From: Thermoplasmataceae archaeon
GTDB lineage: Archaea; Thermoplasmatota; Thermoplasmata; Thermoplasmatales; Thermoplasmataceae
Direction of reading: 5' to 3'
NCBI GenBank assembly: GCA_038729425.1
Contig: JAVYSB010000001.1
Span: 143,927-207,926 of the forward strand
Length of the DNA stretch: 64,000 nt
The notes beneath the pieces are model-generated. The model did not search any database. It saw only the letters and a program-made list of their open reading frames with translations, and was not told where the DNA came from. Positions within the stretch are counted from its first letter, which is position 1, and every line of letters begins with the position of its first letter. Positions 1 through 64,000 of this stretch are shown here, piece by piece. Both the position numbers and the translations under genes were made by a program.

Positions 1-36
1 ATTATACATAAAAGGGTGCAAAAATAAATAATAGAT

Positions 37-1038
37 ATGGCATACGCTGAAGGAAACGCAAAGATGACCGACCAAAAACCACCAAGACATGTATCCGACA
101 TTGACAAACGGCTAACTATGCAATTTGACATTAGTTTCCTTCTGAAAGACCGTATTTCAGAAGAGACCAGGAAGCTTGGAATTACTGCTCCGGGTTTTAC
201 GTATTACCATTCAGACAGAATTGAATTATTCTTCTACCTTCCACCATCAATTGAGCAGCTTGCAGAGGGCAAAAGGGCAATAACGATGATGAAGGCAAAA
301 AACAGAAACAATACGTGGATCGTGAGGTGCGATATCACAGACAGATCGGTGATTGACACAATAGAATCCCTCGTGGCAATCCCCTCGGTCGTCATAGATA
401 TGGTGTTGATGGATAAAGGTAGCCTGAAGATCAGATTCAGGTTTCATCATAATTTCATAAAGAATGCCTCTGACATCCTTCTATCTAAAATTGGAACGGT
501 TGACGCCCTATCTATAAATTATTTCGGAGAGTCCCGCGGCATAGCATCCACCATTATTGAGCAGTCTTCCCGTATACATCTTTCAGCAATAAAATTCACC
601 ATGGAACCGAATTCGCTGCAGTTCGACGAGACAAACGAAATTTTCAGCCAGCCCTGGATGCGAGTACGCAAGTATGACAGCGGTGGCCAGAAGCTGCACC
701 ATGTATACTTCTTTTATGGAAAAGAATTTGACCCGAAGAAATACAATTTAAAAACAATCTCGAAAGAGGATAGTCTTTATGAGACCAATTCAGAAAATCC
801 TGTATTGGTGTACCTTGTTTCGGAGTGCGAAAAACTTGGGCTCTTTTCGGATTCCATTCATATATACAACGGTAAAGTCCTCCTTGGACGTGTATGGATC
901 CCTAGCGCCTTCGTTCCAGACTATGTTGGGCTCATCGCATCGGCTAGGGCAAAGTTCCCTGACTGGAACATAGAAATAGGTGGCGTGACATCCATGGAGG
1001 ATGTGTTTGAACCTTCTTTCGATAGACTCAAGCACTAA
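37..1038 (+). CDS. Hypothetical protein, paralog A of a two-member local family (no recognisable domain)
   Basis: 333-aa ORF with an ATG start. A TATA-like ttatacataaaa lies about 25-30 nt upstream. It is similar over its full length to the convergent ORF 1118-2035 (NNTWIV/GDTWVI, KIRFRFHH/HIDLKFHH, ARAKFPDWNIEI/ARVKFPEIDVTL). Confidence 0.6.
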   Translation: MAYAEGNAKMTDQKPPRHVSDIDKRLTMQFDISFLLKDRISEETRKLGITAPGFTYYHSDRIELFFYLPPSIEQLAEGKRAITMMKAKNRNNTWIVRCDITDRSVIDTIESLVAIPSVVIDMVLMDKGSLKIRFRFHHNFIKNASDILLSKIGTVDALSINYFGESRGIASTIIEQSSRIHLSAIKFTMEPNSLQFDETNEIFSQPWMRVRKYDSGGQKLHHVYFFYGKEFDPKKYNLKTISKEDSLYETNSENPVLVYLVSECEKLGLFSDSIHIYNGKVLLGRVWIPSAFVPDYVGLIASARAKFPDWNIEIGGVTSMEDVFEPSFDRLKH

Positions 1039-1117
1039 CACCTGTTAATGTTATTTAAAGAAAAATAAGCGCCATTTCGAATTTTATCATCCTATTTTGC
1101 TACGTCTTTCCATTCTC

Positions 1118-2035
1118 CTACAGATATCTGAGACTTTCAAGTGTTACATCAATCTCTGGAAATTTCACCCTTGCCCTGTTGACAATATCCATCATACGTC
1201 CTGTATTGGATACGGGCAATATGGTCTCGGAGTGCATGTTAGCCCCATCATACTTCTCCACAACCGAAACTACCGGCAATGGAAGTTCGTTGATGGATTT
1301 AGAGAAAAAATCCCACACAGGAAAAGAGATTGTAGACGAGAAGAGTCCATCCTTTCTGGAAATTTCCTTAAACGACTCGGGGAGATCTGAATTTGGAGCC
1401 CTCTGGAAGTAAAATAAAGAACTGACACCACCATCATCCGTGCGAAATCTTTGTTCCCTTATAAATTTGCTTTCGGATTTGCCCCCCATACCTATTTCTG
1501 TCAACCGTGGGGCCTTATATCTTATCCCCAATACGCAAAGTGGGATTTTTGCTCCAACAACTTTTATCAACCCGGGTAGACTAGAAGTTGGCCTGATTTC
1601 CAGTGTCAGCAGATCCGCGCCTCTTGCCAGGTTGTTAAGAATAATGTCAGATATCGCGGCCCTATCTGTATGATGAAACTTTAAATCTATATGAAGGCCC
1701 TTTCCATCGAGATACGAATAATTCAATACTGCAGAGGGCACCTTCCCGAGGTAGTCCATTATGCTTTCACCAGTAGTTTGCCCTTTCCCTCTCTCTATGA
1801 CCCACGTGTCTCCCTTCCGTTGGGCCTTTAATGTTTCCATAATTACCTTCATTTCGTTGGTGACTTCGCTGGTGGGGGTAATCACGTAATACAGAGCAAA
1901 CTGAGACCGCTCTAAAACCCACGTAGACAAGGCAAACAACTGGGCTTTCTCAAAGAACGGAGCAAGCGGGTTTTTGGATGGCATTGAAAAAGACAACTCA
2001 GTATCGAGTACCCCTTTGATCTCCTCAATTATCAA
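1118..2035 (-). CDS. Hypothetical protein, paralog B of the same family
   Basis: 305-aa ORF starting at TTG 2035; the first ATG is at 1984. The N-terminal region still aligns with paralog A, which favours the TTG start. It is convergent with ORF 37-1038, and the two stops are 79 nt apart. Confidence 0.6.
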   Translation of the reverse strand: MIIEEIKGVLDTELSFSMPSKNPLAPFFEKAQLFALSTWVLERSQFALYYVITPTSEVTNEMKVIMETLKAQRKGDTWVIERGKGQTTGESIMDYLGKVPSAVLNYSYLDGKGLHIDLKFHHTDRAAISDIILNNLARGADLLTLEIRPTSSLPGLIKVVGAKIPLCVLGIRYKAPRLTEIGMGGKSESKFIREQRFRTDDGGVSSLFYFQRAPNSDLPESFKEISRKDGLFSSTISFPVWDFFSKSINELPLPVVSVVEKYDGANMHSETILPVSNTGRMMDIVNRARVKFPEIDVTLESLRYL

Positions 2036-2393
2036 TGTTATATTATCTGTAGTCCATATTTATTATTTTTCACCATTAAGCCTTAGAGATACGCCCTTGC
2101 GACCTGATGAATCCAAATCGTCAAGACAAAAGAAAATACCTGTCTTCTGTGTGGAGAGTTTTCAGTATTTTTAAGCACCAACGAACAAGCTATGATCGTA
2201 TCTATTTAAGCAAGGTAACCTGAGATAAATTTGATCCTTGCCCTAATATTCCGTCCAGAAAATGCCTGAAATTCGTCCATGTAATAGTAACTTCATCATA
2301 TTTTTACACTATCAAGGTTCGCTGGCGAATAAATATAAAGGATTTTGAGAAAATGTAAGGTTACTTATCCAGAACAACGAATTCTAAGCAAAG

Positions 2394-2400
2394 TATATAA
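2394..2400 (+). promoter_or_regulatory. TATA-like box upstream of the DUF72 gene
   Basis: tatataa lies 30-36 nt upstream of ATG 2430. The same spacing recurs at several other genes in the window. Confidence 0.4.
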
Positions 2401-2429
2401 CAAGATCCAAGTATGACTATCTCACATAG

Positions 2430-3239
2430 ATGGAATACAGACTTGGATGTTCAGGGTGGAGTTATATCCAATGGGTGGGGCCGTTCTATCCTTCAAGAAC
2501 GAAGGCAAATGATTTTCTAAAACTGTATGCAAAGGTCTTCAATACTGTTGAAATCGACTCCACATTTTATCGTATCCCAAGCGTCTCCACTTTGAATAAC
2601 TGGAGGAACTCGACTCCGGACGATTTCCTCTTCTGCCCAAAAGTCTTCAGAGAGATCACTCATGAATCAAGGTTAAGGGGCATCAACAATTCACTCAATT
2701 CCTTTCTGGATAGAATCCGAGAACTTGGAAAAAAGCTAGCTGTTGTGATCTTTCAGCTTCCACCTTCCCTCTCTCACAGTGAAGGTAGTGCCGATCTCGC
2801 AAACCTTGTAGAGTCCCTACCCTCAGACATCCAGTTCGCAGTGGAGTTCAGAGATAACTCGTGGTACATTGACGAAACATACCGACTTCTAAGACACAAC
2901 AATGTCATCTTAGTCTGGTCTGAAGTAACAAAAGTCGTGAACCCGGGTGTTTCTACCAGTAAAGTCGCACTTCTTAGGCTTGTTGGGGATAGAAAAATAC
3001 CAGAAGGTGATTTTGGAATAGTGCGCAAGAACAGGGATGCTGAAATAAAAAAGTGGACTAGTAAACTTAACGAAGAGAGATTTAGTCTAGATCACGTTTT
3101 TGCTTTTGCAAACAACCATTTCCAGGGTTTCGGGCCTGCAACCATTGATCTGCTTGGACAATCGCTTGGTCTAAAACCATTAAATTGGAGGCATGATGTG
3201 TTGCTGAATGGCCAAAAGAAGCAGGAAACATTGTTTTAG
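2430..3239 (+). CDS. DUF72 (UPF0759, YecE-like) family protein
   Basis: The N-terminus GCSGWSYIQWVGPFYP...FNTVEIDSTFYRIPS matches the remembered DUF72 signature (GtsGWsy..W...FYP...tvEvNstFY). Length is 269 aa. Confidence 0.75.
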   Translation: MEYRLGCSGWSYIQWVGPFYPSRTKANDFLKLYAKVFNTVEIDSTFYRIPSVSTLNNWRNSTPDDFLFCPKVFREITHESRLRGINNSLNSFLDRIRELGKKLAVVIFQLPPSLSHSEGSADLANLVESLPSDIQFAVEFRDNSWYIDETYRLLRHNNVILVWSEVTKVVNPGVSTSKVALLRLVGDRKIPEGDFGIVRKNRDAEIKKWTSKLNEERFSLDHVFAFANNHFQGFGPATIDLLGQSLGLKPLNWRHDVLLNGQKKQETLF

Positions 3240-3401
3240 CAGTTTATAACTAAGAAATGTCCCCATAAGGCATATATATATTTCTAACCATGCAAAATGC
3301 TAGTACGATTAGTATCGTCGGTTTTTGAAAACTGGTCTAGTACAAACCTAACATTTGAAAGTACTGACTATAGAACCATTAAATGTCTTTCAATTTAGCA
3401 G

Positions 3402-3968
3402 TTATTTGTAAATTCTCACTCCCAATTGGTACGGATAATCTTTTTTCTGAACTTCTTGTCTACCATTGGAAATTGCCAAAGGGTGCCCCACGGCGGTGAT
3501 AGTTGAAATTGTGAGCAAGACCGTATCAGTAGGGAATAGAATTGAGATTTTAATTAAAATGTATACTATGAAAGAAGTTGAATTCCAGTACATTTTATCA
3601 TTTCTGTCGGAGATGCTTGAAAACTCACACACATCTCTGCGGTCCTTCACTGAATGCTTTGAAGTATTGGCACCACCCAAATGAAATGGTGTGGATTTCG
3701 TAAAGCCTCCAATGAAGGATGATAGGTATGTGCCAGTAGATTCTACCATTGTCCTGTCATTGACTGTGAAGATCATTAAGACAATATGGCAATACTCGGA
3801 CAGAACAGCATAATAGAATGTTTGCCAGGGTCCCACCAACTGTTTACTTTTACTTCGAATCGTGAGATGATATCGTCTTTCGGCGCCACGCCTTGATCCA
3901 TAACCAGCATTGTCTTCCTGAAACCCCCATTGACGCTTCCGATGCAGGGATTCCATTTCGTATCGCAT
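3402..3968 (-). CDS. Questionable ORF (188 aa) of unknown function; it may be non-coding or a decayed gene
   Basis: This is the longest ORF in the gene-poor region. It has no recognisable motifs, an odd composition, and opposite-strand ORFs overlapping it. Confidence 0.2.
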   Translation of the reverse strand: MRYEMESLHRKRQWGFQEDNAGYGSRRGAERRYHLTIRSKSKQLVGPWQTFYYAVLSEYCHIVLMIFTVNDRTMVESTGTYLSSFIGGFTKSTPFHLGGANTSKHSVKDRRDVCEFSSISDRNDKMYWNSTSFIVYILIKISILFPTDTVLLTISTITAVGHPLAISNGRQEVQKKDYPYQLGVRIYK

Positions 3969-4638
3969 ACTGGATTCTATTTAAAAACAAATGTATGGTC
4001 ACTTAAATCTATAGGTTTTTTCTCCATATCTTATCCGGGGGGAGAATCAATGCTCCCCGACTCAGAGGTGGTGGGGAGAGGCACTTTATATTACAGAATC
4101 ATCTCGTCTTTAATAGAAAGCAGCAGTGCAGAGATCATACAATATACAACTTAAGGAATGAATTTCAGAAGATTTCGGAGAAGAAGAACTTCCTCGCAAG
4201 ATCTAGACATCTGCCCGAATTTGAACACCCTCTATCCAATCGAAACCATAACGGCGATCACGAATCTGAAACCCCCCAAGTAAGATCGTGAATTGCATGC
4301 CGAAGCCATGAGCCGAACTTGAGCATTCACACAATAAGTTCAAATTCACAATTTATGCCGATATGACGTACACCAGCGATGATCAGCAGAAGCAGGCTGG
4401 ATTGTTGCGAACTTGATTATTCCAATAATGCACAGAGTATATACGTTTTCCCGCGAAACAAGGGTCTAGGCAGAGAATACTCCCCGTATGACTGGTTTTG
4501 ATATATCCCGTGGATGTACTCGCTCAAGACCGGTACAGAGTGGATTGATATCCGCGGAGGTGTCTAAGAAATAAAGTTCGCACATCGGTGAGTTGCGAAC
4601 ACCCACAGTTGAATATAAAAAGAAAGAGAATAGAATGA

Positions 4639-4932
4639 TTACGCTTCTGGCTTTGCTGGTTGATTCAAGTCGTTCCCACACGATGGACAAAAATTGACAT
4701 TTTCTGTTACCATTCTTCCACATTTCAAACATACTCTTCCTTTTGCTCCGTTACTGTTAGGTTTCCATACTAGCGCAAGAATACCGCCTATCAATCCAAG
4801 AAGGAATCCTATGAAAAATCCTCCGAATGAACCATACCAGCTTATAATAGAAAATACTAATATCAGCGCACCCCAAATGACATGGCTATTAGGATTTGAG
4901 TGTAACAGGCGACTCTGCGCTCGTGCCGTCTC
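4639..4932 (-). pseudogene. Remnant of a small membrane protein with a C-terminal zinc ribbon; it has no usable start
   Basis: My manual translation of an open 97-codon frame gives ...HVIWGALILVFSIISWYGSFGGFFIGFLLGLIGGILALVWKPNSNGAKGRVCLKCGRMVTENVNFCPSCGNDLNQPAKPEA*. That reads as two TM-like helices plus CxxC...CxxC. There is no ATG/GTG/TTG in the first ~39 codons, and in-frame stops sit immediately upstream (4933-4935 and 4939-4941). Confidence 0.3.
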
Positions 4933-5160
4933 TCATGGCTATATTGGCAATAAAAGCAAAGAAACAGAGGGATTGGGTCGATGTGACGGGGAACAAAGTT
5001 ATGCAGCTGGGCCTAGATTTTCGATCCATATGGGCATAGATGATTTGATAGGGTGACTACTTTTATACACACATTGATATATTCCTGGATTCGATATCAG
5101 AACGTACAAAGAACCGTTTACATTTCCTTGTTGTTTGAAGAGTTTAAATCTAATATAAAG

Positions 5161-5234
5161 TGGGGCTGGCCGGGTTTGAACCGACGGCCACCTGGTTATG
5201 AGCCAGGCGCTCTACCAGGCTGAGCTACAGCCCC
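5161..5234 (-). tRNA. tRNA with CAT anticodon (elongator Met, or Ile2 if C34 is modified)
   Basis: The reverse complement folds as a cloverleaf: GGGGCTG TA GCTC AGCCTGGTA GAGC G CCTGG CTCATAA CCAGG TGGCC GTCGG TTCAAAC CCGGC CAGCCCC A. No CCA is encoded. The anticodon stem lacks the three G-C pairs typical of an initiator. Confidence 0.85.
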
Positions 5235-5237
5235 ATA

Positions 5238-5310
5238 CGCCGTTGATCGGATTTGAACCGATGACCGCTCGGTTAACAGCCGAGTGCTCTACCTACTGAG
5301 CTACAACGGC
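5238..5310 (-). tRNA. tRNA-Asn (GTT)
   Basis: Reverse complement: GCCGTTG TA GCTC AGTAGGTA GAGC A CTCGG CTGTTAA CCGAG CGGTC ATCGG TTCAAAT CCGAT CAACGGC G. It lies 3 nt upstream of the CAT tRNA on the same strand. Confidence 0.9.
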
Positions 5311-5416
5311 ACAGACTATGGTTAAGAGTTTGCTTTCTTTTAATCTTTTCGCAGACTAGCGGCAATCCCGTGACCAAGTACCCAGCATAATTGCTGAGCA
5401 AATCATATCTTGAGAT

Positions 5417-6968
<1,552 letters not shown>

Positions 6969-7047
6969 ATGGAAACGATATGGCAGGATGAGATATAACT
7001 ATTTCTTAATATTTTAATCATAGATATTAATTTTTCCAGTAAAAAAG

Positions 7048-7434
7048 TTACTTTCTCCTCTTGCGAATATCATAAAGAAGCATCTTGTCGTAATCTACAG
7101 ATACCTTGATTTTCTTGTTTTTGAGTATTTTCGTGGCTTTCTCTGTGATTTCCCTCACATCTTCCGCCGGTATACCCCTGTAAATGATCATTTCCTTCTT
7201 ATCCTGAGGGAAAATCATGCGGTATTTTGAACCTTCCTTGTTGTATCCCATTGGCTTCTTGTTTTTCTCGATTTCAACCATATTGAGTTCGAGGGAGACT
7301 TGATCGTACTGTTCATCCTCGATGTTCTGTTTGGTCTGACTGGCTATTGTATTCCAGAGTTCAGGGAATGCTTTGTCTAGATTTTTCCACTGGAATTTCT
7401 CGTCAAAATAAATGTGACCGCTCCAGTTTTTCAC
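7048..7434 (-). CDS. Hypothetical protein (128 aa, K/E-rich)
   Basis: Clean ORF with no competing frame. No recognisable domain. Confidence 0.45.
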   Translation of the reverse strand: MKNWSGHIYFDEKFQWKNLDKAFPELWNTIASQTKQNIEDEQYDQVSLELNMVEIEKNKKPMGYNKEGSKYRMIFPQDKKEMIIYRGIPAEDVREITEKATKILKNKKIKVSVDYDKMLLYDIRKRRK

Positions 7435-7494
7435 GCTTCTTTATCAATTTTGGATATTTAATTTTGTGTTATTAACCAATCAGCATGCAGGCAA

Positions 7495-7503
7495 AAATAT
7501 TAA
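7495..7503 (+). promoter_or_regulatory. TATA-like box for tRNA-Gln
   Basis: aaatattaa lies 28-36 nt upstream of the mature tRNA 5' end at 7531. Confidence 0.4.
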
Positions 7504-7530
7504 TGGAGATTAGCGTTAGCCGTACTGCTT

Positions 7531-7603
7531 AGCTCCGTGGTGTAGTGGCCAAGCATTACGGGCTCTGGACCCGTCGACGGCAGTTCGAATCTGCCCGGAG
7601 CTA
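7531..7603 (+). tRNA. tRNA-Gln (CTG)
   Basis: AGCTCCG TG GTGTAGTGGCCAAGCATT ACGGG CTCTGGA CCCGT CGAC GGCAG TTCGAAT CTGCC CGGAGCT A. It has the A1-U72 pair typical of archaeal tRNA-Gln. Confidence 0.85.
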
Positions 7604-7627
7604 TTTATCTTTGGATATGGTGATATT

Positions 7628-8113
7628 ATGCCTGAGGGTGTTGATGAGGGTGAAGACGTAACCTTAGCTTTCTGCGATCTAATAGAGAAGGAGATACCTA
7701 TTGATCACGATTTTTTCAGGTACCTATCCAGCATTCGCAATGCCCAGGCTCATATCGGACTTGCCATATCCACAACAGACAAAATTCAGGAGACCAGGGA
7801 CATCCTTGACATGCTAGACACACTTTCCAGCGGCCTTTACGATCCAGATGTTAAACTTCCAGACCTCCAGAGAAAAATGATAAAGAGATCTGAAGAAACA
7901 CCTGTGGATCTAGTTGAAAAAATGTCAAGAGGAGACCTCAGGGCCGCGCACCTTCTTTCTGCGAGCTCGATGATACAATTAGCCGCCGGCTATCTGACCA
8001 GTGCAAGGAAGGACCCCGATTTTGCCGGAGTGATTCCTGATTATACCATCAAATATATGTACAAACTCAGTATTTTTGTGTACAGAGAAGCGATGGGGCA
8101 CGTGTTAATGTAA
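7628..8113 (+). CDS. Hypothetical protein (161 aa)
   Basis: Clean ORF immediately after tRNA-Gln. No confident domain; see the rejected HEPN-like motif note. Confidence 0.45.
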   Translation: MPEGVDEGEDVTLAFCDLIEKEIPIDHDFFRYLSSIRNAQAHIGLAISTTDKIQETRDILDMLDTLSSGLYDPDVKLPDLQRKMIKRSEETPVDLVEKMSRGDLRAAHLLSASSMIQLAAGYLTSARKDPDFAGVIPDYTIKYMYKLSIFVYREAMGHVLM

Positions 8114-8118
8114 ATGGT

Positions 8119-8961
8119 TCACGATGACTTCGCAGACCTTTCAATGTATTGCTTGTATGAAAGTGGCTCCTTTACGTATCGATCCAGAAGCATTGTGTTA
8201 TCCCTGTAGTAATTAAGCAACATCCTGTTGATCTCTTCTTCCGTAAAGATTGATCTTTCGGCAAGTTTCCTTATTGCACCCCTTCTGAACAGTTTCCCAG
8301 CCGACCTAGCAGGTTTAACCCCAAGAGAAACTCTTGCAGTGTTTATGCAATCGAGAAAGCTGAATTTGTTCTTCGCAGACACATTAATGGCGCCTCGGGT
8401 TTCCAGTGAATTCTTAATGACAGTGACCAGGTCCTCTACGTAAACTGGGCTCAGATCGCCCTCCTGCGGAAACTTTCCCATATGGTTTTTGGCAGTGTTT
8501 ATTATTCTTGCCGTCAGATGATCTCCGTCTCCGAAGATGTTAGATGGTCTCACAATAAGGTGATTCTTCACGAGTTGCGCGTTTCCCTCCGCCACTCTCT
8601 TTACCCTGAAATATTCTGTTTTACCCTTCTCGAGGTTTATCTGCGAAATGTAAATCAGTTTCTGATCCTTATCGACTTTTTTTATCCCTTTTACCACGTT
8701 CTTCATCCCGTTGACCTGCAGATCAAAGTGGGACTCATCCACTTCATTCTGGGTTCCGACCGAGACGACTACGGTATCGAAACCATTCACTGCCTCAATC
8801 ACTTTTGCTTCATCGAGTATGCTACCCTCAATCCATTTTGCCCCAAAATCATCTAAAATTTTTGACCTGTGCCTTGAATAATAGGCATTTTCCTCTGAAC
8901 CGAATGACCTGATAAAATTCGTACCCAAGAAACCTGAACCGCCAAACACAATTGTTTTCAC
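8119..8961 (-). CDS. NAD(P)-binding epimerase/dehydratase-family (NmrA/NDUFA9-like) protein
   Basis: N-terminal Rossmann motif MKTIVFGGSGFLGTNF. Length is 280 aa. Confidence 0.6.
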   Translation of the reverse strand: MKTIVFGGSGFLGTNFIRSFGSEENAYYSRHRSKILDDFGAKWIEGSILDEAKVIEAVNGFDTVVVSVGTQNEVDESHFDLQVNGMKNVVKGIKKVDKDQKLIYISQINLEKGKTEYFRVKRVAEGNAQLVKNHLIVRPSNIFGDGDHLTARIINTAKNHMGKFPQEGDLSPVYVEDLVTVIKNSLETRGAINVSAKNKFSFLDCINTARVSLGVKPARSAGKLFRRGAIRKLAERSIFTEEEINRMLLNYYRDNTMLLDRYVKEPLSYKQYIERSAKSS

Positions 8962-9059
8962 CCTGCTTTATTGTCTATGAAAATATTAATGTTGCCGAGA
9001 GAAAAAATCTAATTAAGCGAAATTTTTAATGCAATTAGTTCTACACTTATTTGAGATTG

Positions 9060-10322
9060 ATGAAACATAAGGGAAGAAATGTATACATGGTTGCCGGAGG
9101 CGTTACAAAATTCGCAAAGGCGACTCCGGATATGGATTTCAGGTTGAGGGTGAAGAAGGCATTTGACTATGCAATGGAGGATGTCCATCTATCATTGAAA
9201 GATATAGACGGATCCGTGGCATCGTACTTCTCTGATCACTTTCAGAGACAGTTAATGTCGGGCATTATGGTTCAGGATTATCTGGGCCTGACACCAAAGC
9301 CAAGCAAGAGAGTCGAAGGAGGAGGAGCGACTGGCGGTCTCGCGTTCCAGACTGGATATGAGGAGATTGCCTCCGGAAGAATGGATACCTGCGCAGTCTA
9401 TGGATTTGAGACAATGTCCCACGTGAACACCTGGAAAGGGAATGAATTTATAGCACTGGCAAGCGATACAAATTTTGACTATCCTGTGGGAGGGTTTTAC
9501 ACAGGCTATTATGCGATGATGGCAGTACGTCACATGCATGAATTCGGCACAACCGTGGAACAGTTAGCCAAGGTGTCTGTGAAGAACCACAGGAATGCTC
9601 TGCACAACCCCTATGCTCAGAGCCCAATGGACATTACAGTTGCCGACGTGAGGAATTCTCCCATGGTATCGTATCCTCTCACAAGACTTGACGTCTGCAC
9701 GATGTCTGATGGGGCTGCGGTGTCGATACTAGCGTCTGAAGAAAAGGCATTCGAGATCACCGACAGGCCAGTGCTGATAAAGAGCATAGGCACTGGAACG
9801 GATACCATGAGGCTGGCGGACAGACCAATGCTGAAAGTACCGCTCCTGCCAAACGAGAAAGAATCAGATTACGCGAACCTGAAGTACCCTGGCGTGCACT
9901 CTTTTCGAGCTGGAAGAACCGCAGCAAAGGAGGCTTATGAAGGAGCCGGAATCACAGATCCGCTTGAGGAACTTGATCTTGTTGAACTTCACGATGCGTA
10001 CACTTCTTCCGAAATTCAAACTTACGAAGATCTGGGGCTCTGCAAATACGGCGAGGGTGGAAGCTTCATAGAGAGCGGAAAATCTGAGCTTAAGGGAAAG
10101 GTTCCGGTGAATCCGTCCGGAGGGCTACTCGCATCCGGGCATCCGGTGGGCGCCACCGGGATCATGCAGTCTGTGTTCATGTTCTGGCAGCTACAGAGAA
10201 CCGTAAAGAAGCATTTCAAGGACGATTACCTCCAGTTAAGTAATCCAAAACGGGGTCTCATACACAGTCACGCCGGCACTGGGACCTATGTTACTGCAAC
10301 GATAATGGAGGCGGTGAAATGA
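9060..10322 (+). CDS. Thiolase-domain protein (archaeal acetoacetyl-CoA thiolase / SCP-x-like)
   Basis: MKHKGRNVYMVAGGVTKFAK... and the C-terminal NPSGGLLASGHPVGATG are typical of archaeal thiolases. I chose the ATG at 9060 over the TTG at 9051. The stop overlaps the next gene (ATGA). Confidence 0.8.
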   Translation: MKHKGRNVYMVAGGVTKFAKATPDMDFRLRVKKAFDYAMEDVHLSLKDIDGSVASYFSDHFQRQLMSGIMVQDYLGLTPKPSKRVEGGGATGGLAFQTGYEEIASGRMDTCAVYGFETMSHVNTWKGNEFIALASDTNFDYPVGGFYTGYYAMMAVRHMHEFGTTVEQLAKVSVKNHRNALHNPYAQSPMDITVADVRNSPMVSYPLTRLDVCTMSDGAAVSILASEEKAFEITDRPVLIKSIGTGTDTMRLADRPMLKVPLLPNEKESDYANLKYPGVHSFRAGRTAAKEAYEGAGITDPLEELDLVELHDAYTSSEIQTYEDLGLCKYGEGGSFIESGKSELKGKVPVNPSGGLLASGHPVGATGIMQSVFMFWQLQRTVKKHFKDDYLQLSNPKRGLIHSHAGTGTYVTATIMEAVK

Positions 10323-10837
10323 CAATCAACCCGGACGCAAAAATGGAAGAGACCCAGACTGGCACCGAAGTTTATAGCATAGATCCACTGATAGTGAAGT
10401 CTCATTACGAAATTGATTATATCCACAGCTATGCCCAGGATTCAGAGTTCTTCCGGGCACTTGGAAAGAAAAAGATCATGGGAAGCAAGTGCACAAAGTG
10501 CGGATATACTTACGCTACACCAAGAGCACACTGCATGATCTGCGGTGCTCCTACCCAGTGGTATGAACTCCCGAACAAGGGAAAAGTGCATACGTACACA
10601 ACCTGTTATTTCGGCAGCGAGGAATTTCTCAAGGAGACTCCGTTTAACCTCATCATGGTCGAGTTTGAGAATGTAGACTCGTTGTTCATGGCGAGGCTTA
10701 TCGGTGCATCGTTGGATGACATATACGTTGGAATGCCTGTTGTAGCTAAATTCAGGAGAAACCTGAAGTTCAGCCCGACTGATGTGTATTTCGTTCCAGA
10801 GAGAACAACCGAGAAGAAGAAAAGAAAGGAAAAGTGA
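10319..10837 (+). CDS. DUF35 OB-fold / rubredoxin-like zinc-ribbon protein (thiolase partner)
   Basis: CTKCGYTYATPRAHCMICG zinc ribbon followed by an OB-fold-like segment (KGKVHTYTT...). There is a 4-nt ATGA overlap with the thiolase gene. Confidence 0.8.
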   Translation: MTINPDAKMEETQTGTEVYSIDPLIVKSHYEIDYIHSYAQDSEFFRALGKKKIMGSKCTKCGYTYATPRAHCMICGAPTQWYELPNKGKVHTYTTCYFGSEEFLKETPFNLIMVEFENVDSLFMARLIGASLDDIYVGMPVVAKFRRNLKFSPTDVYFVPERTTEKKKRKEK

Positions 10838-10846
10838 AATTACACA

Positions 10847-10859
10847 TTTTTTATTTTTA
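10847..10859 (+). terminator. Oligo-T tract, candidate archaeal terminator
   Basis: ttttttattttta lies 10 nt after the DUF35 stop. Confidence 0.35.
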
Positions 10860-11235
10860 TCCTAATAAAAATTAATATCCATTTTTCTTGGCATAGCAAT
10901 GCATACTGGCTTTGGGAAATTAGATTCACACCTCTTGTGTTCTTTTTTTTGAATAAAGAGGATTGAAAATCGCTTGTCCAACCTGTATTTTTATCGCTCC
11001 GTTGGGTTATCTGGATTTTGGTTCTGTTTAGCAAAAGGCTATGCGTCTCAGGCTGTGCACGATCCCTCTTACTCACTTGACATTTGCAGTATTAGATTCA
11101 TCTTTTCTTGCGAATATCTAACCCTGAGCTGTATTAAACGATTGCAATGCTGGTATTGATTCGTAAACAACTTACCCAAAAACATCAAGTACGAAGGAGA
11201 ACAAATTGTTTTTATTTTTCTTACAATGACTTAGA

Positions 11236-12810
11236 ATGGAAGATTTCTCCAATACGGATAAGGATGTTTTCGTTATCCACACCAAGAGGATGATAGACAG
11301 GGGAGCCCTGTTGTCCAGGTACAGCCGGACAGCTTCCATGGATATCAGGGATCTATATCACAAGGAATTTGAAACAAATGAGAGCCGGGGAGTGGAATTT
11401 TACAGGAAGGTTTTCCTAGAGTACGGAGATGAATCAGTATCTGAACTTGTCACAGCACAGATGGCTGTCCAGAACATATCCAACATAGCATCCAAAAATA
11501 TAGAAGAGATACGCGTTGGGCTTTCATTTTTGGAGAAGTCCTCTAGGTACGTTAGATATGATAAAAAGATCAACGGAAGATATCTTTTTATAGACCCAAG
11601 TAGGATAGGGCTTTCAGGGAGATCAGCTGCCGAATATACAGATGCCTGTGAACAGCTGTTTGATACTTACACATCGATGTACGATCCGATGATGGAAACT
11701 GTCAGGAATATGTTTCCCATAAACAACTTCACATTCACCCCGCGGGATGGAAATAGCGAAATTGAGTTTGACAGGCTTAGCCTTCAGGATGCAGCGATAG
11801 CGAAGAAGTCTTATGAGACGTCTGTCAGATCAAGAGTTCTTGACGATCTGCGTTTCCTACTGCCAGCCGGTACCCTTACCAACCTCGGCATCTCTGGAAA
11901 CGGTAGGTCATTTATAGATCTTGTAGCAAGGCTAAAATATGCTGGTGATCCTGAATCAGTTTCTCTGGCAGACAGTATTTATGGAGAACTAATAAAGGAG
12001 TTCCCCGGCCTGTTAGAGAATGCTATTTCCGAAAGAAAACAGGAGATCCTGCGATATGGGGAAGCTGTCCAGAAACTTACCACGCGGAATATTGAGCGTA
12101 AAGCACCAGATAAGCTTGTTTCCCTATCGTATTTTGACGACAGGAATTCTTCACTTGACAGGGTTATATCCCTGCTGCTGTATCACAATACCAGCTCATT
12201 GCAGGGCATCGGGAAAATCGTTAAGGCAATGAGCACTGAAGAAAAGTACGGTTTGCTTAAAGCCATCGGCGATCTCAGGAAAAACAGAAGAATGAAACCC
12301 CCAAGGGCTTTTGAGTCAGTGAACTATGTCTTTGAAGTCAATACCAATTTTGGGGCTTTCAGAGACCTCCAGCGGCATCGCTTCCTTTCCATAATACGAA
12401 ATCCTCTTTCGGCTAGGTATGGATATGAAATTCCAGACATCATAGGATCTGTAGACAGATACAGGAGAGCATTCACAACAGCCATGGAACGCGCAAGAGC
12501 AGCCTATGACATTATTCTGGATGAATCTGATCCAACCAAGGCACAATACGTTGTTCCTTATGCCTACAGATACCCGGTGGCTGTGACGGCTAACCTCAGG
12601 GAAATCACATATTTCATAGAACTCAGGTCAACTCCACAGGCCCATAATGACCTCAGGAGGATCTCCATTGAAATGTACAACAGGATTCGGAGTGTACATC
12701 CAGAACTTTCTGAAATAATAAGGTTTGCAGATGAAGGACAGTATGATCTGGGAAGGCTGAAATCCGAAACAAGGAAGGAAAGAAAAATAATAGATTACGG
12801 CGAAAGATGA
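11236..12810 (+). CDS. thyX: Long-form flavin-dependent thymidylate synthase (ThyX-like)
   Basis: QRHRFLS (the RHRxxS ThyX motif) lies in the C-terminal half, together with ELRSTPQAH. The N-terminal half (LLSRYSRTAS...) looks like a degenerate second Thy1 repeat. Length is 524 aa. Confidence 0.65.
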   Translation: MEDFSNTDKDVFVIHTKRMIDRGALLSRYSRTASMDIRDLYHKEFETNESRGVEFYRKVFLEYGDESVSELVTAQMAVQNISNIASKNIEEIRVGLSFLEKSSRYVRYDKKINGRYLFIDPSRIGLSGRSAAEYTDACEQLFDTYTSMYDPMMETVRNMFPINNFTFTPRDGNSEIEFDRLSLQDAAIAKKSYETSVRSRVLDDLRFLLPAGTLTNLGISGNGRSFIDLVARLKYAGDPESVSLADSIYGELIKEFPGLLENAISERKQEILRYGEAVQKLTTRNIERKAPDKLVSLSYFDDRNSSLDRVISLLLYHNTSSLQGIGKIVKAMSTEEKYGLLKAIGDLRKNRRMKPPRAFESVNYVFEVNTNFGAFRDLQRHRFLSIIRNPLSARYGYEIPDIIGSVDRYRRAFTTAMERARAAYDIILDESDPTKAQYVVPYAYRYPVAVTANLREITYFIELRSTPQAHNDLRRISIEMYNRIRSVHPELSEIIRFADEGQYDLGRLKSETRKERKIIDYGER

Positions 12811-12848
12811 TCGAGCCTGATCCTGCCGGTTTATGGGAATCTTATGAG

Positions 12849-13811
12849 CTAAGCTTTCGACCTGTAAAGTGACTCCGTGAAGTAGCTTATGACAATATCC
12901 GCACCAGCACGGAAAATTGAGGTAAGGGACTCACCTATTACCGATTCAGAGACCAGACCAGATGATATCGCGTTTTTGATCATGGAATATTCTCCGCTCA
13001 CGTTGTAGGCCGCTATTGGCATTTCAAACCTCGATCTTGCGCGTTCGATCAGGTCAAGATAGAACAGTGCCGGCTTTATCATCACGATATCAGCCCCCTC
13101 GTATATGTCCAGCTCGATTTCTCTCATTGCCTGGTCAGAATTCCTGAAGTCCATCTGGTAGGACTTGCGGTCTCCGAAACCGGGGGTCGACTGTGCGGCA
13201 TCCCTAAACGGACCATACATGCTGGAGGCGAATTTCGAACTGTATGCCATTATAATTGTGTCTTTGAATCCATTCAGGTCAAGTTCATCTCTTATCTCAC
13301 CAACCTGTCCATCCATCATGCCGCTCGGGGCTATTACATCCACGCCCGCCTGCGCATAGCTTTTGGCAATTTTCCTGTAGGACTCAAGCGTGTTGTCATT
13401 GTCCACTTCAGTTCCCGACAGTATTCCACAATGCCCGTGATCCGTATATTCACACATGCAGAGATCCGCCATAGCCACAAGGTCAGTATTTTCCTTTGCA
13501 TATGCGATGGAGCGTTGTACGATTCCATCGCTGTCATACGCGGCCGATCCAATACTGTCTTTCAGTTTGGGAATTCCGAAGAAAAGCACGGATTTTACGC
13601 CGATGGCGTCAAGATCGGTAATATATTGCTTATATGAATCGTATGAGTACCTGAAAATACCAGGCATTGAAGATATCGGCTCCTTGCCATTGATTGTCTC
13701 GTCGATGAAAACTGGCATAACCATGCGGTTCCTATCAACGCTTACCTCACTGAAGAGGTCACGTATCTGTTCATTTCTTCTCGTGCGCCGCATTCTAGTT
13801 ACAGGAAACAT
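12849..13811 (-). CDS. hemB: Porphobilinogen synthase (delta-aminolevulinate dehydratase)
   Basis: N-terminal RMRRTRRNEQIRDL, plus PSGMMDGQV and the IVMIKPALFYLD active-site lysine region. Length is 320 aa. Confidence 0.9.
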   Translation of the reverse strand: MFPVTRMRRTRRNEQIRDLFSEVSVDRNRMVMPVFIDETINGKEPISSMPGIFRYSYDSYKQYITDLDAIGVKSVLFFGIPKLKDSIGSAAYDSDGIVQRSIAYAKENTDLVAMADLCMCEYTDHGHCGILSGTEVDNDNTLESYRKIAKSYAQAGVDVIAPSGMMDGQVGEIRDELDLNGFKDTIIMAYSSKFASSMYGPFRDAAQSTPGFGDRKSYQMDFRNSDQAMREIELDIYEGADIVMIKPALFYLDLIERARSRFEMPIAAYNVSGEYSMIKNAISSGLVSESVIGESLTSIFRAGADIVISYFTESLYRSKA

Positions 13812-13864
13812 AGACCATAAGTTTTCATATAGAGTTAAACTTTCCTGAACTGACGCTGGTAAGT

Positions 13865-14263
13865 ATGTTTAGGCTTGAAGCGCGTGGTGACCTTATTGTC
13901 AACCTTGAGAGTTCTGGAACCCTGATAACAATAGATCGCGATCGTTACAGTATTTTTGAAAAATCACGTGTGGAATCTATTGCGATCTTGTCTGAGATCG
14001 GTGGAAGGCTTCTGGGTCACGAAGTCAAAATTGAATGTCCGGAGGTGCACTTTGAGTCTGACGGTAACCGTCTCAAGGTCTTATCCAAACTCTCAAGCAA
14101 TGATGCTGCAGGCGGAAAAGTCGCAGCTATAGTGCTGGTCTCGGCGGCAATGCTATCCCTCCTGAACAGCATAAAGGGCGAGGATTTCATGATAAATGAT
14201 GAGAACAATTTTACCAAGATAAAGAACCTGGAGATAACAAGAATCGAGAAAATCCTTGATTAA
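13865..14263 (+). CDS. Hypothetical protein (132 aa)
   Basis: Clean ORF with no recognisable domain. Its stop codon overlaps the stop of the convergent ORF 14260-15714 (shared TTAA). Confidence 0.4.
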   Translation: MFRLEARGDLIVNLESSGTLITIDRDRYSIFEKSRVESIAILSEIGGRLLGHEVKIECPEVHFESDGNRLKVLSKLSSNDAAGGKVAAIVLVSAAMLSLLNSIKGEDFMINDENNFTKIKNLEITRIEKILD

Positions 14264-15714
14264 ACGATCTCTGTCAAGACAATTTCCGGCCAGCTATCCT
14301 TGTTGTATGATACAGAAGCGGCAAAATAGTGACTAGAATTTGAGTTGGCAACCACGTACCCTCTGATTTCCCGGAGGTGTATGGTCATATTGGCATAATG
14401 GCTTAGCTTCTGGTAATCATCCTCGTCCGCAATGATCATTATTATCCCGGTGGTTCTAATTGGATTGAGGAGATTTGACAATCCTCCAAGGAACTGGTCA
14501 CCGTAGATGAACCTCAGATAATCTGTTGAAAAAATGTAAGCAGCCGGCTTTGCAGATGAAGAAAGATAGAACTCCAGGACCTCACTCGGAAAATCGTCTT
14601 CAACGCTTTTTCCCTCAATATTGATAACATAAGGGTTTGATTTTTTGGATTTCTCCGCAGTTATATAGTGGCTTATCCACTCTTTGTCCGCGGCTGAAAC
14701 CATCACTCTAGAGGTCTCGTAGTTGCTCGACGAGGCGTCGATTACCCCCCTTCCGTTAGCTATTGTATGCAGGACAAGGTTGTTCTTGATGAGCTTGACA
14801 ATTTCATCAACATTATTTGTATTGTTGACGCGATGGATCATTATAACAGACCCGAGCGGAATACTTGCTTCCTCAGAGTCGTTGAGAACACCAAGAGAAG
14901 GGTTTCCTATGGAGACAGAAAACTGTTTTGACTCGTCCTTCAGAGTGTGCTCGACCTTGGTTTCCGGATACAGAACGGGTATTCTCTGGAAAGGCATGAA
15001 CACGCCGTTCAACAGGGTATAAAGGAAGAAAGGACTCGATCCTACCGATACTCCCCTCAGTTTATCGAGGACGACAGATCTGACTAGGAAGTGATCGTTC
15101 AGCATGTAATCTAGTGTTATTACACCATCAGAAAAATACTCCAGTTTGGTGCTCTCTTTCTCTTCCATGATGCAGATTAGTCCAGCTCCAGAAGATTCCA
15201 CCAGGTCCTTCTGCAGTATTGAGAATATCAGTTCTCTGTTGAGCCTGTATGTCTCCGAAAGGGCGTCTATGGAGTCGATAACTATAATTGGGTTCATCCC
15301 CATGTTTTCATCGACGAAGTCATACATTGCCTCAATATCAGGCATAAGTTCACTGACGTTGAAAACGAGTCCACTGTCAAAGGTATAAGATTCCTTCGCG
15401 GTTATCTTTTCCTCTATACTCTTCTCCATCTTCTCAAGTGAGCTTCTCACAACATTGTTGAGGTTAACCTGGTTTTGATTGGCATAAATCTTTCCCGATT
15501 TTATTTCCTTGATCCACGGGTACTTATCCCTCAGCGGCTCGTCGTAAGATCTTGCAGGAAGGTAGAAAACGGGTGTATCATCCTTTATCTGACCGATGAA
15601 CTCGAGAGCGAAAGTAGTCTTACCGGCACCGGGTTTGCCCTTAATGATAAGAGACTTGCCAGTTCCCTGATAAAAGAATTGCTTTAACAGACTCATTAAA
15701 TCCTCATTGGGCAT
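14260..15714 (-). CDS. KaiC/RecA-superfamily (GvpD-like) ATPase with a second, P-loop-less KaiC-like lobe
   Basis: Walker A is IIKGKPGAGKTTFALEF and Walker B is PIIVIDSIDAL. The C-terminal ~230 aa repeats the fold pattern (IPLGSVIMI...IIMIIADED) without a P-loop. A GGAGG lies 7 nt upstream of the ATG, just after the stop of the preceding gene. Confidence 0.65.
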   Translation of the reverse strand: MPNEDLMSLLKQFFYQGTGKSLIIKGKPGAGKTTFALEFIGQIKDDTPVFYLPARSYDEPLRDKYPWIKEIKSGKIYANQNQVNLNNVVRSSLEKMEKSIEEKITAKESYTFDSGLVFNVSELMPDIEAMYDFVDENMGMNPIIVIDSIDALSETYRLNRELIFSILQKDLVESSGAGLICIMEEKESTKLEYFSDGVITLDYMLNDHFLVRSVVLDKLRGVSVGSSPFFLYTLLNGVFMPFQRIPVLYPETKVEHTLKDESKQFSVSIGNPSLGVLNDSEEASIPLGSVIMIHRVNNTNNVDEIVKLIKNNLVLHTIANGRGVIDASSSNYETSRVMVSAADKEWISHYITAEKSKKSNPYVINIEGKSVEDDFPSEVLEFYLSSSAKPAAYIFSTDYLRFIYGDQFLGGLSNLLNPIRTTGIIMIIADEDDYQKLSHYANMTIHLREIRGYVVANSNSSHYFAASVSYNKDSWPEIVLTEIV

Positions 15715-15726
15715 ATTTTCCTCCGA

Positions 15727-16590
15727 TCAATCCTCGTCTATTATACCACTTGCTGGCTCCCACTGCTCCCCATATCTTGTAATTTGACCATACTGGATTG
15801 GATCCATTGACGAATGCCCTATCACTGCGATAAGATATATATTTTTCTCTACGCAAACGCTTCTAATTTGCTCAAGACCTCTTGCTATCTCGAAGAAAGG
15901 GTGATACAGCATGAGAAAGTCAAAAACGTCGATATAGACGATCTGTGGATTCAGTTCATTTATTTTCTTAATTATTGCATCAATAATAAATGTTAGATTT
16001 ACAGGACGGCTCTTCTGGGGGCCTGCAGAGTCTGTGACCCATATGAAATTTTCCTGCTTTACAACATCAGGCGCATCTATCATAAGATTGTATCTTGAGG
16101 TAAGCAATACTTTCTTCCAGGGTATTCGCTTCGAAACTATGAGATTCAAAAAATGTTGTGCATTCTTTGGGTTAGTATAATAGCTTTGGCCCGGATAAAG
16201 GCCGTTTCGTGCCATATATATGGTGAAATCATCAATGACGCTCAGGTGTCTCAACAGTCTGTTTGTAAGAGCATCTCTTAGCCTGGAACGAGTAAGAAGC
16301 AAGTCCTTCTCCTCGTATTTGACGAGGGCACAGGTAAGAGCCACACTATCCTCTACTACGATGTCCTTTGTGTGAATCAGGATGATAATCGAAGTCCTTT
16401 TCGGCGTCAACACATATTCTTTAATTGTATCGCTTACCTCTCCATCCACGAAGAATACCACCGCAGACGGAGTTTCTGTGGGAGCAGAAAGGGGGAGCTT
16501 TGTTGTTACCGTATATGGCATTCCCAAGGGACCGAAAAGGTCATCAACGACAGAATTATGTTTCTTATCTCTGTCGTAAACCAGTATCAT
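15727..16590 (-). CDS. Receiver-like N-terminal domain fused to a DUF835-like (P-loop-less KaiC-like) C-terminal domain
   Basis: The C-terminus FIWVTDSAGPQKSRPVNLTFIIDAIIKKINELNPQIVYIDVFDFLMLYHPFFEIARGLEQIRSVCVEKNIYLIAVI matches my memory of the DUF835 pattern. The N-terminus MILVYDRD...AVVFFVDGE...IIILIHT...LVKYEEKD has the alternating beta/alpha layout of a CheY-like receiver. Confidence 0.5.
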   Translation of the reverse strand: MILVYDRDKKHNSVVDDLFGPLGMPYTVTTKLPLSAPTETPSAVVFFVDGEVSDTIKEYVLTPKRTSIIILIHTKDIVVEDSVALTCALVKYEEKDLLLTRSRLRDALTNRLLRHLSVIDDFTIYMARNGLYPGQSYYTNPKNAQHFLNLIVSKRIPWKKVLLTSRYNLMIDAPDVVKQENFIWVTDSAGPQKSRPVNLTFIIDAIIKKINELNPQIVYIDVFDFLMLYHPFFEIARGLEQIRSVCVEKNIYLIAVIGHSSMDPIQYGQITRYGEQWEPASGIIDED

Positions 16591-16826
16591 GCTGTGTCAG
16601 TACATTGAAAACCATATTTAAATCTTTGTCATTACATAACAATATATCTGAGTATGCGCAATCAATCTAATATAACATAGTTATGGAAAAATTAAATGGC
16701 ATTAAGAAGGACCTCTGAACATAATACCAAACCCTTTCTTTCAGTTTCTAGAAGAGCCCTTAAGCGAGAACCAAAGCCCTCCGCTTCAAAATTACTGAAA
16801 GTACGACAGCTCTGTTATCCACTGAG

Positions 16827-16838
16827 ATATATTTTAAA
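16827..16838 (+). promoter_or_regulatory. TATA-like box upstream of the pgi/pmi gene
   Basis: atatattttaaa lies 22-33 nt upstream of ATG 16860. Confidence 0.4.
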
Positions 16839-16859
16839 TCAGTAGTACATTACATAAAC

Positions 16860-17783
16860 ATGGAATTCTACGAGCAAATATTGAGTCTCAAGGAACAATT
16901 CAAGACATCGGACAAGTTCCAATTACCAGGGAATTTTAAAAATATGGTTATTTCCGGAATGGGAGGATCCGGAATTGCTGGGAAAATATTCCAGGATTTA
17001 TACAATGAAAAACTTCTGTTTGTGAACGAATCCTACGATATCCCCAGGTGGGTGGACCAATATACTCTATTTATAGGAATCAGTTACTCGGGGAACACCG
17101 AGGAAACGCTGGCCGCATTGGAAGCTGCTATCAAAGCTGGAGCGCAGACAGTCAGCATTTCTTCCGGTGGGAAAATATCACGCATGGCTTCTACTAACGT
17201 CGTAGTTCCAGGGGGGCTACAACCTAGGTCTGCGCTAGGTTACCTAGTGAGTCCCCTTCTCAACACATTCAACATAATAAATAGCGCTGGAAAAGAGAGA
17301 GTTTACGAACTGCTTGACGAACTGGATAAGGAACATAAATTCCTTGACCTTGTTGCAAGTGAGATAGTAGAAGATGAAAAGATACCTGTTCTCCTGACCC
17401 TCCCTGGGTTCAGGTCAGCAGGGTTCAGGTGGAAAACACAGTTCAACGAGAACGCGAAGATCCTTTCATTCTCCCTGAATTTCCCAGAACTCGATCACAA
17501 TGATATCATGGCTTTCGAGAGGTCGTATCTCAGGGAGAGATTTTATCCAATTGTTATAGGGGATACCACAAACAGCCAGATGGAAAAGAGGATAAGTGCG
17601 ACTTCAAACCTAACAGGATACAAATTCAAACTGCTGCCAGTGAAGGGAAAAAATCCTGTAGAGAAGATTATGTACGCGATCCACTGTGCTGACTATGTCT
17701 CCTATCACGCTTCTATCTTGAGGGGATTGGATCCGGAAGACGTGAGTGTTATCGAGAAGCTAAAATCTGAGCTCGTGAAGTGA
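16860..17783 (+). CDS. Bifunctional phosphoglucose/phosphomannose isomerase (archaeal SIS-domain PGI/PMI)
   Basis: ISGMGGSGIAG and GISYSGNTEETL motifs. The 307-aa length is typical of the archaeal PGI/PMI family. Confidence 0.8.
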   Translation: MEFYEQILSLKEQFKTSDKFQLPGNFKNMVISGMGGSGIAGKIFQDLYNEKLLFVNESYDIPRWVDQYTLFIGISYSGNTEETLAALEAAIKAGAQTVSISSGGKISRMASTNVVVPGGLQPRSALGYLVSPLLNTFNIINSAGKERVYELLDELDKEHKFLDLVASEIVEDEKIPVLLTLPGFRSAGFRWKTQFNENAKILSFSLNFPELDHNDIMAFERSYLRERFYPIVIGDTTNSQMEKRISATSNLTGYKFKLLPVKGKNPVEKIMYAIHCADYVSYHASILRGLDPEDVSVIEKLKSELVK

Positions 17784-17803
17784 TTCCCCCAGCGACATGT
17801 AGA

Positions 17804-19639
17804 TCAGCCAACGATCTGTGAATTACCTGGAGGAAGTATTCCCTCAACCTCATCAGTGGAGAATTCAAGCTCTCTCGCTATTATCTTAGCTACCTGGCCC
17901 CTTTTCTGGCCCCCAGGTATGATGTTTACCTTCTTTCCCTCAATCTGTGCCGTCGATGTAGTCGGGCCTATGAAGGGAATGGCAATGCCATTTTCCATTA
18001 CCCTGCAAATCGTCAGCCCCACCGGCAGGTCAAAAACGTAATTCCTCTTTCCACGGATTATCCAGGAACCTTTGGAAACATACTCTCCTGACTCTGGAGT
18101 TTTGCTGACTTGAGATGGAAGAACCCAGTAAGCTGATCCGGATGTGATTCCTGCAGCCCATGCCCGCGAAAACGAGAATGCAAATATTGCCGCTTCACGG
18201 ATGGTCTGTTCACTGGGCTTTGAGTCACCTTCTACTTTTATTATGGTGCTCGGTGCTCCATGTATATCAGCATGAACATAGATATCCCTGTCCGATAGAT
18301 GCTTCTTCACGATCTTCTCGTTGCTTTTTGCGTCGCGCCCAGCTATAACAAGAAAACCTTCTGAAGACCTGAACCAGTGGTACACCTCGAACCAGAATTT
18401 GGGCCGCTTCCTTACGGCAGTCGATTTTGTGGATGCAAGGTTCATCTGCTTCTTAGTCTCTTCTATAGCCTGTTCTGCTCCAACGATCTTGGATCTGAAA
18501 GATTTGGACTCTCCAAACACCAGGTTTGCATTTTCCCCGGCGGAGACTGTGTAATCAAGTATGATTTCTGTGTCATCAATACTTATTCTGAATTTCTTTT
18601 TCACTGGGTCTATACTGGACACAGGATGGCCTTGTATTTCCTTTATTGCCTTGATCCCTTTTTCATTAAGTATGTTCTGAAATTCTTTCAGGATGGATTT
18701 AACCAGCCCGAGGTTAGACATTATGACTTTTCCAATGTTCTGATACATGTTCATCTGTGTGGTGAATTCCTCAATGCTCTTTCTCTGGGATTCGATCCTG
18801 CGTTCAAGAGGAGATTCCTTCCTGGATTCTTCCGGATAGTTGTCCAGATAATACCTGTATCCTTCGGACAGATCGTTAAATGTTCTCACTGGGTCTTTGC
18901 CCAGATGGTATAATTTGATTGGAGATATTATCTGTTCAGTATCGTAGTAAAATGCCCCACTTTTCTCGCTCTCCTGAACCACCTCGTCTATTTTGGCAAG
19001 TATAGCCATGCCTTTGTCCTGAAGGGATTTCGATGGCAAGTCCTTGTCTATTCCAAGCCGGAACGCAACTTCTTCAGCAATATCACCTCCAAGATTCATT
19101 CGAGTGGCCAGTGTCTGGACTATGGATCCTTTGCTCTCTGACAGCACCATAGACATTTCTTCAGGAGAGTATGATAATGGATCTGTAAGTCCAGGGGGGA
19201 TGTATTTCTCCCCCTTCACAAGCTTTCTGTTCCTCCATTCCCTGGGATTGAAAACAAAATTCATCAACCCTGATTCACTGATAATGAGATTGCCCTCGCG
19301 AAAGAGTTCAAAAATGATTTCCTGCCCTGTATTCAGTTCTATTTTCACGACGCGGTCGAAGTTGATCTGTTCAATATTAACGATTTTTCTCTCTGAAAGG
19401 CTCTTTCTGAGAATCATGGCGACAGAGGATGCCTCATCGGGTGTTCTTAGATCATAAAAGAAGATGCCTTTAGTGAGTGAAACCATCAAATTTCTGCGCT
19501 TTACGTCTGACCTGTATATCTGGAAAATGAATTCATTTGAGGATATCTGGAAAATCTTTTTTATAAAAGATCCACTTATTTCCTGGCCATAGGTGGCAAT
19601 AAATGCGTGAAAATCAAGCGAAGATTGCTTCAGCTTCAT
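17804..19639 (-). CDS. NFACT-family protein (FbpA/Rqc2/RqcH homolog with a DUF814 region)
   Basis: 611 aa. The N-terminal NFACT-N pattern is FIKKIFQISSNEFIFQIYR. The C-terminal region FWFEVYHWFRSSEGFLVIAGRDAKSNEKIVKKHL..DIYVHADIHGAPS is typical of NFACT-R/DUF814. Confidence 0.8.
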   Translation of the reverse strand: MKLKQSSLDFHAFIATYGQEISGSFIKKIFQISSNEFIFQIYRSDVKRRNLMVSLTKGIFFYDLRTPDEASSVAMILRKSLSERKIVNIEQINFDRVVKIELNTGQEIIFELFREGNLIISESGLMNFVFNPREWRNRKLVKGEKYIPPGLTDPLSYSPEEMSMVLSESKGSIVQTLATRMNLGGDIAEEVAFRLGIDKDLPSKSLQDKGMAILAKIDEVVQESEKSGAFYYDTEQIISPIKLYHLGKDPVRTFNDLSEGYRYYLDNYPEESRKESPLERRIESQRKSIEEFTTQMNMYQNIGKVIMSNLGLVKSILKEFQNILNEKGIKAIKEIQGHPVSSIDPVKKKFRISIDDTEIILDYTVSAGENANLVFGESKSFRSKIVGAEQAIEETKKQMNLASTKSTAVRKRPKFWFEVYHWFRSSEGFLVIAGRDAKSNEKIVKKHLSDRDIYVHADIHGAPSTIIKVEGDSKPSEQTIREAAIFAFSFSRAWAAGITSGSAYWVLPSQVSKTPESGEYVSKGSWIIRGKRNYVFDLPVGLTICRVMENGIAIPFIGPTTSTAQIEGKKVNIIPGGQKRGQVAKIIARELEFSTDEVEGILPPGNSQIVG

Positions 19640-19737
19640 TGTTACGCCCTTATCAGCGGAGCGCTTAATTAACTTTTTAACCTCCTGGCGGGAAAGGATG
19701 TGCCATTTTTAATTCTTATAACGCATGACCATGGGCA

Positions 19738-20331
19738 ATGGATCAGCTAACTGGTGCACTGAAATGGAACAGTGTCGATCTAAAATATATAATGGTGAAG
19801 AACAGTGATGGCCTGAAAGACGTTGTCCTGTTGCTCGATCCCATTGGTCATGTGAGAGACATTGAACACCTCGAGATAGTCAGGAAGGCTCAAGGCCTCA
19901 ATCTTAATTTGCTGGTGATTTTACCTGAGATTAAGGCTGAAGTTGGGAGCCATGTTGAACCCCTTTCTGAATCGTTTTCTTTTGCCTGCAGCAACTTGGG
20001 TCTGGAATCCCCTGTTCTTATAGGCAGCGGCTACGCGGCACTCGCAATTATAGTATCCCTAGTTAACAGAAAGGTTGGATCTTCTGGATTCATAGCAATC
20101 TCCCCTGAATACAGTGAAGGTATCTTTTCACTCCTCTACAGAATAGAAGAACCCGTCTGGTACATATATGGACGGGGGGGTCCTGTTGAGGAGGAAAGGG
20201 TTATGTTTCGGTATCATGATCTCACAGCCGGTTCGAGGCTTGTAAAAATTTCAGGAAACGCAAGGGATATATTTGTGGAACGGCCATCGCAATTTATTAG
20301 CCTTCTCGCCGATTACCTTGATCATGTCTGA
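19738..20331 (+). CDS. Hypothetical protein (197 aa), vaguely alpha/beta-hydrolase-like but without a GxSxG nucleophile
   Basis: Clean ORF. VLIGSGYAALAI sits where a nucleophile elbow would be. The 3' end overlaps the next gene by 8 nt. Confidence 0.4.
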   Translation: MDQLTGALKWNSVDLKYIMVKNSDGLKDVVLLLDPIGHVRDIEHLEIVRKAQGLNLNLLVILPEIKAEVGSHVEPLSESFSFACSNLGLESPVLIGSGYAALAIIVSLVNRKVGSSGFIAISPEYSEGIFSLLYRIEEPVWYIYGRGGPVEEERVMFRYHDLTAGSRLVKISGNARDIFVERPSQFISLLADYLDHV

Positions 20332-20734
20332 ATATAAGTCCGTGCTAAAAATCCAGGTCCGTTATGGCGACATGGACACCCTTGGCCACGCTAACAATGC
20401 AGTCTATTTCACTTATTTCGAACTGGGGAGGATCGATCTTCTCAGGAAGAACGGACTGTTGCGTGAAATTGAGAGTATAAACTTCGTACTTGCTAGGGTC
20501 GAGGCTGACTATCTCAAACCAATAACGCTGTTCTCGATGCCCGTCCTAGAAACTTATATATCCAGAACAGGGAATACAAGCGTAACGTTCGATCATGTAA
20601 TACTCGAACTCGGTACAGAAGAGGTCTACTGCAGGGGTAAGACCATCGCAGTGTTCATGAAAGACGGCCAGAAAACTCCTGTTCCCGTGGAAATCAGGAG
20701 AATTGCGTCAGATCATGCCGGAGCCATGCTGTAA
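20324..20734 (+). CDS. 4HBT/YbgC-type acyl-CoA thioesterase
   Basis: VRYGDMDTLGHANNAVYFTYFE matches the hotdog thioesterase signature (DxDxxGHVNNxxY). I moved the start to the internal ATG (MSEYK...). Confidence 0.75.
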   Translation: MSEYKSVLKIQVRYGDMDTLGHANNAVYFTYFELGRIDLLRKNGLLREIESINFVLARVEADYLKPITLFSMPVLETYISRTGNTSVTFDHVILELGTEEVYCRGKTIAVFMKDGQKTPVPVEIRRIASDHAGAML

Positions 20735-21351
20735 GGGAGCCAGGCCAACCAGGCAGGCGTGAACGGAATCATGGCCCAAAGTGTGAAATGAATAGCCATG
20801 TCTAAATATATATTCTTCCTGAAATAATAAATTACACCATAGATAAGCCCTATTGAGAACATGTCAATAAGGTAGAATACCGCAAAGAAACCTGGATACG
20901 CTCCCGGAGTTGCTATCAGTACCGAAGAATAGAAGATAGCGTATAAGAAAGCCTGAATTATTGTTGCCATCCCGGATCTGGTAAGAGAGGACAGATAACT
21001 CGTTACAACATACCTGAAATTCAGCTCCTCCAGCAGGACGGGAGCATAGAATGTAACAGTAAGATAAGAGGCACTTTCCCCAGTTACTGCATATAAATAA
21101 TACCAGAGAAATAATACTGTAAGCAGGACAACAACATCTCTAGAAAAGACCAGTTGCCTGATCCTGGCCCCGATATCACCCTGCAGGTAAATTAAAAAAA
21201 TCAAAATGATAGGGGTTGATGTAACATATATCCAGTAAGAATATACGGCCCCGGATAAATATACTGAGAAGAAAAGGAAGAAAATCACAGCCTCAAGGGC
21301 CACGAATAAGAGAATTCTAAGCCTGCGACCTGGCCGCATGATTATCTCCAT
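20713..21351 (-). CDS. CPBP-family intramembrane glutamic protease (CAAX protease/Abi type)
   Basis: It has the LLEELNFRYVV (EExxxR) motif and a later histidine (AIHFTLW) in a polytopic 212-aa protein. Confidence 0.7.
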   Translation of the reverse strand: MEIIMRPGRRLRILLFVALEAVIFFLFFSVYLSGAVYSYWIYVTSTPIILIFLIYLQGDIGARIRQLVFSRDVVVLLTVLFLWYYLYAVTGESASYLTVTFYAPVLLEELNFRYVVTSYLSSLTRSGMATIIQAFLYAIFYSSVLIATPGAYPGFFAVFYLIDMFSIGLIYGVIYYFRKNIYLDMAIHFTLWAMIPFTPAWLAWLPYSMAPA

Positions 21352-22774
21352 ATGAGTTCAAGCTTACATTTGTTGCGATCCACATAACTGGAAGGGATAC
21401 CATCCAGATCGCTATAGCAAGGGTGCTCTGTTCCCCGATCCCGGAGATTCCTTTCCACAGGACGACGTTTCCGATCACTGTAATGTAGAACAGGACAATC
21501 GCAAACATGCTGAACATCATTGTGATAAATTCCAGATACACCCTTTTCTGATTTGGGTCTAATGTTCCATAGACGTAACCGGTAATGACCCCGGCAGCAA
21601 GGCTACTAAAGGTCATAACGGAAAACCATTCGACATATGTATATGCGTAAACAGAAACCGCGGGGATGAACCATGAAAACATGAGACAGAATGACATTAT
21701 CGACATAATATAGACAAATAACGTTCCTATCTTCCTGAATCTGACCACTGTTGAAATGATAGTCGAAATTGTAATGCCCTCAATGAACATTACCAAATTG
21801 ATGGAAACAAAAAAGAAGAGATTTCTTTCCATTCCATAATATATGCCAGTTGTTTCCAAAAGTGGCACTAGAATTAGGAAAACGGCGGACAGTACGTAAG
21901 GAGATACGGTCTTCTTATGAAGCAGTATGAGCTTTAGTCTTAGCCTCCTCCCCTTGATGTAGAAAACCAGAAGAAAAATATTGGTCATGGCAAGCAGGAC
22001 TATGCTTTCAAGTATCAGTGGGATGACCATTACAGAAATAAGCAGGGTTACCGCAGTTGGAAACGCCGCAGTTATGCCCTCACACTGGCAGCTCAGCACA
22101 GAAAGCGCCCCTGAGAGAGTTCCGCTAAAGGCACTTGTTGAAGCGCGCTTCCTGACGTACCGGAATATCAGCGTATAATTCTCTGTGAGGACTGAAGAGA
22201 GCCCAGCAAACAATGCAAGGGTCTGGGAACTTATGGTTAGAACAAAAAGCCTGGAATAAATGACGAGAGACCCAGCAAAGAACGCCGGGACACCGGCAGG
22301 ATTTTCATCATCATAAATGGAACCGACGTACATCACGGGTGAAAATGAAGGGACAAAGTATATCCTCATGAGACCTGAGAGATAAAACATCAGGAAGAAG
22401 ACAGCATAGAATATGGATGCCCTGTAAATCGAGACTTTTCCTTCGTACGCATACTTGTAGAAAATGTAGACATTAGCAGCCAGAGAAATTATCAGGAAAA
22501 TGTCTATATTTGGTACGTAAACGAACACTGAGGCGAGTAGGGCATAGTAGAGCATGGTAAGAAGTGAAAAGTAAAACTGAAGCGTCCTGATTCTCGGATA
22601 TTCAAGCGAAACAACGAAGGGGAAAACCAGAGCCGGAGCTATGATCTCAATGGACTCCAAAAACACGGATTTCTCATATAAGAGGTATCCGGAGGAATGA
22701 CCAAAATAAAATGCGGCAACTACGCTACCCAAGGAGATCAAAGACAGCCAGAGCGATAACTTCCGGACTTTCAT
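21317..22774 (-). CDS. Polytopic membrane protein of unknown function (485 aa, about 12-14 TM)
   Basis: Hydrophobic throughout. There is a single CxC motif (LSCQCEGITAAFP) and very few histidines, which argues against heme A synthase. It has a 4-nt overlap with ctaB upstream and overlaps the CPBP gene downstream. Confidence 0.6.
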   Translation of the reverse strand: MKVRKLSLWLSLISLGSVVAAFYFGHSSGYLLYEKSVFLESIEIIAPALVFPFVVSLEYPRIRTLQFYFSLLTMLYYALLASVFVYVPNIDIFLIISLAANVYIFYKYAYEGKVSIYRASIFYAVFFLMFYLSGLMRIYFVPSFSPVMYVGSIYDDENPAGVPAFFAGSLVIYSRLFVLTISSQTLALFAGLSSVLTENYTLIFRYVRKRASTSAFSGTLSGALSVLSCQCEGITAAFPTAVTLLISVMVIPLILESIVLLAMTNIFLLVFYIKGRRLRLKLILLHKKTVSPYVLSAVFLILVPLLETTGIYYGMERNLFFFVSINLVMFIEGITISTIISTVVRFRKIGTLFVYIMSIMSFCLMFSWFIPAVSVYAYTYVEWFSVMTFSSLAAGVITGYVYGTLDPNQKRVYLEFITMMFSMFAIVLFYITVIGNVVLWKGISGIGEQSTLAIAIWMVSLPVMWIATNVSLNSYGDNHAARSQA

Positions 22775-23658
22775 ATGAAGGCAATCCAGATGGAAACAAG
22801 GATAAACAGTAGATAGTAATTTGAAGCGTGAAATGCCTTTTTGAATCCTTCAAGCTTGTGATCACCCAACATGGAAGATACAACAAAGTAAAGCATTATG
22901 CCATCCATCAGGACAGCAATAGGGAGATAATACATTCCTACCTGGATCTGGTGCACAAATATCGGGAGGATGGAATAAAGCACCAGTATGAGCGTATTGA
23001 TGAAGATCCACTGGCTGCCTCTCTTTATCCCAACCACAGCGGGCAGCATCGGTACTTCAGCCCGGCTGTAATCTTCAGTATTCCCGGCAGCAAGGCTCCA
23101 GAAATGAGTTGGAGTCCAAAGGAACACTAGAAACGCTATAAAGAGGGATGTGAATGATACAGATCCAGTAACGGCAGCCCATCCAGCGAGCGCTGGAAAA
23201 CTACCAGCTATGCCTCCTATCACAATGTTCCATGTCGTCCTGCGCTTGAGGAAGATTGTGTACAGAAATACATAGCTGAGGAAACCCCCGAGGATAAAAA
23301 GAGATGTGAGTGGATTGATCGCAAAATATGCCACAGGCAGAGAGACAAGCACCATTACTATTCCCATTATCAGGTAGGATCTCCTGTTTCCAATGTGGAT
23401 TATCCTGTTTCTTGAGAGGGTTCTTTTCATTCGGCTGTCAATGTCAACATCGTAAACATTGTTGAAAACCGATGCAGACATAGATGCAAGGGTTCCGGAT
23501 ATAAGTAGGGGCACAAGTAGAATTATACGAGATGCTGATGATGGAGCAACCAGAAAGCCTGTTACAGCTACTATGTCTATGAGTACCGTGATTTCAGCCT
23601 TTGTAATTTTCATGAAGTCGCGTACGTTCATTTCAAACCGGCGTTCCTCTATCTCCAA
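22771..23658 (-). CDS. ctaB: Protoheme IX farnesyltransferase (heme O synthase)
   Basis: UbiA-family motif NNVYDVDIDSRMKRTLSRNR in a polytopic 295-aa protein. The start may be the internal MNVRDF... at 23631. Confidence 0.85.
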   Translation of the reverse strand: MEIEERRFEMNVRDFMKITKAEITVLIDIVAVTGFLVAPSSASRIILLVPLLISGTLASMSASVFNNVYDVDIDSRMKRTLSRNRIIHIGNRRSYLIMGIVMVLVSLPVAYFAINPLTSLFILGGFLSYVFLYTIFLKRRTTWNIVIGGIAGSFPALAGWAAVTGSVSFTSLFIAFLVFLWTPTHFWSLAAGNTEDYSRAEVPMLPAVVGIKRGSQWIFINTLILVLYSILPIFVHQIQVGMYYLPIAVLMDGIMLYFVVSSMLGDHKLEGFKKAFHASNYYLLFILVSIWIAFI

Positions 23659-23692
23659 CCTAAATTTAACCTTGCCGAGTCACGTTTCAGTC

Positions 23693-24388
23693 TCATAACT
23701 TCAATCCTGCTTCAACCAGCGAAAGAAACGGGGGAAAAGTTAAAATTCCGTTAATCCCCACCTGCACTAGATTCATGAAGCCTGAGTGCATTCCGCTGAT
23801 ACCCATTGACAAGCCCTGCGCGTCTGGGAAATTAATACCCGTAACTCTATGTTGGGAACCGACAGGCAGTGCTGGGTTTACGGATGGTGATCCACCTGAT
23901 CCTGAACTGGAGTTAACCGGCAGGACATTTATTGTGCCAACCATGGTAGTGGGGTGAACCTCACACCAGTACGTATAGGTGCCAACCGCCAGTGCGTACC
24001 ATTCTCCGGTATAGACGGAACCGGGTATTGGGTTGATAGCTCCGATAACAGAATAATATGCCGCCATGTTTTCATTTGACCCTTTAGCTATGTACAGGTC
24101 GTGTGGCAGAGTGTCTGTTTCAATCACAGTGAATGTTACCACAGTGCCAACCGTGTAGTTGAGTGTAGGATTAATCGGTATGGATCCGTTTGAGTTGCCG
24201 TAACTTGTAGGTGTGTCCCACCCGAGAACATTTGCGTAAAGAGTGGTACTCACCTTGTAAGCAGGATTTGCTGGTATTGTTTGTGAAAGAACGGAAGTAG
24301 GTTGTGGGCTTATGACGAACCCTACAGACCCTGCAACCGCGAGGACAACAATCAACGCGAAGGCAATCCCGCCTTTGTTACCGGGCAT
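23693..24388 (-). CDS. Sulfocyanin-like type-1 blue copper protein (cupredoxin) with an N-terminal membrane anchor
   Basis: The N-terminal TM is IAFALIVVLAVAGSVGFV. The copper ligands are ...LPHDLY... and YWCEVHPTTM (C-x2-H-x3-M). A GGAGGAGG lies just upstream of the ATG. Confidence 0.75.
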   Translation of the reverse strand: MPGNKGGIAFALIVVLAVAGSVGFVISPQPTSVLSQTIPANPAYKVSTTLYANVLGWDTPTSYGNSNGSIPINPTLNYTVGTVVTFTVIETDTLPHDLYIAKGSNENMAAYYSVIGAINPIPGSVYTGEWYALAVGTYTYWCEVHPTTMVGTINVLPVNSSSGSGGSPSVNPALPVGSQHRVTGINFPDAQGLSMGISGMHSGFMNLVQVGINGILTFPPFLSLVEAGLKL

Positions 24389-24390
24389 GA

Positions 24391-26073
24391 TTACTTACCT
24401 CCTCCAGCCACAGCACCTGGGGAAGTTTCAGGGAAGTTTGGCTCGAGCACATTTGATGTATCCGTAGTGGGTGACTTCAGCCAGCTCGAAGCAATATTAT
24501 AGAGGAATATCAGCTGACCTACACCAATTATCAGTCCTCCGAGAATTGCAGTATCCTGGAAAGGCTGGAAAAATGCGAAATATCCGTCGACCGCCCTCGG
24601 CATACCAAGAAACCCTCCAGTGGTCCAGGCAAGTGACATTATCATGGATCCAATCGCTGTCAGTCCGAAATGCCACCTTGCTAGCCTTTCGTTATACTTC
24701 CTTCCACGGGTGAAAGTTGGGAAAAGAACATAGAATGCTGCAAAAGCAATTCCCGTGGTTATACCAAGAAATATGAAGTGGAAGTGACCGGTAACCCAGT
24801 ATGTCCCGTGAACTATTTCATTGACCCCCACGTTACTTTGCATGACACCCGTAATGCCGCCAATGATGAAATCAATGATACCGTTTATTATGAAGAGCAT
24901 GGGCGTTGTCATCCTTATCCTGGTAGCCGTCCACAATGTAGCAATATAGTTAAATACCGTGATGGCCGACGGTATTACAATAAGGAATGATGCGGTGCTG
25001 AAAATGAGGTCCCACATGACACCAAGCCCAGAATTCATTAGATGATGCCCCCAGACCAACATGCTAAGTATGAGCAGTAGTCCAAGTCCTAGTATAGCAG
25101 ATGAACGGCTGTATATTTTCGCACCAGTAAAGGTTGGCAACAATTCATATATTACACCGAAGAAGGGAATAACCGGGATATAGACGATGGGGTGGCCCCA
25201 GAACCAAAACAGGATTGTAAACAAAAGAACGTTACCTGAGGAAGCGACAAAAAAGATTGGATTGAAAAAGTCATAAAACAACATGCCCAATGCTACCACT
25301 ACAGGACCGAGAGAAAGTATGGCAAGGATCATGGTGAATAGAACCGACCACGCAAAGATTGACATATTGTCCAGCCTGACCGAATTACCGCGATCAAGAA
25401 GGATCATCCTAATCACCACTATGCAGATGATAATCAGTGCAACGAATATGAGTTCAAGGCCAATTATCGCTAACCAGTTATCAGCTCCGGCACCATTAAG
25501 CGTAGCTTGAAGTGCAAGAGGAGGATAGAAATACCATCTTGTGGATGTTCTGGAGAGAATTATGAATATTCCGCCTAGGAGCCAGACCCAGTATGCGAAG
25601 GAGGAATAATTCCCCATAGTGTCTCTCTTTATCCTAATTGCTGATGGAAGGAGGTAATATGAAAGTCCGACAGTTATGCCCAGAGCCCACATATATATCA
25701 TAAGTGTAGCATGCTGGGTAAGCACAATATCATACAAATCGGGAGTCAATACAGAGGGTGTCGGCACGGATAGGCTTACCCTAAGCAGGATTCCAAATGC
25801 CCCGGCTATGAAGAAAAAAAGAAGGCTGGTGAATATAAATCTCAGTCCTATACTCTTGGAATCGTTGTACATGAAAATTGACCAGTCTGCGAAGCGCTGC
25901 CTCGATATTAGTTGGTCCCTTGCGTAAGAATCCGGATCTGCATAATCATGGCTCTCTGCGTCGTCAACCAGCGCGTCTCTTCTTGAATTATATAAATAGT
26001 ATATGAAAAACATGACAAGGCCAGCAACAGACAGCCCAAGAGAATACTCAAGCAGCGTAACGTAAAGTGCCAT
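24391..26073 (-). CDS. Heme-copper oxidase subunit I
   Basis: WFWGHPIVYIPVIP (GHPxVY), WGHHLMN and GHFHFIFLG motifs. I set the start at the internal ATG that shares one nucleotide with the subunit II stop (TGATG). Confidence 0.9.
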   Translation of the reverse strand: MALYVTLLEYSLGLSVAGLVMFFIYYLYNSRRDALVDDAESHDYADPDSYARDQLISRQRFADWSIFMYNDSKSIGLRFIFTSLLFFFIAGAFGILLRVSLSVPTPSVLTPDLYDIVLTQHATLMIYMWALGITVGLSYYLLPSAIRIKRDTMGNYSSFAYWVWLLGGIFIILSRTSTRWYFYPPLALQATLNGAGADNWLAIIGLELIFVALIIICIVVIRMILLDRGNSVRLDNMSIFAWSVLFTMILAILSLGPVVVALGMLFYDFFNPIFFVASSGNVLLFTILFWFWGHPIVYIPVIPFFGVIYELLPTFTGAKIYSRSSAILGLGLLLILSMLVWGHHLMNSGLGVMWDLIFSTASFLIVIPSAITVFNYIATLWTATRIRMTTPMLFIINGIIDFIIGGITGVMQSNVGVNEIVHGTYWVTGHFHFIFLGITTGIAFAAFYVLFPTFTRGRKYNERLARWHFGLTAIGSMIMSLAWTTGGFLGMPRAVDGYFAFFQPFQDTAILGGLIIGVGQLIFLYNIASSWLKSPTTDTSNVLEPNFPETSPGAVAGGGK

Positions 26074-26537
26074 CAGGGCACCACCGTCATGTAGCCTCTC
26101 ATTGTGTAGTGACCCTGACCGCAGTATTCCACACAAACAAAATAATAGCTACCAGTATGCGTTGGCGTGAACTGAACAACATTGGTCTGGCCAGGAACTG
26201 CGTAGGATTGTACACCTAATTGGGGAATAAGAAGCGAGTGAATAACCGCGGAACTCGTTTGCGTGGCTGCAGACGTAATTACAAGTGTATATGTTTCGTT
26301 AACTGCTACGTTGAAAGCGTCGTAGGTAGTATTCCCCGTAGAATTCGTAAAGGACCAGAGCCACTGGGTAGCCACAACATCAATTACATTTGGGCCGGTA
26401 GGGATTTTGCCGTAATCGGCCTGGGCAATCTCAGTGGATTGATTCTGCACCACCATAAAATTCCAGTACATTGCAACAGAAATAACCGCAAGTACGCCAA
26501 TCATCCATAGCAGTTCTGTCTTGATCTTCTTGTTCAT
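26073..26537 (-). CDS. Heme-copper oxidase subunit II (CuA domain)
   Basis: CuA motif CVEYCGQGHYTM, plus an N-terminal TM. The start MNKKIK... overlaps the stop of the upstream small ORF (ATGA). Confidence 0.85.
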   Translation of the reverse strand: MNKKIKTELLWMIGVLAVISVAMYWNFMVVQNQSTEIAQADYGKIPTGPNVIDVVATQWLWSFTNSTGNTTYDAFNVAVNETYTLVITSAATQTSSAVIHSLLIPQLGVQSYAVPGQTNVVQFTPTHTGSYYFVCVEYCGQGHYTMRGYMTVVP

Positions 26538-26782
26538 CTGAAGTCCTCCCAATTATGCGATCGATCTGCTTTCTTAAAAACTGGGTAAATCAAAAGTAAT
26601 ATCGTAAGGGCTCCACTTGCTATTCCGGAAGCCATGAAGGGTGCTGCGACTGCGGCTGTCTGGGAACCGGGGTTCCCTCCAAAAAACCTCGCAAAAGAGT
26701 AAGCCAGCAGAAGGTCACTGACGACTCCGATAATTACAGACGCAATAAAGAAAATGAGAATTATCTTAATTTTCTCATCCAT
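26534..26782 (-). CDS. Small two-TM membrane protein, first gene of the oxidase operon
   Basis: MDEKIKIILIFFIASVIIGVVSDLLLAY...AAPFMASGIASGALTILLLIYPVF. I chose the internal ATG at 26782 because a TATA-like box sits about 25 nt upstream and the longer N-terminal extension is AT-rich. Confidence 0.5.
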   Translation of the reverse strand: MDEKIKIILIFFIASVIIGVVSDLLLAYSFARFFGGNPGSQTAAVAAPFMASGIASGALTILLLIYPVFKKADRSHNWEDFR

Positions 26783-26802
26783 AAATGTGTGATACACCTG
26801 CT

Positions 26803-26810
26803 TTATATAA
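26803..26810 (-). promoter_or_regulatory. TATA-like box of the oxidase operon
   Basis: The minus strand reads cTTATATAAag, 21-28 nt upstream of ATG 26782. Confidence 0.4.
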
Positions 26811-27197
26811 GTCTTTTCGAAATTGATGTCGGACAATTGCTCGGTAAACCTTATTTTAACGTAGTCTACATATAAAAAGTGTAAAATATAATTAGAATCA
26901 ATCACTGTCGTCTATCACCAGAGTCGTCAAATCAGCAACAATTTAATATATTCAAACACGCAGAATTCGTTGTGAATTGCTAAAAATACGATTCGATAGA
27001 TAATAATGTTCCGAGGAATCGGTTCATAAAGGGAAATTAGAAATTAAGCGACGAATGTAAAAAATGTGTATCATACACCCAATACGCGTCAAGATTTTAA
27101 GCATTAAGGAAACTTTGCCATTCTTATAAAAACCTGAACTTAGTATATTGGATCTCAAGCCATTGGTCACTATACTCTAAAAATAGGGAATGGTAAT

Positions 27198-28355
27198 TTA
27201 ATCCATATCTCTCGTTGCAACCTTGAGTTTTTCCTTTTTCTTGGGTTGATCTATGTCTTCGAAGCTTCCGCTCATACTTTCAAGCACCTTTGGAAGTGTG
27301 GTGTATTCCATATCCTCATCCGGCAGTCTGTGAGGTTCGAAGGGCCCCATTCTCCTCATGTAGTCAACAATATTTACGGCTGTTTTTCTTGCTCCATCGA
27401 AAGCTGGATCATCAAACATATCCACAGGACCTGAAAGAAGGCCGTCCTTCAGAACAAACCCGAGGGCAACGACTCTTGGAGGGCCGTCAAATCTTGTCAT
27501 CTTGGCGTCCTTCATCCCGACAGGCATAAGTGGCCCGTTAAACGATCCTCTCATCCAGCCTGACACGAGAAACGGATACGAAAAGGCCTCAAGAGATTCA
27601 CCGGCAGCAGGGAGTCCCGATTGCAACCTTACTATTCCAGCGGGATCATCCTTTCCAACATATTCGCCGGCAATGAAAGACAACTTGTCCGTGGAAATTA
27701 CCGCAACGTTCTCGTCAGGGAGTTTCTCATGAGATGGTTTGGTATACACCCTCTTAATCACGTATTTGCTCTTGGATCCTATCATCGCCAGAATGTCGTA
27801 CGTCCTTTCCGGACTAGGAAGAAAGATCCTCTTTGCTTTCATTATGTCCCATATTTCAAAAATAAAGCCTTCATGCATGTTAGGGTCAATCACCAAGCCC
27901 GGTGTGTTAAACGGATCCGAAAACATTTTGAAAATAGGGTAATTGAAAGCTCCAGGTTCTGTCTTATCCATCATATAAACAATAAAAGGTTCGGATTTCC
28001 TTGGGGATATCTCCATTTCCGCAATTCCCGGTCCCATCCCTTTAATGTTTCCGGAGAAAGCATCTTTTAAGAGATCCTGCCCCGCACCGTACAAACCGAA
28101 CTTCTTCGCCACCGCAGTACCAGCTTTAAATGCTTCCCAGGCAAGTCCGTGGACTTGTGAATTATCAATTCCGAGACCATGAATCATGGTTATCTGTATA
28201 TCATCTCCAACGTGGGATATCCTGTAATCTGATAGAATTCCCTTACTGTGATCCCTTACATAACCGTCAACTGCCTCAACTACTGGAGCAAAAACGCTCG
28301 AATGGCCGGGCAAACTTCCTATATCTGCTTTAATATGGGAAATAGTAGTTTTCAT
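27198..28355 (-). CDS. fbp: Fructose-1,6-bisphosphate aldolase/phosphatase (class V FBPase)
   Basis: N-terminus MKTTISHIKADIGSLPGHS. The 385-aa length is characteristic of the archaeal bifunctional enzyme. Confidence 0.9.
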   Translation of the reverse strand: MKTTISHIKADIGSLPGHSSVFAPVVEAVDGYVRDHSKGILSDYRISHVGDDIQITMIHGLGIDNSQVHGLAWEAFKAGTAVAKKFGLYGAGQDLLKDAFSGNIKGMGPGIAEMEISPRKSEPFIVYMMDKTEPGAFNYPIFKMFSDPFNTPGLVIDPNMHEGFIFEIWDIMKAKRIFLPSPERTYDILAMIGSKSKYVIKRVYTKPSHEKLPDENVAVISTDKLSFIAGEYVGKDDPAGIVRLQSGLPAAGESLEAFSYPFLVSGWMRGSFNGPLMPVGMKDAKMTRFDGPPRVVALGFVLKDGLLSGPVDMFDDPAFDGARKTAVNIVDYMRRMGPFEPHRLPDEDMEYTTLPKVLESMSGSFEDIDQPKKKEKLKVATRDMD

Positions 28356-28472
28356 GATATCCTTTTCTTATGGAATTAACAATTAAAAACTTTCTCTATA
28401 TTTCGGGCATACAAATATAATATGCGCACTGATCGCAGAAAAACTAAATAATAGAATCTCAATGAGCGTCAG

Positions 28473-30041
28473 ATGATTTCGGGGCTGGAAATAGCTGTAA
28501 TTCTCATATTTGCATGGATTGTCATTTTAATTTCCCTCCGGGAAAGAATATTGAAAACAAAACACTTTTCATTGCTCGGTCCTGCCCTGATGATAAAGAC
28601 TACGAAAAACCGAGGTGTCCTTGATGGGATTTCCAAGCGTTTTCCAGCCATAGTTTTCGGAAAGCTTTCAGTGATTCTTTCCCTTCTGACTCTCATATTC
28701 GCAATGTTCCTGATAGTCTATGAGACGATCTTGGTGTCGTCTGTGAGGATCACTACCGCCCCACCGCTGAGCTATTATATAGCACTTCCCGGGATAAACC
28801 CGGCAATTCCTGTAGTCTATGGAGGGATTGCTCTCTTTGTGTCCGTCGTAGTTCATGAAATCATGCACGGCGTTGTTGCGAGAAAGCAGAAGATGAAGGT
28901 GAATTCCGTCGGTGCATTGTTCTTTGTTGCTCCCCTGGGAGCATTTGTGGAACCGGATGAGCAGGAAATGAGCAATGCCGATCCGGTTGTGAGGAGACGC
29001 ATCGTTGCCGCTGGACCTGGTGTAAACATTGTAATAGCTTTAATCACCATATTCCTTCTGCTTTTTGTCATGATGCCAAGCGTACATCCCGTAAGCAGTG
29101 GCATGTATGTCGAGCAGGTTTCCCCTATGCCATTGGTGAACAACACAAACATATTACCAGGGAGCCTCATCACCTCTTTTGGGAATTATTCAGGTGATTC
29201 TGTTAACAGCCTTTCCACCGCTTCCACGCTTAGACCCGGGACCACGTATAACGCTACCTATGTCTATGAGGGTAAGACTGTGGACACAAAACTAGTAGCC
29301 GGCGTCAATATAGTCAGTACGATTCAGGGATTTCCGGCCAACAATTTCAGCAGCGAGCTTTCTGGATCTGTGATCATATCAGTGAACAACGGAATTGTGA
29401 CAAATGAGAACGAACTGACCGGAATACTCGATAACATCACACCCGGAAGTACGCTTTCACTGACCGTGCTTTATCACAATGAAACTACTCAAAGCAATCA
29501 GCAGAAGACATTCAGCATTACCACCGTATCCAAGTATTCGTATTATCAGCAGTTTGATCCTTCTGCTAACAATGTCGCTTACAGGACCCAGAGTTTTATT
29601 GGCGTAGAATCTAGCTACCTCGGGCTTGAAGGAGTTCCAGTTAACTCAGTCATATCAGAAGTTTTTGGCGGAACAATGCTGACCGGAGGATTCGAAGGGG
29701 TCATTTATGCAATAGCTCTTCCATTCCTTGGGCTATCACCTGTTCCCGCGTACCTGCAGTCCCTTACGGTTACGCCGTTTATGCCTGCCGTGTTCTGGGG
29801 CGTAGTGAACTTACTTTACTGGTTCTTTTGGATCAACTTTCTTCTGGGACTATCCAATATTCTTCCGATATCAGTCTTTGATGGCAGCCAGTTTCTCAGA
29901 GATACCTTATATATCTGGGGAAGGCGAAAAAGGCTTAGCTTTTTGAAAAACGAGAAAACCGTAAGGATGATAATAAACACTATTGGCCTGATTATCGTAA
30001 TGATACTGATCTATGAGATCGTTTTGCCCTATATAGCATGA
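28473..30041 (+). CDS. Site-2 protease (M50) family membrane metalloprotease with an extracytoplasmic insert
   Basis: HEIMHGVVARK (HExxH) and LSNILPISVFDGSQF (NxxPxxxxDG) motifs flank a ~250-aa PDZ-like or extracellular segment. Length is 522 aa. Confidence 0.8.
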   Translation: MISGLEIAVILIFAWIVILISLRERILKTKHFSLLGPALMIKTTKNRGVLDGISKRFPAIVFGKLSVILSLLTLIFAMFLIVYETILVSSVRITTAPPLSYYIALPGINPAIPVVYGGIALFVSVVVHEIMHGVVARKQKMKVNSVGALFFVAPLGAFVEPDEQEMSNADPVVRRRIVAAGPGVNIVIALITIFLLLFVMMPSVHPVSSGMYVEQVSPMPLVNNTNILPGSLITSFGNYSGDSVNSLSTASTLRPGTTYNATYVYEGKTVDTKLVAGVNIVSTIQGFPANNFSSELSGSVIISVNNGIVTNENELTGILDNITPGSTLSLTVLYHNETTQSNQQKTFSITTVSKYSYYQQFDPSANNVAYRTQSFIGVESSYLGLEGVPVNSVISEVFGGTMLTGGFEGVIYAIALPFLGLSPVPAYLQSLTVTPFMPAVFWGVVNLLYWFFWINFLLGLSNILPISVFDGSQFLRDTLYIWGRRKRLSFLKNEKTVRMIINTIGLIIVMILIYEIVLPYIA

Positions 30042-30195
30042 TGAGAACCCACGATCTCTCATCCACCAGAAGCGTAAAGAAAATTTGTGCCCATATGACG
30101 GAAGATAAATAATCGAGAGGAAAAAGTCCATATATGGTTTCATAATTGTCTGCCGCTACAGTTATTGTGGATATATTTGATACAGGTCGAACAAA

Positions 30196-30345
30196 ATGGC
30201 GTTTCCTGAAGCTGTTGAAAGAAGACTCAACAAAAAGATTTGCATGAGATGCAATGCCAGAAATTCTCCCAGAGCAGAGAGATGCAGAAAGTGCGGGTAT
30301 ACCGGGCTTAGAATGAAAGCGAAGGAGAGGAGAGGTGGACAGTAA
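30196..30345 (+). CDS. rpl40e: 50S ribosomal protein L40e (eL40)
   Basis: My manual translation gives [49 protein letters not shown] (49 aa). This is the classic eL40 zinc ribbon. It falls below the ORF-track size cut-off. Confidence 0.85.
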
Positions 30346-31147
30346 GTCCGTATCCTCCAGCAGTGACTTACCCAGAATTGCGATCATTCGCATGGAGGGC
30401 ACCAATAATGAAGATGAAGCATACTACTCTTTCAAAAGAAGCGGTTCCCTGCCTAATTTTATCCATATAAATGAGATCAGCCGTGGCTTGGTTGACCTAG
30501 ATGATTATTCGTCCATATTCATTCCGGGTGGCTTCTCTGCAGGTGATTATGTTAGAGCGGGAGCAATTTTCGCTGCTAGGCTTAGATATTCTGTCATGGA
30601 CAAACTTTTAAAATTTATTGATACAGGAAAGCCGGTAATTGGGGTATGCAACGGGTTTCAGGTTCTCGCTGAGCTGGGTCTTATTCCTGATGTCGATGGT
30701 AAGAAGGGGCGGGTAGTAACTCTTGCGCCCAACGAATCTTTCCGATACGAATGCAGGTACGTTTATTTCAAAATGGCTTCGAAGAACAAAATTTTCAGTA
30801 AAAGATTCAAGATTGGGGAACCGAGGCAAGTACCTGTTGGTCACGCTGAAGGAAGAATAAGAGCCGTAAACAAGAATTTGCTTGAAAGAATTTCAGATAA
30901 TAACCAGATCCTTTTTAAATATTCAAATCCAGAGGGGGATGGGTGCGGATACCCCTGGAACCCGAACGGATCGGATCTGGATACAGCAGCCATTACTAAC
31001 CCAGAGGGAAATGTTGTGGGTCTGATGCCGCATCCAGAAAGAGTCTATTATCCTTTTCAGATGATGGGCAAAGAAATGACCGGCGAAAGGGGTACGGGCA
31101 AAGATTTCTTTGATTCCATAGTGGAATACACGAGAAAAAACAGGTAA
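30335..31147 (+). CDS. purQ: Phosphoribosylformylglycinamidine synthase subunit I (glutamine amidotransferase)
   Basis: [27 protein letters not shown] (catalytic Cys) and LMPHPER. The GTG start at 30335 overlaps the L40e 3' end by 11 nt. Confidence 0.85.
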
Positions 31148-31152
31148 TTTCG

Positions 31153-31686
31153 TTACTTCAGTGCATGTGTGCTGAGAAACTCAGTTGTTCTTTCTTTGAA
31201 AACCTCGAGGGTAGAGTCATTTACTATCATGTAATCTGCAAGGGCTATTACGTTGCCTATGCCCCAGGATAGTTCCCTGTTGTCCCTCTCCAGGAGTCCC
31301 TGTTCGGACTTTATGTCGTCTGGGCGGTTCCTGCGCATGATTCTATCGAGTCTGTCCCTCCTGTTCGCGAAAATGGCAACCACGGATAACGTTTCATATT
31401 TCTTCTGGAAATATTCCAACTCCTCGTAATTCCTCACGCCATCAATCACGATATTCTCTCTTCCCTCTATATAAAGGCAGGTTCTCTGAGCCCAGATATG
31501 CTTCCCGTGCTTCTCTCTCTCCTGAGTGGCGAACGCTCCTACCTCATGATCACTTAGCTCTATGCCATTTTCGACAGCATATTTTCTGACAGTATTCCCC
31601 ATGTGAACGTCTGTGAAACCGAAATTATTGGCAACATTTATAAATTCGTCCTTGCCTGCCCCCGGCATTCCCGTAACCAACATCAT
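31153..31686 (-). CDS. UPF0200-type P-loop nucleotide kinase-like protein
   Basis: MMLVTGMPGAGKDEF (Walker A) and the ~177-aa length resemble the archaeal UPF0200 / dephospho-CoA-kinase-like family. Confidence 0.55.
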   Translation of the reverse strand: MMLVTGMPGAGKDEFINVANNFGFTDVHMGNTVRKYAVENGIELSDHEVGAFATQEREKHGKHIWAQRTCLYIEGRENIVIDGVRNYEELEYFQKKYETLSVVAIFANRRDRLDRIMRRNRPDDIKSEQGLLERDNRELSWGIGNVIALADYMIVNDSTLEVFKERTTEFLSTHALK

Positions 31687-31690
31687 TTAC

Positions 31691-31981
31691 TTACCGCCCA
31701 AACATGAAGCCCATCCCGCTTTCGGCCTCGTCCTCTTCTTCCTTTACCTTCTCATATATTTTTTGGCCATTCTTCACTTCCTTGAGATCGTCCAGTTTAA
31801 GTTCGGCTATCCTAGAGAATATCGCCTCAGTTCCCTCAAGAATCACGTATAGGGAATCGGACTCCCCGCCATAGTTATCAGCGTTTCTGTATATGATTGT
31901 CTGTCTTCCTATTATATCGTCAGAGAGAAGGATGTCAAGAGTCTTCCGCGCTTCTTTCTTTAAAGAGTATACCTTATACAT
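31691..31981 (-). CDS. Small hypothetical protein with a ribosomal-stalk-like acidic C-terminal tail
   Basis: 96-aa ORF ending ...KVKEEEDEAESGMGFMFGR*. Only 4 nt separate its stop from the ATG of the kinase-like gene. Confidence 0.55.
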   Translation of the reverse strand: MYKVYSLKKEARKTLDILLSDDIIGRQTIIYRNADNYGGESDSLYVILEGTEAIFSRIAELKLDDLKEVKNGQKIYEKVKEEEDEAESGMGFMFGR

Positions 31982-32148
31982 GTTTACCGGTGATTCGTAT
32001 GGCTAATTAAAATGTTGCAGTTACGCATTCACGGGGGCACTCATGTATTTATAATGATTGTTATAATATTTTTATTTTACGTATAATCAGTATTATTCAG
32101 CGTTAATGCAAACAAAGGTATTAGAACGAGATTGGAATTCCTGTGGCA

Positions 32149-34047
32149 ATGTCGAACATAGACCTTAACCTCTCAGTAGGAGGTCCACAGGGTGGAGGTA
32201 TTGACACTTCTTCAAACATGATCAGCAGAGCCTTTGCATCTTCGGGATATAATGTACTAGGTGTAAGAGAATTTCACTCAAACATCAAGGGTAGACACAG
32301 TTACGTTCATTTAAGAATTAAGCAAGAAAGACCAAGATCGCTGAAGTACCCACTGGACTTCCTTGTAGCGCTAGACCCTGACACAATTTTTGAGCATCTT
32401 GACGACGTATCCACTGGCTCAACAGTGATATACGACAAGAATGATGAGTCATCGGAACTTTCGCAGGCAAGAATGATAATGAGAGATACCTTCAAGAGGA
32501 TAAACAGCACCTTGCAGGAAAACGGCTTTGAACTCAACGTCAAAGGTGCACTTGAGTTAATGAAGAAAAGGGGGGCGAGGATCGTTGGCATTCCCTTCTC
32601 AAAGGTCGTCGAGGGTGTTGAACTTGACGGACCGGCCACAAGATACGCAAACGTTCTTGGTGCTTCACTTACTCTTTCCATAATCGGACTCGACAGAAAA
32701 TTCACGAAAGGTTCCCTAAAGCATATTTTTGGCAGTAAGGAAAAAGTCATTGAACTCAATGGCAAGGTAGTTGACGCTGCGTATGACTACTGCAGTGAGA
32801 ATAAACTCTCTGGAAAGACTCTGGCTGACAAAGATGCTCCACCAAGGATGCTTCTTACAGGAAACGATGCGGCTGCTCTCGGAAAGATCATGGGCGGGCT
32901 GAGATTCCAGACCTATTATCCAATCACTCCAGCCAGTGACGAAAGCGCCATACTGGAAGAGCATGAGCATATCAAGTGGCTTTCAAGCGAGAACGAGATG
33001 CTTACCAAAGGCGGAATAACAGTAGTACAGACTGAGGACGAACTTTCAGCTATCACAATGGCAGAAGGAGCCGCGCTCACCGGCGCGAGAACCGCGACTG
33101 CTACCAGTGGCCCTGGATTCTCGCTTATGGCGGAAGCAATTTCATTCGCAGGAATAGACGAGATCCCGGTTGTCATAACACTTTACCAGAGAGGCGGACC
33201 AAGTACGGGCCTTCCCACGAGAAATGGACAGGCTGATCTGATGTTTGCCTTGAATACCGGTCACGGTGAATTCCCAAAGATGGTAATGTCTTCGGGGGAC
33301 GTCGAGGAATGCATTTATGACTCAATGAGTGCGCTTAACTATGCTCAGAGATACCAGCTTCCTGTTATTCACCTTATTGACAAGAATCTTGCCAATACCT
33401 CTGATTTTGTTCCAAAGATTGACACTAGATTAGTGAAAGTAGATCACGCACTGAAGACTGAGCACAGAGATGACTTCAAGAGATACACTCTTAACACTGA
33501 TAACGGCATCTCTCCCATGGGATATTTCGGGAAAGATATATTCTGGATGACCGGCGACGAACATGACGAACTTGGCCATGTTACTGAGGATCCCGTTATA
33601 AGAGACCAGATGATGGTAAAGAGATTCAGGAAATTGCAGCTTGCAGCTGAAGAAATTCCTGATAGCGAAAAAGTATTGGTTTATGGGAAGAAGGACGCAA
33701 AGATCACTTTCATCACCTGGGGTAGCCAGAAGGGAGTGGTGCTCGATGTTATCGAAGCCTTGAAGGCTCGGGGCATTGAAGCGAACCTGCTCTATCTCAG
33801 GATGTTCGAACCATTCCCGTCAAAGTTCGTACAGGATTTTCTTTCCAAAGCTGGGACAGTCATAGATGTTGAAAGTAATATGACGGGACAGGCAGCAAAG
33901 GTAATCAGGATGAACACCGGAATAGAGATAACTAACTTTATTTTGAAATACAATGGAAGGCACATAACAGAGGATGAACTGGTGTCTGCGACTAAGGAAA
34001 TAGTTGGAAAGAAGAATAAAACGGTGGTGTTGGAAAATGGCGCATAA
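32149..34047 (+). CDS. 2-oxoacid:ferredoxin oxidoreductase, fused alpha/gamma subunit
   Basis: 632 aa. The N-terminal gamma-like and central alpha-like regions (YPITPASDE...) fit the two-subunit OFOR known from Sulfolobus and Thermoplasma. The stop overlaps the beta start. Confidence 0.85.
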   Translation: MSNIDLNLSVGGPQGGGIDTSSNMISRAFASSGYNVLGVREFHSNIKGRHSYVHLRIKQERPRSLKYPLDFLVALDPDTIFEHLDDVSTGSTVIYDKNDESSELSQARMIMRDTFKRINSTLQENGFELNVKGALELMKKRGARIVGIPFSKVVEGVELDGPATRYANVLGASLTLSIIGLDRKFTKGSLKHIFGSKEKVIELNGKVVDAAYDYCSENKLSGKTLADKDAPPRMLLTGNDAAALGKIMGGLRFQTYYPITPASDESAILEEHEHIKWLSSENEMLTKGGITVVQTEDELSAITMAEGAALTGARTATATSGPGFSLMAEAISFAGIDEIPVVITLYQRGGPSTGLPTRNGQADLMFALNTGHGEFPKMVMSSGDVEECIYDSMSALNYAQRYQLPVIHLIDKNLANTSDFVPKIDTRLVKVDHALKTEHRDDFKRYTLNTDNGISPMGYFGKDIFWMTGDEHDELGHVTEDPVIRDQMMVKRFRKLQLAAEEIPDSEKVLVYGKKDAKITFITWGSQKGVVLDVIEALKARGIEANLLYLRMFEPFPSKFVQDFLSKAGTVIDVESNMTGQAAKVIRMNTGIEITNFILKYNGRHITEDELVSATKEIVGKKNKTVVLENGA

Positions 34048-34963
34048 TTTTAGATCGGATGTTGCAATTGACTGGTGCCCTGGTTGCGGCGACTTCGGTA
34101 TCGTCACAGGATTAACCCAGGCGCTTTCTGAACTTAACTACGGGCCAAACGATGTCGTGGCTGTCTCGGGAATTGGCTGCTCTGGAAAAACGCCACATTA
34201 CCTTAACATTGCAGGGGTTCACACGCTTCACGGAAGATCAATTCCATATGCTACCGGAGTAAAGCTTGCAAATCCAAGACTAAAGGTCATCGTTACCAGT
34301 GGTGATGGTGACATGCTCAGTATTGGTGCAGGACATTTTGTTGCCGAGGGAAGGAGAAATACTGGCCTTACGATAATCCTTTACGATAATGAGGTCTATG
34401 GTCTGACAAAGGGTCAGGCTGCTCCGACCATGGCACTAGGCGAGCGCACAAAGGGATTGTCGAAACCGAATATATACGGAAAAGTAAACCCAATAACACT
34501 GGCACTCTCTTCTGGATACTCATTCGTTGCCAGAGGGTTTTCCTTTGACACAAAGCATCTGAAGGATCTTGTGAAGAAGGCGCTGGTCCATGAGGGGTCG
34601 TCATTCATCGACGTGCTACAACCTTGCCCCACGTATAACAATATCAATACTATGGAATGGTACAAGAGCAGAGTATATAAGATAGATGACGAGAAGGGCT
34701 GGGACCCTGTTGTGCTGCCGGACACTCCGGCACAGAAGGTAAACGAAAAATTCAACAATGCTTACAGCAGAGGACTTGAATGGGAAGACAAAATACCCAT
34801 AGGAGTATTCTTTGATAACAGGGCTATTCCAAGCTTCGTAAAGAGAATAGCGGAGAATGTCCCAGATTATCTTACAAACCCTCCCTCTGATCAGATTGTA
34901 GCAGGCCCAGACGGATTCACGAATGTCGATCCTTTCAAGACATTCGCTGACAGAGTAATCTAA
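34037..34963 (+). CDS. 2-oxoacid:ferredoxin oxidoreductase, beta (TPP-binding) subunit
   Basis: MAHNFRSDVAIDWCPGCGDFGIV and SGDGDMLSIG (TPP motif). I chose the internal ATG. Confidence 0.85.
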   Translation: MAHNFRSDVAIDWCPGCGDFGIVTGLTQALSELNYGPNDVVAVSGIGCSGKTPHYLNIAGVHTLHGRSIPYATGVKLANPRLKVIVTSGDGDMLSIGAGHFVAEGRRNTGLTIILYDNEVYGLTKGQAAPTMALGERTKGLSKPNIYGKVNPITLALSSGYSFVARGFSFDTKHLKDLVKKALVHEGSSFIDVLQPCPTYNNINTMEWYKSRVYKIDDEKGWDPVVLPDTPAQKVNEKFNNAYSRGLEWEDKIPIGVFFDNRAIPSFVKRIAENVPDYLTNPPSDQIVAGPDGFTNVDPFKTFADRVI

Positions 34964-34966
34964 TAC

Positions 34967-35542
34967 CTAAAGGATCAGCAAAATGAAATAAATCCCAAAA
35001 GCCACTAGGGTAATTACGCTGAACCCAGTGGTTATTTCCCTTATTTTTTCTCCGAACCTTATCACTGAATACCTGATCAGATAAGAAAGGAACACGACCC
35101 ACGCCGTGGTTCCTACGAATAAGAATATGAATGGATATATGTTGAATTTCTCGTAGAAACCAAGACCTGCTGTAAACCACCAAATAATCTGGAATGGATT
35201 AACAATGCCTACGAGCAGTCCTGAGAGATACCCAGAGGATCGCTCCCCTGTTTCTTTCATTTTTGAACCTGAGCTTGCTATCATCATAGCCATCAGGAAA
35301 AATACCACTGATCCCGAAAGATAGATATATTTATCGTATGGCGATAGTTCTGCTCCAGACCCAAGGGCAATGACAAGAACCATGAGGACAAAGTCAGCTG
35401 ACATTGCTCCGAATCCCACTGTGACCGCTCCGAAAACAGAGCGCGAAGCCCTGTTGACTATAATTGCGGTGACTGGGCCAGGAGGGGCAGCAAGCGAAAT
35501 CCCAAGGAAAATTCCGACTAACGCTGCCGATGCCAGATCCAT
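34967..35542 (-). CDS. LysE/RhtB-family amino-acid exporter
   Basis: N-terminus LVGIFLGISLAAPPGPVTAIIV. 191 aa, about 6 TM. Confidence 0.7.
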   Translation of the reverse strand: MDLASAALVGIFLGISLAAPPGPVTAIIVNRASRSVFGAVTVGFGAMSADFVLMVLVIALGSGAELSPYDKYIYLSGSVVFFLMAMMIASSGSKMKETGERSSGYLSGLLVGIVNPFQIIWWFTAGLGFYEKFNIYPFIFLFVGTTAWVVFLSYLIRYSVIRFGEKIREITTGFSVITLVAFGIYFILLIL

Positions 35543-35624
35543 TTCAACTTCAATTCTTTGCCATATAACTAACTTCCTTTTACCCCTTTAGAAAATAATT
35601 TATTGAATGTCTTTATGACATCCT

Positions 35625-36320
35625 ATGGCAGACAAAGTCTCAGTTCGATGGCACGGACATGCCTGTTTTACCCTAGATTTCGGAAAGAAAGTTGTTGTAG
35701 ACCCGTTTATTACAGGAAATCCAGTTGCCAAGATAAAAAAGGAAGACGTTAAGGCCGACCTCGTCGTTGTAACTCATGGCCATTCTGATCATGTCGGTGA
35801 TGCTGTTTTCATCGCAAAGAAAAACAATGCTCCACTGATCACCATGGTTGAGCTTGCCTGGATACTCGAGGAAGAGAATAAAGGACTCAACGCGGTTGGC
35901 ATTAATTACAGCGGGCATTACAATGTTGACGGCGTCAGAGTTACCGCTGTCCTGGCAACACACTCTGCAGGTTACAACGGTAAATATGCGGGCGGACCAA
36001 CGGGCATGATCATTGAGGATGGGATGCGCGTTTATCATGCAGGAGACACCGGAGTCTTCAAGGATATGGAACTGATTGGAGAAATGTACAAACCGGACGT
36101 ATCCCTACTTCCCATAGGAGGGCACTACACTATGGGTCCCCACGAAGCAGCAGTCGCTGCTGGAATGTTGAAATCGCCTAACTTTGTCCCCATGCATTAC
36201 AATACATTTGACCTCATCAAGCAGAACCCCGAAGATTTTAAGAAAGAAGCAGAGAAGCACAAAAACGTCAAAGTAAGCATAATGAAGGTAGAGGAGGAAC
36301 TCGTATTTGCTAAAGCTTAA
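35625..36320 (+). CDS. UPF0173 metallo-beta-lactamase-fold hydrolase
   Basis: VRWHGHACFTLDF... and VVVTHGHSDHVGDA. Length is 231 aa. Confidence 0.8.
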   Translation: MADKVSVRWHGHACFTLDFGKKVVVDPFITGNPVAKIKKEDVKADLVVVTHGHSDHVGDAVFIAKKNNAPLITMVELAWILEEENKGLNAVGINYSGHYNVDGVRVTAVLATHSAGYNGKYAGGPTGMIIEDGMRVYHAGDTGVFKDMELIGEMYKPDVSLLPIGGHYTMGPHEAAVAAGMLKSPNFVPMHYNTFDLIKQNPEDFKKEAEKHKNVKVSIMKVEEELVFAKA

Positions 36321-36381
36321 CCATGCTGCATCCTCACTATATTTATTTCTTAAAAGTGACAAAAATGGCTTCCAGAAAGCA

Positions 36382-36936
36382 ATGGACGAAGCTGACGTAA
36401 TAGTGGATTATGTCCACGCGAAGTTGGGTGGCAAGGATTATTGGCAGGTCAGTTACGATGAACTTCAAGTGCTGTACGCCTGCGTCAGGCTTAAAAAGCC
36501 CAGGCTGGTCGTGGAGACTGGCGTCGGGCCCGGAACAACCACAACCGCCATACTCAGCGCCCTGAGAGGAACTAACGGAAAACTTATCAGTCTTGATCTA
36601 GGTGTAAAATATGGATCTGAAGAGGAAACAAAACCCGTTGGGTGGGTAATTCCTGAGAACCTCAGGAAAGACTGGAATCTGGTACTTGGAGACTCAAAGA
36701 AAAATCTCGAGAATACCCTTTCCTCAAAAGGAAGTTTGGACATATTTTTCCATGATTCTGAGCATGAGTATAATCACGTAACGTTTGAGCTTAACACCGC
36801 TCTGAAACACGCGGGAGCGAATCCGCTTTTCATAGTGGATAACTATGATTGGACAGAGGCCCCAGCGGACTTTGCTAGAAAAAACTCCTTTAAACTCATA
36901 AATGTGGCGGACGATATGTGTTTGATCTTCCCCTGA
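36382..36936 (+). CDS. Class I SAM-dependent methyltransferase (O-methyltransferase-like)
   Basis: LVVETGVGPGTTTTAIL (motif I) and DIFFHDSEH. I chose the ATG at 36382 over the upstream TTG at 36307. Confidence 0.55.
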   Translation: MDEADVIVDYVHAKLGGKDYWQVSYDELQVLYACVRLKKPRLVVETGVGPGTTTTAILSALRGTNGKLISLDLGVKYGSEEETKPVGWVIPENLRKDWNLVLGDSKKNLENTLSSKGSLDIFFHDSEHEYNHVTFELNTALKHAGANPLFIVDNYDWTEAPADFARKNSFKLINVADDMCLIFP

Positions 36937-36937
36937 A

Positions 36938-38248
36938 TCAACTGCTGTCTACAGCAGATTCCTTCATATCTTCCAGCTTCTGCATTAGTTCTTCTGGTTT
37001 TAGTTTCTGCTGATCTTTAGAATCTGTGTCAAATCTGTATTGCTTTGTGATCTTTGATCCCCTGAACGGAGAAAGATCCTCGTCTTCAAGCAGGTATTTC
37101 TTCACTGACAGGGGGTCGCCCATTACCCTTAGTATCTTTGTCCTGCCATACCTGCCCATGCTTTTCACGGAAGATGACAAGAGCCCAAAGTCCTCGAGTT
37201 CCGATGTGATATCGTTTATTCTTCGTGATGTGAGGGCCTGATAACCGAGTTCAGAACATATGCTTTTGTAGTTCTCGTAAAGCTCTCCAGTGACCATAAG
37301 TGAAGATATTTCCTGAGTAACTACTGCAGATAACAGGACTAGCTTCGACTGTAGTGGCAGGGTTATGACTGCTTCCCTCAGAACGTCCATCTCGAATTTG
37401 TCCCTCGCGGCATATACCTCTGTGTCGGTTACCTTAGGCTTACTACCTCGTATAGCCACTTCTATGGATATACGTAGGAGATCTATTGCCTTCCTGGCGT
37501 CTCCGTGCTCCTGCGCCCCAATGGCTGCACATAGATTTATTGCCGAATCATCAATTGCGTCTCCGCTGACAACGTTCTTAACACGGTATTTCAGAATATC
37601 TTTCAGCTCGGAGGCATTATATGGTGGGAAAAGGATGCTCTCCTGATTAAGTCTACTTTTAATCCTGGCATCCAGAGATTCCTGGAAGCCCGTATCATTT
37701 GTTATTCCTATGAACGATGTCCTTCCTCCGAATGTATCGTCTGCCATCTTCAGAATGGAATATAAGGAATCGCCTCCATTTTTCAGCACCAGTTTATCTA
37801 TTTCGTCCAGGACGACAATCAGGAACTTTCCGGCGGAATTTATCCTTTTCATCAGTTCGTTGTATATCCTGTCCAGGGGGAGACCGAGCTCCGGTATGCG
37901 CTCCTCATCCGAAGTTGCAAACGAATTAGCTATTTCAACAAGGATTGAATACGGAGAGTCAAAGATCTGGCAGTTAACGTATACGACTTTTGCATCCGAT
38001 CCAGCCGCTTCTCCAAGCATTCTGGACACATAATGAGTAGTCGAGGTCTTCCCACTTCCCGTCTTTCCGTATATTATAATATTGGATGGCCTGGTCCGGC
38101 GCATTATGCTTCCGAGGATGGAGACAATCTTCTCAATCTGATCCTCTCTGTGGGGGAAGTTATCAGGGATATATGACCCACCCAAGGAACCAAGATCCCC
38201 CACTAAAATCTGGCTTTTATTTGAAACATCAAGAAAAGGATTAGACAT
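36938..38248 (-). CDS. cdc6: Orc1/Cdc6 replication initiator
   Basis: Walker A is IIYGKTGSGKTST and Walker B is LIVVLDEIDKL. It has a sensor region and a C-terminal winged helix (ITSELEDFGLL). Length is 436 aa. Confidence 0.9.
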   Translation of the reverse strand: MSNPFLDVSNKSQILVGDLGSLGGSYIPDNFPHREDQIEKIVSILGSIMRRTRPSNIIIYGKTGSGKTSTTHYVSRMLGEAAGSDAKVVYVNCQIFDSPYSILVEIANSFATSDEERIPELGLPLDRIYNELMKRINSAGKFLIVVLDEIDKLVLKNGGDSLYSILKMADDTFGGRTSFIGITNDTGFQESLDARIKSRLNQESILFPPYNASELKDILKYRVKNVVSGDAIDDSAINLCAAIGAQEHGDARKAIDLLRISIEVAIRGSKPKVTDTEVYAARDKFEMDVLREAVITLPLQSKLVLLSAVVTQEISSLMVTGELYENYKSICSELGYQALTSRRINDITSELEDFGLLSSSVKSMGRYGRTKILRVMGDPLSVKKYLLEDEDLSPFRGSKITKQYRFDTDSKDQQKLKPEELMQKLEDMKESAVDSS

Positions 38249-38393
38249 GGCGCATCAGTAAAGAAAGATTAGGAGGGTTTAGTACAATAAACTTTGCTAG
38301 TAGATCTTTTATTTTTATTTAATCTTTAGATTGAACAGAAAATTAGCCCCTTTCAACAAATTCAGTGATTGAGATCAAATCTGTTTCTGAGAT

Positions 38394-39710
38394 TTATGTA
38401 GTTGCCTCAGCTTCATTCATGACTTCACCCCTTTCAAATGGAAGCACCGGCGAATTCTCCAGCATCTTTATGAATCCTACGAGATACATTGAACCAGCTA
38501 TAAGCACATAATCTGATGCTGACCTTGCGTATTCATACGCTTCCTTTGGATCTGATATTACTTTTACGGAAGGGAAGATCTGCCTCGCCGTTTTTGACAG
38601 GCTTTCTGCAGGGAGGGCTCTTGGGGTATCCTGTGGGGTCGTGATTACAATGGTGTCAGAAAGGTACCTTATTGTTGTGAGGAATGAGAAAACGTCTTTG
38701 TCTTCTAGCATTCCAACGAGCAAAAGCGGTTTCTTTCCAACGTGTTTCCTAAACGAAGTCACCAAAGCATGCGCTGCGGGTGGATTGTGAGCACAGTCCA
38801 CCATGACCGTCGGGTCTCTGCGTATTATCTCCATTCTTGCAGGCCACCTTGTTTGACTGATGCCACGTTCAATAAGGTTTCTATTGGGTGTAATAGAGGA
38901 GCCATTTTCCACAGCCAGTACAGATGTAGCAATATTCCTTATCTGGAAATCGCCAATGAGTGGAGTAAAAATTTCATAATTGTCCTGCGGAGTTTTAAGG
39001 CTGAATCTGGTACCACTGTCATTTACCTGAACCGAGGAAATTTCGGTTACTTTCGATACCCTGATAAGTCTGCTGCCTCTTTTCTCCGCCACACTTTTGA
39101 CAGTCCTCACAACCTCATTCTTATCGTCAAGAAGAATTACAGGTACTTTTTCTTTTATAATTCCGGCTTTCTCGTAGGCTATGGAAGTTAAGGAGCACCC
39201 AAGTTTGTCTGAGTGATCATACCCGATATTTGATATGATACTGACCTCTGGATGAATTATATTTGTTGAATCGAGCCTTCCCCCAAGGCCGACCTCGACT
39301 GAAGCCATCTTTACTTTTTTATCTGAAAAATATTTAAATGCCATGACCGTAGTGACCTCAAAAAACGTCGGATTTCTTCCTAAGGCCTTCAGATTCTCAA
39401 TTTCACTTTCATGTTTTTTCATGAATAAGTTGATGTAGTCATCGCTCACGAACCGATCATCGGCTAGTATCCTCTCATTAAATTTGACCAGGTGCGGCGA
39501 TGTGTACATCCCACTCGGCACTGCCTGCTGAAAAATGTTGTAAATAAATGATGTGATGGACCCTTTTCCATTAGTACCTGCAATATGGAGCGATCCAAAA
39601 TCCAGGTCAGGGCTACCTAGCAAGTCAGAAAACATTCTGGTTATACTGAGATCGAGTTTTATGCCTTCTCGGTTGAGACCATAGAGATATTCCAGATTTG
39701 GAAGGGACAC
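38394..39710 (-). CDS. folC: Folylpolyglutamate synthase / dihydrofolate synthase (Mur-ligase family)
   Basis: HIAGTNGKGS P-loop and the Mur-ligase central and C-terminal domain pattern. Length is 438 aa. Confidence 0.8.
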   Translation of the reverse strand: MSLPNLEYLYGLNREGIKLDLSITRMFSDLLGSPDLDFGSLHIAGTNGKGSITSFIYNIFQQAVPSGMYTSPHLVKFNERILADDRFVSDDYINLFMKKHESEIENLKALGRNPTFFEVTTVMAFKYFSDKKVKMASVEVGLGGRLDSTNIIHPEVSIISNIGYDHSDKLGCSLTSIAYEKAGIIKEKVPVILLDDKNEVVRTVKSVAEKRGSRLIRVSKVTEISSVQVNDSGTRFSLKTPQDNYEIFTPLIGDFQIRNIATSVLAVENGSSITPNRNLIERGISQTRWPARMEIIRRDPTVMVDCAHNPPAAHALVTSFRKHVGKKPLLLVGMLEDKDVFSFLTTIRYLSDTIVITTPQDTPRALPAESLSKTARQIFPSVKVISDPKEAYEYARSASDYVLIAGSMYLVGFIKMLENSPVLPFERGEVMNEAEATT

Positions 39711-39790
39711 GGCTGAGGCATAACCAGGTGATTCATATATTTAACCACTGAAAGATTATCCCAGAAACACGCCCTATATACATGCGTTGT

Positions 39791-39817
39791 GTGAACCCTT
39801 TCCCGCTTTTGGTTCAC
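39791..39817 (-). terminator. Stem-loop immediately downstream of ORF 39821-40438
   Basis: A perfect 7-bp inverted repeat gtgaacc/ggttcac with a 13-nt loop begins 4 nt after the stop codon. Confidence 0.3.
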
Positions 39818-39820
39818 CGA

Positions 39821-40438
39821 TTACTTTTCAGAGCTTTCTCTGATTTCTTTCAGCGCTTCCCGATCCCTGCAATAGAGATAGGGTGCAAGATCAAGGGATG
39901 GCGGAGATTTTCCCAATTTCTGACTATAGACGTTTCTTAGGTTTCTATCAACAACATCACAGTAGTCTTTCCAGGTGACACCCAGATGTTCGACATATCT
40001 CTTTTCTATGCCCGTAGCCACTTCGTGAGCATATGGATATTCATAGGCATCATCCGAGAGCCATTTTTCCGGAAGCTCATGATGCAGCCCTATGCTCTCC
40101 CTTGCATCGACTTCTTTTCCCGCAATCTTCATTACTTTAGGAAAATGCTCATCGAGATACATTGTCTTTCCATCGAGAGAATATCCGCCAGTGTATTTAA
40201 TGTCGAAATTTGTGCTCACTCGAACTGATTTTCCGTCCCTAGTCTCTTCTACTGCTCCAATCTTTTTACCGTGGTAAAATACATCCTTTCCATCAACGTC
40301 AACCTCTTCCCCCTTTTCAAGGCGGGTACTAGATGTGAATCTCACGTAAGTCGGATCAAGGAAATTAATTGCAACGATCCGGTAATCCTTTACTCTCCTC
40401 TGATCATTTTCATGTTCAATGACTTCAAATTTTTCCAT
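39821..40438 (-). CDS. Hypothetical protein (205 aa)
   Basis: Clean ORF with no recognisable domain. Confidence 0.45.
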   Translation of the reverse strand: MEKFEVIEHENDQRRVKDYRIVAINFLDPTYVRFTSSTRLEKGEEVDVDGKDVFYHGKKIGAVEETRDGKSVRVSTNFDIKYTGGYSLDGKTMYLDEHFPKVMKIAGKEVDARESIGLHHELPEKWLSDDAYEYPYAHEVATGIEKRYVEHLGVTWKDYCDVVDRNLRNVYSQKLGKSPPSLDLAPYLYCRDREALKEIRESSEK

Positions 40439-40521
40439 AGGTAACTCAGCGAGTCATACTAAAAAGCTTTTTTGATTTCTCTATGAAAAGAATATATAAC
40501 ATTTTGGCTTTTGGAACTGCC

Positions 40522-41238
40522 ATGAAAACAGAACTGCTTTTCCAGAAGGAACCTTTAAGAGAAGAGTGCGACGGCAATGTTGCCTTCGTAGAATTCACGG
40601 ACCTGGTTGTAGATGCTACGGTCCTTTATCCGACAGGTGATGGCCAGCCTAATGATAAGGGAACAGTCACCATAGATGGAAAAGAATTCGAGATTGTCGA
40701 TACCTGGCAGGATGGTACTTGGGTCCATCTTATTTCCCTGGATACATACCCACAGAATATTGTTGGGAAGAAAGTACACCAGAAAGTAAACTGGGATGTC
40801 AGGTATAATCACATGAGATTTAGGACCGCCCTTTATATCATCAAGGGACTTGCCTATAGGCATCTTGGAGCGGCAGTGAGAATCAACCAAACCTACGATG
40901 ACCAGGCCTGGTTCGACCTCAGTTTCGAGGGAGACCTGACTGAAGAACAGGTGAAAAAACTTGAAAACGATGCAAACGACCTAGTCCAAAAAAAGCTGGC
41001 CGTGGATTATTCCTACGTCAAGAAGGATCAGTTCAGCGCAAACGCTGAGATGGTCAAGACCAACTGGGAAAAGGTGCCAGATTACGACAGTATAAGGGTT
41101 GTGAAGATTGGTGACCTTCCCTATATGCATGACATCGGGACCCAGGTGACTAACACCTATGAAGTTGGAAAAATTATGTTTAAGACAACAATGGTCAAGG
41201 GTAAACTCAGTAAGAGAATAACTATAACACTTGAATGA
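40522..41238 (+). CDS. AlaX-M-like (alanyl-tRNA editing domain) protein with degenerate zinc-binding motifs
   Basis: The N-terminus VLYPTGDGQPNDKGTV resembles the AlaRS/AlaX N-domain. Where HxxxH and CxxxH are expected, the sequence reads MRFRTALYII and MHDIGTQVT. Confidence 0.55.
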   Translation: MKTELLFQKEPLREECDGNVAFVEFTDLVVDATVLYPTGDGQPNDKGTVTIDGKEFEIVDTWQDGTWVHLISLDTYPQNIVGKKVHQKVNWDVRYNHMRFRTALYIIKGLAYRHLGAAVRINQTYDDQAWFDLSFEGDLTEEQVKKLENDANDLVQKKLAVDYSYVKKDQFSANAEMVKTNWEKVPDYDSIRVVKIGDLPYMHDIGTQVTNTYEVGKIMFKTTMVKGKLSKRITITLE

Positions 41239-41277
41239 ATCCTTGGGCAGTTTGTCTATGGAGGTTTAGATCTATCT

Positions 41278-42357
41278 TTGAGAGAACACAGGGATATCCC
41301 CGCCACTGTGACTATCTATTTCGGCTTGGCTGCCATATTCGTGGCGACAATCCTATTCCTAGTCTTGATTCCTTCGACTCTAACAGATATACCTGATATC
41401 CTGAACCAGCCGACTTCCGCATATCTCCTGTTTGGGATTTCCGTGGATGGATCCGTGGTAATTTTATTGCTTGTTCTGGTCGTGGCTGTACTTGCCTCGT
41501 CTATTTATCTGGTTATATTCAGACAAATAGGAAAAGTCTCTGAAAGCGAAAGCGGCCGATCTGACTTCTTCCGGTTCTTCTCCATTTTTGTGCTTGTAGA
41601 ATATCTAATATCTGCGGTTTCAGAACTGGTCCCCGGAAACTCTGTCCCAGAGGTATACAGTCAGTCTCTTGGGGTTCAAAACTTCGTGTTTTCTGTGTCC
41701 ACACTGAGTGAGCTCTTGATCTTACAATTTATCCCCTTATTCATTATGGTTTCTATCTATTTTGCTGCAACTAGAAAATTAACGTTTTCCAACATTATGC
41801 ATCCTTACAAAATAATGAAAAAAGATATAATGCTGCCAGCTGTCATAGCATCTGCTGTTACTGCAGCCTTGATTTCTCAGGATTATGTCAATGCCTTTTT
41901 CAACCTTCTAGCCTTTCTGGTGCTGGATTACATCTATCTCAGATTCGGAATATTTCAGGCATTTCTCGCTGGCTTTACCGTAACTATGCTTGGTATTCTG
42001 ACAGCGCTTTCAACTATCCCCCTGCTTTCACTTGGGGTGGTGGTTTTCATTACACTCTGGTCCCTTATCGGGCTATTCAACACCATGAGAGCATCCGCGA
42101 ATAGACGACCCCAGAAACTTCATAATCTTCAACCCGAAGACGCGTTGGGAGCCACTCTGCCCCCTGTACCTAAACCGGTTTATGCAGAAAGCAATATGAT
42201 CTGGATCAGGAGCACCTGCCCTAATTGCGGAAATGCCAGCTTCTATATCCGCGAAAGTATGCAGCTTGAATGCATGAAATGCCACCACACCCTGAGCAGG
42301 GATGCTGTGGGACCGGCCAATATAATACTGGAGCAGAGAAGAGCCCTGAGAGTTTAA
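41278..42357 (+). CDS. Polytopic membrane protein with a C-terminal cytoplasmic zinc ribbon
   Basis: Multiple TM helices followed by CPNCGNASFYIRESMQLECMKCHH. It has a TTG start. No known family. Confidence 0.5.
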   Translation: MREHRDIPATVTIYFGLAAIFVATILFLVLIPSTLTDIPDILNQPTSAYLLFGISVDGSVVILLLVLVVAVLASSIYLVIFRQIGKVSESESGRSDFFRFFSIFVLVEYLISAVSELVPGNSVPEVYSQSLGVQNFVFSVSTLSELLILQFIPLFIMVSIYFAATRKLTFSNIMHPYKIMKKDIMLPAVIASAVTAALISQDYVNAFFNLLAFLVLDYIYLRFGIFQAFLAGFTVTMLGILTALSTIPLLSLGVVVFITLWSLIGLFNTMRASANRRPQKLHNLQPEDALGATLPPVPKPVYAESNMIWIRSTCPNCGNASFYIRESMQLECMKCHHTLSRDAVGPANIILEQRRALRV

Positions 42358-42380
42358 GTTCAATGTTTTCCTTTTCCAAA

Positions 42381-43478
42381 CTAAAGGCTATTGTTCGTGG
42401 GCTCAATTTCAATTGCTTTAATCATTCCCTCTATTATCATGTAAACTGCATAGATGATGGGAATGGTGAAAGTTATGACAATAGCTAAGTTTCCAAATAT
42501 CTGAAATGCTGAACCTAGAATAAACGAGCCTATCGCAGTGCCGGTAGCGAAGAATCCTTCGTATGTAAGTATCCCTATTCTCGCGGATGATCTTTCCGAG
42601 ATATACGCCAATATCTTTGAAAACGCTATTGAAATTCCGATTCCAGCCCCAACCAGTGCCAGTATTATTACAAGGAGATTACCGGTGAGGGCTGTGATCA
42701 ATGGCAACCCCAGAAGGAATGATGACACTGCGGAAAGCGCGTAGATGCTCCGTTTACCGGTGAAATTCATTATGATGAAACCAATTGCTGATGAAATGCT
42801 GAAAATTGTGATGGTTATACCGATAAGAACGTAGCTCTCTCCCCTTATCCTGAAGATTGGCACTAGTACATATGAAACAAAACCGGCCACAAGCCCGCTG
42901 AAGATCATAGGTATTATGAATTTCAACCGAAAACCTGAACCAATCCCTTTTGTTGACGATGAAGTGTATTTTGGCCTGAACATCGACCCAGAGATAAGCA
43001 GCAGAAATGCTACAAGGAAAAGAATCCTGAACCCGAATGACTGTATGATAATTCCAGAAATAATGGGCATCGCGGCACTGGGTACCCCCCAAGCTGTGGA
43101 ATATTTTTCAGCCTCAAGGTTTTCTCCCCCTGTCCCGAGCAGCATTTCCATTGCGACCCAGTAAAAAGCCTCCAGAAGATCCGCGACCGCTATAAGTATT
43201 ACTATCATGTTTCTGGATTGAAAAATGAAAATTACGGCCATCAGAGAAACGATAAATGGAATGAGTACGATCTGTATATTTAGAATCTTCTCCTTTAGAT
43301 ACAGGTCGACGACTGCTGCTACAATAAAAGGGTAGGCAACTAAAAAGCCTAGAAAACCAGTAAGACTGTAGCTGAAATTATACTGGACTGCAAGGAGTGG
43401 AAAGGAGAAACTGAGTCCGAACCATCCAAGAGCAAAAAAAGCACTGGAAAATACCATCTTTCTGGTATTCGCCTTCAC
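42381..43478 (-). CDS. MFS-type transporter
   Basis: 365 aa, about 10-12 TM, with MFS-like loop spacing. I did not see a specific substrate signature. Confidence 0.55.
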   Translation of the reverse strand: MKANTRKMVFSSAFFALGWFGLSFSFPLLAVQYNFSYSLTGFLGFLVAYPFIVAAVVDLYLKEKILNIQIVLIPFIVSLMAVIFIFQSRNMIVILIAVADLLEAFYWVAMEMLLGTGGENLEAEKYSTAWGVPSAAMPIISGIIIQSFGFRILFLVAFLLLISGSMFRPKYTSSSTKGIGSGFRLKFIIPMIFSGLVAGFVSYVLVPIFRIRGESYVLIGITITIFSISSAIGFIIMNFTGKRSIYALSAVSSFLLGLPLITALTGNLLVIILALVGAGIGISIAFSKILAYISERSSARIGILTYEGFFATGTAIGSFILGSAFQIFGNLAIVITFTIPIIYAVYMIIEGMIKAIEIEPTNNSL

Positions 43479-43511
43479 GGACGGCGTATCGTGACTTTGG
43501 ATTTAATGCTT

Positions 43512-43673
43512 TTACTGCAATTTCCCCAGTTTCACTCCATCATCATCGTAAAAGGCAAGTATGTCACCATCATTCAGGCCCAGCCTGCTGGCGACCTTTC
43601 TTGGGATGGTGATTCTATACGATGTGCCTCTCGCCGAGACGTGAGAAACATCTATTATTGGCTTTTTGTCCAT
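43512..43673 (-). CDS. AbrB/MazE/SpoVT-family DNA-binding protein (53 aa)
   Basis: My manual translation gives MDKKPIIDVSHVSARGTSYRITIPRKVASRLGLNDGDILAFYDDDGVKLGKLQ*. The swapped-hairpin signature is ITIPxxVxxxLGLxxGD. A TATA-like tttatataaa lies about 25-30 nt upstream. It falls below the ORF-track cut-off. Confidence 0.65.
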   Translation of the reverse strand: MDKKPIIDVSHVSARGTSYRITIPRKVASRLGLNDGDILAFYDDDGVKLGKLQ

Positions 43674-43863
43674 GATGGTACAAGTCAATCATTTATATAA
43701 AGTGTACATAGGTGACGTTATGTAATCTATGGGTATTTCCCAATAATTCCCATTGTGGACTTCCAAGATTTACGAATATTCCATTAAACAAACATTACCG
43801 GAGTGAGGGATTTTGAAAGCACAAAATTCAACTAGCTCAATCCACACAACGTAATCGCCGACT

Positions 43864-43872
43864 TTTTATATC
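43864..43872 (+). promoter_or_regulatory. TATA-like box upstream of rpl10e
   Basis: tttttatat lies 24-32 nt upstream of ATG 43896. Confidence 0.4.
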
Positions 43873-43895
43873 CGAGAAACCTATCCCATATTAAT

Positions 43896-44426
43896 ATGTC
43901 AAGAAAGCCAGCGCGAATGTATACACATATTTCGGGCCCCGCATATACACGCAGGGATTTCATGGGAGGAGTACCCTATCCAAAGATTACTACGTTTGTC
44001 CAAGGAAATCAGAAAGCTGATTTTGATATAGAAATGCAACTCGTGGCAAAGGAGGCATGCCAAATCAGGCATACTGCGCTTGAGGCTGCTAGGATCTCGG
44101 TAAACAGGAAACTGCTGGAGAATTTCGGTGTTGATGGCTATTTCCTCCAGATCAGACCTTATCCTCACCAAGTTTTGAGGGAGCACAAGATGGCAACCGG
44201 TGCTGGAGCTGATAGGATATCGAGTGGAATGAAATTGTCCTTTGGCAGGCCGGTGGGAACAGCTGCGAGAGTCCATGAGGATGATATTTTAATGGTCGGA
44301 AGGATTAACGCAGCCGGTGCAAAGCAATTGAAAGATGCCCTGCACAAAGCTTCAATAAAACTGCCTACACCATGTACAATCCGGATATCCAAAGGAAAAG
44401 AGATCGCAGGAAAGATTGGAGTCTAA
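43896..44426 (+). CDS. rpl10e: 50S ribosomal protein L10e (uL16)
   Basis: MSRKPARMYTHISGPAYTRRDFMGGVP... Length is 176 aa. Confidence 0.9.
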   Translation: MSRKPARMYTHISGPAYTRRDFMGGVPYPKITTFVQGNQKADFDIEMQLVAKEACQIRHTALEAARISVNRKLLENFGVDGYFLQIRPYPHQVLREHKMATGAGADRISSGMKLSFGRPVGTAARVHEDDILMVGRINAAGAKQLKDALHKASIKLPTPCTIRISKGKEIAGKIGV

Positions 44427-44511
44427 TCCCTTCAATCTGCGTTTTTTGAAAATTTGCTTATGTTATTTTATATCTCGCTCTTATAGGCAATATTTGTTGT
44501 TTTATTCCGGG

Positions 44512-45783
44512 CTATTCGTATATTTTCTCTTCGACGAGTTTGAAATCCAGCGCATCCTGTTCAACGACTCTCCTATCAGCCCAGTAATCTGGCCTAGACA
44601 TTTCTCTTACAAACTCATGCTGGATGATCATCTTCATAACCTCGCTGCTGCCTGTCCATATGAGCCCAAGCCTGGCATCCCTTAAGAGCCTTTCAATAGG
44701 GTAGACAGTTGTATACCCTATCCCGCCCATGATCTGCATTGCGGAGTTTACCGCCTCCCACATCGCCTCTGTTGAATTTAATTTAGCCATCGAGATCAGC
44801 TTCCTGGCATACGGCATGGTTATTTTTCCGGCTTCAAGATTATCTGCAGCCTTGCAAGCCTCGTAAACTAGTGCTGCAGAGCTTGAAAGAGCAGTCAAGC
44901 TTTCAGCAATTTTGAAACTTACCCCTTCGTGATCTATGAGCTTGCTTCCGAATGCTTTCCTCCTGAGGGCGTAGCTTGCAGCTATCTCGAGAGCCGCCAT
45001 TCCAACGCCTATTGATCCGGAGGAGGTAGTGAGCCGCTCAGGAATCATCATGGCGTTGAATATGTCGTACCCTCCGTTCAGTTCTCCTATAAGGTTTTCT
45101 TCAGGTATCACAGCATCTTTGAACACAATTCTTGCGGTTCCGCCGCCCTTATTGCCCATAAGCCCATACATAGTCTCGACTTTCAATCCAGGTGTATTTC
45201 TGTCAACAATAAATGCACTCACACCTCTTGTCCTATTCTGAACTGAGAGATCGCTAAGCGCGTACGAGACGAAAAAATCGGCTCCTAGTCCACCCACAAT
45301 AAAACGTTTCTGTCCATTGAGAATGTACGATCTGCCTTTTTTGACAGCAGTAGTTTTCATCATTCCAAACAGATCAGAACCACCAGAAGGTTCAGTGATC
45401 GCTTCAGCGCCATAGAGATTCCCGGACGTTATTCCCCGTAGATATTTTTGTTTCTGCTCCTCTGTTCCAAATTTATTAATTGGTTCTCCCACGATTGTTC
45501 CAAGCGAATACATACAGCTCAGGGTGAAGCCAAGATAACCCATCTGCTCAACAGCCGCCATATCTGCAACCCATGATGCCCCCCTGCCACCGTACCTTAC
45601 AGGAAATCTAAGCCCAAGAAGGTTTTCTCTTGCGCTGATCTCAATGAACTCCTTTGGAAACCTCACAGTTTCGGCCTCCATTGATCTTATCATGTCTGCA
45701 GGTACTCCCTTAACTGTCCTTTTGGCCAAATTCTTTATATTTAACTCATCAGGGGTCAGTAGAAAATCATCCACATCAAACAC
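44512..45783 (-). CDS. Acyl-CoA dehydrogenase family protein
   Basis: 423 aa with the ACAD three-domain pattern (AITEPSGGSDL..., C-terminal IWTGSSEVMK). Confidence 0.75.
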   Translation of the reverse strand: MFDVDDFLLTPDELNIKNLAKRTVKGVPADMIRSMEAETVRFPKEFIEISARENLLGLRFPVRYGGRGASWVADMAAVEQMGYLGFTLSCMYSLGTIVGEPINKFGTEEQKQKYLRGITSGNLYGAEAITEPSGGSDLFGMMKTTAVKKGRSYILNGQKRFIVGGLGADFFVSYALSDLSVQNRTRGVSAFIVDRNTPGLKVETMYGLMGNKGGGTARIVFKDAVIPEENLIGELNGGYDIFNAMMIPERLTTSSGSIGVGMAALEIAASYALRRKAFGSKLIDHEGVSFKIAESLTALSSSAALVYEACKAADNLEAGKITMPYARKLISMAKLNSTEAMWEAVNSAMQIMGGIGYTTVYPIERLLRDARLGLIWTGSSEVMKMIIQHEFVREMSRPDYWADRRVVEQDALDFKLVEEKIYE

Positions 45784-45985
45784 TTCCGCTTTACTTTACA
45801 GCAAAGTATTTTATCTATTTTTGCTGTCCTACATTTTAATAATATTCGCAGCCCAAAGACTGTCAAGATTGATGATACTGATGTTAAGTAGTGCAGCTTA
45901 TGCCCAAGGTTACTCGAACTATCCAGACATGAGGTGGATAGTTCATAAAGTTGGCGGAACTGTGGTGGAATACCGCCAAAATTGC

Positions 45986-46900
45986 CTAGAAATCGCGTTT
46001 TATGCCAGAGGTCTCCCTGGTTCCAATGAAATCCTGTATAAGCTTCGCGGCAAGCATTGACGTGTTGCCATTGTCATAGAGAGGCGTAAATTCCAGAACG
46101 TCAAATCCCACTGCTCTCCTGGCAAATGCATTTACGACCCTTCTGACATCAGTATCGGAGAGCCCATAGGGCTCAGGGGTCCCAACGCCAGGGGCAAATG
46201 CAGGATCGATGCCATCCATGTCAATGGAAATGTACACATTTCCCTTCACAGACGCATTTATTTGTTCTATGACCCATTCTATGCCCTTTTCCCTAACCAG
46301 TCTTGATCCAAAGAATCTCACCTTGCTGAAATCAGGTGAATCGTACTCCTCCTTGGAGATTGACCTGGTACCGATTGAAAAAATTCTTCCTGGCCCGAGT
46401 ATCTCTAGGCTCCTTCTTGTTACGCAAGCATGATTGTTCCTATTTCCCATATAGGATTCACGGAAATCAGAGTGCGCATCTATTATTATCATGCTTATGT
46501 CTTTGAGGTTTCTTATGACTCCAGTGGTTATGGAATGTTCACCGCCTATCATGATTGGGATCTTGCCGTCGGAGAGAATTACAGAGGTAGCTTCCTGCAC
46601 GGAATCGACAACTTCTCCTGCGTCCTCGCCGACTTCAAGGTTTCCAATGTCCGAAATTGGTATCTCTTGAAAATTTACACCATAATAGGGGTCGAACGAT
46701 TCCAGGTTATCATACGAATACCGCACGCTGTCTGGCCCAAGCCGAGATCCTCTACGAAAACTTGATGTTCCATCAAATGGGACGCCGAATACCACATACT
46801 TTGATTTAGAATATGCGAAGTGCGCATCTGGAAGTTTTGAACTTCTGAAGAGATAGCTCAGTTCTGGAACATTATCTTCTTCTTGCCCATGGTCTCCCAA
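45986..46900 (-). CDS. speB: Agmatinase (arginase/ureohydrolase family)
   Basis: [28 protein letters not shown] and [20 protein letters not shown] motifs. It apparently starts at a TTG that overlaps the aIF5A 3' end by 43 nt, so the start is uncertain. Confidence 0.85.
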
Positions 46901-47247
46901 TATGGTACCTCCGTACCGGGTTTGACTCTAGCTGCATCTTCCGGAGACAACGAAATGAAGAATGTCTCGAATGTCTCTGAGTCCATCAACTGGGCTTCGT
47001 TGTTTGCAACCGAAAGAACCTGTGCATTCTTCTTCTCTATGATCGGTACCTTGACCTTGTGCTTGACCGGATACACAACGCTGTGTTTCTGGTCATCGAA
47101 TATACCAATTGCGACTATTCTTCCCTTAGCCTCGCCGTGTTTACCAGGCTTAGACATCGTTATTTCCATGATCTTGCAAGGGGAGTCGTCTATAAGCATG
47201 TACCTTCCAACTTTCAATTCCCTAACTTCGGCTTCCTGCCAGCTCAT
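46858..47247 (-). CDS. eif5a: Translation initiation factor 5A (aIF5A)
   Basis: [43 protein letters not shown] includes the hypusination loop GKHG. I chose the internal ATG at 47247, giving 129 aa. Confidence 0.9.
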
Positions 47248-47320
47248 TATAATTCCCAGAGCGATCGTCTCTGTGCTTATATACTTTGCCAGATTTATTT
47301 CCTGAAGAGAATATTTAGCC

Positions 47321-48589
47321 TTAATAGAATTCCTGCTCACTCTGCACTCCGGCGAATGGCTTTACGAGCGCACCGTTATCTTTCAGCACTGATCCGTTGA
47401 CCAAAACGTATTTCACGTTGGAAGGGTTCGCCGAATACACAATATTGCTGACGGCGTTCTCAGCCTTCGTGGGCATAAGATTTGGCATCCTGGAATCTAT
47501 GAGAACAATGTCTGCGAGTTTTCCCTGCTCAATCGACCCTAGTAGGTCGCCATGGTCAAGGGCTTTTGCCGCGTTTACAGTGCACATGTCGAGGATGGTC
47601 TGAGCCGCGATTATGGCGGGATCCCATCGATCATTCTTAATCCACAGTGCGGAAAATTTCATTGCCTCGAACATATCGAGGGAGTTGTTGCTGCCAGAGC
47701 TGTCTGTGCCTACAGACACTGTAATGCCGCTTTCAAGCATCTCCGGCACAGGGGCTATGCCGCCAACACCGAGTTTTCCATTGCTTATTGAATTCCATGA
47801 CACTTTTACACTGTTCCTGGCCATTTGCCTGATCTCGCTCAGTGTAACCCAGACAGAATGTGCAGCAAGTACCTTGGGATTGAGAAAGCCGATTTCATTC
47901 AGGTGTTCAGTAGGTCTCTTACCATTGCTCTTCCTAACGTAGTCGTAGACTTCTTTCCTGGTTTCGGCCAGGTGCGTGTGTATTATTGTTCCGTGCCTTT
48001 CAGCGACTTCTCTGACCCTGAAGTAATTCTCATCGCTGCTGACATATATTCCCTGAACACCCACGGATGGATATACAAGTTCCCTGCCGGAATGGGTGGA
48101 AATGAAGTGATCAGCGTTCTTCACTGGGTTGCCCTTCTGTGTGGTGAATTCCTCGTCAAGGGTGTTCCATGAGAGAAATCCGCGGATCCCAGAATCTTCC
48201 ACTGCCTTGGAGATTACGTCCTCAGAATAATATAGATCCGCGAAGGACGTGATACCGTTAGTGATCATTTCGTCAATGCCCAGCCTCGAAGAATTGTAGA
48301 TGCCACTTTCTGTCCTTTCACCGTCCAGTGAGAAAGTTTTCTCCAGAAAGCTTTCAAGAGATATATCATCGAGTTTTCCCTTAAGGTGTGACATTGCAAC
48401 ATGGGCATGCGTGTTAATTAATCCCGGAATGGCTATCATTCCGGTAGCATCGATAACCCTGTCTGCATCCTGTGTTTTTCCGTTTACACCAGAAATTCTG
48501 TTTCCCTCAATTAGAATATTAGCTATCCTGATGTTTCGTTCGGCGTCCTGAGTAACTGTAAGGGCATTCTTTATGAGAATCGATGCCAT
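47321..48589 (-). CDS. mtaD: Amidohydrolase of the MTA/SAH deaminase (MtaD) / chlorohydrolase type
   Basis: IKNALTV...[14 protein letters not shown] and later the HLAET and GTDS motifs. Length is 422 aa. Confidence 0.65.
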
Positions 48590-48595
48590 GATACC

Positions 48596-49450
48596 TTATT
48601 GCCGTCCCGTATTATTTTTTATCTCGGGTAGCCGGGCATCGCCTTTCCTGGAAGTCCTCGCCATTACTATGAAGGTTACGACGACTGCGAAGCCTATGAT
48701 GGAGAGCTGGTACTGGGTGTAGCTGAAAAAATCATAAATAGCGAAAAGAAGGGCCCCCACTATGGCACCTCCTACCATGGAGAAACCAAGATCTGCCAGC
48801 CTTTCCCTCTGGTGATCCTTTTCCCTGAGGTAAATGGAAAAAACAATGGCGATCGTGGAAACAATGAAAAGGATGAGGAGTTCATATCCTATGGTAATCT
48901 GAAAGTTAGCCATGGGCAGGAATTCCTGATATCCGTAAACAAAAAGTTCGTAATAGGACTCAACGTCGAGCCCCAATACAAGTCCAATGGCACTCATGAA
49001 TGAAAGCGCAAACTCATGCATAGCGGCTATTATTGTAAGCTCATCCAGCATGGATCCCAGGGAGAGTAGAAGAAGGCCCATTGCCCTTGCTGGACCGCGA
49101 GACAATATACCTTCGGCTATAAAGATTAGAACCAGGGCAAAGACAAAGGCAAAAGCCGTGGAAAGTTCCAGAGGAAGAGCAAAAATGCGCAGATAATAGT
49201 ATGTTGACGGGTTAAAATTGTAAGTCAAGGTAGCGAGTATGAGAAGAAGAACCGCAATTGCGGAAACAGGGTAAACAGTATGCCTGAAACGAAACGGTAC
49301 AAGGTATTTAACGAACGGCAAGGACGAGAGTACAACAAGAATGATAATATCCAGGTAGGGGTAAAAATATGGGAAGATGTAAATGTATATGAAGATGGCG
49401 GGGGCAAATATCAAAGCGTTTAAAGCAATATTGAAAGCAGATCTTGCCAT
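48596..49450 (-). CDS. Polytopic membrane protein of unknown function, last gene of the MoxR/DUF58 module
   Basis: 284 aa, about 7-8 TM. Its start abuts the DUF58 stop with no gap. Confidence 0.55.
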   Translation of the reverse strand: MARSAFNIALNALIFAPAIFIYIYIFPYFYPYLDIIILVVLSSLPFVKYLVPFRFRHTVYPVSAIAVLLLILATLTYNFNPSTYYYLRIFALPLELSTAFAFVFALVLIFIAEGILSRGPARAMGLLLLSLGSMLDELTIIAAMHEFALSFMSAIGLVLGLDVESYYELFVYGYQEFLPMANFQITIGYELLILFIVSTIAIVFSIYLREKDHQRERLADLGFSMVGGAIVGALLFAIYDFFSYTQYQLSIIGFAVVVTFIVMARTSRKGDARLPEIKNNTGRQ

Positions 49451-50764
49451 TCACGCACCCTCATTCGTCAGTTTTCCGTATCTGTATTCTGCCATAATCT
49501 TGTAAAGAAGATCCTTTTCCCTTGATACTGAAGATCTAATCCCCAGAGAATTAAAGAATCTCGACAGTGCGCTGAGGTATCTATAATGTTTAAGGCCTGA
49601 ATCAGTCATGAGGGCGCTGTAAACCTCATCATTCCTCTTCTCCATGAAATCATAGGGATCTAGGATGAAAAGAGATACCCTGTCCTTGGTCTCGAATTCT
49701 TTTCTTGTTCCCTTCTGAAATCTTTCAGGATAAGAGAAGGGTGTTATTATGAAGACAAGGGCGTTCTTCTTCACATTCTTTCTGATTCTATCGAATGACT
49801 GGAATATGGAGAAATCCCCATGAGGCCTTATCTCTGAGACAGTTTGCTCAAACTTTCTTATGGATTCCTGCGACTTCTTTGCCGGTATGTAATAATCGTA
49901 CTTTGAGGAATTTATTATATAACCAACGCCATCATGGTTCTTCACTATGCTGTATGAGGCGTTCATTATTGTCGATATCACGAAATCATACATCCTCTTC
50001 TGCCTAGTTCCCTGATTCATCCCAATTCCATAGTCTACGACAAAGATCACGTCAATCTGTCGCTCCTCCTCCATCTGCTTTATGTAGATATCTTCGCCGT
50101 TAAGGAACCCGTATCTGCTCCATGCAACATATTTCAGGTCATCAGATTCGTTATACGGCCGGATTCCATAGAAGTTGTATCCCTGACCTATTTTCTGGGA
50201 ATAATGTATGCCGTAGGTGAACTTGAGATTGCTCAGCCTCTCGCTCCTCTGCGTATATATGTCAGATATGGCTGGAGATATGATCATCTCATCCACAACG
50301 GGTGCAGCAAAGGAAGATATGCATAGCTTCATCGGGTCTTCTGCATAAATAATCACCGGCCCGACCTTGTATTTTCCAATGGCTATGGAAGCGATAGAAT
50401 AGTCTCTCCTGACTTCCTCTCCAGGCTTGAGCGTGATGTATCCCTGAAAATCGCCGCCGGTGTTGAATACATCGGAAAGTGTGTCATAATAGTGAAAGTA
50501 AACCGTCCGCTTGCTCTGGTTGGAGAAAAAGATACGCACGGGGCGCATCTCGAATTTTCTGGCAGTGTTCACGTCAAGTTCCCTTCTTACGCTGATTTTG
50601 GTTATGTTTTTCGACAGGCCAGTATTGAAGGCTACAACGTCGCTTGAGACAATGAAAAACAGGATCATGAGAGCTACGATATAGTAGCCATAACCAAGAA
50701 AAAGAGCTTCGAGGAGACCGCCAACAATGATCCCCAGTACTATGTATCCAGTCTTTCTTATCAT
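49451..50764 (-). CDS. DUF58-family protein (two N-terminal TM helices, beta-sandwich, VWA-like domain)
   Basis: SDDLKYVAWSRYG...IDVIFVVDYG matches the DUF58 core (DxRxIxW...). There is a 4-nt overlap with the moxR stop. Confidence 0.75.
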   Translation of the reverse strand: MIRKTGYIVLGIIVGGLLEALFLGYGYYIVALMILFFIVSSDVVAFNTGLSKNITKISVRRELDVNTARKFEMRPVRIFFSNQSKRTVYFHYYDTLSDVFNTGGDFQGYITLKPGEEVRRDYSIASIAIGKYKVGPVIIYAEDPMKLCISSFAAPVVDEMIISPAISDIYTQRSERLSNLKFTYGIHYSQKIGQGYNFYGIRPYNESDDLKYVAWSRYGFLNGEDIYIKQMEEERQIDVIFVVDYGIGMNQGTRQKRMYDFVISTIMNASYSIVKNHDGVGYIINSSKYDYYIPAKKSQESIRKFEQTVSEIRPHGDFSIFQSFDRIRKNVKKNALVFIITPFSYPERFQKGTRKEFETKDRVSLFILDPYDFMEKRNDEVYSALMTDSGLKHYRYLSALSRFFNSLGIRSSVSREKDLLYKIMAEYRYGKLTNEGA

Positions 50765-51729
50765 ACTGGGATCTCTACTTCGCCCACTATTCTATCTATG
50801 ATCTTATTTACAGCCCCAACTGGATCAGACGAACTGTCGATCATTGCCTCCGGCTTCAGCAAGATCCTGTGATTCAGCAGTTCTCGCGAGATTGACACGA
50901 TATCTTCAGGTATCACGTAGTTCCTCCCGTTGATCAATGCGTTCGCCCTGACCGCCTTGAGGTATTTCGCAGTCGTCCTCGGGCTTGCTCCGAGATAAAC
51001 GAGATCGCTTTCCCTTGTCCTCCTGATGAGATCTACTATGTATACCTTGACTTCCTGAGAAATGTAAACGTTATCCACAGCCTGCCTGAGTTTAAGAATC
51101 TGGTCAGCGTTCATCTGGTTCTCCTTTATCTGTGCCCTGTTGGTAATGGAGTTCAGTATGTTGATTTCTTCCTCCCTTGTGGGATAACCAAGGTTATACC
51201 TGAAAAGGAACCTGTCCATCAGCGCCTCCGCAAGTGGGAATGTGCCCTCCTGTTCCACTGGGTTCTGGGTCGCAATTACCAGGTAGGGTTCAGGCAATAT
51301 GTGATCTTCGCCGCCAACTGAGACCTTGTGTTCCTCCATCGCCTCCAGCAGCGCCGATTGAACTTTGGCCGGAGTCCTGTTAATCTCGTCTGCTAAAATC
51401 AGGTTTGAGAATACCGGCCCCTGTCTGAATTCCATCTTTCTGGATTCCAGGTTAAAGACAATGCTCCCAGTGATATCCGATGGCAGCATGTCAGGTGTGA
51501 ACTGAATCCTGTTAAAATCGATTCCAATCTCTTTCGCGAACTGGCTAGCGAGCATTGTCTTGGCCAGCCCAGGCACACCTTCGAGCAGAATATGGTTTCC
51601 GCTCATTAGCGCTATAAACATAAAGCGCACAATGCGTTCTGAACCGACAACCACCTTCCCCATATCCGCCTGGATCTGTTTGACTGTTGCCCTGAGTTCG
51701 AGCAGATCATCGCCATTGACTTCTGTCAT
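50761..51729 (-). CDS. MoxR-family AAA+ ATPase
   Basis: ILLEGVPGLAKTMLA (Walker A) and LILADEINRTPAKVQSALLEAMEE (Walker B plus the MoxR signature). Length is 322 aa. Confidence 0.9.
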   Translation of the reverse strand: MTEVNGDDLLELRATVKQIQADMGKVVVGSERIVRFMFIALMSGNHILLEGVPGLAKTMLASQFAKEIGIDFNRIQFTPDMLPSDITGSIVFNLESRKMEFRQGPVFSNLILADEINRTPAKVQSALLEAMEEHKVSVGGEDHILPEPYLVIATQNPVEQEGTFPLAEALMDRFLFRYNLGYPTREEEINILNSITNRAQIKENQMNADQILKLRQAVDNVYISQEVKVYIVDLIRRTRESDLVYLGASPRTTAKYLKAVRANALINGRNYVIPEDIVSISRELLNHRILLKPEAMIDSSSDPVGAVNKIIDRIVGEVEIPV

Positions 51730-52235
51730 CTTTGATTGACACCTTCCTTCACTGAGCTTAACTCGAAACGCTCCATTTTTAGCCTCCTAACATTAGCGTA
51801 GAGATCGAGTATGCTCTTGAACGTTTGTTGTTTTAGCTCTTCTCCCCTTTTTTTCCTTTTTTTGTAGGTAGATTTGCTCATACTCTCGTACTTTCTGTAT
51901 GCCTTCAGGAGACGCCTGAAGTCTTCTGAACTACTTTTCAACACGTCAAAATCCGCACCTATGTCTGTCAGATACTTTTCATAATTATTGCTCTGAATAA
52001 TTTTCACCTCCAGGTTAAATCTGTCTGTTGGCAGGTCGAATGGTTCCTTCATCTGTTCTAGTGTCGGAGGTGCGTCTATTTTTGTGCGTTTTGAGAGCCT
52101 TTGGTACGCCACCGACATCACGAGTACAAGGAATACAGGGATAATGAATCTGAAAAGGATCTGCGGGGCACTACTAATATTGGAGATAAATGTCGAAAGC
52201 GCGGTCGAGAGTAATCCGCCAGCTCCGGCTGCCAT
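51726..52235 (-). CDS. Single-pass membrane protein with a K/R-rich helical tail, unknown function
   Basis: 169 aa. The TM is FRFIIPVFLVLVMSVAY. There is a 4-nt overlap with the moxR start, and the gene begins 1 nt after the stop of the 1179-aa gene. Confidence 0.55.
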   Translation of the reverse strand: MAAGAGGLLSTALSTFISNISSAPQILFRFIIPVFLVLVMSVAYQRLSKRTKIDAPPTLEQMKEPFDLPTDRFNLEVKIIQSNNYEKYLTDIGADFDVLKSSSEDFRRLLKAYRKYESMSKSTYKKRKKRGEELKQQTFKSILDLYANVRRLKMERFELSSVKEGVNQR

Positions 52236-52236
52236 T

Positions 52237-55200
52237 TCATATCACCCCGCCGGTAAGGTATGTATCGTAAAAGTAAACGGTGACTATCAAATGAGGAGGA
52301 GCGGTAGTCAATGAATCGGAATATATGTCAATTGCTAACTTGGACCCACTTGTATAAGCGATATAGCTAAGCAGCGTCAGGTTAGTTAATTCCTGCCCCG
52401 AGCTTTCTGAAACAGGAACGCTGGAGTTGTCAAAGCGAAGTGTAACAGGTGAAGTCCATGTCTCGTTCGTCGATATGCCGTATATCAGCACCTTTCCGCC
52501 GTCAGGAACTGAGGTTAGGTTTGCAGTCTCATTACCATCTGTCTGAGACGCTTTAAGCACCTGACTCGAGGGAGTTACAGTAAAGTTTACGCTCTCGTTA
52601 TAACTGGTTTCACTGAGCAGAAACTGCAAGGATTCATACAGGTTCCCATCAATAAAAGCGTTGAATACAAACGTACCGCTTGTCAGGTTCTCGTAGGTAA
52701 TCGGTTTCACTATCGCTGTCTGCACTGGCATGTAAGGGGTTACATTGAAACTCCACGGCAGGACTGAATTGTTTTTGATTTCCAGCAGGTAGTTTTTGAC
52801 CGTTTCATTGTAAAGCCTGTCCTTTCCGGAGATATTGCCATAGAATGATGCCGGTACATAGTGTGGATTGATGTAGCTGAAATCATAGGTACCATTCTGC
52901 ACAAAAAATGAGAAATCGGTACCGTTCGTAAGGTTGGTTGTCTTGCCGGTTATGGGCAGCACGGAGTTCGAAACGTTCAAGGAATCAGGTACGTGCCATG
53001 AATAGTTGTATACGCTGTTCAAATGCATCGTGTCATTATAAAGCGTGGCAGGATTCAGTGCAAATAGTTCACTTCCGGATGGCCCTTCCAGTGAGAACAA
53101 TTTGCTGCTGTTCTTGTATTGCACCATTGAAACAAGGAAGGCCATGGAACCTGTCAGATTCATGGTTATAGTGTACTGTCCGGAGCTATCTGTTTTACCC
53201 ATGAACCTGTAAATAGCTCCATCTATCTTGATGAATCCTAGGAAGTAGGTATTTTCTATTGGCACAGATGATGATGAATTCTCAAGGCTCGCAGTCAAGC
53301 TGACTGGGTTAGTGGTATTATTGGTCAGCGCGTATGCCAGGCTATCCGAGGAATTTGACAAATCTCCTGCAAGTGCCGTATAGGAGAGGAACGGGACTCC
53401 TGTGCCGGATTGCCCAGATAGCAGGCTAACACCATTCCCGATTGTATCGAGCGGCGTCAAAACCGCATCTGAGATGAATGGCCCAGTAATAGCAAAAGCT
53501 GATGTTGTATAGTTATAGTAACCGGGAGCGTCAAACCGCAGAGTATAGTCACTTGAGGTATCATTCACCAAGTATATGGAATAGTATCCAGAGCTATCAG
53601 AACTATTTTGCCTGGCAAGATAATTATTTCCGTCTATACCAACAAGAATAACCGACGTGTTCACTGGATTGCCTGCAATATTTTTTACTGATCCTGATAC
53701 AGTATTCACGTATTGCGGCAGTGGTTTAAGCGAGAAATTCAGGTCCTGTAATGTGTTTAAGCTGCTTATACTGAACTCAATTGAGTGCGTATAGTAGTAC
53801 GGAGAGAAAACTATCATCTTATACTGTCCTTGGAAGTTTATTCCCACTATATACTGCCCTGCCGAGCTGGTTGTGACGTTATCATAGTAGTAAACACCAC
53901 TCACATTAATCAGGAAGAGAATATGTGTGTTGAATACGGGGAGTGAGTTGTTGGCATTGGTAACCTTACCAGTGATCTCAAAATTGCCTGGTGCATTAAA
54001 ATTGATATTCGAACCGTTACCAGACCCTGCGAGGAAGCTGGTTACATTACCACTCTCAGGTCCGTTAACCCCGTATGTCCCCGTTCCCGTGTTACTGCCA
54101 AGGAAGGGCTGCCGGAAGTCCAATGTAATATTAACATCGTACTTCGGACTATTCACATCTACAACCCCAGTATAATTTGTAACGAATGAAATGCCCGAAG
54201 CTGAAAACGTGTAATTTCCTTCGAAGATCGTAAGCGAGTATTCACCATTACCAGCAGTTTTGTTTAATTTGGATGAAACGTTCTGCACCTGGTTATTTGA
54301 AATCTTGTAAACATAGTTCGCAGTTACGGTTATACCGCTCAGGAGATTCCCAGCTTGATCTTTCACAAAGCCGGTAACTGTGAACACGTGACTACCATAC
54401 GGTGTCAGATTGAAATTCCAGTACTGTACCGGCACATTGATGCCTATGGAAAAATTGTACTGATAATAGAATGGAGAATATACAACAAAGAAGTAATGGC
54501 CCGGATAGTAGAGAGGGACCTGATAGAAGCCGGTATTGTTGGTAGTTACATTTTTATAGAAAATTGTTCCATTAATCTCTAGGAAAAACCTTACCTCCGT
54601 CAGCGCCACCCTCTGGCTTGTGGTTTTGTCAGTGATGTTGCCTACCAGCAGGTAATTCGAAGGTCCGTTTCCATAATTTATAGTTGACGAATTCCCATTA
54701 CCGCCAAGGGTTCCGGAGATGTTGGACCCTGCAGAAGGTGGGACTCCGGATACACCGGTGCCTGAACCGCTGCCGGAACCAATGTTATTTGTGAATGGGT
54801 TGACGTTAATGAGTGTTATATTCACATCAGTCAGGTTTCTGTCCACGAACGTTTTTGTCTCTCCAACCCCGAATCCGACTTTAATGGCTGCAACGTACGT
54901 GCTCCCGTAGGCAGCAGTTATGTTGTAAAATCCAGAATTGTTCGTCAGAGTTGTATTGGACGGGGAAGGCACGGAAACCGTGGCGCTTGCGATTGGTTGC
55001 TTGAGATCGTTAAAGACATATCCACTGACACTATAGTACTTCAGAGGAAGGATGCCGATAAGATACGGATCGTTTTTCGAACCCTGCGGTCCGGATACAT
55101 TGAGATATGCAGGGTGCGTCTCCTTTGAAAACTGCGTCGAGGTTACGGTGATTGCATATGAATCGAAATACGCAGACACATTGAGGTAACCATTGTGACC

Positions 55201-55776
55201 CGATTGCACGTCAATATAATCCTGCGGTCCAAAATAACCCTGCAATTGGAGTGGCACGTCAGGCTCAGGAAGCTGAGGAGAGGATTTATATCCAATGGTC
55301 TCTAGCTCGTACTTATATGGAGTGGCCGGAACGAAAGACATGTTGTTCCATACAGAGTTCCCGAAAACGCTCAACGAAATTAGCTTTGTATTGTATTTAT
55401 AGACAGCGAAAAGGATGTTATATTCACCCGTATAAAGCACGGTGAATTTGTAAAATCCATTACTGTTAGTATATGTTGTTGTCTGAGCCGCTGAAACGAA
55501 AGCAAACAGGTCAGCGTTTCCAATGGGCTGGCCGTCACTGCCGTTTGTAATGTAACCCTGGATCACAACGGAGGATTGCTGCTGAGGTAAAATGGACGTC
55601 CTCCCGCTCCCAAATCCATTCCCTATGCCTATACCATTATATCCCTGGATCTGGAACACCTGGAACTTCTCATTTATGTTCGGGACGCCGCTTGGATAGC
55701 TTACATGAAAATAAGAAAATACGAATGACACGAGGACTATGCCTACTACCAATAGTGCAACTGCCTTCGCGTTCAT
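52237..55776 (-). CDS. Giant N-terminally anchored extracellular protein with CarboxypepD_reg-like beta-sandwich repeats, probably heavily N-glycosylated
   Basis: 1179 aa. The N-terminal signal/anchor is AVALLVVGIVLVSFVF. It has repeated G(Y/F)V.N..G.P pattern domains and Gly/Ser/Asn linkers. I counted about 55 N-x-S/T sequons by hand. There are no Cys-rich or enzymatic motifs. Confidence 0.7.
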   Translation of the reverse strand: MNAKAVALLVVGIVLVSFVFSYFHVSYPSGVPNINEKFQVFQIQGYNGIGIGNGFGSGRTSILPQQQSSVVIQGYITNGSDGQPIGNADLFAFVSAAQTTTYTNSNGFYKFTVLYTGEYNILFAVYKYNTKLISLSVFGNSVWNNMSFVPATPYKYELETIGYKSSPQLPEPDVPLQLQGYFGPQDYIDVQSGHNGYLNVSAYFDSYAITVTSTQFSKETHPAYLNVSGPQGSKNDPYLIGILPLKYYSVSGYVFNDLKQPIASATVSVPSPSNTTLTNNSGFYNITAAYGSTYVAAIKVGFGVGETKTFVDRNLTDVNITLINVNPFTNNIGSGSGSGTGVSGVPPSAGSNISGTLGGNGNSSTINYGNGPSNYLLVGNITDKTTSQRVALTEVRFFLEINGTIFYKNVTTNNTGFYQVPLYYPGHYFFVVYSPFYYQYNFSIGINVPVQYWNFNLTPYGSHVFTVTGFVKDQAGNLLSGITVTANYVYKISNNQVQNVSSKLNKTAGNGEYSLTIFEGNYTFSASGISFVTNYTGVVDVNSPKYDVNITLDFRQPFLGSNTGTGTYGVNGPESGNVTSFLAGSGNGSNINFNAPGNFEITGKVTNANNSLPVFNTHILFLINVSGVYYYDNVTTSSAGQYIVGINFQGQYKMIVFSPYYYTHSIEFSISSLNTLQDLNFSLKPLPQYVNTVSGSVKNIAGNPVNTSVILVGIDGNNYLARQNSSDSSGYYSIYLVNDTSSDYTLRFDAPGYYNYTTSAFAITGPFISDAVLTPLDTIGNGVSLLSGQSGTGVPFLSYTALAGDLSNSSDSLAYALTNNTTNPVSLTASLENSSSSVPIENTYFLGFIKIDGAIYRFMGKTDSSGQYTITMNLTGSMAFLVSMVQYKNSSKLFSLEGPSGSELFALNPATLYNDTMHLNSVYNYSWHVPDSLNVSNSVLPITGKTTNLTNGTDFSFFVQNGTYDFSYINPHYVPASFYGNISGKDRLYNETVKNYLLEIKNNSVLPWSFNVTPYMPVQTAIVKPITYENLTSGTFVFNAFIDGNLYESLQFLLSETSYNESVNFTVTPSSQVLKASQTDGNETANLTSVPDGGKVLIYGISTNETWTSPVTLRFDNSSVPVSESSGQELTNLTLLSYIAYTSGSKLAIDIYSDSLTTAPPHLIVTVYFYDTYLTGGVI
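53047..54804 (-). repeat. Three tandem ~225-aa protein modules inside the giant surface protein gene
   Basis: Residues ~325-460, ~553-686 and ~775-910 align. Examples: GSGSGSGTGVSGVPPSAG / GSNTGTGTYGVNGPESG / GQSGTGVPF, and EVRFFLEINGTIFYKNVTTNNTGFYQV / THILFLINVSGVYYYDNVTTSSAGQYIV / NTYFLGFIKIDGAIYRFMGKTDSSGQYTI. Confidence 0.65.
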
Positions 55777-55797
55777 AATGGTTTACTAAACATTACT

Positions 55798-55805
55798 CCT
55801 ATAAA
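55798..55805 (-). promoter_or_regulatory. TATA-like box of the giant-protein/MoxR operon
   Basis: The minus strand reads gTATTTATAGGag, 22-29 nt upstream of ATG 55776. Confidence 0.4.
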
Positions 55806-55849
55806 TACCTTTGCAGACTTGCTTTAGTGTACATAAGACAAGCCACCCT

Positions 55850-57490
55850 TTAATTTCTTACTTTAACAGCAACTCCTTTCTTGAGGCTAACCATTGCATC
55901 TGCTGGCATCTTCGCAATCCCAACACCCCTGACCTCGCCTTCATGCACAAGGACAACCTCGTCCTCCTGCCTTATATCAGGTGACGCAGAAATAACGCCC
56001 ACTGCATAAACATTGGCGGTAGGCTTGAAATTGTCTATCTCGACAATACGCTTCATGGCTTCCACAAACCAAGGCGCTGCATTGCGATTAATGGTCATCT
56101 TCCCATTGGAGGGGTTATAAACCAGCATCACTTTTCCATTTTCCGTAAGGAGTTCAAAGTCGTAGTTTATCACCCTTTTAAGATTAGACATTTTTGGGAT
56201 GATCCAGCTTCCAAACTGGTATGAGGCAATTGATGCAATGGTCTGGAGCCTGTTCGATTGAGTAATCGTCCCATCCCTTTTTTTCGCATCCAGAACTTCG
56301 ATCAATTTCTTGCGCAGTTCTCTGAGATCGTCGCTGTTTCCCATCTCTCCCCTGATGAATGTGCTGCCAGCCGGAAGAGATTCCTCAAGAAATTCGAGAT
56401 CCTCCGGGAGGAAAGTAATTACGTCTGCGTAATGGTTCCTTGAGAAATACTCTGAAGCAAGCGTTGACATCATTTTCCTTTCATCTTGATACCAGTGACC
56501 TATTACTGGGATGTCGTAATACCTCGCAGGGTAACCTTCCTCAAGTTCTCTTGGAACCATGCCCACCGGAGAGGTCACGATAATTTCGTGAAGATATTTC
56601 CTGAACTCCCCGATCGCGGAGAACAGTTTCATGTGGCTCTTGCTACTGGAGTAAGGCTTTCTCGCGGAGCAGGGAATAACAAGCGCTATCTTTTCCCTTG
56701 GGGGGCTATAGTCTTCAAGTAGCTTGTTACGATATCTCACGAGGTCTGGTCTCTCCAGAGACTCTATGGAATTGGCATGAATGGATCCTGTTCTTGAGGG
56801 AAATACCCGTTCTGTTTCTTCTCCGTATCGAAAATCCATGATCCTCAGTATCTCCATGGCCTTGCTTGATACCTGGAATTTCTCAACCACATCTCTTAGT
56901 GTGCCGGATTTAATTGAGGCTGCAGTTAGGCTTATGATATTCCTTAAGAATTTAATGTTCTCATCAAGTGGATTATGATCAACTTTTATCCTTCCCAGCG
57001 GAGTATACTGAACCATATTAAGGCTCTCAATCCGTGCGTAACTGTCATCAAAGAATGAGACCCCGGCATATACTAGAACTGGTATAAGATACGGGTCCGA
57101 AATGCCCTGTGCATAGTAAAGTGAGCCAAATTTTTCTTTCCAGAAACTTTCCTGTATAACTTTCAGCAATCTTGATGGTCTCTGGATGAGTTCAGACCCG
57201 TTCGCCAAGATACTTAACTCATCCGTTTTCCAAATTGGAGATCCCCGCTTCATGAAGTCAGGATATGCAAACCCTGCATCGAATGGTGTCTCCATTATGA
57301 CCAATTTTCCATTGCCTCTGGTCATAATCCTTGAATCAGTGGAATCGAGCACCGCTGGATACTGAAACTTTTCGTTGTATATGCCAGCACGCGCGAATCC
57401 GAAAATGGCTTGATCTTCAATCACGCTACTCCATTTCCCCGGGGAAAAAAACGTTTGCCTTTTGAAACCGACCACAACGAAATCATGCAC
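55850..57490 (-). CDS. arcS: Archaeosine synthase ArcS (TGT-like N-domain, DUF5591, C-terminal PUA)
   Basis: VIPCSARKPYSSSKSH fits the ArcS-specific PC-x3-KPY-x2-S-x2-H motif. The C-terminus has a PUA-like segment (VVLVHEGEVRGVGIAKM). The start is uncertain. Confidence 0.75.
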   Translation of the reverse strand: MHDFVVVGFKRQTFFSPGKWSSVIEDQAIFGFARAGIYNEKFQYPAVLDSTDSRIMTRGNGKLVIMETPFDAGFAYPDFMKRGSPIWKTDELSILANGSELIQRPSRLLKVIQESFWKEKFGSLYYAQGISDPYLIPVLVYAGVSFFDDSYARIESLNMVQYTPLGRIKVDHNPLDENIKFLRNIISLTAASIKSGTLRDVVEKFQVSSKAMEILRIMDFRYGEETERVFPSRTGSIHANSIESLERPDLVRYRNKLLEDYSPPREKIALVIPCSARKPYSSSKSHMKLFSAIGEFRKYLHEIIVTSPVGMVPRELEEGYPARYYDIPVIGHWYQDERKMMSTLASEYFSRNHYADVITFLPEDLEFLEESLPAGSTFIRGEMGNSDDLRELRKKLIEVLDAKKRDGTITQSNRLQTIASIASYQFGSWIIPKMSNLKRVINYDFELLTENGKVMLVYNPSNGKMTINRNAAPWFVEAMKRIVEIDNFKPTANVYAVGVISASPDIRQEDEVVLVHEGEVRGVGIAKMPADAMVSLKKGVAVKVRN

Positions 57491-57590
57491 ATGCCTCGAT
57501 GAAAAATTAATTAAATCCTATGACCCTCAACCTATGCCAATTGTTAAATATCTAAGTAAAATAAGGCAGAAAAGTATTGAAGAGGTTTGG

Positions 57591-58196
57591 ATGAATCCTA
57601 AGAACACTAGCACTAACACCCAGAAATACGTTATTCCAGGCGACATTATATCTTCAACTGAAGAATATGTTGCGGGGAAGAACACAACTGAAATCGGAGG
57701 AAACATAATTTCTGCTGTCTATGGAACCGTTTATTTTGATGAGAATAACCTGACGGTATCAGTGATTAATTCTAAGAAAAAGATAAGTGCACACGTTGGG
57801 GATGTGGTATATGGGCAGATTACAAAAGTGGACAGGGGGAACGCAACACTCAAAATCTCCGCCATATATCAGGGTGATCAAGGGCTAGTATCATTCGACA
57901 AAGAATCCACTCTAAGAATGCCACGAGCTGGTGGAAGGGGAGAAGATCAGATGACTGGGCTCTCAGTGGGCGATCTGGTCAGGGCTAAAGTCACGAGAAC
58001 AGGCAGAGGAATAGAAGTCTCCATATTCGGGAGACATTTTGGTGTAATAAAAACAGTATGCCACAAATGCCGGAACCCGCTTACGCTCAAAGGGGATAGC
58101 CTTTATTGCGATAACTGCGAAAGAGCCGAGAGTCGTAAGATAACTGATGATTATGGAGCGGTGATGGAATTTGGTGATGTTAATGAAAGAAGATAA
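57591..58196 (+). CDS. csl4: Exosome complex RNA-binding protein Csl4
   Basis: YVIPGDIISSTEEYVAGKNT is followed by an S1-like segment (VGDVVYGQITKV) and a zinc ribbon CHKCRNPL...CDNC. I chose the internal ATG, giving 201 aa. Confidence 0.8.
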   Translation: MNPKNTSTNTQKYVIPGDIISSTEEYVAGKNTTEIGGNIISAVYGTVYFDENNLTVSVINSKKKISAHVGDVVYGQITKVDRGNATLKISAIYQGDQGLVSFDKESTLRMPRAGGRGEDQMTGLSVGDLVRAKVTRTGRGIEVSIFGRHFGVIKTVCHKCRNPLTLKGDSLYCDNCERAESRKITDDYGAVMEFGDVNERR

Positions 58197-58341
58197 CTTG
58201 AGCAAATCTAACGTGGAGAAATTGTCTAAGGAAGTAGTGAGCATGAGAAAGGAACTTGAGGACGTTAAGGAAGTGCTTAAGGGTCTTATACAGGTAGTAA
58301 TGAGCCGTGATGGTGCTCTGGATGACGACGAATATAACTAG
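58183..58341 (+). CDS. Small coiled-coil peptide (52 aa), hypothetical
   Basis: My manual translation gives MKEDNLSKSNVEKLSKEVVSMRKELEDVKEVLKGLIQVVMSRDGALDDDEYN*. Its ATG overlaps the csl4 3' end by 14 nt, and it ends 11 nt before the Sm gene. It falls below the ORF-track cut-off. Confidence 0.35.
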   Translation: MKEDNLSKSNVEKLSKEVVSMRKELEDVKEVLKGLIQVVMSRDGALDDDEYN

Positions 58342-58352
58342 GTGAAATAAGA

Positions 58353-58568
58353 ATGATAATGCCGATGAAAATGCTGGAAGACAATCTGAACAGGAAGGTC
58401 GCGCTGCTGCTTAAAGATAATAGGATACTTGAAGGAACGCTAACAGGTTACGACGAATACATGAACATGGTGCTTTCAGATGTCCAGGAAAATTCTGAGA
58501 CTGTGACGAGAAAACTGGGGACGGTCGTAATAAGGGGAAGCAACGTAGTCAGGATTGTAGCTTCCTGA
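58353..58568 (+). CDS. Sm-like archaeal protein (SmAP/LSm)
   Basis: Sm1 is KVALLLKDNRILEGTLTGYDEYMNMVLSDV and Sm2 is VVIRGSNVVRI. Length is 71 aa. Confidence 0.9.
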   Translation: MIMPMKMLEDNLNRKVALLLKDNRILEGTLTGYDEYMNMVLSDVQENSETVTRKLGTVVIRGSNVVRIVAS

Positions 58569-58717
58569 ATTTTTCACCCTATTTTCTCTCCTCGCTGAAT
58601 GTTCTCAATCCCTGCAAACTAAAATGCGGTCGTTACCAACTTTACTTTCTGATTTATGTCTCATGCATGCTGATTGTCAGACAAAAAGATTTAATTCGAT
58701 GTAGGTTATTCATAGGC

Positions 58718-59029
58718 ATGGCAGAATCCAAAAAGAACACTCGGAACCTTAATGAGATCATCAGGGAGACGAGGGAGAGTGTTCTGAAGGATCTCCCCCC
58801 TGTACTTGTCCCTGTCTGGCAGATCAAGATCAGAGAGAGATTCGGCATAAACGTGGACAGGGAAATAGCTGAATACGTTGTTCTCGCAGCACACGAGAAG
58901 GGTACCTGGAAGAAGCAGAGGGCAGCAAGGAAAATAGAGAGGATACTCAGGATAAGAGGATTAAGCAAGGAAGATTCTGAAAAGATGGCCATACAGATAG
59001 TCGATCTAGTTGTTGGCACGACCCAATAA
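58718..59029 (+). CDS. Hypothetical basic helical protein (103 aa)
   Basis: The ORF starts at the internal ATG MAESKKNTRNL... No recognisable domain. The 3' end overlaps the next gene by 20 nt. Confidence 0.4.
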   Translation: MAESKKNTRNLNEIIRETRESVLKDLPPVLVPVWQIKIRERFGINVDREIAEYVVLAAHEKGTWKKQRAARKIERILRIRGLSKEDSEKMAIQIVDLVVGTTQ

Positions 59030-59633
59030 GATTAATTTGTACACAAAGAAACAACTTGAAATCAAGCTCAGCCATCTTGAATTGAGTGAAAATCTTAATT
59101 CAAATCTGGAACAGTATCCAACGGATTCAGGAAATGCTGCTTGGGTCGTTTTCAAAGCGGCACTTGATGGCAATGTTACTGGCAAGAATGTTATTGATCT
59201 AGGAACCGGAAATGGAATTTTTGCCATTGGAGCCAGCCTAATGGGAGCATCGTCTGTGTACGCCTTTGATGCAGACAGTTCACAGATAGCTGTTGCAAGA
59301 GGAAACGCCAAGGGTCTGAACATTGTATTTGAGACCAAAGATGTAATGCTAGTTCATGGGCATTATGACACCGCGTTCATGAATCCTCCTTTTGGATCGG
59401 TTTCCCCACACGCAGATACCCCATTTTTATCAAAAGCACTGGAAGTCGCTGATTGGATATATTCCATTCATAATGCCAGGACTTCCGAATTTGTAAAATC
59501 TTTCTACGAAGAAAGAGGGGAAATCATTTATTCCGAGTTCATAAGTCTGAGAATGCCTCATCTCTATGATTACCATACGCGCGAAGTCCAAAACATACCT
59601 GCAATTTTCTACTGTGTTAGGAGCAGCAAATAA
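59010..59633 (+). CDS. METTL5-like N6-adenine RNA methyltransferase (NPPF motif)
   Basis: LEQYPTD, VIDLGTGNGIFAIGA (motif I) and FMNPPFG (motif IV). There is no in-frame ATG near the 5' end, so the start is apparently a TTG. Confidence 0.65.
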   Translation: MLARPNKINLYTKKQLEIKLSHLELSENLNSNLEQYPTDSGNAAWVVFKAALDGNVTGKNVIDLGTGNGIFAIGASLMGASSVYAFDADSSQIAVARGNAKGLNIVFETKDVMLVHGHYDTAFMNPPFGSVSPHADTPFLSKALEVADWIYSIHNARTSEFVKSFYEERGEIIYSEFISLRMPHLYDYHTREVQNIPAIFYCVRSSK

Positions 59634-59724
59634 CAGGAAATCTGTATCTTTGCACAAAGTCTATTAATTCTTTTAATTTCCCGTAGTGTTGTCTGTCCGC
59701 CTACTTCAGTACAGGCGTATCAAT

Positions 59725-59798
59725 GGCCGGGGTGGGGTAGTGGATATCCTTGGGGACTGTGGATCCCCGGACCCGGGTTCAATTCCCGGACCCGGCCC
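59725..59798 (+). tRNA. tRNA-His (GTG) with a genomically encoded G-1
   Basis: G GCCGGGG ... GGGGA CTGTGGA TCCCC GGAC CCGGG TTCAATT CCCGG ACCCGGC C. The anticodon loop CTGTGGA gives GTG. The extra 5' G opposite C73 is the His identity element. The exact ends are accurate to +/-1 nt. Confidence 0.8.
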
Positions 59799-60074
59799 TA
59801 ATAAACTCTACTTATTTTCCAAACTGGTTTCCATTGGATCTTTCTGATGCCAGAAAACAGTTGCGTTCAGAATCATCATGTGCAGTTTTTTCTCTGGCTT
59901 TTCAGGGTCTGACAGAATTTTCTTTGAGTAAACAGCTTTACTGGTTTCATGAAAGAACCCTCATTCGGTGATAGCCATTTCAATGCAATCTGAACTACTT
60001 GATAAGAAAGTTTAAAATAACATACCAGTTGTAAGCTACAATGATTTCGGAGAAGTATCATGAGGAGGTTTTAA

Positions 60075-60677
60075 ATGGCAGACGCTTTTGAGAGCCCTTT
60101 TACTAAGGCCCTATCAGCTGATCCGGCACCGCTTGGACTTGCAGGTTTCGCATTCACAACGTTCCTGCTCAGTTTCACAAATGCCGGTATTATTTCGGCA
60201 GGGGGGGCGGTGGTTCCCCTCGCAATCGCGTACGGTGGACTTGCCCAGTTGATGGCGGGAATCTTTGAGATGCGGAAGGGAAACACCTTTGGCTTCACTG
60301 CGTTCTCGAGTTACGGAGCATTTTGGTTGTTTTATGCACTGCTTAACCTGCTGGCCGGGATGAATCTCATTACCATCAGCGCTCACGAGGTTGGCCTTGC
60401 TTTAGTTCTCTGGGGAGTTTTCACGCTGTACATGTGGCTACCAGCGATGATGGCAAACTTTAGCCTGAATTTGACCTTCTTCTTCCTGTGGCTTGCGTTT
60501 TTCCTACTGGGCGCTGCAAATCTGACAGGTTCATTGGCACTGATGCACGCTGGAGGGTACGTAGGTATGTTAACCGCCTTCTTCGCCGCGTATACCAGTT
60601 TCGCCATTGTGACGAACTTCATGAGACCTGGAACCCTGCCGCTCGGACCTGGACTCTTTAAGAAAAAATCTGCTTAA
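60075..60677 (+). CDS. satP: GPR1/FUN34/YaaH (SatP) family acetate/succinate channel
   Basis: DPAPLGLAGFAFTTFLLS matches the family signature (N/D)PAPLGL. About 6 TM, 200 aa. A GGAGGT lies 8 nt upstream of the ATG. Confidence 0.8.
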   Translation: MADAFESPFTKALSADPAPLGLAGFAFTTFLLSFTNAGIISAGGAVVPLAIAYGGLAQLMAGIFEMRKGNTFGFTAFSSYGAFWLFYALLNLLAGMNLITISAHEVGLALVLWGVFTLYMWLPAMMANFSLNLTFFFLWLAFFLLGAANLTGSLALMHAGGYVGMLTAFFAAYTSFAIVTNFMRPGTLPLGPGLFKKKSA

Positions 60678-60692
60678 ACTCCAAAATAACTA

Positions 60693-60715
60693 TTTTTTAT
60701 TTTTCCCTATTTTTT
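60693..60715 (+). terminator. Oligo-T tracts after satP
   Basis: ttttttatttttccctattttt begins 16 nt after the stop. Confidence 0.35.
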
Positions 60716-60782
60716 AATATGTTTGTTGGCATAATAGCTGTAGTTTCCAAATATTGATATAATGTTAATAGTATAGTTAATC

Positions 60783-62732
60783 ATGGCTGAAGGAACAACA
60801 AACGGTGGCGAGGTCCTACCCACGGGAGAGACCTATCACCCAAACATAGAACTCTATAAGCAGGACTATAGGGAATCAATAGAACACCCAGAAGCATTCT
60901 GGGAGAAGCACGCACAGATTCTCGACTGGAACAGAAAATGGGATAAGGTTCTGGACGACTCCAACCCGCCTTTTTATAGATGGTTTGTTGGAGGTAAGCT
61001 GAATGCTTCCTTTAACGCCCTCGATAGGCATTTACACAGAAACAGGAGAAACAAGGCAGCCTATATATGGGTCGGAGAGAACGGGGAAGAGAAGATAGTA
61101 ACATACGACGGGCTATACCTGAGGGTCAACAACTTTGCGAAAGCACTGAAAGATCTGGGCGTAAAGAAAGGGGACAAAATAATCATCTACTTGCCGATGC
61201 TGATCGAAGCCCCGGTGGCAATGTTGGCCGCAGCCAGGATAGGAGCGGTATTCTCATTTGTATTTGCCGGGTTCGGCGCCGGTGCACTGGCAGAGAGAAT
61301 CAATGATTCCAAAGCCAAACTTGTGGTGACTGCCGATGGCGCCTTCAGAGGGGGGAAGATCGTGAAGCTGAAGGATATTGTTGATGAAGCCCTGGTTCAC
61401 TCTTCCACCGTTGAAACTGTTGTCGTTGTGGAGCGGACAAAGCACGGAATCCAGATGCAGGAAGGCAGGGACCTCTGGTGGCATGACATAGTAGGAACCT
61501 CCCAGACCTATGTTGAGCCGGAGTGGCTAGACTCCACTGATCCTCTGTACATACTGTATACTTCCGGAACAACTGGAAAACCAAAAGGTGCTGTTCACGG
61601 AAATGGCGGATATTCTGTCTGGGTAGCTGATACGCTTAAATGGGCGTTCAACCCGGGCGAGGATGACAGATGGTGGTGCGCTGCTGATATTGGTTGGGTT
61701 ACCGGGCACAGCTATATTGTCTTTGGGCCTTTGTTCCTTGGGCTTACCTCAATAATGTATGAGGGGGCAATAACGTATCCCGCACCTGACAGGATATGGA
61801 ACATTATAGAGAAGTACAGGGTCAATCTATTGTATACCTCCCCTACAGCGATCCGAACTCTAATGAGGTACGGTGAGAAGTATCCGGAAAAACATGATCT
61901 GAGTTCGCTAAGGATTCTTGGAACCGTTGGAGAACCAATAAACCCCGCTGCTTGGAGATGGTACTATGAAAACATCGGGCACTCAAACAGCCCTATCATC
62001 GACACATACTGGCAAACTGAAACCGGTGGATTCATGATCGCCCCGCCGCTTGGACTCGGTTTACCACCCCTGAAACCCGGATCAGCCACATTTCCGATGC
62101 CTGGTGTTTCGCCGGTAATACTGGATGAGAAAGGAAACCCAACTCCTGACGGCGAGAAGGGGTACATTGCATATGAAAGACCGTGGCCAGGAATGTTCAT
62201 GACACTGAATAACGATCCGGAGAGGTTCAAGAAAGTGTATTTTGAGAAATACCCGGGCAAATATTTCTGTGGTGATTACGCAATAAAGGATAAGGACGGA
62301 TACTACTGGCTGCTCGGAAGGGCTGATGAAGTGTTAAATGTCGCTGGGCACCGCCTGGGAACAATTGAAGTTGAAGATGCTCTTATAGCCTCCAATGAAG
62401 TCGCTGAATCTGCCGTATTCGGCCGACCTGATCCGGTCAAGGGAGAGGTGATCGTTGCCTTCGTCGTTGTAAAAGATGAATTCGAGAATGACAGTGACGT
62501 CGTGAACAAGGTAAGGCAGCGTATCAGGTCAGATCTTGGCCCAGTATATGTCCCGGAGGAGATACATATTGTAAAGAGCCTGCCAAAGACGAGAAGCGGA
62601 AAGATCATGAGAAGGGTTGTCAAGGCAGTGGCCCTTAACCAGTTGCCCGGTGATATCAGTACTCTTGAGAATTCAGCTTCTGTCGAGGAGATCAAATCTG
62701 CAATTGAGTTCTTCAGGAAGGAAACTTCCTGA
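60783..62732 (+). CDS. acs: Acetyl-CoA synthetase (AMP-forming)
   Basis: HPEAFWEKHA..., YTSGTTGKPKG and the C-terminal PKTRSGKIMRR. Length is 649 aa. Confidence 0.92.
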   Translation: MAEGTTNGGEVLPTGETYHPNIELYKQDYRESIEHPEAFWEKHAQILDWNRKWDKVLDDSNPPFYRWFVGGKLNASFNALDRHLHRNRRNKAAYIWVGENGEEKIVTYDGLYLRVNNFAKALKDLGVKKGDKIIIYLPMLIEAPVAMLAAARIGAVFSFVFAGFGAGALAERINDSKAKLVVTADGAFRGGKIVKLKDIVDEALVHSSTVETVVVVERTKHGIQMQEGRDLWWHDIVGTSQTYVEPEWLDSTDPLYILYTSGTTGKPKGAVHGNGGYSVWVADTLKWAFNPGEDDRWWCAADIGWVTGHSYIVFGPLFLGLTSIMYEGAITYPAPDRIWNIIEKYRVNLLYTSPTAIRTLMRYGEKYPEKHDLSSLRILGTVGEPINPAAWRWYYENIGHSNSPIIDTYWQTETGGFMIAPPLGLGLPPLKPGSATFPMPGVSPVILDEKGNPTPDGEKGYIAYERPWPGMFMTLNNDPERFKKVYFEKYPGKYFCGDYAIKDKDGYYWLLGRADEVLNVAGHRLGTIEVEDALIASNEVAESAVFGRPDPVKGEVIVAFVVVKDEFENDSDVVNKVRQRIRSDLGPVYVPEEIHIVKSLPKTRSGKIMRRVVKAVALNQLPGDISTLENSASVEEIKSAIEFFRKETS

Positions 62733-62741
62733 ACGATCATA

Positions 62742-62751
62742 TTTTATTTTT
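62742..62751 (+). terminator. Oligo-T tract after acs
   Basis: ttttattttt lies 10 nt after the stop. It is preceded by the short hairpin aggaag-gaaa-cttcct, which spans the last codons. Confidence 0.35.
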
Positions 62752-62833
62752 AGAGTCAACTATCGACCCGACCACTGGCTTAAGTCCCCACCCTCTAGTT
62801 GTAAAAATAAAATGAAAACCGGGTTTTCCGGTT

Positions 62834-63748
62834 TCAGTATTTCAAAAGTGTGTAAATCAGAGCCTTAGCTGTGTGCATTCTGTTCTCTGCTTCGTCAAAA
62901 ATCACGCTGTTGATCCCTGACGCCACGGAATCAGTAACTTCAACGCCCCTGTGCGCTGGAAGGCAGTGCATAAAAAGATAGTCTCTCTTTGCATGAGATA
63001 CCAGTTCGTCGTTGACCTGATATTTCCCAAACAGCTTCTCCTTTTCATTCCTTATTGATTCCTCCCCCATGGAAATCCACACATCAGTGTAAACGATATC
63101 AGCGTCATTAACTGCTTCTACGGGAGATTCAACAATCTCGACTTTTGACCCGTTTTCCCTGGCAATCCTTCTGGCTGTTTCTGTTATTTCCTTGTTCGGA
63201 GTGTTCGTCTTTGGGCAACCTACGGATATATCCATGCCCAGTAAAGCAGCTCCAAGCAAAAGAGAATTTGAAGTATTGTTTCCATCGCCCACATAAGAAA
63301 ATTTGAGGTCCCTATACCTTCCCTTTTTCTCAAGAACCGTCATGAAATCAGCCAATATCTGTGTAGGATGCTCCCTGTCGTCAAGTGCATTTATGACCGG
63401 GACTCTTGAGTGCCTTGCCAGTTCGAGCACGTTTTCATGCTTGAATGCCCTGTAGGAGATAACGTCCAGATACCTAGATATAACGGAGGCCGTGTCAGCT
63501 ATGGTTTCTCCGCGCCCGATCTGCATGTCGTTTGGATTCAGGTAAACGGCATGACCTCCAAGCTGCACCATTGCAGTTTCTAGCGAAATGCGCGTACGGG
63601 TGCTCGGCTTCTCAAATATCATCCCTAGCACGCGGTTTCTGGTCTCATCAATGGTACGGTACCTGTCTCTCTTCATCCTTATAGCAAGGTCGATTATCTC
63701 CTGAAAATCTCTCTCCATATCCAGGACAGATATAATGTCTCTTTTCAT
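62834..63748 (-). CDS. argF: Ornithine carbamoyltransferase
   Basis: FEKPSTRTRISLE, YVGDGNNTSNSL and FMHCLPAHRG motifs. Length is 304 aa. Confidence 0.88.
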   Translation of the reverse strand: MKRDIISVLDMERDFQEIIDLAIRMKRDRYRTIDETRNRVLGMIFEKPSTRTRISLETAMVQLGGHAVYLNPNDMQIGRGETIADTASVISRYLDVISYRAFKHENVLELARHSRVPVINALDDREHPTQILADFMTVLEKKGRYRDLKFSYVGDGNNTSNSLLLGAALLGMDISVGCPKTNTPNKEITETARRIARENGSKVEIVESPVEAVNDADIVYTDVWISMGEESIRNEKEKLFGKYQVNDELVSHAKRDYLFMHCLPAHRGVEVTDSVASGINSVIFDEAENRMHTAKALIYTLLKY

Positions 63749-63752
63749 GTAA

Positions 63753-64000
63753 TCACTTCAGCAGTTCAGGTATATCATTCGGGTAATTAGCGACTTCGAC
63801 GCCGGCGGTGTTGAATGCCTTTATCTTTGATTCGGCTGTTCCCACACCTTTCTCTATGATGGCACCTGCATGACCCATCCTTTTGCCTGGCGGTGCGCTG
63901 CGTCCTGTTATATAAGCAACGACCTTTTTGGTTATATGACTCTTTATGTATTCTGCAGCCCGTTCCTCGTTGTTTCCTCCTATCTCTCCAACAAGAACGA
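63753..64000 (-). CDS. sucD: Succinate--CoA ligase alpha subunit, C-terminal fragment (the gene runs off the window)
   Basis: My manual translation gives ...[81 protein letters not shown]. It contains the phosphohistidine loop GHAGA. Confidence 0.85.

Follow-up and report, generated by a model that had tools for sequence, protein, structure and literature searches.

The window analysed here, a 64,000-nt stretch of the genome of an acid-loving archaeon of the Thermoplasmataceae (contig JAVYSB010000001.1, positions 143,927 to 207,926), carries at positions 31691..31981 of the minus strand, stop codon included, a gene for a 96-aa protein that was recognised from the list of open reading frames and their translations. 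The C-terminus of the protein is EEEDEAESGMGFMFGR, and the translation closes with ...KVKEEEDEAESGMGFMFGR*. The gene is flanked by a divergently oriented 2-oxoacid:ferredoxin oxidoreductase gene and, on its downstream side, by a gene for a 177-aa UPF0200-type P-loop kinase (31153..31686, minus strand; Pfam AAA_17 and AAA_18), which matches PDB 3H0K/3LW7 (‘UPF0200 protein SSO1041’) with an E-value of 1e-25. Only 4 nt separate the stop codon of the stalk-tail gene from the start of the kinase gene, in agreement with the first-pass annotation, and the two genes are probably co-transcribed, the kinase being a lineage-specific neighbour. The upstream spacer, an AT-rich stretch of 160 nt, is common to the stalk-tail gene and the divergent oxidoreductase gene. 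Direct reading of this spacer revealed a TATA-like AT-rich element, ATTTTAATTA, at 32004..32013 (minus strand); its distance of 23-32 nt from the downstream ATG suggests a leaderless transcript. Elsewhere in the window, a 49-aa ORF at 30196-30345 (plus strand) is similar to ribosomal protein L40e (PF01020, E 9e-7); it lies just upstream of a purQ-like amidotransferase gene and overlaps its start.

Residues 82-96 of the 96-aa protein (EEDEAESGMGFMFGR; 31694..31738, minus strand) form a peptide resembling the C-terminal factor-docking domain of the ribosomal stalk, as judged by a column-wise match to aP1 and aP0 tails. For this comparison, 110 tails of the family to which the protein belongs were set against 29 different stalk tails (aP1 or aP0) drawn from 27 of the phylum's genomes, with all sequences anchored on the C-terminal Gly. 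The two sets agree at Glu −13 (88/110 family tails and 25/29 stalk tails), Ala −10 (90/110 and 24/29), Gly −7 (all tails in both sets), Gly −5 (110/110; Gly in 18 and Ser in 10 of the 29 stalk tails), Phe −2 (107/110 and 29/29) and Gly −1 (93/110 and 28/29), as well as in the hydrophobic character of position −6 (Met, Val, Phe or Leu in the family, Leu in all 29 stalk tails) and position −3 (an I/L/V/M column with Ile in 72 and Leu in 18 of the 110 family tails, Leu in 28/29 stalk tails). The 96-aa ORF and its stalk-like tail, as first annotated, were confirmed, with the stalk register present at all conserved positions. There are, however, consistent departures from aP1: at −4, family tails have a bulky Phe, Met or Leu (overall column F/M/L/S/A), where stalk tails have Ala (22/29) or Ser (6/29), as well as Ile instead of Leu at −3 and Met, Val or Phe instead of Leu at −6, so that the binding specificity may differ.

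To quantify the resemblance, a scoring matrix built from the 29 stalk tails was used to score every ORF C-terminus in the six-frame translation of the source genome (8,729 ORFs with a length of 40 aa or more). The ranking was headed by aP1 (39.4 bits) and aP0 (23.4 bits), with the stalk-tail ORF third (17.3 bits), ~20 bits above the next-best C-terminus (−2.6 bits). This gap, together with conservation of the tail in more than 100 relatives, excludes chance resemblance. A strict motif search of the same genome returned only aP1 and the stalk-tail ORF, aP0 having Glu at −5. The tail is also the most conserved segment of the family, which has a mean column identity of 34% in an alignment of 112 sequences; conservation of the tail in orthologues had been proposed at first pass as a check, and the orthologues do retain it. 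The invariant Gly and Phe codons change synonymously among close relatives, and most family members terminate exactly at ...FG, the protein from the window (Arg) and its closest relatives (Arg or Gln) having one extra residue past the terminal Gly. This pattern of conservation, synonymous change and a common ...FG end suggests that the tail is under selection.

A stalk protein gene (aP1/P1/P2) would be expected in one essential copy per genome, within the L11-L1-L10-L12 cluster. The source genome (1.45 Mb, 96.5% complete) has a single match to PF00428 (60 bits), which lies on another contig (G000:C2), where the canonical aP0 and aP1 genes occupy positions at about 59-61 kb (59.5-60.8 kb). The aP0 protein (316 aa) ends in ...SAGLESLFG and aP1 (105 aa) in ...MAGLSSLFG; a partial ORF upstream of aP0 is presumably ribosomal protein L1, giving an L1-L10(aP0)-L12(aP1) cluster. 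With a canonical aP1 encoded in the same genome, the 96-aa protein is not the aP1 of this lineage, and the first-pass view that it is something other than a divergent aP1, encoded outside the L11-L1-L10-L12 context, was upheld. The profile PF00428 gave no match to the 96-aa protein at E<=1 and was absent from the 25 most frequently matched families in a scan of 112 relatives. When the family was compared with the aP1 of the source genome by hhalign, as had been proposed at first pass, only the last 19 C-terminal columns aligned, in the same register, pairing EKVKEEEDEAESGMGFMFG with EKSEASEEDAMAGLSSLFG. The protein thus has the C-terminal factor-binding peptide of a stalk protein (acidic run followed by GL[GS]xLFG), but neither the helical N-terminal dimerisation domain nor the gene location of one: the body is modelled as b-a-b-b-a-b, and the family occurs in 104/201 genomes.

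The structure of the body was predicted with AlphaFold2 from the 112-sequence alignment (pLDDT 87.7 overall and 90-94 over residues 1-80; pTM 0.76). Residues 1-70 (31772..31981, minus strand) are modelled as a compact alpha/beta domain with the order b1 a1 b2 b3 a2 b4 and ferredoxin-like topology, with strands at residues 2-8, 28-33, 43-49 and 66-68 and helices at 9-20 and 52-61. It is followed at residues 72-93 (31703..31768, minus strand) by a long C-terminal helix, assigned by DSSP on the model, whose distal half consists of the acidic run. The alpha/beta model and the lack of a PF00428 match agree with the earlier remark that the body does not look like the aP1 dimerisation domain. Along the C-terminal helix, pLDDT drops from 91 through 72 to 52 toward the C-terminus, as would be expected for a flexible end like that of the stalk C-terminal domain, and the tail is not docked onto the protein’s own domain in the model. 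Fold searches of the PDB (Foldseek, VIA-wide) returned generic ferredoxin-like matches only (best Z 6.8, Foldseek E>0.1). In the ESM Atlas, a structure search recovered unnamed clusters of the size and taxa of the family (TM 0.83-0.84), the named matches being generic (best TM 0.63). A weak structural likeness extends over 82 residues to the L11-binding N-terminal domain and linker helix of PrmA (TM 0.56 by query).

When 1.84 billion cluster representatives were searched exhaustively, 125 clusters were obtained at E<1e-3, in which the homologues are nearly all 92-100 aa long and align over their full length; among them, P0008 and P0078, both long repeat proteins, are spurious matches. A family profile search of a 5.8-billion set gave 427 clusters, and all named ones are ‘hypothetical protein’ entries from Thermoplasmata/Thermoplasmatota, with one from Aenigmatarchaeota, a taxonomic range with which the ESM Atlas agrees. 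Exact look-ups identified orthologues in the cultured Ferroplasma acidarmanus, Cuniculiplasma divulgatum, Thermoplasma volcanium, Picrophilus oshimae and Thermogymnomonas acidicola; the T. volcanium protein has the accession WP_048053983.1 and a Picrophilus one Q6L0V7. Within the sample of 201 Thermoplasmatota genomes, there is nearly always one match per genome where the ~97-aa family is found; several taxonomic families have it in every genome sampled, and it was not found in f4 (0/19), f12 (0/14) and f30 (0/21). Since the search recovered it from only about half of the genomes sampled in the phylum, the family is dispensable. The 96-aa protein is without a match in Pfam and NCBIfam, and the scan of its 112 relatives produced only scattered weak matches to KH, BofC and similar families. 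A PDB sequence-profile search with the family found nothing below E 0.29, a language-model search returned unnamed archaeal clusters only, with no usable named match for the N-domain, and a search of weak evidential value found no fused or longer forms of the family.

Outside the tail, D21, D22, R26 and G50 stand out, each kept in at least 90% of the 112 sequences; within the tail, the same level is reached at G89 and F94, and G91 is invariant. The first three residues belong to a conserved loop (residues 21-28, DDIIGRQT; 31898..31921, minus strand) with the family motif DD[IL][VI][SG]RQ[ST], and the equally conserved G50 lies in an EG[ST] motif; together, the DDxxxRQ loop and EG[ST] residues form a putative binding surface. 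The 96-aa protein has the complete family signature: a length of 92-100 aa, DD[IL][VI][SG]RQ[ST], EG[ST] and a C-terminal EE[ED]xAxxG-h-G-x-h-FG. Family members are acidic, with a median pI of 4.8 (5.0 for the N-domain). Four members of 122-135 aa (P0050, P0068, P0090 and P0106) have 25-40 additional residues inserted after the alpha/beta domain, ahead of the C-terminal helix; P0090 has CxxC-like cysteines, and the tail is kept in all four. Collectively, the 96-aa protein is a member of an unnamed family in which a small, unrelated domain is joined to a near-copy of the stalk factor-docking peptide.

The genomic surroundings of the family gene vary between lineages and are mostly not related to translation. 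Across the 77 loci with the family gene, adjacency to the UPF0200 kinase is limited to the source genome, Ferroplasma (L032) and Picrophilus (L035), which rules out a conserved operon with the kinase, so the link between the two genes implied at first pass did not hold as a general one. The most frequent arrangement, found in 28 of the loci, has a gene for pantetheine-phosphate adenylyltransferase (PPAT, NF001985) directly upstream and in the same direction (for example, L042:4488-4940, plus strand). All 28 belong to one syntenic block, which also includes genes for HDAC-like, PolB-like and PKD-domain proteins, and since these loci fall into one syntenic clade, they count as a single event. 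The neighbours in other lineages include Nep1, an RNase Z-like metallo-beta-lactamase, a CoA-binding protein (CoA_binding_2), a CBS protein and a NUDIX hydrolase; Nep1 and the RNase Z-like gene adjoin the family gene in few lineages, and small nucleotide or cofactor enzymes (PPAT, UPF0200 kinase, NUDIX, CoA_binding_2) recur beside it. None of the loci examined is part of a ribosomal operon. Gene context gives no function for the family.

The stalk peptide is also present on a second scaffold. A scan for ORFs closing with G-h-G-x-h-F-G-stop, run on 61 of the phylum's genomes, recovered the aP0/aP1 pairs and the 96-aa family, along with a 384-aa protein with weak similarity to HEAT repeats, which ends in ...DDDDEEFSGLGSLFG (G037:C1:453458-454609, corresponding to L226:959-2110, plus strand). 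The genome that encodes it belongs to f30, one of the taxonomic families from which the searches did not recover the 96-aa family. An acidic run followed by FSGLGSLFG is present in 4/4 orthologues of this protein (L226 and L231-L233; genus g52), which are 62-78% identical and vary in the linker before the tail. In the same lineage, aP1 ends in ...GGFDGLGSLFG, such that the tail of the HEAT-like protein copies that of aP1. The HEAT-like protein is a second, unrelated and independent carrier of the stalk peptide. Further motif matches, in G045, G047, G022, G049 and G021, either are tiny or do not correspond to ORFs, and a ~800-aa protein of G051 ending in ...GLGDLFG was set aside as the tail is not retained in its orthologues. 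A mini-ORF of 16-28 codons ending in ...AAGLGALFG was observed ~60 nt after an aP1 stop codon (L205:1899-1946, plus strand; G048:C2, ~31.0 kb); it resembles a duplicated aP1 3' end.

The C-terminal domain of Pyrococcus horikoshii aP1 has reportedly been solved in complex with aEF1A (PDB 3WY9) and also crystallised with aABCE1 and aEF2. The aEF1A of the source genome (L054:1501-2772) is most similar to the 3WY9 chain crystallised with the aP1 tail (E 3e-173). Tail positions −6, −3 and −2 correspond to L103, L106 and F107 of aP1, and position −13 corresponds to aP1 E96; in the 96-aa protein, the equivalents of L103, L106 and F107 are M90, M93 and F94. Mutation of each of the three aP1 residues abolishes binding to aEF1A (PMC4267659), and each is required for activation of aABCE1 (PMC6125642); earlier mutagenesis attributes aEF2 binding to these three as well, and E96 is a residue that archaeal aP1 and eukaryotic P1/P2 have in common (PMC4267659). 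In P. horikoshii, the carboxylate of aP1 Gly108 is clamped by K324 and S423 of aEF1A (PMC4267659). In the source genome, Thr and Asp take the place of these clamp residues, which differ between members of the phylum. Contacts in domain 1 are largely kept: in the phylum alignment, K125 remains basic and F129 aromatic, R132 is basic with one exception among the genomes, and L166 is present with two exceptions. Because the clamp residues are not conserved, the binding mode of 3WY9 cannot simply be assumed, and the mode of binding to aEF1A may differ for aP1 and the stalk-tail protein alike in this phylum. The presence of the family across the phylum showed no pattern with respect to the aEF1A pocket residues.

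A complex of the family protein with the aEF1A of the source genome was predicted from a 112-row family alignment and a 25-row aEF1A alignment. The median score was 0.38 (individual runs, 0.46, 0.38 and 0.32), compared to 0.00 for the best of three controls, and the runs agreed in at least 68% of contacts, with partner pLDDT of at least 79. The mark applied is passed by 58/80 solved complexes and by 2/110 mismatched pairs; the scores of 0.60 or below that reached it came from 7 of the 80 solved complexes and from both passing mismatches. Moreover, this pass may reflect memory, because the like complex 3WY9 is solved. The verdict of this check against aEF1A, one of those suggested at first pass, is weak support for binding of the family protein to its own aEF1A.

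The pockets known to receive the stalk tail are those of aEF1A, aEF2, aIF5B and the recycling ATPase aABCE1. On the basis of the tail comparison, we consider it an even prospect that the tail of the 96-aa protein engages these pockets away from the stalk, as a competitor or an adaptor, which makes this the most likely of the readings considered; an off-stalk role is proposed since the gene lies outside the ribosomal set and its product has a body other than that of a stalk protein. The independent second scaffold counts in favour of this reading as well. Against it count the consistent departures of the family tails from aP1, the residue past the terminal Gly in the 96-aa protein (the residue whose carboxylate is clamped in P. 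horikoshii), the variable clamp residues, surroundings that are unrelated to translation in most lineages and the dispensability of the family. The gene product is acidic (pI about 4.8) and soluble, and it joins a small ferredoxin-like domain and a long projecting helix to the tail. The tail would fold into a short helix, with M90, M93 and F94 inserting into the pockets used by the stalk tail. As a competitor, the protein would keep the factor away from the stalk, whereas as an adaptor, it would bridge the factor to a partner of the conserved DDxxxRQ/EG[ST] surface.

Among the alternatives, the one that survives best holds that the tail is a functional docking peptide for another partner, be it a lineage-specific protein or the protein’s own domain, and that its likeness to the stalk results from convergence on an acidic helix with a hydrophobic tip. 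We regard this as unlikely. Although a different partner would be in line with the consistent departures from aP1 at −6, −4 and −3, eight positions coincide in the stalk register, and the small residues A-10, G-7, G-5 and G-1 among them are not demanded by hydrophobic convergence, which argues against it. The neighbours are mostly small nucleotide and cofactor enzymes and not translation genes, as this explanation would have it, but the PPAT block that contributes to this picture is a single event. Similarly, the weak complex prediction with aEF1A leaves room for another partner, but the own domain is a poor candidate given the undocked tail in the model.

A further explanation, which we judge to be quite improbable, is that the protein is an accessory ribosome-bound factor, positioned for example near the stalk base, which adds a factor-recruiting tail to the GTPase centre. 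Such a protein could be expected to have the same stalk-like tail, and the likeness to the L11-binding domain of PrmA is a lead in this direction, though a lead only. The fold matches are generic, which counts against it. The Nep1 and RNase Z-like neighbours, which would fit with a ribosomal role, are confined to few lineages, and the gene is outside ribosomal operons at all loci examined; moreover, the acidity of the protein and its N-domain is unlike that of rRNA-binding proteins, and a family missing from the searches of about half of the phylum is at odds with such a role. Finally, that the protein is the divergent genuine aP1 of the lineage, or its tail a chance resemblance, is suggested by the tail resemblance alone and is extremely improbable in view of the canonical aP1 and aP0 in the same genome, the C-terminal restriction of the hhalign match, the alpha/beta fold where aP1 has a helical N-domain, and the 20-bit gap.

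Returning to the off-stalk competitor or adaptor, the two unrelated scaffolds allow a broader and more tentative proposal, which we consider possible but short of an even prospect: the stalk docking peptide might be a portable plug, carried by non-ribosomal archaeal proteins (the ~97-aa family and, independently, the HEAT-like protein) that titrate or redirect translational GTPases or ABCE1. In archaea and eukaryotes alike, the stalk tail is the one element with which the ribosome collects aEF1A, aEF2, aIF5B and ABCE1, and, to our knowledge, it has so far been known only on stalk proteins. If the portable-plug proposal is true, there would be an unrecognised layer sending factors away from the ribosome or to special sites on it, with stress or dormancy as a possible setting. 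The conserved, soluble, single-copy protein described here would, if it acts as proposed, be the first endogenous competitor or adaptor of the stalk-factor interaction in archaea, and would offer a direct handle on the regulation of factor supply to the ribosome. A word search of the literature found no description of an archaeal stalk mimic, and neither the tail strings nor the accessions of the orthologues from cultured organisms were found in any paper. Such a role is readily testable, as cultured members of Thermoplasma, Picrophilus, Ferroplasma and Cuniculiplasma carry the family, and assays of aP1 peptide binding and hybrid ribosomes exist.

Compared with known systems, the likeness to the UPF0200 kinase SSO1041 (PDB 3H0K/3LW7) is that of the downstream gene and not of the stalk-tail protein. 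Another small babbab protein, the aEF1A exchange factor aEF1B, is similar in size, has an alpha/beta sandwich and possibly shares the same partner; however, assignment of the family to aEF1B (PF00736, EF1_GNE) was rejected at an hhalign probability of 2%, a separate aEF1B gene is present in the source genome (G000:C2:206046-206288), and replacement of aEF1B by the family was discarded given that the profile similarity is nil and aEF1B is nearly universal in the phylum (190/201 genomes). With the tails of eukaryotic P1/P2 (...DDDMGFGLFD), the protein shares the acidic run and the M-G-F core, MGF being found within GMGFMFG of the window’s protein, but its tail has the archaeal seven-residue register and ends in Gly rather than Asp. 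The closest parallel is with aP1 and aP0 (PF00428), in which an acidic run is likewise followed by A-x-x-G-hydrophobic-G/S-x-hydrophobic-F-G and the peptide is placed at a flexible end. In contrast to these stalk proteins, the 96-aa family is built without the helical dimerisation domain and the Ala/Pro/Lys hinge, carries the peptide on an alpha/beta body, differs from them at −6, −4 and −3, is encoded outside the L11-L1-L10-L12 cluster, and is dispensable, about half of the genomes sampled having yielded a member.

Follow-up and report, generated by a model that had tools for sequence, protein, structure and literature searches.

MoxR–DUF58 membrane ATPase modules are a widespread type and, to our knowledge, their mechanism is unsolved. 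For archaea, Makarova et al. (2015) proposed that MoxR, an Ig-vWA protein, Ig-like surface proteins and small membrane proteins form a secretion or remodelling complex (PMC5898192). In bifidobacteria, the PFNA cluster has the order pkb2–fn3–aaa-atp–duf58–tgm and has been demonstrated to form a single operon in B. longum (PMC8430577, PMC12067865). In MoxR–vWA pairs such as NorQ/NorD, a MoxR hexamer binds one vWA partner, with a finger reaching into the pore, and the linker of the partner (NorD) is remodelled in an ATP-driven manner (PMC9976466, PMC13036017).

Across the Thermoplasmatales, the operon described here links the gene of a large surface protein, which is probably heavily glycosylated, to a MoxR–DUF58 ATPase module bound to the membrane. 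These organisms are wall-less, acid-loving archaea. Instead of an S-layer, they possess an unordered 'exterior protein layer' of ~20 nm, the protein identity of which was explicitly stated to be unknown (PMC12448462). The initial annotation of the window, i.e. the whole 64-kb stretch of DNA analysed, had regarded the framing of the MoxR/DUF58 pair as unusual; this was overstated, since precedents exist (PMC5898192 and PMC8430577).

Organisation of the locus

The description of the locus as five minus-strand ORFs behind one TATA box turned out to be exact according to the ORF list and sequence reading (Table 1), and so did that of the nearly absent gene spacing. The TGA of the giant gene is separated from the ATG of p169 by one A, giving a 1-nt gap; ATGA overlaps of 4 nt join p169 to MoxR and MoxR to DUF58, and the TGA of DUF58 directly abuts the ATG of tm284.

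Table 1. Features of the locus, with positions in the window.
Feature	Position	Strand	Basis	Remarks
Giant gene	52237-55776	minus	ORF list	1179 aa
p169 gene	51726-52235	minus	ORF list	169 aa
MoxR gene	50761-51729	minus	ORF list	
DUF58 gene	49451-50764	minus	ORF list	
tm284 gene	48596-49450	minus	ORF list	284 aa
TATA box TTTATA	55800-55805	minus	sequence reading	at -29 from giant ATG, centre ~27 nt upstream
A/T-rich box ATAAAAAATAATA	48610-48622	minus		inside tm284 3' end, 21-33 nt upstream of mtaD ATG
Giant N-terminal TM helix (residues 5-23)	55708-55764	minus	hydropathy	followed by conserved juxtamembrane motif FHxxYP
Clade-specific extra repeat unit in giant (residues ~481-720)	53617-54336	minus	segment self-comparison and orthologue gaps	

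The TTTATA element is preceded by an A-rich, BRE-like stretch, and a TATA-like element is located at about -28 to -30 before the giant orthologue in most related loci. No TATA-like element was found 20-40 nt upstream of the four internal genes (p169, MoxR, DUF58 and tm284); Shine-Dalgarno-like motifs of the GGTG type occur ahead of p169, MoxR and tm284. It is likely that TTTATA is the promoter of a leaderless operon transcript. At the other end, mtaD probably has its own promoter at the A/T-rich box, which is a candidate for the downstream boundary of the module.

Gene products and their predicted topology

According to hydropathy, the giant and p169 each possess one TM (N-terminal in the giant), DUF58 has a TM pair and tm284 ~8 hydrophobic segments. 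The earlier assignments of a giant that is N-anchored and extremely rich in sequons, of a K/R-rich single-pass p169 and of a polytopic tm284 agree with these data, and an HMM search gave the same identities for MoxR and DUF58 as had been proposed. Of the three framing proteins that had been called unassignable, p169 and tm284 indeed lack relatives in Pfam, NCBIfam, PADLOC and the PDB; the giant consists of CarboxypepD_reg β-sandwich repeats.

By its sequence, the MoxR gene product is a MoxR-type (MRP-like) AAA+ ATPase. It matches AAA_3 (PF07726; 1.7e-61, 206 bits vs a cutoff of 27), AAA_lid_2 (2.3e-14) and, more weakly, bpMoxR (2e-13). All motifs are intact (Walker A GVPGLAKT, Walker B LILADE, sensor 1 ATQN, Arg finger ALMDRF, sensor 2 GASPR), and the closest solved structure is PDB 2r44 (E=1e-78). 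A gene for the DUF58 partner lies next to MoxR in all related loci.

The DUF58 protein (PF01882; 2.5e-16, 59.9 bits vs a cutoff of 23.4) comprises a TM hairpin (residues 4-48), an Ig-like β-sandwich (57-163), a conserved linker modelled with low confidence (172-233) and a vWA domain (238-433), the latter being α/β in the AF2 model (pLDDT 81.3). Foldseek matched the vWA domain of this model with CMG2/ANTXR, TFIIH p44, Rpn10 and NorD of NorQD (E about 1e-5 to 1e-6); MG/Ig-like domains were matched as well. The MIDAS is degenerate in the window protein (D244-Y-G-I-G, DYGIG, vs the complete DxSxS). Of 42 family members, 33 have S and 9 have G at position 246, and only 9 carry S at position 248; a bacterial Bat-type relative shows DISAS at this site. 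Such a degenerate MIDAS argues for a putative function in protein remodelling rather than in metal insertion. Positive-inside charges flank the TMs of DUF58 and p169, and the sequon ratio of DUF58 is 1.0. Both DUF58 ends are predicted to be cytoplasmic, with the Ig and vWA domains behind the TM hairpin and not secreted.

The giant matched CarboxypepD_reg (Pfam, 3.2e-34) over several stretches, and 22 of 22 diverse orthologues match both PF13620 and PF13715. As judged from sequence, it is a β-sandwich repeat protein with CarboxypepD_reg-type domains, G/S/N-rich linkers and an N-terminal signal/anchor helix. It contains 56 N-X-S/T sequons (~23 expected from composition) and is by far the most sequon-dense ORF of the window. 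In the giant family the density is 5.7 per 100 aa, which is 2.6x the composition expectation; the partner families show 0.3-0.6 per 100 aa, the same as cytosolic controls. The ectodomain is probably heavily N-glycosylated. The TM/juxtamembrane region is the best conserved part (residues 1-30: conservation 0.49 vs a mean of 0.31), and the cytoplasmic tail has only ~4 residues. The protein evolves fast, diverging much faster than its partners, with orthologues of 517 to 1287 aa. Segments 330-560 and 560-800 share 32% identity over 215 aa (E=1e-34), and orthologues from outside the window clade have gaps in the region of the extra repeat; from these alignments, the extra repeat is a tandem duplication of a unit of two β-sandwiches plus linker. 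DUF4350, which is present in the haloarchaeal comparators, was matched neither by the five products nor by the 22 giant orthologues.

In the single-pass p169, the short uncharged N-terminus is predicted to lie outside, and a K/R-rich helical cytoplasmic domain follows the TM (family net charge -0.7 before and +2.6 after the TM) together with a conserved motif, IDAPPTLEQ..EPF..P.D.F. The polytopic tm284 is invariant at P17, G173 and G228 across its family; no polar or catalytic residue is kept family-wide and no Cys/His/Asp triad is conserved. An exhaustive profile search with tm284 against 1.84 billion representatives yielded only 30 clusters, all of 151-314 aa, and no multidomain relative. 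The AF2 model of tm284 reached a pLDDT of 37. Transglut_core was found in none of the five products and in none of 44 tm284 relatives; one of these 44 matched TgpA_N (PF11992, E=0.0037), and the tm284 HMM did not match a TgpA_N-bearing protein of Halorubrum. A further gene, p190 (~190 aa), is located between the giant and p169 genes in other Thermoplasmatales and is absent from the window clade. Relatives of p190 (36), p169 (44) and tm284 (44) showed no DUF4129, DUF7269 or DUF7519 match in Pfam. Comparison of the three families with haloarchaeal DUF7269, DUF7519, DUF4129 and a 511-aa protein gave HMM scores of ~0 and hhalign probabilities <=0.3, with haloarchaeal profiles so small (2-4 sequences) that very remote homology could escape. 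At the level of these searches, p169, tm284 and p190 are orphan families specific to the order.

Gene order in the Thermoplasmatales and possible function

Gene neighbourhoods were compared using one genome per species, and each count covers the loci with enough flanking DNA. p169 and MoxR lie upstream of DUF58 in 69 of 69 loci and tm284 downstream of it in 71 of 73; a large, N-anchored, sequon-rich ORF is found upstream in 54 of 55, and p190 in 50 of 55. The co-occurrence of the genes suggested by the initial annotation thus extends across the order: virtually all Thermoplasmatales loci with sufficient DNA retain giant–(p190)–p169–MoxR–DUF58–tm284. All these loci belong to one order, in which gene arrangement is as a rule conservative. 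The proposed five-gene module applies to the window clade. With high confidence, the gene orders point to an ancestral module of six genes, giant – p190 – p169 – MoxR – DUF58 – tm284, and equally to a loss of p190 and a gain of one giant repeat unit in the window clade.

The unit is also intact where its neighbours changed, arcS being non-adjacent in 10 loci and mtaD in 14 of 65. In loci of the Ferroplasma/Acidiplasma type, neither of these genes adjoins the intact block; the sampled flanks contain a divergent PfkB kinase, then LonB and CGI-121 upstream, and GH15, Endonuclease V or a wyosine radical-SAM gene downstream. In Thermoplasma, PLD or PCNA is next after tm284. The co-directional run into mtaD, aIF5A and speB, to which the initial annotation had drawn attention, lies outside the module, in view of the probable mtaD promoter box and of the loci without adjacent mtaD. 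On the basis of gene order, the linkage of the giant to the MoxR/DUF58 module is well supported.

From synteny and the analogy with MoxR/vWA pairs we infer that the giant may be chaperoned, inserted or remodelled by a MoxR–DUF58 machine. In our judgement, it is an evenly balanced assumption that the module is a membrane-anchored MoxR–vWA remodelling complex which faces the cytoplasm and is dedicated to the surface glycoprotein encoded with it. In such a complex, the giant would be the sole extracellular component, held by one N-terminal helix and heavily N-glycosylated. p169, the DUF58 hairpin and tm284 would form a membrane platform around this helix; most of p169 would lie on the cytoplasmic side, together with the Ig and vWA domains of DUF58. 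The MoxR hexamer would engage the vWA domain in a NorQ/NorD-like manner, and ATP hydrolysis might pull or twist the conserved DUF58 linker. This force would be relayed to the platform and could help the surface glycoprotein to be inserted, assembled into oligomers, anchored or turned over. Because the cytoplasmic tail of the giant comprises so few residues, its coupling to the cytoplasmic MoxR would have to go through membrane helices.

Several observations were counted against a dedicated machine. p190 is dispensable in the window clade, the giant evolves fast (517-1287 aa), and arcS and mtaD are likewise adjacent in most loci. With a pLDDT of 37 for tm284, the membrane platform is without structural support, and Makarova et al. 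regarded their Ig-vWA proteins as likely secreted, which is opposite to the topology proposed here.

It is possible, if somewhat unlikely, that the giant is a mere neighbour and that (p190)-p169-MoxR-DUF58-tm284 serves another client, e.g. in general homeostasis of the membrane or envelope, a role suggested for MRP/Bat operons of bacteria; the upstream position of the giant gene would then reflect conservative gene order. The surroundings of the locus are in general conserved (arcS upstream in 37 loci, mtaD adjacent in 51 of 65), and this would fit such a reading; however, the large sequon-rich, N-anchored ORF is directly upstream in 54 of 55 loci and is retained where neither arcS nor mtaD adjoins. 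The much faster divergence of the giant (517 to 1287 aa) and its tiny cytoplasmic tail point in the same direction as the conserved surroundings, but its TM and juxtamembrane motif are its best conserved part, only a few nt lie between it and the next gene, and TATA-like elements are lacking inside the operon of the window. Bacterial MoxR-DUF58 operons function without such a protein, whereas surface proteins with Ig-like or FN3 domains are encoded in other MoxR-DUF58 clusters of archaea and bifidobacteria (PMC5898192; PMC8430577).

A transmembrane signalling or regulatory device, in which the giant senses contact, pH or envelope stress and MoxR-DUF58 is the cytoplasmic output or reset switch, appears very unlikely. 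The giant as sole extracellular part and the cytoplasm-facing position of all other domains would suit such a device, a role in regulating the surface structures of archaea was suggested for vWA proteins with MoxR/GvpN ATPases (PMC4858521), and a signalling role was proposed by the authors of the PFNA study (PMC8430577). Yet output domains such as a kinase, a phosphatase or an HTH are missing from the module products, the giant has a cytoplasmic tail of ~4 residues, and its build of β-sandwich repeats and linkers, very dense in sequons, resembles that of a structural protein more than that of a ligand-specific one.

A MoxR/vWA chaperone for metal-cofactor insertion (NorQD-, CoxDE- or CbbQO-like) or an anti-phage/conflict system of the MoxR-vWA ternary type is hardly conceivable, since the MoxR/vWA pairing as such and the weaker bpMoxR match (2e-13) are faced with a degenerate MIDAS (DYGIG in the window; Ser at the second Ser position in only 9 of 42 sequences), no adjacent metalloenzyme client, no matched PADLOC system beyond marginal IetA P-loop matches, no β-propeller or effector gene, and a housekeeping position with vertical inheritance across the order.

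The reading of a remodelling complex dedicated to the giant can be extended to the exterior protein layer: the giant might be a principal building block of this layer, and p169–MoxR–DUF58–tm284 a dedicated complex that uses ATP to assemble, anchor or renew it from the cytoplasmic side. This extension is unlikely. If true, it would mean that archaeal cell surfaces can be built in a way not characterised before, and it would give an MRP-type MoxR–DUF58 module its first defined client.

Comparison with related systems

The MoxR-DUF58 core of the bacterial Bat/MRP operon (MoxR–DUF58–DUF4381–BatA–BatB–BatD–TPR) has the same order and overlapping junctions as the module, and in both the downstream partners are membrane-anchored. 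The Bat partners are vWA, TPR and BatD proteins, none of which is present in the module; BatA, VWA, BatD and TPR were sought in the five products without a match, so that identity with a Bat operon was rejected (BatA/BatB with TM and vWA, BatD and TPR proteins being absent) and a true Bat operon served as comparison. Furthermore, the DxSxS MIDAS is intact in the Bat-type DUF58, which shares only ~20% identity with the module DUF58, and the Bat operon is without a giant surface protein. The ternary MoxR–vWA–β-propeller conflict system (PMC7159879) and anti-phage defence were likewise rejected, as neither a propeller nor an effector domain is encoded and PADLOC gave only marginal IetA P-loop matches for MoxR and none for the other products.

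NorQ/NorD, as well as CbbQ/CbbO and RavA/ViaA, provide the mechanistic template, NorD being among the Foldseek matches of the DUF58 model. These pairs act on soluble or respiratory metalloenzymes via a functional MIDAS, whereas the module combines a degenerate MIDAS with a membrane-anchored vWA protein and has a surface glycoprotein as its presumed client.

The bifidobacterial PFNA cluster resembles the module in that the gene of a large, secreted, glycosylated β-sandwich (FN3) protein lies directly upstream of MoxR, DUF58 and a polytopic membrane protein. It differs in being bacterial, in its Ser/Thr kinase, which phosphorylates MoxR, in having FN3 instead of CarboxypepD_reg domains and no p169 equivalent, and in the transglutaminase core of its membrane protein, which tm284 lacks.

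The same gene grammar as in the module is found in haloarchaeal clusters on megaplasmids (MoxR / DUF4129(-transglutaminase) – DUF7269 – DUF58 – DUF7519). They share the order of an extracellular β-sandwich membrane protein, a small membrane protein, DUF58 and a polytopic membrane protein, with MoxR alongside, and their neighbourhoods are rich in surface-glycan genes, a further likeness. Unlike in the module, the haloarchaeal MoxR is divergently transcribed, and a transglutaminase core, DUF4129 or DUF4350 is present in these clusters.

With the putative arCOG01314-associated secretion system, itself a prediction only, the module shares a MoxR/GvpN-family AAA+ ATPase, an Ig-like plus vWA protein (DUF58 type, arCOG02742/02747) and Ig-like surface proteins in one predicted operon, and small membrane proteins, which have 2-3 and 5 TMs in the arCOG01314 system. 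Differences concern the membrane-anchored, flavodoxin-like DUF4350/arCOG01314 protein, which the module lacks, and the topology of the Ig-vWA protein, which is likely secreted according to Makarova et al. (PMC5898192) and predicted to be cytoplasmic behind a TM hairpin here. In addition, the accessory proteins p169, tm284 and p190 are order-specific orphans, and the surface protein is a CarboxypepD_reg repeat giant of extreme sequon density. With high confidence, the operon is vertically inherited across the Thermoplasmatales and represents a lineage-specific version of the widespread MoxR(MRP)–DUF58 membrane module, not a new class.

Gene order and conservation of the module

The five consecutive minus-strand genes recognised in the initial annotation (giant, p169, MoxR, DUF58 and tm284 in order of transcription) are all present in the ORF list, and the junctions described for them were recovered from the sequence. 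The TGA of the giant gene is separated by one A from the ATG of p169, the p169/MoxR and MoxR/DUF58 junctions are both ATGA overlaps, and the TGA of DUF58 abuts the ATG of tm284. The TATA-like box claimed ahead of the giant gene reads TTTATA at 55800-55805, lies 29 nt 5' of its ATG and is preceded by an A-rich stretch; no such element was found 20-40 nt 5' of the four internal genes of the window. Additionally, GGTG-type Shine-Dalgarno-like motifs were detected ahead of p169, MoxR and tm284. This pattern fits a putatively leaderless first cistron followed by internal cistrons that would be led by Shine-Dalgarno motifs. A scan for sigma-70 promoters and intrinsic terminators gave the same counts as shuffled controls; as these models are not applicable to archaea, the TATA-motif check was used instead. 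A literature search that took in the supplement of PMC12448462 brought up neither expression nor proteomic data on these genes.

Features of the module; positions refer to the window unless a residue range or another locus is named
Feature	Position	Strand	Basis or remark
giant (surface protein)	52237-55776	minus	ORF, 1179 aa
p169	51726-52235	minus	ORF, 169 aa
MoxR	50761-51729	minus	ORF, 322 aa
DUF58	49451-50764	minus	ORF, 437 aa
DUF58, TM helical hairpin	residues 4-48		AF2 model
DUF58, β-sandwich	residues 57-163		AF2; Foldseek matches to MG/Ig-like domains
DUF58, linker	residues 172-233		AF2 low confidence, yet highly conserved
DUF58, α/β domain	residues 238-433		AF2; Foldseek matches to vWA domains, among them that of NorD (NorQD complex)
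DUF58, charged loop	49736-49795; residues ~324-343 to 361, loop 342-361	minus	AF2
tm284	48596-49450	minus	ORF, 284 aa
p190 (related loci)	L004:9424-9993, equivalent sites in about 50 loci		conserved, probably cytosolic ~190-aa orphan

A scan with the DUF58 alignment, one genome per species, returned 80 loci. With the exception of one 'bacterium' and one 'uncultured archaeon', these are labelled Thermoplasmata, Thermoplasmatales or Thermoplasmatota, and they include Oxyplasma, Cuniculiplasma, Thermoplasma, Acidiplasma, Ferroplasma and Thermogymnomonas; the window itself derives from an uncultured archaeon of the Thermoplasmatales, with 'Thermoplasmatales archaeon B_DKE' and genome CP060531 as relatives. 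The ORFs of these loci were searched by phmmer with the window proteins, and loci with enough DNA served as denominators; between 44 and 80 orthologues were obtained for each family. Tabulation of the neighbourhoods bore out the proposed five-gene association: p169 and MoxR lie 5' of DUF58 in 69 of 69 loci, tm284 follows DUF58 in 71 of 73, and a large N-anchored, sequon-rich ORF is located upstream in 54 of 55.

The block itself is unchanged where the flank gene arcS does not lie upstream (10 loci) or the downstream gene mtaD is not adjacent (14 loci). In Ferroplasma/Acidiplasma-type loci, neither of the two adjoins the block; a divergent PfkB kinase gene followed by LonB and CGI-121 genes is found upstream, and in the loci sampled the downstream side is occupied by a gene in opposite orientation (GH15 or Endonuclease V) or by a wyosine radical-SAM gene ~700 nt away. 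In Thermoplasma, tm284 is followed by a PLD-like gene or PCNA. Variable flanks around a constant block are the chief argument for grouping the giant with the MoxR genes and for leaving mtaD, aIF5A and speB out of that group. The run into these three genes is co-directional, as initially reported, but they stand outside the module. The packing is operon-like, and giant, p169, MoxR, DUF58 and tm284 are co-inherited throughout the order, independently of their flanks. If the giant were a mere conserved neighbour, an ordinary lineage-specific MoxR–DUF58 operon beside a surface protein would be left; given the constancy of the block, this appears rather unlikely.

The flanking genes themselves deserve a short description. 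The genes for an mtaD-like amidohydrolase (PRK06380), aIF5A and agmatinase (speB) occupy 45986-48589 on the minus strand and look like a separate polyamine/hypusine-themed cluster. The mtaD start lies 6 nt past tm284, and a separate A/T-rich box precedes it at -33 to -21 (48610-48622). In about 30 related loci, the ORFs of aIF5A and speB share 43 nt. The upstream gene (55850-57490, minus strand) encodes archaeosine synthase alpha (Thermoplasmata-type NCBIfam model, 9e-200); GTG is its listed, putative start, and orthologues are called with 493-601 aa, differing at the N-terminus. Broken genes were seen in Thermogymnomonas acidicola JCM 13583 (L085, all genes of the region fragmented), Cuniculiplasma sp. 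KMA_Bin18 (L067, no intact giant and DUF58) and L001/L007 (speB in two parts). These are most likely draft-assembly frameshifts and not biology.

Properties and topology of the encoded proteins

The giant possesses a single N-terminal hydrophobic helix (hydropathy) and several CarboxypepD_reg matches (Pfam), which were also obtained for 22 of 22 sampled orthologues, including the short Ferroplasma-type ones and those missed by phmmer; a PDB sequence search gave nothing significant. Hence, of the three partners initially regarded as unassignable, only p169 and tm284 remain without a relative in Pfam, NCBIfam, PADLOC or PDB. Internally, residues 330-560 and 560-800 of the giant form a tandem duplication (32% identical, E=1e-34). 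In the window clade (the window and its close relatives), the protein is ~230 aa longer by one more repeat unit (residues ~481-720). A fusion with p190, the product of a gene of related loci, was ruled out, since the p190 HMM matched no frame of the window and the extra length is an internal repeat. Across the loci, the large upstream ORF comprises 517-1287 aa. The best-conserved stretch of the giant is formed by its first 30 residues (window 55687-55776; 0.49 versus a mean of 0.31), that is the TM helix and the juxtamembrane motif FHxxYP..P, and the remainder evolves fast. Such conservation would be expected if the helix contacts membrane partners or represents a processing site; the helix may be a stable anchor or a cleaved signal peptide.

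With 56 sequons against about 23 expected, the giant is the most sequon-dense ORF of the window; across the loci, the ORF shows 4-8.7 sequons/100 aa, some 2-3.5 times as many as its composition predicts. Next in sequon density within the window is an ORF at 26073-26552 (minus strand; 159 aa, 4 sequons, N-terminal hydrophobic segment), which may encode another small surface protein.

MoxR is a standard MoxR AAA+ ATPase (Pfam AAA_3, 1.7e-61, and AAA_lid_2) with all catalytic motifs intact, and 2r44 is a close solved relative in the PDB. DUF58 scores above the Pfam threshold, and a PDB sequence search with it gave no significant match. Its AF2 model, calculated from 42 sequences (pLDDT 81), contains a vWA fold. 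The MIDAS of this fold is degenerate, reading DYGIG in the window and D-Y-S/G-x-G/S/N/A in the family, compared to DISAS in a bacterial Bat-type DUF58. A charged loop of the vWA domain, PFSYPERFQKGTRKEFETKD, sticks out in the model at lower confidence (about 70).

For tm284, a profile search based on a shallow alignment against 1.84 billion representative proteins gave only 30 clusters, each of 151-314 aa and therefore no multidomain relatives; the AF2 model from 12 close sequences reached a pLDDT of 37. A third orphan, p190, is an additional, ancestral member of the module, encoded between giant and p169 in 50 of the 55 related loci whose upstream sequence is long enough. It is lacking in the window clade, where the gap between these genes measures 1-109 nt, and in two others. 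It has a K-rich N-terminus, no TM segment and the motifs KTVGDIPP, FYLxYYExARF and DIYNYMDIMKLYF, and no relative was found in Pfam or PDB. Several assignments were considered and gained no support. Paralogy of p169 and p190 was dismissed by hhalign (probability 0.3%). The identification of p190 with DUF4129, suggested by the motif FYLxYYExARF, was supported neither by Pfam scans of every family member nor by HMM searches or hhalign, and the same applies to p169 as DUF7269 (Pfam of all members, HMM, hhalign), an idea derived from gene position alone. Position was also the only reason to consider tm284 as DUF7519/TgpA_N, for which Pfam, HMM and hhalign gave a single marginal TgpA_N match in 1 of 44 tm284 relatives.

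Sequon density was taken as a proxy for extracellular exposure. It amounts to 5.7 sequons/100 aa (2.6 times expectation) in the giant family, 0.3-0.6 (0.7-1.0 times) in the p190, p169, MoxR, DUF58 and tm284 families, and 0.5-0.8 (0.9-1.0 times) in the cytosolic controls arcS, speB and mtaD. The flank charges of the DUF58 hairpin (+2.1 before, +3.2 after) place both ends inside, and those of the p169 TM segment (-0.7 before, +2.6 after) correspond to N-out, C-in. From the proxy and the flank charges we infer that the giant alone is probably located outside, and that the other parts would reside in the membrane or face the cytoplasm.

Proposed function and its significance

The conserved operon is very probably a variant, specific to this lineage, of the MoxR–DUF58 membrane module; whether this module is functionally dedicated to the giant is evenly balanced. 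In such a machine, DUF58, p169 and tm284 would form a membrane platform round the anchor helix of the giant. A cytoplasmic MoxR hexamer would dock on the vWA domain and spend ATP to remodel the platform, which might help to insert, assemble, anchor or renew the surface glycoprotein. That the module is a transmembrane signalling device seems quite improbable. A metal-insertion chaperone or defence system is very unlikely, as the MIDAS is degenerate, a client enzyme is absent, PADLOC detected no defence system, and the genes are inherited vertically in a housekeeping position.

To our knowledge, few AAA+ systems of bacteria and archaea without a solved mechanism are as widespread as the MRP-type MoxR–DUF58 systems, for which we know of no firmly established client. 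The variant considered here, very probably such a system, has a single obvious candidate client, an abundant-looking surface glycoprotein, hard-wired into the operon over the whole order. The Thermoplasmatales have cultivable members in Thermoplasma, Cuniculiplasma, Oxyplasma and Ferroplasma. With a candidate client in the operon and cultivable species, the client question becomes testable by co-purification, complexome profiling or cryo-ET. Furthermore, the module supplies a candidate gene for the exterior protein layer of the Thermoplasmatales. Cryo-ET has revealed an unordered glycoprotein layer of ~20 nm and unknown composition in such wall-less organisms (PMC12448462), and the giant can reasonably be put forward as a candidate constituent of this layer in wall-less acidophilic archaea.

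Comparison with known systems

The module does not form a new category, since its MoxR–DUF58 core, and the link of this core to small membrane proteins and to surface proteins of Ig-like type, have been documented or predicted before. New are the specific composition fixed across the order, three orphan families included, and an exceptionally sequon-rich, N-anchored β-sandwich giant in a lineage without wall and S-layer. The nearest published concept is the archaeal secretion or membrane-remodelling complex predicted by Makarova et al. (PMC5898192), which combines a MoxR ATPase with an Ig-vWA protein (arCOG02742/02747), with DUF4350 (arCOG01314), with S-layer-like proteins of Ig-like type and with small proteins of 2-3 TM and 5 TM segments. 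In contrast, DUF4350 is absent from the module (five products and 22 giant orthologues), its own Ig-vWA protein looks cytoplasmic, and its small membrane proteins are orphans.

Haloarchaeal megaplasmid clusters have the order DUF4129 – DUF7269 – DUF58 – DUF7519 (or a 511-aa protein), with MoxR adjoining and divergent. In some cases, their DUF4129 protein additionally has a transglutaminase core and β-sandwich domains; DUF4350 occurs in some clusters, and surface-glycan genes are close by. The gene grammar agrees with that of the module at each position, but no connection of p190, p169 or tm284 to the haloarchaeal families emerged from HMM or profile-profile tests. Glycosyltransferase, flippase, sulfatase and DUF1616 genes surround MoxR/DUF58/DUF4129/DUF7269/DUF7519 in these loci (L090-L095), and one cluster adjoins a 616-aa TSP3-repeat protein annotated as 'SdrC adhesin'. 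Such neighbourhoods hint at a general tie of this type of module to surface glycoconjugates.

The most distant DUF58 match sits in a classical bacterial Bat operon. In the bifidobacterial PFNA cluster pkb2–fn3–MoxR–duf58–tgm (PMC8430577, PMC12067865), the gene of a large secreted FN3 glycoprotein lies immediately 5' of MoxR and DUF58. In NorQ/NorD, the MoxR hexamer grips one vWA partner via a pore-inserting finger and remodels the linker of this partner (PMC9976466, PMC13036017); the charged loop predicted in the DUF58 model is a candidate counterpart of the NorD finger.
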